From the NCBI GenBank assembly GCA_964347865.1, contig CAYGAC010000006.1, positions 6,538 through 30,537 on the forward strand: a stretch of 24,000 bases of DNA. The letters are read 5' to 3'. The DNA comes from an uncultured Thermoplasmatales archaeon. GTDB taxonomy: Archaea > Thermoplasmatota > E2 > DHVEG-1. The notes beneath the pieces were generated by a model. The model saw only the letters and a program-made list of their open reading frames with translations. It made no database searches and was not told the DNA's origin. Shown here piece after piece: positions 1 to 24,000 of the stretch (its first letter is position 1; each line of letters opens with the position of its first letter). The position numbers and the translations under genes are program-made.

Positions 1-616
1 TAAGATTTCTAAATAGGGGATTGATGGAGCCATTCTGACAGGTATTAATAGTAACAGTCATTTGTTGAAAATAATAAAGTTCCCCTGTTTCCTTCACATA
101 ATGAATTGGATAGAGGGTAAACACGAGGAAGGAATATCCCCTGAATTTATACACATTAACATCACTAACTAACTTTGTTGGGTACGGTTTTAATGGATCA
201 AAGTTAATTGATATGTTTGAAGTGTTTTGTCCTTCGTTTGATGATTCTATAAATTCAGGACCGAGTTCGATATTAAATCCATATCCCAAAGATATGTTTC
301 CGATACAAGTGATATTAACTGATTCAAATATGCTTTTTTGGGGTAACTGAATCTTCACAGGTTTCATAGGAAGTATCGGTATTCCAGGATCAATATAATT
401 AGGTAAACCCTCTATTGAAACTTGATCATAAGTTATATTTGAAATATTTATCTGGGTTATAGCGGGTTCCAGGAATGAAAAATTCAATTTAATTATATCA
501 GAATTTTCATTCTCTGCAAATACCAAATGCCCTCCACCTATAAAGAGTATAATAACAATAACAATTGTTGAAAATCCAGCCTTAAAACTTCTTCTAAATA
601 AATATCTTCTTACCAT
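1..616 (-). CDS. Partial CDS (N-terminal ~205 aa, continues past the left edge): secreted peptidase C25 (gingipain)-like protein, signal/anchor plus C25-type propeptide region
   Basis: Absent from the ORF track because no stop lies in the window. My translation from ATG 616-614 is MVRRYLFRRSFKAGFSTIVIVIILFIGGGHLVFAENENSDIIKLNFSFLEPAITQINISNITYDQVSIEGLPNYIDPGIPILPMKPVKIQLPQKSIFESVNITCIGNISLGYGFNIELGPE...YKFRGYSFLVFTLYPIHYVKETGELYYFQQMTVTINT, open to base 1. GGGAGG lies 5 nt upstream of the ATG. The F.F..P...V.I.G....G.P.LP.....I.LP / RGY....L.P..Y....G.L.YY..M.V.I pattern matches my memory of C25 N-terminal propeptides. Confidence 0.55.
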   Translation of the reverse strand, partial: MVRRYLFRRSFKAGFSTIVIVIILFIGGGHLVFAENENSDIIKLNFSFLEPAITQINISNITYDQVSIEGLPNYIDPGIPILPMKPVKIQLPQKSIFESVNITCIGNISLGYGFNIELGPEFIESSNEGQNTSNISINFDPLKPYPTKLVSDVNVYKFRGYSFLVFTLYPIHYVKETGELYYFQQMTVTINTCQNGSINPLFRNL

Positions 617-955
617 TTTTTCCTCCCATGTCTATTTAGTAACTTCTGTTACAAATCGTATAATGAATGAAAAGAAAATTTAATAAGATTTTCCAAGATT
701 GTGGAAAACTGATAAATTATAATAATTTTATATGTTGTGAGTGGTTAAAATTTTCACGTCATTTAGTTTAAAATATATCATGTATTGTTTGATGAGATAC
801 TGTTCTCTAATTAATTTAATAAAAATTTCTATAAATCAAAATTTAGAACTTAATATCTATCGTTATTAATTTTTTTCTAGATTAGATGACATTAGAAAAA
901 ATAAGAAAAATTTTAGGAAAAACTACTTGAGAAATCCAACTGTATTCACTTGATT

Positions 956-1399
956 TCAGTGAGGTAACGTGGAAACAAAAGTAAAAGGTCCGAATATCAA
1001 AGCTATAGCGTTTCCCGTACTAGATGATCCATCAGGCGCTTTAGCATGAACATATATTTCAATAGTTCCAAATCCAAATACAAAACTTTTAACAGTTACT
1101 TTATTGTAGCTGGGAATATTTTCGACGACACCTGTTTTTTCTCTACCGTAAAATATATATCCATGATCTATTCTAATACTCCATTCTACATTCGTCAGGT
1201 TTTTATGGTGTCCATTAAGGATTTCTGCTTTTATAAAATTTCCACCACTAATTTCACCAATATCAATTATCCAACCTTTAATTGGAGTTTCGAATGGATC
1301 AATACCAGTTTCTCCTAACACTCCAAAACTTGAATAGATTAAAAAAGAAAGTATAGTTCCCACTATTAACATATTTTGGTTACATAGCATATAACCCAA
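956..1399 (-). CDS. Small secreted/anchored beta-sandwich protein; its domain is homologous to the C-terminal domain of the 575-aa beta-helix protein at 21079..22806
   Basis: 147-aa ORF with a hydrophobic N-terminus (LIVGTILSFLIYSSFGVLG). The track start at 1399 is TTG; the in-frame ATGs at 1390 or 1372 are more likely starts. Shared blocks with the 575-aa C-terminus: VEWSIRIDHG / VEWSISLDGG and FGFGTIEIYVHA / FGWGATMVTVTA. Confidence 0.6.
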   Translation of the reverse strand: MGYMLCNQNMLIVGTILSFLIYSSFGVLGETGIDPFETPIKGWIIDIGEISGGNFIKAEILNGHHKNLTNVEWSIRIDHGYIFYGREKTGVVENIPSYNKVTVKSFVFGFGTIEIYVHAKAPDGSSSTGNAIALIFGPFTFVSTLPH

Positions 1400-1720
1400 T
1401 TACTGTAATCATCTGATAGTTTAAAAATCTTTTTATTGATATTTTTAAATAAAAAATTTATCTATCATAAATTTCACAATTAAAATTTACATCTAATATC
1501 ACTTTAAGAACATATTTTTTATATATTCAGAACCACTTATTTTATTCAGCACCCCGAGAAAATCTGACACAATTTATTTATCTTTAAATGGAAAAATCAA
1601 ACTCTTTTATCTACAATCATCCTCTTTTTATCTGGATCAATTTTTCCCTTCGTAAAAATAAAGCCAATTATTTGCTCTCATAGATATTCATTTATAATAT
1701 CAATCTGGATTTTTTTCAAT

Positions 1721-2623
1721 ATGATAGTGCAAACTAAATTACCGGGAATTGAAAATGAAATAAGGTTTAGAGTGAAAAATGGAAAATTTAAAAAGGACGT
1801 GGCACGGGAACTCGGTGTTAGTTATTACATGGTGAAGAAATACACAAAGGATATTAGGACAAGTTTAAGAATTCTAAAAGAACTTGAACAACGGGTACGA
1901 GAAGAAGTAAGAAATAGAAAATCTAAGAGGCAAGTAGCAACAGATCTCAATATTTCCATGGATACGGTAATAAAATACACTAGAGACATAAAAACAAAAC
2001 CAATTATTAAAAGAAAAAGGTCGGCTGAAGAGATAAAACAAATCAGAGAAAATGTAAAAAAATATAATTCGAAAATTGAAACTGCAAGGCGGATGGGGCT
2101 TACTTATCAAACTGTGATTTGGTATACTAGAGGTATTCCTCTAAGGAGAAAATATGCACCAAAGCAAAGATATTCTTATGAAAAGATAGAGGAGATACGA
2201 AGAGAAGTCAAAAATGGAAAATTAAAAACTCAAGTAGCTAAAGAGATGAACATCCCCCTTTCTACTGTTTCTGAATACACCGAGGATATCTATCTGGTTA
2301 AAAAGAAGGCAGATATTAGCAATAGGGCATTTTTATTGTTACAGGAACTCGTATGTAAAGGATATGCGTTTCCGTGTTCACGATATGGGTTTAAAGATTA
2401 TCAAATACTGAGGAAGGAATTTCCGAATATTTGGAGAGCGGATATGTATGGTAGAACAATTTTCTATCTGGAGGATAGATCCGATATTGCTATGAGAATG
2501 TTCCTTGAGAGGATAGATAGGAAAATAATCAGTTATCAAGAACTTAAACAGATAATCGATATTTTCCAAGGGAATATTTCAAAAAAGGATAAGAAAAAAT
2601 ATATTAAAAAGGATGAAAATTAA
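1721..2623 (+). CDS. DNA-binding protein with four tandem helix-turn-helix repeats plus a ~110-aa C-terminal domain of unknown function
   Basis: 300-aa ORF with an ATG start. Four ~33-aa internal repeats: IRFRVKNGKFKKDVARELGVSYYMVKKYTKDI, VREEVRNRKSKRQVATDLNISMDTVIKYTRDI, IRENVKKYNSKIETARRMGLTYQTVIWYTRGI, IRREVKNGKLKTQVAKEMNIPLSTVSEYTEDI. Each fits a short resolvase/terminase-like HTH pattern. Confidence 0.7.
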   Translation: MIVQTKLPGIENEIRFRVKNGKFKKDVARELGVSYYMVKKYTKDIRTSLRILKELEQRVREEVRNRKSKRQVATDLNISMDTVIKYTRDIKTKPIIKRKRSAEEIKQIRENVKKYNSKIETARRMGLTYQTVIWYTRGIPLRRKYAPKQRYSYEKIEEIRREVKNGKLKTQVAKEMNIPLSTVSEYTEDIYLVKKKADISNRAFLLLQELVCKGYAFPCSRYGFKDYQILRKEFPNIWRADMYGRTIFYLEDRSDIAMRMFLERIDRKIISYQELKQIIDIFQGNISKKDKKKYIKKDEN

Positions 2624-2862
2624 TATTATTTTTTAAAAATATTAATTCTGTTTTCTACTTATCAACTGTTCATTCTTTCATAGAAATAGTACACTCGGAT
2701 GTACTAGATATGCCGATAAGTTTATAACGATTTATCCATAATTTATTTTTTGCTGGGTGTAGGTGGACGGTTGGCGACGATTTATTTTCCTGAGGGATAT
2801 ACTACTTCAAATTGTTTTGATGATAATGGTTCAAAACGTATAATTTGTAGTTTGTTTTTTTA

Positions 2863-2906
2863 TGGCTAATTGGAGTTGGCTAATTAACTGAAAAACTTGG
2901 CTAATT
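2863..2906. repeat. Three direct copies of TGGCTAATT (2863-2871, 2877-2885, 2898-2906) in an ORF-free tract
   Basis: Read directly: tatGGCTAATTggagtTGGCTAATTaactgaaaaactTGGCTAATTag. The third copy forms the palindrome CTAATTAG. Confidence 0.5.
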
Positions 2907-3034
2907 AGTACCCCCGATGATGCAAGGGTCTATTATAGTGAGTTAAGGTATTAACAGGTAAACAGATATGAGAGCCTAAAGCGATGAATTAGATAGTGAG
3001 GTGATCCTCTCTGCTTTTTAGCATTCGTTTAAGT

Positions 3035-3057
3035 TTCGGTTAATTATCTAAACCGAA
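3035..3057. promoter_or_regulatory. Inverted-repeat site A of the TTCGGTTAA-N5-TTAACCGAA family (TTCGGTTAA ttatc TAAACCGAA)
   Basis: Read directly; one mismatch in the right arm. Lies 19 nt upstream of the small ORF at 3076. Confidence 0.45.
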
Positions 3058-3075
3058 TTTTTAAGGTTTCCAGTT

Positions 3076-3198
3076 ATGCTCCAGGAGATGACAACAATTG
3101 GTGGGACGATGACATTAGCAACAGTAAGTATCTGGTTAGCAATGGTTTTTGTCTCACAGAAAATCAATCAGAATATGTTAAAAACAGTTAAATCTTAA
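3076..3198 (+). CDS. Possible 40-aa small membrane peptide (MLQEMTTIGGTMTLATVSIWLAMVFVSQKINQNMLKTVKS)
   Basis: ATG-initiated ORF below the track's size cutoff, with one hydrophobic helix-length segment. It is preceded by IR site A and followed within 10 nt by three oligo-T runs. No homology known to me. Confidence 0.25.
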   Translation: MLQEMTTIGGTMTLATVSIWLAMVFVSQKINQNMLKTVKS

Positions 3199-3207
3199 AT
3201 AACAAAA

Positions 3208-3228
3208 TTTTTTTATTTTTTATTTTTT
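3208..3228 (+). terminator. Oligo-T tract (T7, T6, T6), a candidate archaeal-style terminator
   Basis: tttttttatttttttatttttt read directly. Archaeal termination typically uses oligo-T runs on the sense strand. Confidence 0.35.
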
Positions 3229-3349
3229 CAAAAGTAAAAAAGGTCAAAAAAGATATTGTTCTATCGGTAGATATAAAAAATGAAAAAATGTCCCTAGCTA
3301 AAGGTTCGATTACATATGCTTGCCTATCTGGTTTTTTAATATTTAAAAA

Positions 3350-3733
3350 TCAAGCATTGATCAGCTTTATATAATTCATCTTTCCGCTTACCTGAAAATC
3401 TCGAACTATCCTCTTTATTCTATCTGCATCACCTTCTAAAACAAATATTTCAAGACATTTATCATCATGTAAATGACTATGGATTTGTGTTTTTGTGATA
3501 TCTTCGAATCTATGTTTAATATCTGATACAACAATTTCCTCATCTTGATTATGGATTAATAATAAAACCGAATTTATTTTCCCGGATAATTTTTCTTTTT
3601 CCTTATTTTCTGCGATAAGTAATCTCGCTCCAGATCTAATTACTTCTGATCTCCCAGAATATCCATATTCATTTTGAATTCTATCGATTTCTTCAAGTAT
3701 TTTATCGTTTAGAGAAATACTTACAATAACCAT
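3350..3733 (-). CDS. nikR: Nickel-responsive transcriptional regulator NikR (RHH N-domain plus metal-binding C-domain)
   Basis: 127 aa. The N-terminal RHH is VSISLNDKILEEIDRIQNEYGYSGRSEVIRSGARLL. The C-terminal HSHLHDDKCLEIFVLEGDADRIKRI matches E. coli NikR [22 protein letters not shown], which carries the His/His/Cys high-affinity Ni site. Confidence 0.85.
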   Translation of the reverse strand: MVIVSISLNDKILEEIDRIQNEYGYSGRSEVIRSGARLLIAENKEKEKLSGKINSVLLLIHNQDEEIVVSDIKHRFEDITKTQIHSHLHDDKCLEIFVLEGDADRIKRIVRDFQVSGKMNYIKLINA

Positions 3734-3744
3734 AATTTAAAAAA

Positions 3745-3784
3745 TTAATAACATCTTTAAATAATTTACCATAAAAGTTATTAA
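3745..3784. promoter_or_regulatory. Candidate NikR operator in the 63-bp divergent intergenic region: TTAATAAC-N24-GTTATTAA, with a third half-site TTAATAA at 3800-3806
   Basis: Perfect 8-bp inverted arms read directly. TATA-like boxes lie at about 3753-3766 (minus strand, ~26 nt from the nikR ATG) and 3788-3797 (plus strand, ~26 nt from the ATG at 3821). This suggests two leaderless transcripts with half-sites overlapping the promoters. The AT-rich background makes a chance palindrome plausible. Confidence 0.35.
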
Positions 3785-3796
3785 CAGATTATATAA

Positions 3797-4450
3797 ATGT
3801 TAATAATATATATAAAATTTATGCGTGAAATCGTCAAAAGAGTCGGAACTGAATTAAAACATCACATCCCTTTTACATCATTTGGAGCTTTAACAGGTAT
3901 AATACTTATGATAATGATCTTTTTTGGTAATTTTTTACCACAAATTGCTCCAAATTCTGAATATATATTTTTTATATTACATCCTACACATATTTTTTTA
4001 AGTGCACTTGTTACAACTGCTCTTTACTTAAAATATACCAAAAAAAATCTTTGGTTAGCAATTATAATTGGATATATTGGCTCAATTGGAATAGCAACAA
4101 TTAGTGATTCGATTATTCCATATTTAGGAGAAATATTACTTGATTTACCGCATGCAGAGGCACATATAGGTTTTATTGAAGAGCCAATTATTACAAATAT
4201 TCCAGCAGTTATTGGAATTTTTTTAGGTTATTGGAAAGGATTTACTAAATTTCCACATGCCGGACATGTTTTAATAAGCACATGGGCATCATTATTCCAT
4301 ATTGTAATGGCTCTAGGGGTATCAATAAACTTTATTCAGATTATTGGCATATTTATATTCCTATTTTTAGCTGTATGGATACCCTGTTGTACAAGTGATA
4401 TTATATTTCCTCTGCTTTTCCCAAAGAGAACTACTAAATCTGAAAATTAA
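3797..4450 (+). CDS. His-rich polytopic membrane protein (about 6 TM), a putative metal (Ni/Co?) transporter divergent from nikR
   Basis: 217-aa ORF; the ATG at 3821 (MREIVKRV...) is the more likely start. About six hydrophobic segments. His clusters: KHH, HPTH inside a TM segment, HAEAH, PHAGH; plus a CC pair (IPCCTSD). I do not recognise the family. Confidence 0.7.
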   Translation: MLIIYIKFMREIVKRVGTELKHHIPFTSFGALTGIILMIMIFFGNFLPQIAPNSEYIFFILHPTHIFLSALVTTALYLKYTKKNLWLAIIIGYIGSIGIATISDSIIPYLGEILLDLPHAEAHIGFIEEPIITNIPAVIGIFLGYWKGFTKFPHAGHVLISTWASLFHIVMALGVSINFIQIIGIFIFLFLAVWIPCCTSDIIFPLLFPKRTTKSEN

Positions 4451-4532
4451 TAATTTATACAAATTCTATTTCAAATAAAAACATAAAAAGAAAAGAAGGT
4501 TTTTATAGAGTCCATGGAAAATATCGCAAAGA

Positions 4533-4669
4533 TTTTCGACGAGAAAAGTGACGAGAATCGGCGAATAAATACGTCCATCATAACCGCTAGATCATAGCCA
4601 ATTATAATAAAAAGAAAAAAGAAAAGTTTTAGAAAAAACTTTTATATTTTCGACGATTTTTTCGACGAT
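4533..4669. repeat. CGACGA-type short direct repeats with 12-nt phasing in an ORF-free tract
   Basis: TTTTCGACGAG at 4533. GACGAGAA at 4538 and 4550 (period 12). TTTTCGACGAT at 4647 and 4659 (period 12). An inverted related copy (ATCGTCGTTTTCTCGG) lies at 5141-5156. Confidence 0.45.
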
Positions 4670-4882
4670 ATTCTCAGCGAAATGTGTAAGGTAACCACTT
4701 TGTTACCCGCCCAATTTTGGAGTTATTTGCCCCAGGAGGGTTCTGTAGCCGATGTGAAATAATCGTGATTGATATAAATATTCTCATGTTTGATTGTCTA
4801 AACTTAAGAATTGAAGTAATGATGAAATGACTTATGTCCAACACTATAATTTCTTTTTGATAAAATCATATATGTAGTGGTT

Positions 4883-4905
4883 TTCGGTTTATCACATTAA
4901 CCGAT
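4883..4905. promoter_or_regulatory. Inverted-repeat site B of the same family (TTCGGTTTA tcaca TTAACCGAT)
   Basis: Read directly; one mismatch per arm relative to site C. Confidence 0.4.
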
Positions 4906-5015
4906 GCCAAGGATTTTTTGGTTAATAAATAAGATGATTAGCAATTTTAAGAGGAAAAAATAGAATTCTAAAAGTTTTTAAATATACTCAGAGGGCAAGA
5001 AGAGGAGGTAGGAAC

Positions 5016-5069
5016 ATGAAAAAAAGATATTCATTTCTTACTGATACTTGTAAGCCTTGCTCCCAATAA
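5016..5069 (+). CDS. Possible 17-aa peptide MKKRYSFLTDTCKPCSQ with a very strong ribosome-binding site
   Basis: GAGGAGGT sits 6-7 nt upstream of the ATG (agaGGAGGTaggaacATG), matching the SD context of confident genes in this window. The peptide has a CxxC pair. No other support. Confidence 0.25.
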   Translation: MKKRYSFLTDTCKPCSQ

Positions 5070-5209
5070 TGAAATCAAAAATTGATTTTTAAGTTTAACT
5101 TCTAATCAAGTCGATGCAAAAGTACAATTTTTACGAAGGAATCGTCGTTTTCTCGGAGGCGATCGGTTTCTAAATTCTCACCCATGCTAAATTTTTTTTC
5201 GTCTGTGAT

Positions 5210-5617
5210 CTATTTCAACTCGATTTTTATACGTGGTTCTGTCATTTTTCCTTTCTTTTCTTGTATCTTGTTTTCTCTTGCTAACCATCCCAATGCAGAA
5301 TAAGCGTCTCTTACCTCTAACTTTGTCAACTCTGTGAGATGGGGAACATCGACTTCTCCAACCGTAGTCAGAACCTGCCATATCTTTCCTGCATTTCTCC
5401 CTATTTCGTTTGTTAAATTGGTTTCATCAAGGAGATACATCATGTTATTCTTACAGATTTTGTTTTCTCGTGCAAGCCATCCTACTGCAGCAAAAAAATC
5501 GTCTTCTCGTAGCTTTGTAATGCTTAAAAGCTTGGCTTCAGTTAGTGGGCCGTATGAATTGAGTGCTTGCCATAACTTACCCGCATTTTTTCCACATTCT
5601 TCAATTATTTTTTTCAT
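5210..5617 (-). CDS. Tandem winged-helix protein (two DUF2582-like wHTH domains in one chain)
   Basis: 135 aa. Internal duplication: NAGKLWQALNSYGPLTEAKLLSITKLREDDFFAAVGWLARENKI and NAGKIWQVLTTVGEVDVPHLTELTKLEVRDAYSALGWLARENKI. GWLARExKI is the hallmark I associate with Pfam DUF2582. GAGGAGAG SD upstream. Confidence 0.75.
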   Translation of the reverse strand: MKKIIEECGKNAGKLWQALNSYGPLTEAKLLSITKLREDDFFAAVGWLARENKICKNNMMYLLDETNLTNEIGRNAGKIWQVLTTVGEVDVPHLTELTKLEVRDAYSALGWLARENKIQEKKGKMTEPRIKIELK

Positions 5618-5746
5618 AGGATCTCTCCTCTAAAATCTCAATATCTTTTGGATGATTATATATATTGTGATAGTTACGCAACTACTGTAAAGTCTGAGGA
5701 TTTCTCGCTTACTAAATATTAAAATTGGAATTAGAAATTTTGTTTT

Positions 5747-5769
5747 TTCGGTTAATATATTTAACCGAA
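5747..5769. promoter_or_regulatory. Inverted-repeat site C, a perfect TTCGGTTAA tatat TTAACCGAA, about 130 nt upstream of the tandem-wHTH gene
   Basis: Perfect 9-bp arms with a 5-nt spacer, read directly. Confidence 0.5.
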
Positions 5770-5829
5770 CTGTTTGTTTGTACACTTTTTTAATACATCA
5801 GCCACTTCTGGTAACACATTTAATGCTCA

Positions 5830-6042
5830 CTACGTTTTTATTTCGCGCAAACTATAAACACTATCATCTGAGCGAAAAATACCAACTTTCTTTCCTACCA
5901 CAGATTCTAATTTTTCCCGTGGAATTGATCCCCACGGTATTTCAATTTCCTTGCGAATTGCAAATACAAGTTTTATTTTATCCTGCTCTGGTTTTATTTC
6001 AGCTAACGTACCAACGATTTCATGAGATTGCTTTAGATGCAT
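5830..6042 (-). CDS. Hypothetical 70-aa protein
   Basis: ATG start with a GAGGGGAG SD upstream. The overlapping plus-strand ORF 5778..6065 is low-complexity and hydrophobic. No family recognised. Confidence 0.5.
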   Translation of the reverse strand: MHLKQSHEIVGTLAEIKPEQDKIKLVFAIRKEIEIPWGSIPREKLESVVGKKVGIFRSDDSVYSLREIKT

Positions 6043-6117
6043 TTAACTCCCCTCTAACAGTATAATAATACGAATTCATTACCCATATATAATATTTATC
6101 TTTTTTTTATTATAATA

Positions 6118-6215
6118 TTAACCGAAATGGTTTTTCTCCTTAAAATCGCTCAAACAGGTTATTTTTAACCGAAATGCTCTCCTTACACAATTTTCATACC
6201 AATCTTAACCGAAAT
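6118..6215 (+). repeat. Three direct copies of the half-site TTAACCGAAAT (6118-6128, 6165-6175, 6205-6215)
   Basis: Identical 11-mers read directly, spaced 47 and 40 nt apart, between the integrase stop and the 70-aa gene start. Confidence 0.55.
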
Positions 6216-6324
6216 CCCTGTAACCTTCTAATCGATGAAAAAAGATCCGTATGGAATATATTCCTGTTCAGATCATCAGGAATTAATGTGGATGCTCTCG
6301 TTTTCAAATCTTTATTTTACCCCA

Positions 6325-7329
6325 TCAATCTACCCCGAGTTGTGGTATACATGCCAGATACGAATCTCTCAGGTCCTTTCGATCAATATGGTGATAAAGA
6401 TCAACAGCTTCATGCCGCGCATCGCCCCGGAGCTCCTTGACGTATTCTCTTTTCATTCCATTTCGCAATAACCAAGTTGAAAACCAATGACGTGTACAAT
6501 GAGTGGTAAATCTATCCTGTATCCTATGGCTGGTAGGATTATGCAAACCAACTCTCGTTGCATATTTAACAATAAGTTCGAATATTGCGTTCCTGCCCAA
6601 CCTCCCTCCCCGTTCATTCAAAAACAATGCTTTCGTCCCACTGTTTTTTCTGTTTACCCTGCTTGCCATCCAGCGTTTGAGCACCCTAGCACATTCGTCA
6701 TCAAAAAAAACATCCAAATTCGTTCTCTTGGGAATGGGTTTAAGGTGAATGCACTGCTCCAGCCAATCAATATCATTCACATCGATATGGGATAATTCTT
6801 CACGGCGGATTCCTGTTTTTGCCAAAACAATGACCACCGCTTTATCACGCGGGTCCATAATGGAGTTCACCAGCATACTCATTTCTTCTATGCTGATCAG
6901 TTTCCTTCTAGAACTGCCATCGTCGCTATACCGCTTTCTTTTATACTCTCTCAAATAACGCTTACGAAACTTGGGCATCGGTGATGTATCAATATAGTTT
7001 TCAAACTCCAGATACTCGTACAGGGACTGAATGGCAGAAAAATACCTGTTGATAGTAGAAGTGCTTAATGATTCGTTATATCTATTTTTTAAATTTTCAA
7101 GATATAGTTTGAAGTTTTTCAAATCAGGGATGTCAACATCCAATAACGATCTATCAACGGTATCTGAAAAAACAGTTAAGCATGACCGATAGTTGTCAAT
7201 GGTTTTTCTAGTTAATCCCATGCATTTGGCATCGGTCAAATATTCCTTAATAAGAGCTTCATTATTTATCTCTCTCCGTACATCAGGAACGATGGTGGTT
7301 TTTTTCTTTACTCCTCTTTCCATCGCCAC
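6325..7329 (-). CDS. Tyrosine recombinase / integrase (phage-integrase family)
   Basis: 334 aa. N-terminal SAM-like core-binding region (INRYFSAIQSLYEYL). Catalytic-domain motifs: AKTGIRREEL (Arg), HCTRHWF (His-x-x-Arg), and VDLYHHI (likely Tyr nucleophile). The track start at 7329 is GTG; the ATG at 7323 preceded by GGGGTG is more likely. Overlaps the upstream gene's end. Confidence 0.85.
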   Translation of the reverse strand: MAMERGVKKKTTIVPDVRREINNEALIKEYLTDAKCMGLTRKTIDNYRSCLTVFSDTVDRSLLDVDIPDLKNFKLYLENLKNRYNESLSTSTINRYFSAIQSLYEYLEFENYIDTSPMPKFRKRYLREYKRKRYSDDGSSRRKLISIEEMSMLVNSIMDPRDKAVVIVLAKTGIRREELSHIDVNDIDWLEQCIHLKPIPKRTNLDVFFDDECARVLKRWMASRVNRKNSGTKALFLNERGGRLGRNAIFELIVKYATRVGLHNPTSHRIQDRFTTHCTRHWFSTWLLRNGMKREYVKELRGDARHEAVDLYHHIDRKDLRDSYLACIPQLGVD

Positions 7330-15172: not shown

Positions 15173-18100
15173 TCAGTCCCAACCCGTACCAGTACACCAT
15201 CCGTATGCTTCCATCAGCGGGTAACTGTCCTCCTCCTGAGCATTTCCATCTATACCATATGGAGAATCACCAACACCGTCGATGTCAAGGTCTCCCCCGG
15301 TATAATCATTCCAGTAGTTACCCTCACCAAGTCCCTTTTTCGTCAACAAATTTCCGCCTATTTTACACCACATGTTAGGTGGGCCAAAGTCGGGAGTATG
15401 ATCATCTCGTGACTGATTTGTGAACTCATTGCCGTTATCAAAGAAATCATTATAATACACCTTATTGCTCAACGGATATGCAGGGATATTGACTCCATAA
15501 TTTGAATTGTCGGAGATGTTGTTCTGGACGATCAAATTACATTTTGCGTTATTACCAGAACATTCGATACCGTTAGTATTATCAATGATGAGGGAGAACT
15601 CGACTTTATTATCTCTAGAATTTTTAACATATATCCCTTGTTGGGTTCCATAGAAAATTTTACATGTACTGATAGTTGTGTTACTTGATTCATCGAGGTA
15701 TATGCCTTTAGTTTGAGGTATAGGTCCGGTAGGAGAACCTGATGCATCAATAGTGCATCCGAGAACATAGTTGTGATCTGATTCGTCAATATAAACAGCG
15801 TTCGTGTTTAACGAGAAATTGCAATCATTTGGATACCATTCAAGTATAGAAGGATTTCCAACCCAGTTATAAGAAGAACTGTAAATACCAACTCCGTTAA
15901 TGCATCCTTTGATTTCACAATTATCGATTACATTGTACTTAGCACCGTTACAAATTTTAATACCATCATCGGCTTTATCGATCGAGCAATCCTTAATCGT
16001 GTTATTGGTTGAATTGTCAATGTATACACCGAAAACAACTGGTCCAAGGATCGTTCCGTTCTCAATGGTAGTATTTCCAGTTCCATTTACCGTACTGACA
16101 ATATTCACACCAATCATCCCGCCTTGGATAGTGAAATTATCTATGTATACATCGTCACATTGTATATTGATACTGGTATCCCATGGCATAGGGGTCAGAA
16201 TGACTCCATCTTTGCTCTCACCATAGATTGATAATGATTTATTTACAAGGTACGGCTGGTATATCCCGTTGTAGACATAAATTGTATCGTTGTTACTGAC
16301 ATCGTTTATTCCTTCCTGTATGCTATCCCATTTATGGTTACTTGGGTCATCGGTAAATCCATCATCAACCAACGCATCGGCAACCACCATATAATTTGTT
16401 TTCGCTGTCGAATTTATCGCATTATCATCATCAATTACTGTTAAGACTACAGTGTAAAAACCGCTCTTGCTGTACGAATGAGTTGCATTTGCTGTGTATG
16501 CATAATTTCCATCGCCGAAATTCCATGTATAATTCACAATACTTCCATCGATATCATTACAGGTCTGAGTGAAACTAACGCTTTTCCCAACCACTACAAC
16601 TTTATTATTAGCACTAAAGGAAACATATGGTTTTACATTAGGTACAGCTATCACCTTTGAAACACTATCGTTGAGATTATTGGTATCCCCGACAGTTAAA
16701 TTAACGACATAATTTCCTTTATCCGAATATTTATGTATTGGATTCTTAACCTCTGAATAGGTTCCATCACCAAAGCTCCAATTCCAGCTATTGATAGTTC
16801 CCCCTGGAGATGGTGTCGATGCATCATAAAACCAGATTCTGTTCTTGTTGAAATATGAAACGTAGGTAAAATCTGCTATAGGATGACTATACCGTGTTAG
16901 ATTCACATGTTGGTATCGTGTTTCATCAATATTATGTCGATCGTCAATTATAGATATTGATGCATTGTAGGTATCATTTTCTTTATCATATGGCAGTAAT
17001 AAAATGACAAAATCACTGATGTTTCGATTTTTATATATTGTAAAGCTCTTTTCAATCTCATCAATTACGGGTTGCCCTGTTGTGACATTGTACAAACCTG
17101 CTTTAATAGTAGCCCATGAAGTAAGATTTGTGGTTACATTGTATGAAATATTCACTGAATCATTCAGACCATCTCCACTTTGATCAATTTCTTTGAAACT
17201 ACAGTTTACAAAGCTATTCTCAGGTGGTTCCAAAATTAAATATTTTGTTATGTTCAATGTAATATCTGCCGTAGCATTCAAATCATCTCGATCTATATGT
17301 TCTCTCGAATCCCCCTCCATATTATCAATACCCGTTCGATGACGGGTAATATCATGCAAAAATGGTTTCCCTATTCCCACTATTTCAAGGCCTGAATCAT
17401 TTAGTTTAGCTTTATGATGTTTTTTAGGAGTATTGTTTACATAAGCATCCCAAAATGGATTTGCATCATCAGGAACTTTACTATCTTTTGGAGGGATATA
17501 TAATCCGTAATCAGTAATGTTTTCATAATTTGTTCGTTTTGTAATGTTGTCGATTGCAAGGGCAAAAGATTTATTGGTAGCAGGTAATTCTAAAATCGAA
17601 TCTGGATTATCCCATGCTATGTAATCAAGGTTTATCATATATGATATGTTCCTATCCTTTTCATAATTTGATTGATTAAACACATGACCTTTAGAGCCAC
17701 GAACAATAGTCTCCTCTCCATCCCAAGATACAAACGTAAGATTGTATTCTGGAGTGATTTTACTCTCGTTTAACCATTTTAATATACCAAGCATTACAGC
17801 AACACCTGCAGCATTGTCAGCAGCTCCTTCTCCCCACAAATAGTCATGATGTCCTCCACTTATCATTATTGATTTTGTTTGATTCTTCCCTTCAACTTCA
17901 CAGAATACATTATATCCTTTTGCACTTTCGTTTCTTTTTTCTTTAATCCAGTATTTTGCTTCAAGATTATCGTCTTTAGCCCATTCCCAGATATCTATAT
18001 TTTCGCCATCATCCTTAGTAATCGTACCATTCATAATAAAAAATGGTTTAGATACGTATTTCGAATACATCTTATATGAGTGCTTTGTGCTAATACCTGG

Positions 18101-19243
18101 CGAAGGGGTAATCATGTAATGAGTGGTTTTATATGTTTTATTGTATAGGAAAAAACCAACATAGGGACAAAATAGTGGAGGTAAAAAACATCTCAACAAT
18201 AGAATTATAAATGTTAAACCCAAATAACGAGTACCATGTTCTTGAATTAAACCAATCATTCTATTTCCAATGCACGTTGATTTTGGAATCATTGTTAATG
18301 TTCCACTGCCATTGATTGATTCATTCTGAAAAGCGGCAATAACAATATCATGTGAATTAAGATAGGACTTAATTCTTGCCCCATCTCGAGGTGAAACTGC
18401 GACGCCAAGGATATTAATTGAAAGATTTTGAATATAGGAAGGATTTGGTGTAATAAAAATAAAACCTGTTCCATTGGATTCTATGACCTCATCTAGTTTA
18501 CTCTGGTAACAATCATCATTTTCATTTGTCTCAAATTCCAAAAGATGGATTTTTCCTGCGGTCTGGTTTTCAGTAGCTGCATGGTAGTCATCGATCATAA
18601 CGATTTCTGCCCCGAATGTACCCTCGATTGCATTGTTCAAATCGTCCATTACAGCATATAACACAGGGATTTGAAGGATATCGTCAAGAAGTGATTCTAA
18701 TGAAGTTATGTTCACCTTTTGCCATTGCGAACCACCCCAACACGATGTGACATTTACAGCGTCCTCTTTATCTAAAATTAATTTAGGCATTGGATAAAAT
18801 TCAGTTAGAGGGAGCGTAGCAGATGATGTTGAATTTCTAAGTTTTATACCGCATGAGAGAATATCTGTTTTATTATTTGCCTGACGTATCCAAGTTTGAT
18901 TATCACCTACATAATTATCGTCTCCAACAGTTTCATTATAGATATCTACGTTTAAATTTTTTGTATTCTCCTCCATCCATCTATATATCAACTCAGCGGC
19001 ATACAGGGATCCATTGCTCCCATAATATCTTCCTTTTGGTATATTATAAGTTAGATTATTATGTACTATCTTAGATAGATTATCGACGACTACATCATAT
19101 ATCCAATCATAATCCAGTTCTCCTTTATATGATCCCGATGCCTTAATCGTATTAAAATTGGGTGGTACACTCAATGTAGCTATGCACATCACTAGCGTTA
19201 TTACAAATACAATAAATTTTTTCCTCAAATTATCAACCTCCAA
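15173..19243 (-). CDS. Large secreted multidomain surface protein: signal peptide, PA-like domain, M28 Zn-aminopeptidase domain, Ig-like region, 2x PKD, right-handed beta-helix (NosD/CASH-like) C-terminal region
   Basis: 1356 aa. M28 motifs: GGHHDYLWGEGAADNAAGVAVMLGILKW and FVSWDGEETIVRGSKGH. PKD motifs: WNWSFGDGTYSEVKNPIHKYSDKGNYVVNLTV and YTWNFGDGNYAYTANATHSYSKSGFYTVVLTV. The beta-helix lead-in SIQEGINDVSNNDTIYVYNGIY...SIYGE resembles the two paralogs downstream. C-terminal DIDGVGDSPYGIDGNAQEEDSYPL. The track start at 19243 is TTG. The TTG at 19228 (MRKKFIVFVITLV...) sits 6 nt after GGAGGT and is the likelier start. Confidence 0.85.
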   Translation of the reverse strand: MEVDNLRKKFIVFVITLVMCIATLSVPPNFNTIKASGSYKGELDYDWIYDVVVDNLSKIVHNNLTYNIPKGRYYGSNGSLYAAELIYRWMEENTKNLNVDIYNETVGDDNYVGDNQTWIRQANNKTDILSCGIKLRNSTSSATLPLTEFYPMPKLILDKEDAVNVTSCWGGSQWQKVNITSLESLLDDILQIPVLYAVMDDLNNAIEGTFGAEIVMIDDYHAATENQTAGKIHLLEFETNENDDCYQSKLDEVIESNGTGFIFITPNPSYIQNLSINILGVAVSPRDGARIKSYLNSHDIVIAAFQNESINGSGTLTMIPKSTCIGNRMIGLIQEHGTRYLGLTFIILLLRCFLPPLFCPYVGFFLYNKTYKTTHYMITPSPGISTKHSYKMYSKYVSKPFFIMNGTITKDDGENIDIWEWAKDDNLEAKYWIKEKRNESAKGYNVFCEVEGKNQTKSIMISGGHHDYLWGEGAADNAAGVAVMLGILKWLNESKITPEYNLTFVSWDGEETIVRGSKGHVFNQSNYEKDRNISYMINLDYIAWDNPDSILELPATNKSFALAIDNITKRTNYENITDYGLYIPPKDSKVPDDANPFWDAYVNNTPKKHHKAKLNDSGLEIVGIGKPFLHDITRHRTGIDNMEGDSREHIDRDDLNATADITLNITKYLILEPPENSFVNCSFKEIDQSGDGLNDSVNISYNVTTNLTSWATIKAGLYNVTTGQPVIDEIEKSFTIYKNRNISDFVILLLPYDKENDTYNASISIIDDRHNIDETRYQHVNLTRYSHPIADFTYVSYFNKNRIWFYDASTPSPGGTINSWNWSFGDGTYSEVKNPIHKYSDKGNYVVNLTVGDTNNLNDSVSKVIAVPNVKPYVSFSANNKVVVVGKSVSFTQTCNDIDGSIVNYTWNFGDGNYAYTANATHSYSKSGFYTVVLTVIDDDNAINSTAKTNYMVVADALVDDGFTDDPSNHKWDSIQEGINDVSNNDTIYVYNGIYQPYLVNKSLSIYGESKDGVILTPMPWDTSINIQCDDVYIDNFTIQGGMIGVNIVSTVNGTGNTTIENGTILGPVVFGVYIDNSTNNTIKDCSIDKADDGIKICNGAKYNVIDNCEIKGCINGVGIYSSSYNWVGNPSILEWYPNDCNFSLNTNAVYIDESDHNYVLGCTIDASGSPTGPIPQTKGIYLDESSNTTISTCKIFYGTQQGIYVKNSRDNKVEFSLIIDNTNGIECSGNNAKCNLIVQNNISDNSNYGVNIPAYPLSNKVYYNDFFDNGNEFTNQSRDDHTPDFGPPNMWCKIGGNLLTKKGLGEGNYWNDYTGGDLDIDGVGDSPYGIDGNAQEEDSYPLMEAYGWCTGTGWD

Positions 19244-19255
19244 ATGTTTAACTTA

Positions 19256-19290
19256 TTATGGGTATTAATATTTTTCCCATATACCCATAA
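19256..19290. promoter_or_regulatory. Perfect 10-bp inverted repeat TTATGGGTAT-N15-ATACCCATAA just upstream of the 1356-aa gene
   Basis: Read directly. On the gene-sense strand it reads TTATGGGTATATGGGAAAAATATTAATACCCATAA, which contains the TATGGGAA core also seen at 14718 and 21049. Confidence 0.4.
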
Positions 19291-19395
19291 AATGACATAG
19301 TTGGGAGATAGTTGTTTATTTTTAACTGATGGATGGAAAGTTTAGTATAAGCCTAGGTGAATTTCAGGTAGTAAAAACCAGGATTTATAAGAAAC

Positions 19396-19490
19396 TTGGA
19401 AGGGAGGGGAAAGGAGGAAAGAAAAATAGATATATTTTTGGGATATTGTGAAAAAGATTTAGGTTTGTACAAAACCTCCCTCCATTCCAA
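19396..19490. other. Long-range inverted repeat: polypurine arm TTGGAAGGGAGGG pairs with polypyrimidine arm CCCTCCATTCCAA (12 Watson-Crick pairs, 1 mismatch), about 66-nt loop
   Basis: Pairing checked base by base (19396-19408 with 19478-19490). The purine arm continues as GGAAAGGAGGAAAGAAAAA, which resembles the reverse complement of 23500-23522. Confidence 0.4.
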
Positions 19491-19657
19491 TGTATCTTAT
19501 AAAGCTAAATATTATATAAACTTTTACCTATATACATAATTATTGTAACATCTATAACGAAAAAATGTATATTATAAGGGAATTAAAAAAAGAGAAGGAA
19601 ATGTAAGGATTTTGAATGTGGCGGTTCACAATTATTAGGATCCAATTGAAATTTAAT

Positions 19658-20974
19658 CTAAAGAAGATCTGGTACCGGTTTTGCTCTCGGAGGAAAACAA
19701 ATAATCCAGAACCATAAATCAATTCTAAAACGTGGCCATATTTTACCCATACCCTTACATTTCCAATAGTTTAAAGGAGCTATAGTGAAACTGCTAATTC
19801 CCATCATCAAATCACTTCTGTCCTTATTGATAATATTATTCATAATAAAAACATCAAAATTTGAATTAATCACTTCAATTTCTACTATATCATCACAATC
19901 TCTAATTGTGTTTTTCCAAATCCAATTAATTCCAGTTATCTTCATTTTAATTTCTCGCAATTTATTTTTACTAATATTATTATTTTTGATAATATTGAAC
20001 CAACTACTATTTAAAAGAATACCTTCACCATTGTACATAATATAATTTTTTTGGATGTCATTCAATTGACATTGTATTAAGTGGATTCCTTTTCCTGAGT
20101 TACTTAGAATTGTATTACGATTTATTGGACAATATTTTGAATTTTTCATATAGATTCCTATTTTATTTTCGTTAATATTGTTATCATTTATCTTAATCAG
20201 CTGTGATCCAATAGCTTTTATTCCTATCCTACTATTTTCAGAAATAGTATTATGATGGAAGAAGATACCATCACACTTATTTATAGCAACGCCTATATTA
20301 TTGTCTGTTATGGTATTTTGATATATTTCATTAAAATAACTATTAATAGAAATCATTATCCCAATGCTGTTATTGAAGATAATATTATGATGTATCAAAT
20401 TTAGAGCACTTTTCGAATCAATTAAAATTCCATGATAACTTTTATCTTTGTTGGAAATACTATTTCCGAAAATAGTATTCAGAGATGAATTTACTATTAT
20501 TATACCATGTTCGTTTTCAGTGATTATAATATTTCTCAAAATTTTACAATTTTTTGAATCTTCTATTGTTATTACTGCGCCGGGGAAACCAGTTCCACTA
20601 GCGTTAAGAATATTAAAATCGCTTATGATAACATCGGAGGATTTTTTTACATGAATAGTATTTTGACTGCTACCACCACAACCATCGATACATGTTGTCA
20701 GATTACTTTCTCCAACAACTGATATAGACTCCTCTACAATAAGATTTTCTTTATAGGGAGATAAATCATCAAACACAAAAAATGTATCCCCATCACTTGC
20801 ATTATCTATCGCATCCTGTATCTTTGTGTAATTATCAGGTCCAGAACCACCGACATAGAGTGTTTTACCATTAGATGAAATAGTATTGGATTGCTCTCGA
20901 ACATTAAATCCAGTAGATGATGATATACTCCCAATAAATAGAAGAATAACACCGATGGTAAGGATTCTTTTCAT
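19658..20974 (-). CDS. Secreted right-handed beta-helix repeat protein (NosD/CASH-like), a very AT-rich paralog
   Basis: 438 aa. Signal peptide MKRILTIGVILLFIGSISSS. TLYVGGSGPDNYTKIQDAIDNASDGDTFFVFDDLSPYKENLIVEESISVVGE is paralogous to the 575-aa protein. Many N.I..N....GI beta-helix rungs. It lacks the C-terminal DG.GD.PY motif. Confidence 0.8.
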   Translation of the reverse strand: MKRILTIGVILLFIGSISSSTGFNVREQSNTISSNGKTLYVGGSGPDNYTKIQDAIDNASDGDTFFVFDDLSPYKENLIVEESISVVGESNLTTCIDGCGGSSQNTIHVKKSSDVIISDFNILNASGTGFPGAVITIEDSKNCKILRNIIITENEHGIIIVNSSLNTIFGNSISNKDKSYHGILIDSKSALNLIHHNIIFNNSIGIMISINSYFNEIYQNTITDNNIGVAINKCDGIFFHHNTISENSRIGIKAIGSQLIKINDNNINENKIGIYMKNSKYCPINRNTILSNSGKGIHLIQCQLNDIQKNYIMYNGEGILLNSSWFNIIKNNNISKNKLREIKMKITGINWIWKNTIRDCDDIVEIEVINSNFDVFIMNNIINKDRSDLMMGISSFTIAPLNYWKCKGMGKIWPRFRIDLWFWIICFPPRAKPVPDLL

Positions 20975-21078
20975 TCTTCCCCCATTAATTATAATGCAGA
21001 ACTGATATATTTGTTTAACTGTTACAAAGATTAATATATCATAACGTGTATGGGAATATATAACGGGGAGGTTAGAAA

Positions 21079-22806
21079 ATGAAATACAAATTGATTGGAA
21101 TCTTTATTTGCCTGCTGTTGATCGGTACGATTCTTCCGTCTGTTTCTGGAAATGAATTAAAACAATATACATCAATTTCAACTTTAAATAATGGAAACAC
21201 ACTTTATGTGGGAGGTAGTGGTCCTGGTAACTATTCGTCTATTCAAGAGGCGATAGATGATGCAGATGATGGAGATATTGTTTTTGTCTATGATGATTCT
21301 TCGCCTTATTATGAAAATATTGTGGTTTACAAATCAATAAGTCTGATTGGTGAAAATAGAACCACAACAATAATTGATGCTAGTAATATCGGAACTGTTG
21401 TTAATATTACTGCTAATTGGGTGAACATCAGTGGATTTACAATACGAAAAAGTGGGAATATTTCTTATGCTTCAGGAATTAAAGTATACTCCCATAACAA
21501 CACTATTAAACAAAATCTCATCGTAGGGAACAGATTGGGGATATATTTTGGGTGGTATGCTAACTTTGATAATAATAGGGTTTTAAACAATACCATAAAA
21601 TCAAATACTAATTATGGAATCTATGCTACTCCACAACCATTTTCCTACCGTTGTAAAAATCTTACTATTGTAGGAAACGAAATTACATATAACGGAGGTG
21701 CGGGTATATGGATGTTTTTATGTACCTACAGTAATATTTCCTATAATGTGCTGAGTAATAATGAAGAAGGTCTTAATATGCAATGGCAATCCAACAATTC
21801 CCTCATAGCAAACAATATTATAACCGATAATAGGTTCTATGGGTTTTGGCTTGTTTATACCTATAGATGCACCGTTCGAAATAATTATTTCGAAAATAAT
21901 GGATGGGAAGCTATATGTATTTATCAACATGAAGAGTATCCTGAACCGTCCAATCACTCAATTTACCACAATAACATAATTGAATATGGGCAAGCATGTT
22001 ATGATGATGGTACAAGCTGGTGGGATGACGGGTATCCAACTGGCGGCAATTATTACCTACATTATTCGGGGGAAGATAAGTATCATGGACCAAATCAGAA
22101 CATACCTGGACCTGATGGCATAGGAGATACACCGTATACTATCCCTGATGCCAATAATAAGGATTATTATCCCTTGATGGGACCATGGGGTAAACCCCCC
22201 TTAACCCCGTTGGCTCCTGATGGGCCAGAAGAAGGGGAAAATGGTGTCGAATATACATTTACTGCAACAACAACAAATCCTGAAGAAGAGCAGATATGGT
22301 ATCTCTTTGACTGGGGTGATGGTACGAATAGCAGCTGGGTAGGACCATACAATTCTGGAGAAATAGGTAGTGCGTCTAAGATATGGAATGAGGGAGGAGA
22401 TTTTCAAGTAAAAGTAAAAGCTAGAGATGTTTGGTATAGAAAAAGTAACTGGTCAGATCCACATATAATTTCCATTATTCCAGTACCAGAACTTGAACTA
22501 GGATTCATACGCGGTGGTTTATTAAAAGTAAGTGCACCAATCAAGAATATTGGTATAGCCGATGCCCCTAGTGTAGAATGGAGTATCTCACTCGATGGTG
22601 GTGCATTCATTGGTAAAGAAACCACGGGTACAGAGTCCATTTCTTCTGGTGGAGAAATAACGGTAACTTCAAAATTCATATTTGGATGGGGAGCGACAAT
22701 GGTAACCGTTACAGCTGATGTCCACAAAGGAGTTTCAGATAAAAGACGTCTTAATGGTTTTATCTATCTATTTTTTATACACGTCAATCCTGGTGGGATT
22801 ATCTAA
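21079..22806 (+). CDS. Secreted right-handed beta-helix repeat protein (NosD/CASH-like) + PKD-like domain + C-terminal beta-sandwich domain
   Basis: 575 aa. Signal peptide MKYKLIGIFICLLLIGTILPSVSG. TLYVGGSGPGNYSSIQEAIDDADDGDIVFVYDDSSPYYENIVVYKSISLIGE. Beta-helix rungs. DGIGDTPYTIPDANNKDYYPLM. PKD-like YTFTATTTNPEEEQIWYLFDWGDGTNSSW...FQVKVKARD. The C-terminal domain is shared with ORF 956..1399. Confidence 0.85.
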   Translation: MKYKLIGIFICLLLIGTILPSVSGNELKQYTSISTLNNGNTLYVGGSGPGNYSSIQEAIDDADDGDIVFVYDDSSPYYENIVVYKSISLIGENRTTTIIDASNIGTVVNITANWVNISGFTIRKSGNISYASGIKVYSHNNTIKQNLIVGNRLGIYFGWYANFDNNRVLNNTIKSNTNYGIYATPQPFSYRCKNLTIVGNEITYNGGAGIWMFLCTYSNISYNVLSNNEEGLNMQWQSNNSLIANNIITDNRFYGFWLVYTYRCTVRNNYFENNGWEAICIYQHEEYPEPSNHSIYHNNIIEYGQACYDDGTSWWDDGYPTGGNYYLHYSGEDKYHGPNQNIPGPDGIGDTPYTIPDANNKDYYPLMGPWGKPPLTPLAPDGPEEGENGVEYTFTATTTNPEEEQIWYLFDWGDGTNSSWVGPYNSGEIGSASKIWNEGGDFQVKVKARDVWYRKSNWSDPHIISIIPVPELELGFIRGGLLKVSAPIKNIGIADAPSVEWSISLDGGAFIGKETTGTESISSGGEITVTSKFIFGWGATMVTVTADVHKGVSDKRRLNGFIYLFFIHVNPGGII

Positions 22807-22929
22807 ACTCAAGCATAGAAAAAACATTCACTCCTTTTACTTTAGAAGATCAGTAAATCCGATGAAATAGTCTTGTTGAAAAGTTTTATATACTCAAGGA
22901 TTTATGAGGATTTATTGGGAGGTTAGAAA

Positions 22930-23391
22930 ATGAAAAAATATTTGTTTAGTAGAATTTTAGCAATAGGGATTGTCATCCTATTTGCCGGGGCAAGTACTGT
23001 AACAAGTATTGGTGTTGAGAATATTAATGATTCATCTGAAGAAATTTCAGAACGTTATAACTATAAGAGTGATGGAAAAATACATATTTACTTTTTCGTT
23101 GATTTTAAAATAACAGTCCATGAAACGATATTTTGTAGTCGTTTGACTTTTGATATTCAAGGCAGGGAATTTGTACCATTTTTTAATGCATTTAGATTGA
23201 GTCCTTCATGGGGAAAGGTAGTTGATATAACAGTTGAAAAAAGTTTTGGACAACCATTAGAATTTTCTCTTGATGATATTGTATTTATACTTGCTTTTAG
23301 GTTAAATAATGTTGTTACTAATTTGCCTAGATTTTGGAGTGCATCTAATGGTTATATTGAGGGGCGTGCATCATTTATCATATTTTTCTAG
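22930..23391 (+). CDS. Small secreted/anchored hypothetical protein (153 aa)
   Basis: N-terminal signal or anchor MKKYLFSRILAIGIVILFAGAST. Its translation-initiation region is identical over 19 nt to that of the 575-aa gene. Confidence 0.6.
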   Translation: MKKYLFSRILAIGIVILFAGASTVTSIGVENINDSSEEISERYNYKSDGKIHIYFFVDFKITVHETIFCSRLTFDIQGREFVPFFNAFRLSPSWGKVVDITVEKSFGQPLEFSLDDIVFILAFRLNNVVTNLPRFWSASNGYIEGRASFIIFF

Positions 23392-23583
23392 TAAACGGTG
23401 AATTGATTATTACAGCATTGTTTAAATAAATATACGACATAATAATTTGTGGAAAGGGGAAGATAAAGTATTGAGCCTTAGATCTTTTTAAGGTCTATAT
23501 TTTTTCCTTTCTTCCTCCTTCCAAATTTTACCCAGCAGTCTAAAAAAGGTTAATTTTATTAACCATAACAACTATGAAGTATG

Positions 23584-23646
23584 GGGGTCAATATTTTTTT
23601 GAAGATGATTCCTTATCATTTCATCTTCCTCCCTATGATTGACCCC
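23584..23646. other. Two-tier hairpin: outer stem GGGGTCAAT/ATTGACCCC (9 bp), inner stem GAAGATGA/TCATCTTC (8 bp), 12-nt apical loop
   Basis: Pairing checked base by base. Internal loop of 8 x 9 nt. Lies between the 153-aa gene and the NYN remnant. Confidence 0.45.
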
Positions 23647-23705
23647 TTTTACAATATATTTATAAACCCTATCTTAGTTTAATTCTTGAGGGAGGCAGAA
23701 AGAGT

Positions 23706-24000
23706 ATGAAAAAGAAAAGGAAAATATCTAAAAATTGATTTGAATCAATTTGCTTTTACAATTGCCAAATCTCAAGGGTTATGGTGTAAGGGAGTATTTT
23801 ATTATACCGCCCCTCCATATCAAAGCCCAAATCCTACTGATCAAGAGAAAGAAAATCTAAACATGATAAATTTGTTAATAAAATGAGTAGTATTCCAAAT
23901 TTTTTTATTAGACAAGGAAGATGCCAGAAGACAGATGATGGATTTCAACAAAAAGGTGTTGATACATTACTCACAATGGATTTAACAGAAGTTGCTATGA
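23706..24000 (+). pseudogene. NYN/LabA-like nuclease-domain gene remnant with at least two frame disruptions (continues past the right edge)
   Basis: Three collinear pieces in two frames. (a) ATG 23706, MKKKRKISKN then stop, with GAGGGAGG SD upstream. (b) From 23731, KIDLNQFAFTIAKSQGLWCKGVFYYTAPPYQSPNPTDQEKEN.., stop at 23883-23885. (c) From 23841, ..KHDKFVNKMSSIPNFFIRQGRCQKTDDGFQQKGVDTLLTMDLTEVAM. The pattern ID...L....R.YYY.A......F...L.....G......QKGVD..L..D is NYN-like. The N-terminal DG.N strand appears to be missing. Confidence 0.45.

What the first reader, a model, noticed from the sequence alone, without database searches (positions are those of the whole stretch)
3035..6215. Operator-like motif family TTCGGTTAA-N5-TTAACCGAA (three inverted sites) plus three direct TTAACCGAAAT half-sites, confined to the regulator-rich region
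Seen: a perfect palindrome at 5747-5769 and near-perfect copies at 3035-3057 and 4883-4905, all with the same 5-nt spacer. Three identical 11-mers TTAACCGAAAT lie at 6118, 6165 and 6205. The only other exact TTAACCGAA I saw is inside a CDS (13345). The perfect site lies in the upstream region of the tandem-wHTH gene (5210..5617). The direct repeats lie upstream of the 70-aa gene and next to the integrase. Inference: they form a small regulon or iteron set for an element-encoded DNA binder. A protein with two fused wHTH domains is a natural reader of a two-half-site operator, which would imply autoregulation.
Basis: partly seen in the sequence, partly recalled or inferred. Interest (0 to 1): 0.6.

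Follow-up and report, generated by a model that had tools for sequence, protein, structure and literature searches.

The report
Dispersed palindrome at mobile-DNA seams
The three palindromes are real, but they are local copies of a 23-base protein-binding-type motif found about 43 times in this archaeal genome at the joints between swappable blocks of foreign DNA; its likeliest reader is a small winged-helix protein encoded elsewhere, not the neighbouring regulator.

Summary
Palindromes lie at 3035-3057, 4883-4905 and 5747-5769, and three TTAACCGAAAT copies at 6118, 6165 and 6205. None is expected by chance.

The motif is not confined to this region. Two related MAGs hold 27 and at least 7. 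The other 105 family genomes hold none, apart from one stray hit.

The sites are intergenic and keep no fixed distance to gene starts. The two arms vary independently, so hairpin pairing is not selected. This fits a double-stranded site read by a symmetric dimer.

Homology between copies usually stops at the palindrome, within and between genomes. The sites therefore mark recombination seams between modules of accessory DNA.

The tandem-wHTH (DUF2582), 4xHTH, integrase, 70-aa and Y1-transposase families all occur in motif-free relatives.

One family matches the motif's distribution, in 3 of 108 genomes. It is a 103-aa orphan protein with a PadR-like winged-helix model. A palindrome lies 120-260 bp downstream of its gene wherever enough downstream sequence was available. 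This link is correlative and could reflect physical linkage alone.

The scan had already noted this palindrome on another contig (e1-1363607).

The parts
3035..3057 (.). Palindrome copy 1 (TTCGGTTAA-TTATC-TAAACCGAA, 1 mismatch). It is the seam between a 380-nt multi-copy non-coding block on the left and a short ORF plus the NikR-like module on the right.
   Evidence: The left flank is 90% identical to G000:C74:3893 up to the palindrome and unrelated beyond it.
4883..4905 (.). Palindrome copy 2 (TTCGGTTTA-TCACA-TTAACCGAT, 2 mismatches). It is the seam between a conserved non-coding block and the DUF2582 module.
   Evidence: The left flank is 85% identical over 340-380 nt to C80:96226 and C26:2822 and ends at the site.
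5747..5769 (.). Palindrome copy 3 (perfect, spacer TATAT). It is the seam between the DUF2582 module and the integrase module.
   Evidence: The right flank is 88% identical to C25 over 650 nt, starting at the palindrome. The left flank shares only about 40 nt.
6118..6215 (+). Three direct half-sites TTAACCGAAAT (6118, 6165, 6205) between the integrase stop and the 70-aa ORF.
   Evidence: This is the only such cluster in the genome apart from the sister element on C25. It lies in a block about 98% identical between C6 and C25.
5210..5617 (-). Tandem winged-helix protein (DUF2582 x2). It is a neighbour of the motif, not its specific reader.
   Evidence: Pfam PF10771, E 5e-34. The family is present in 33 of 41 relatives irrespective of the motif.
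5830..6042 (-). 70-aa ORF, a small OB-like beta-barrel that recurs in tRNA-integrating elements.
   Evidence: AF2 model pLDDT 83, with weak IF1/S1/RPA-like matches. The family is present in 7 of 41 relatives, including motif-free ones.
6325..7329 (-). Tyrosine integrase of an element integrated at tRNA-Glu.
   Evidence: Pfam Phage_integrase, E 1e-23. All five paralogues in the genome abut the 3' end of a tRNA gene.
7308..7850 (-). RHH/coiled-coil ORF, overlapping and upstream of the integrase.
   Evidence: PHROG Arc-like repressor hit, E 1e-4. It is always paired with the integrase.
7906..7983 (-). tRNA-Glu(TTC), the attachment side of the integrase module. Conserved synteny with relatives begins here.
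1721..2623 (+). Protein with four HTH repeats, 412 bp from palindrome 1.
   Evidence: The family is also present in motif-free G001, G002 and G005.
3350..4450 (.). NikR-like RHH regulator (3350-3733, minus) and a divergent 217-aa membrane protein (3797-4450, plus). This is the module between palindromes 1 and 2.
   Evidence: The pair is 72-74% identical to G004:C10, where no palindrome lies nearby.

Best explanation
The window's three palindromes are members of a lineage-restricted family of dispersed dyad-symmetric sites. The consensus is TTTCGGTTAAT-N3-ATTAACCGAAA, with invariant CGGTT and AACCG cores 9 bp apart. They act as double-stranded binding sites for a symmetric dimeric protein, and they sit at the seams between exchangeable modules of accessory or mobile DNA.

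In this window they cut the roughly 14-kb island beside tRNA-Glu into four modules: integrase, DUF2582, NikR plus transporter, and 4xHTH plus a giant surface protein.

Shown: the family exists, its distribution is patchy, the sites are intergenic, the arms do not co-vary, and homology breaks at the palindrome at nucleotide resolution.

Inferred: Also inferred: the short identical protein-bound sites are where recombination repeatedly joins different modules. The three direct half-sites would be extra, lower-affinity landing sites for the same protein in one element type.
For: Family and enrichment:
- 43 sites against 0 for the control in this genome.
- 27 in G004, 7 in G016 and none in 38 other relatives.
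- Multi-copy in 3 of 108 family genomes, with one stray single hit.
- Information content is confined to positions 2-12 from the dyad, and AACCG is invariant.

Double-stranded protein site rather than hairpin:
- At the variable arm positions 3, 4, 11 and 12, Watson-Crick-compatible pairs number 62, 47, 57 and 44.
- Independence predicts 63.5, 45.6, 57.7 and 45.8.

Seams:
- 71 one-sided against 17 two-sided homologous pairs, with alignment end-points piling up at the dyad.
- Flanks are 95-100% identical up to the palindrome and unrelated straight after it.
- A 10-kb operon block shared at 88% with G004 ends 12 bp past the palindrome in both genomes.

Candidate reader:
- P0001 homologues lie 120-260 bp upstream of a palindrome in G000 (4 copies), G004 (3), G016 (1) and in the unrelated metagenome contigs that extend far enough downstream.
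- The family is found in exactly the three motif-bearing genomes of 108.
- The AF2 model (pLDDT 85) is a winged helix. Top PDB fold matches are PadR/LmrR, RTP and pNOB8 AspA, TM 0.5-0.63.
- Invariant residues cluster in the recognition helix (S43-K49) and the wing (W72-Y79).
- PadR operators are inverted 4-bp cores 8-10 bp apart (PMC3506622). AspA reads a 23-bp palindrome (PMC5120986).
Against: - The protein-motif link is correlative. P0001 always carries a copy next to it, so co-occurrence could be physical linkage within one shared pool of mobile elements.
- P0001 matches PadR only at fold level, with Foldseek E about 5e-3 and no Pfam PadR hit.
- At its own locus the palindrome lies after the gene's terminator-like hairpin and about 200 nt before the next promoter. 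That is not a classical operator position.
- Ten of 32 fully flanked sites lie between convergent genes.
- The covariation test on distant homologues was inconclusive.
Confidence: 0.45

Rival explanations
1. The palindrome is the core crossover site of a dedicated site-specific recombinase, probably one of the genome's many tyrosine recombinases. The recombinase would exchange, insert or invert modules between sites, with the asymmetric centre setting partner choice and direction. This would be an integron-like or shufflon-like cassette system, in which P0001 is at most an accessory factor.
For: - Breakpoints fall exactly at the palindrome in many independent pairs.
- The architecture of 8-9-bp inverted arms around a 5-9-bp centre is typical of such sites.
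- The centre is asymmetric, T-N3-C, in 48 of 77 sites.
- Spacers fall into a few classes shared across genomes.
- Among recent one-sided pairs, 12 of 18 share the whole spacer, against 6% for random pairs.
- G000 has 29 and G004 has 43 Phage_integrase hits.
Against: - No recombinase is consistently adjacent to the sites or shares their distribution.
- The one integrase family tested abuts tRNA genes and occurs in motif-free genomes.
- G005 has 39 integrase hits and no motif. G004 has no serine recombinase hit.
- Three of the 18 recent recombinant pairs have wholly different spacers.
- About 10 copies keep both flanks and are internal to an element rather than at a junction.
Confidence: 0.25
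2. One reading: a local operator or iteron set read by a regulator encoded in the window (tandem wHTH, 4xHTH or RHH), with autoregulation of the DUF2582 gene.
For: The perfect site lies 130 bp upstream of the DUF2582 start. Three palindromes and three half-sites fall within 3.2 kb, next to several DNA-binding genes.
Against: - Forty further sites lie elsewhere in the genome.
- The DUF2582 family is in 33 of 41 relatives without regard to the motif, and its two paralogues in G000 lie on site-free contigs.
- The 4xHTH family is present in motif-free genomes.
- The NikR-like pair in G004 has no site nearby.
- The same flank type that adjoins the DUF2582 gene occurs beside unrelated genes in either orientation.
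Confidence: 0.05
3. A selfish REP-, BIME- or MITE-like hairpin repeat, spread by a transposase such as an IS200/IS605-type Y1 enzyme, with no protein-operator role.
For: It is a dispersed, intergenic, multi-copy palindrome embedded in a mosaic of short recurrent flank motifs, as in BIMEs. One IS200-type gene lies 0.2 kb from a copy on C17.
Against: - There is no selection for arm pairing.
- Y1_Tnp is present in 17 of 41 relatives, which does not fit the motif's distribution, and G000 has a single copy.
- Solitary half-sites are at about the chance level: 74 exact against 31-38 expected, with most of the excess inside palindromes.
- No terminal-repeat unit of constant length was found.
Confidence: 0.07
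4. The sites are a passively conserved boundary sequence, for example part of a shared terminator or promoter context. Ectopic homologous recombination happens there, and no dedicated binding protein is involved.
For: Junctions lie at a short shared sequence, as in the boundary sequences of mosaic phages (my own knowledge). Spacers travel with either flank, as expected for crossovers in either arm.
Against: The AACCG cores are near-invariant in 77 sites, while flanks and centres diverge freely. There is no consistent promoter or terminator geometry. No T-run follows the palindrome.
Confidence: 0.08

Closest known systems
PadR-family operators (LmrR, B. subtilis PadR; PDB 5X11, 3F8B)
   Same: A small winged-helix dimer of about 100-110 aa reads inverted short cores 8-10 bp apart (PMC3506622).
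   Different: There is no sequence-level PadR match. The sites are not at promoters. There are tens of copies at module seams rather than one or two operators. Binding is untested.
pNOB8 AspA and its 23-bp palindromic centromere (Sulfolobus conjugative plasmid)
   Same: A small winged-helix dimer encoded by an archaeal mobile element recognises a 23-bp palindrome next to its own gene (PMC5120986). AspA appears among the fold matches (4rs8).
   Different: AspA's site lies upstream of aspA and is followed by parB-parA. Here the site lies downstream of the gene, no ParA/ParB genes were seen next to it, and copies are dispersed over the chromosome.
REP/BIME elements with RAYT transposases (enterobacteria).
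   Same: Dispersed intergenic palindromes combined with a small repertoire of flanking motifs in mosaic arrangements.
   Different: REPs act as hairpins and pair with a RAYT gene. Here the arms show no compensatory variation and Y1 transposases do not track the motif.
'Recombination motif' of the Sulfolobus conjugative plasmids of the pING/pNOB8 family (Stedman et al. 2000; Greve et al. 2004). Recalled from my own knowledge; the papers were not held.
   Same: A short conserved palindromic motif recurs at the borders of variable regions in archaeal mobile elements, where rearrangements occur.
   Different: The sequence and the lineage differ. That motif is plasmid-borne, whereas here the copies are spread through chromosomal accessory DNA.
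Core sites of tyrosine recombinases (dif, lox, attC-type systems)
   Same: Inverted arms surround a short asymmetric centre, and recombinant junctions fall at the site.
   Different: No cognate recombinase was identified. The spacer is not always shared by partners. The local integrases use tRNA genes.

Membership tests
Local autoregulatory operator of the DUF2582 tandem-wHTH protein | The motif and the regulator family co-occur across genomes. | tested here: not met
   The regulator family is in 33 of 41 relatives. The motif is in 3 of 41 relatives and 3 of 108 family genomes.
Local autoregulatory operator of the DUF2582 tandem-wHTH protein | Sites are restricted to the regulator's own locus or regulon promoters. 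| tested here: not met
   There are 43 sites on 24 contigs. Distances to gene starts range from 9 to 874 bp, and all gene orientations occur.
PadR-type operator and regulator pair | Inverted short cores are separated by about 8-10 bp. | tested here: met
   CGGTT-N9-AACCG from the position matrix. The reference geometry comes from PMC3506622.
PadR-type operator and regulator pair | The regulator belongs to the PadR family. | tested here: inconclusive
   The fold matches PadR/LmrR at TM 0.5-0.63 but with E only about 5e-3. There is no Pfam PadR hit.
PadR-type operator and regulator pair | The operator overlaps the promoter of the regulated gene. | tested here: not met
   At the P0001 locus the site follows the gene's terminator-like hairpin, and the next TATA box is about 200 nt away.
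PadR-type operator and regulator pair | The protein binds the site specifically. | not testable with these tools
   This needs EMSA, footprinting or DAP-seq.
REP/BIME with RAYT | The hairpin is maintained by compensatory changes. | tested here: not met
   Watson-Crick pair counts equal the expectation under independence at all variable arm positions.
REP/BIME with RAYT | A cognate Y1 (RAYT) transposase tracks the repeats. | tested here: not met
   PF01797 is in 17 of 41 relatives. G000 has one copy.
Tyrosine-recombinase core site | Recombinant junctions lie at the site. | tested here: met
Tyrosine-recombinase core site | A cognate recombinase is adjacent or co-distributed. | tested here: inconclusive
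   The window's integrase family does not fit. The other 24 integrase-like genes of G000 were not profiled individually.
Tyrosine-recombinase core site | Recombining partners share an identical overlap region. | tested here: inconclusive
   Of 18 recent one-sided pairs, 12 share the spacer, 3 differ by one base and 3 differ wholly.
Plasmid iterons (for the three direct repeats) | Regularly spaced direct repeats of 17-22 bp lie next to a rep gene or origin. | tested here: not met
   The repeats are 11-mers spaced 47 and 40 bp apart, between an integrase and an OB-like ORF, with no rep gene.
AspA-type archaeal centromere | The palindrome lies upstream of the wHTH gene, followed by parB-parA. | tested here: not met
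   The site lies downstream of P0001. The following genes are a 119-aa ORF, a 216-aa ORF and a PCNA-like protein.

The most novel reading that the evidence does not exclude
An archaeal multi-site recombination system. A 23-bp core site with a handful of centre classes would partition chromosomal accessory DNA into cassettes that are exchanged within and between species. The cassettes include integrase modules, regulators, surface-protein genes and even a complete 10-kb haem/sirohaem operon. A PadR-like winged-helix protein from a PCNA-carrying element would mark the sites or give them specificity. This would be functionally analogous to integrons or shufflons but built from different parts.
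Probability: 0.22. Interest if true: 0.8.

Novelty: new variant of a known kind. Interest (0 to 1): 0.55.

Why it matters
The motif gives a concrete sequence handle on how uncultured sediment archaea (MBG-D/Thermoprofundales) assemble and reshuffle their large accessory genomes. Module borders can be read directly from the sequence. One block that ends at a site is a whole metabolic operon shared between species at 88% identity. A single orphan winged-helix protein is now a testable candidate for the factor that recognises the seams. If binding is confirmed, this would be a mobile-element protein with dozens of chromosomal target sites. If a recombinase acts there, it would be a new cassette-exchange system in Archaea. 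For annotation, it warns against reading such palindromes as operators of whichever regulator happens to lie next door.

Tried and rejected
1. Integrase att or arm sites. Rejected: all five paralogous integrase-RHH modules abut tRNA 3' ends, two of them lack the motif, and the family occurs in motif-free genomes. No tRNA-Glu fragment marking the far end of the island was found.
2. Hairpin, terminator or RNA function. Rejected: the arms do not co-vary and no T-run follows. There is no Rfam hit.
3. Extra half-sites flanking the palindromes (3024-3032 and 4917-4925 in the window). Rejected as a general feature: 21 within 45 nt of sites against 30 in control positions.
4. Other candidate readers. 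DUF2582, 4xHTH, an Lrp-like 177-aa family, the 70-aa ORF (an OB-like fold) and Y1 transposase all occur in motif-free relatives.
5. Covariation between distant P0001 homologues and their downstream palindromes. Inconclusive.
6. The exact-pattern hits in a 'Ca. Mcinerneyibacteriota' MAG and in high-GC bacteria are a different repeat or chance.
7. Viral contigs hold no P0001 relative and only two chance motif hits.
8. Contig ends at palindromes, in this MAG and in the source assemblies. Twelve of 43 sites lie within 600 nt of a contig end. Repeat-induced assembly breaks explain this, so it was not counted as evidence of live rearrangement.
10. The literature search for the motif found nothing relevant.

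Full report
**1. Observation**

The window holds three palindromes:
- TTCGGTTAA-TTATC-TAAACCGAA at 3035-3057
- TTCGGTTTA-TCACA-TTAACCGAT at 4883-4905
- the perfect TTCGGTTAA-TATAT-TTAACCGAA at 5747-5769

It also holds three exact TTAACCGAAAT copies at 6118, 6165 and 6205. Dinucleotide shuffles give 0.00 palindromes with up to 2 mismatches and 0.03 exact 11-mers.

**2. Gene context**

Annotation gives this order, left to right:
- the N-terminus of a giant surface protein
- a 147-aa ORF
- a 4xHTH protein (1721-2623)
- palindrome 1
- a NikR-like RHH regulator and a divergent membrane protein
- conserved non-coding DNA
- palindrome 2
- a tandem DUF2582 winged-helix gene (5210-5617, minus strand)
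- palindrome 3
- a 70-aa ORF
- the three half-sites
- a tyrosine integrase (6325-7329) with an overlapping RHH/coiled-coil ORF
- tRNA-Glu, tRNA-Gln and GlnRS

Synteny with relatives of the same genus starts at tRNA-Glu. Everything to its left is accessory. Earlier notes label the organism an uncultured Thermoprofundales/MBG-D archaeon.

**3. The motif is not local**

- The genome (2.97 Mb, 89 contigs) holds 43 sites with up to 2 mismatches on 24 contigs. The reversed control gives 0.
- Of the 43 sites, 26 lie on contigs shorter than 25 kb, which make up 19% of the assembly.
- Exact half-sites are only about two-fold enriched (74 against 31-38 expected). Most of that excess lies inside palindromes, so the palindrome is the unit.
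- Among 40 relatives, only one genome of the same genus (G004, 27 sites) and one of another genus (G016, 7 sites) carry it.
- Across all 108 genomes of the family it is multi-copy in those three only, with one stray hit elsewhere.
- Exact hits in bacteria are chance, or a different repeat in one MAG.
- An earlier agent of this scan had described the same palindrome on another contig as marking mobile-element seams (e1-1363607). My tests agree and extend that note.

**4. What kind of element it is**

- A position matrix over 86 half-sites puts the information at positions 2-12 from the dyad: TTTCGGTTAAT-N3-ATTAACCGAAA. AACCG is essentially invariant, and nothing is generally conserved outside.
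- Nearly all sites are intergenic.
- Among fully flanked sites, 10 lie between convergent genes, 10 between divergent genes and 12 between tandem genes. Distances to gene starts range from 9 to 874 bp. This is not a promoter-proximal operator or a terminator pattern, and no T-run follows the palindrome.
- The two arms vary independently. At the variable positions, Watson-Crick-compatible combinations occur exactly as often as independence predicts: 62 against 63.5, 47 against 45.6, 57 against 57.7, and 44 against 45.8.
- Hairpin or cruciform function (REP-like, RNA, single-strand transposase substrate) is therefore not selected. Recognition of double-stranded DNA by a symmetric dimer is the simplest reading.
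- The centre is asymmetric, T-N3-C, in 48 of 77 sites.

**5. Seams**

- All-against-all comparison of the flanks shows that homology between copies is mostly one-sided: 71 one-sided pairs against 17 that span the site. Alignment end-points pile up at the dyad.
- At nucleotide level, flanks can be 95-100% identical up to the palindrome and unrelated immediately after it.
- About 26 short flank families assort combinatorially.
- The spacer travels with either side. It is shared in 42% of one-sided pairs and in 12 of 18 recent ones, against 6% for random pairs.
- Between genomes, a 10-kb operon block (G000:C2:865-10888) is 88% identical to G004. Core genes are about 75% identical, and the block was not found in three motif-free genomes of the same genus. 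It ends 12 bp past the palindrome in both genomes. Its other end is not at a palindrome.
- Recombination at these sites is therefore well supported. Contig ends at the palindromes are explained by repeats.

**6. Who reads it**

Families that fail the distribution test:

| Family | Present in |
|---|---|
| Tandem DUF2582 wHTH | 33 of 41 relatives, 1-5 copies each |
| 4xHTH | motif-free G001, G002 and G005 as well |
| Lrp-like 177-aa family (often near sites) | 23 of 41 |
| 70-aa ORF (OB-like barrel) | 7 of 41 |
| Y1 transposase | 17 of 41 |
| Integrase family | 8 of 41 |

The two DUF2582 paralogues in this genome sit on contigs without sites. All five copies of the integrase family in this genome abut tRNA 3' ends (Glu-TTC, Glu-CTC, Ser, Gly x2), and two of them lack the motif.

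The one family that fits is a 103-aa orphan, P0001:
- Its gene lies 120-260 bp upstream of a palindrome in every context with enough downstream sequence. These are four in G000, three in G004, one in G016 and four metagenome contigs at 65-85% protein identity.
- Both the single sequence and a profile find it in exactly the three motif-bearing genomes of 108.
- Its AF2 model (pLDDT 85) has the canonical winged-helix order plus C-terminal helices.
- The best PDB fold matches are PadR/LmrR, B. subtilis RTP and pNOB8 AspA, at TM 0.5-0.63 and weak E-values.
- Invariant residues cluster in the recognition helix and the wing.
- The CGGTT-N9-AACCG geometry matches PadR operators, which are ATGT-N8-10-ACAT (PMC3506622). 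AspA reads a 23-bp palindrome (PMC5120986).

Caveats:
- The co-occurrence may be linkage within a shared pool of mobile elements.
- At the P0001 locus the site lies just after a terminator-like hairpin and about 200 nt before the next promoter.
- Distant homologues gave no clean covariation.

**7. The three direct half-sites**

They occur only here and in the 93%-identical sister element at tRNA-Glu(CTC) on contig C25. They lie in a block that is about 98% identical between the two copies. Their conservation therefore says little. They are identical to the palindrome's half-site, so I read them as additional landing sites for the same protein. They do not look like iterons, because no rep gene is nearby and the spacing is irregular. 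They do not look like integrase arm sites either, because they are absent from the other integrase modules.

**8. Verdict**

The local-regulon and autoregulation reading is not supported.

The best-supported account is a dispersed, lineage-restricted, double-stranded binding-site family at the recombination seams of accessory DNA, with a PadR-like orphan winged-helix protein as the leading candidate reader (confidence 0.45).

The main rival is a dedicated site-specific recombination system (0.25). It is also the most novel reading still open.

Noticed in passing
window 9856-10868: About 1 kb, including a 235-aa ORF (10069-10776) with no Pfam hit, is inserted between GlnRS and tRNA-Gln(CTG). 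In G002, G004 and G005 these two genes are only about 20-40 bp apart.
   Followed up: no
window 2660-3034, 4484-4599, 4609-4716: Multi-copy conserved non-coding segments. The first has six copies in this genome at 78-91% identity. The others also recur in G016, G001, G002 and G004 at 81-90%. There is no Rfam match. They could be small RNA genes or element leaders.
   Followed up: partly
G000:C2:865-10888 (L133): A complete haem/sirohaem-type biosynthesis operon block is 88% identical to G004:C156 but was not found in three other genomes of the genus. This suggests recent horizontal exchange of a metabolic operon. The block ends at a palindrome.
   Followed up: partly
G000:C25:6214-8652 (L039): A second copy of the RHH-integrase-70-aa module (93% protein identity) is integrated at tRNA-Glu(CTC). 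It has the same three half-sites and two palindromes 175 bp apart.
   Followed up: yes
G000:C44:5745-8901; C17:36939-40133 (L134): Mobile-element module: 103-aa winged-helix ORF, terminator-like hairpin ATAAAAGA-N6-TCTTTTAT, palindrome, 119-aa ORF, 216-aa ORF, PCNA-like protein (PF00705, 25.5 bits). On C44 it follows an integrase at tRNA-Ser.
   Followed up: partly
G000:C6:106, C74:12802, C31:16043; G016 L077:1137: Giant surface proteins share a C-terminal module of about 590 aa, and each carries a palindrome 130-180 bp after its stop codon.
   Followed up: no
L011-L028 (DAOVMD01 contigs): A 'Ca. Mcinerneyibacteriota' MAG carries a different dispersed palindrome, TTCGGTTAAC-N3-GTTAACCGAA, next to CAGAGAACAGA-like runs on at least 12 short contigs. 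It is an unrelated repeat family that matches the search pattern by coincidence.
   Followed up: no
whole genomes G000, G004, G005: Tyrosine recombinase hits are unusually numerous: 29, 43 and 39 Phage_integrase hits, against 7 in G002.
   Followed up: no
L141:3842-3864; L144:2610-2632: Distant homologues of the 103-aa protein (34-38% identity, 163 aa) lack the motif. They have another 23-bp palindrome, GCCTTAAA-N7-TTTAAGGC, about 345 bp downstream. The region is 86% identical overall, and this palindrome is not multi-copy in 197 genomes of the class.
   Followed up: partly
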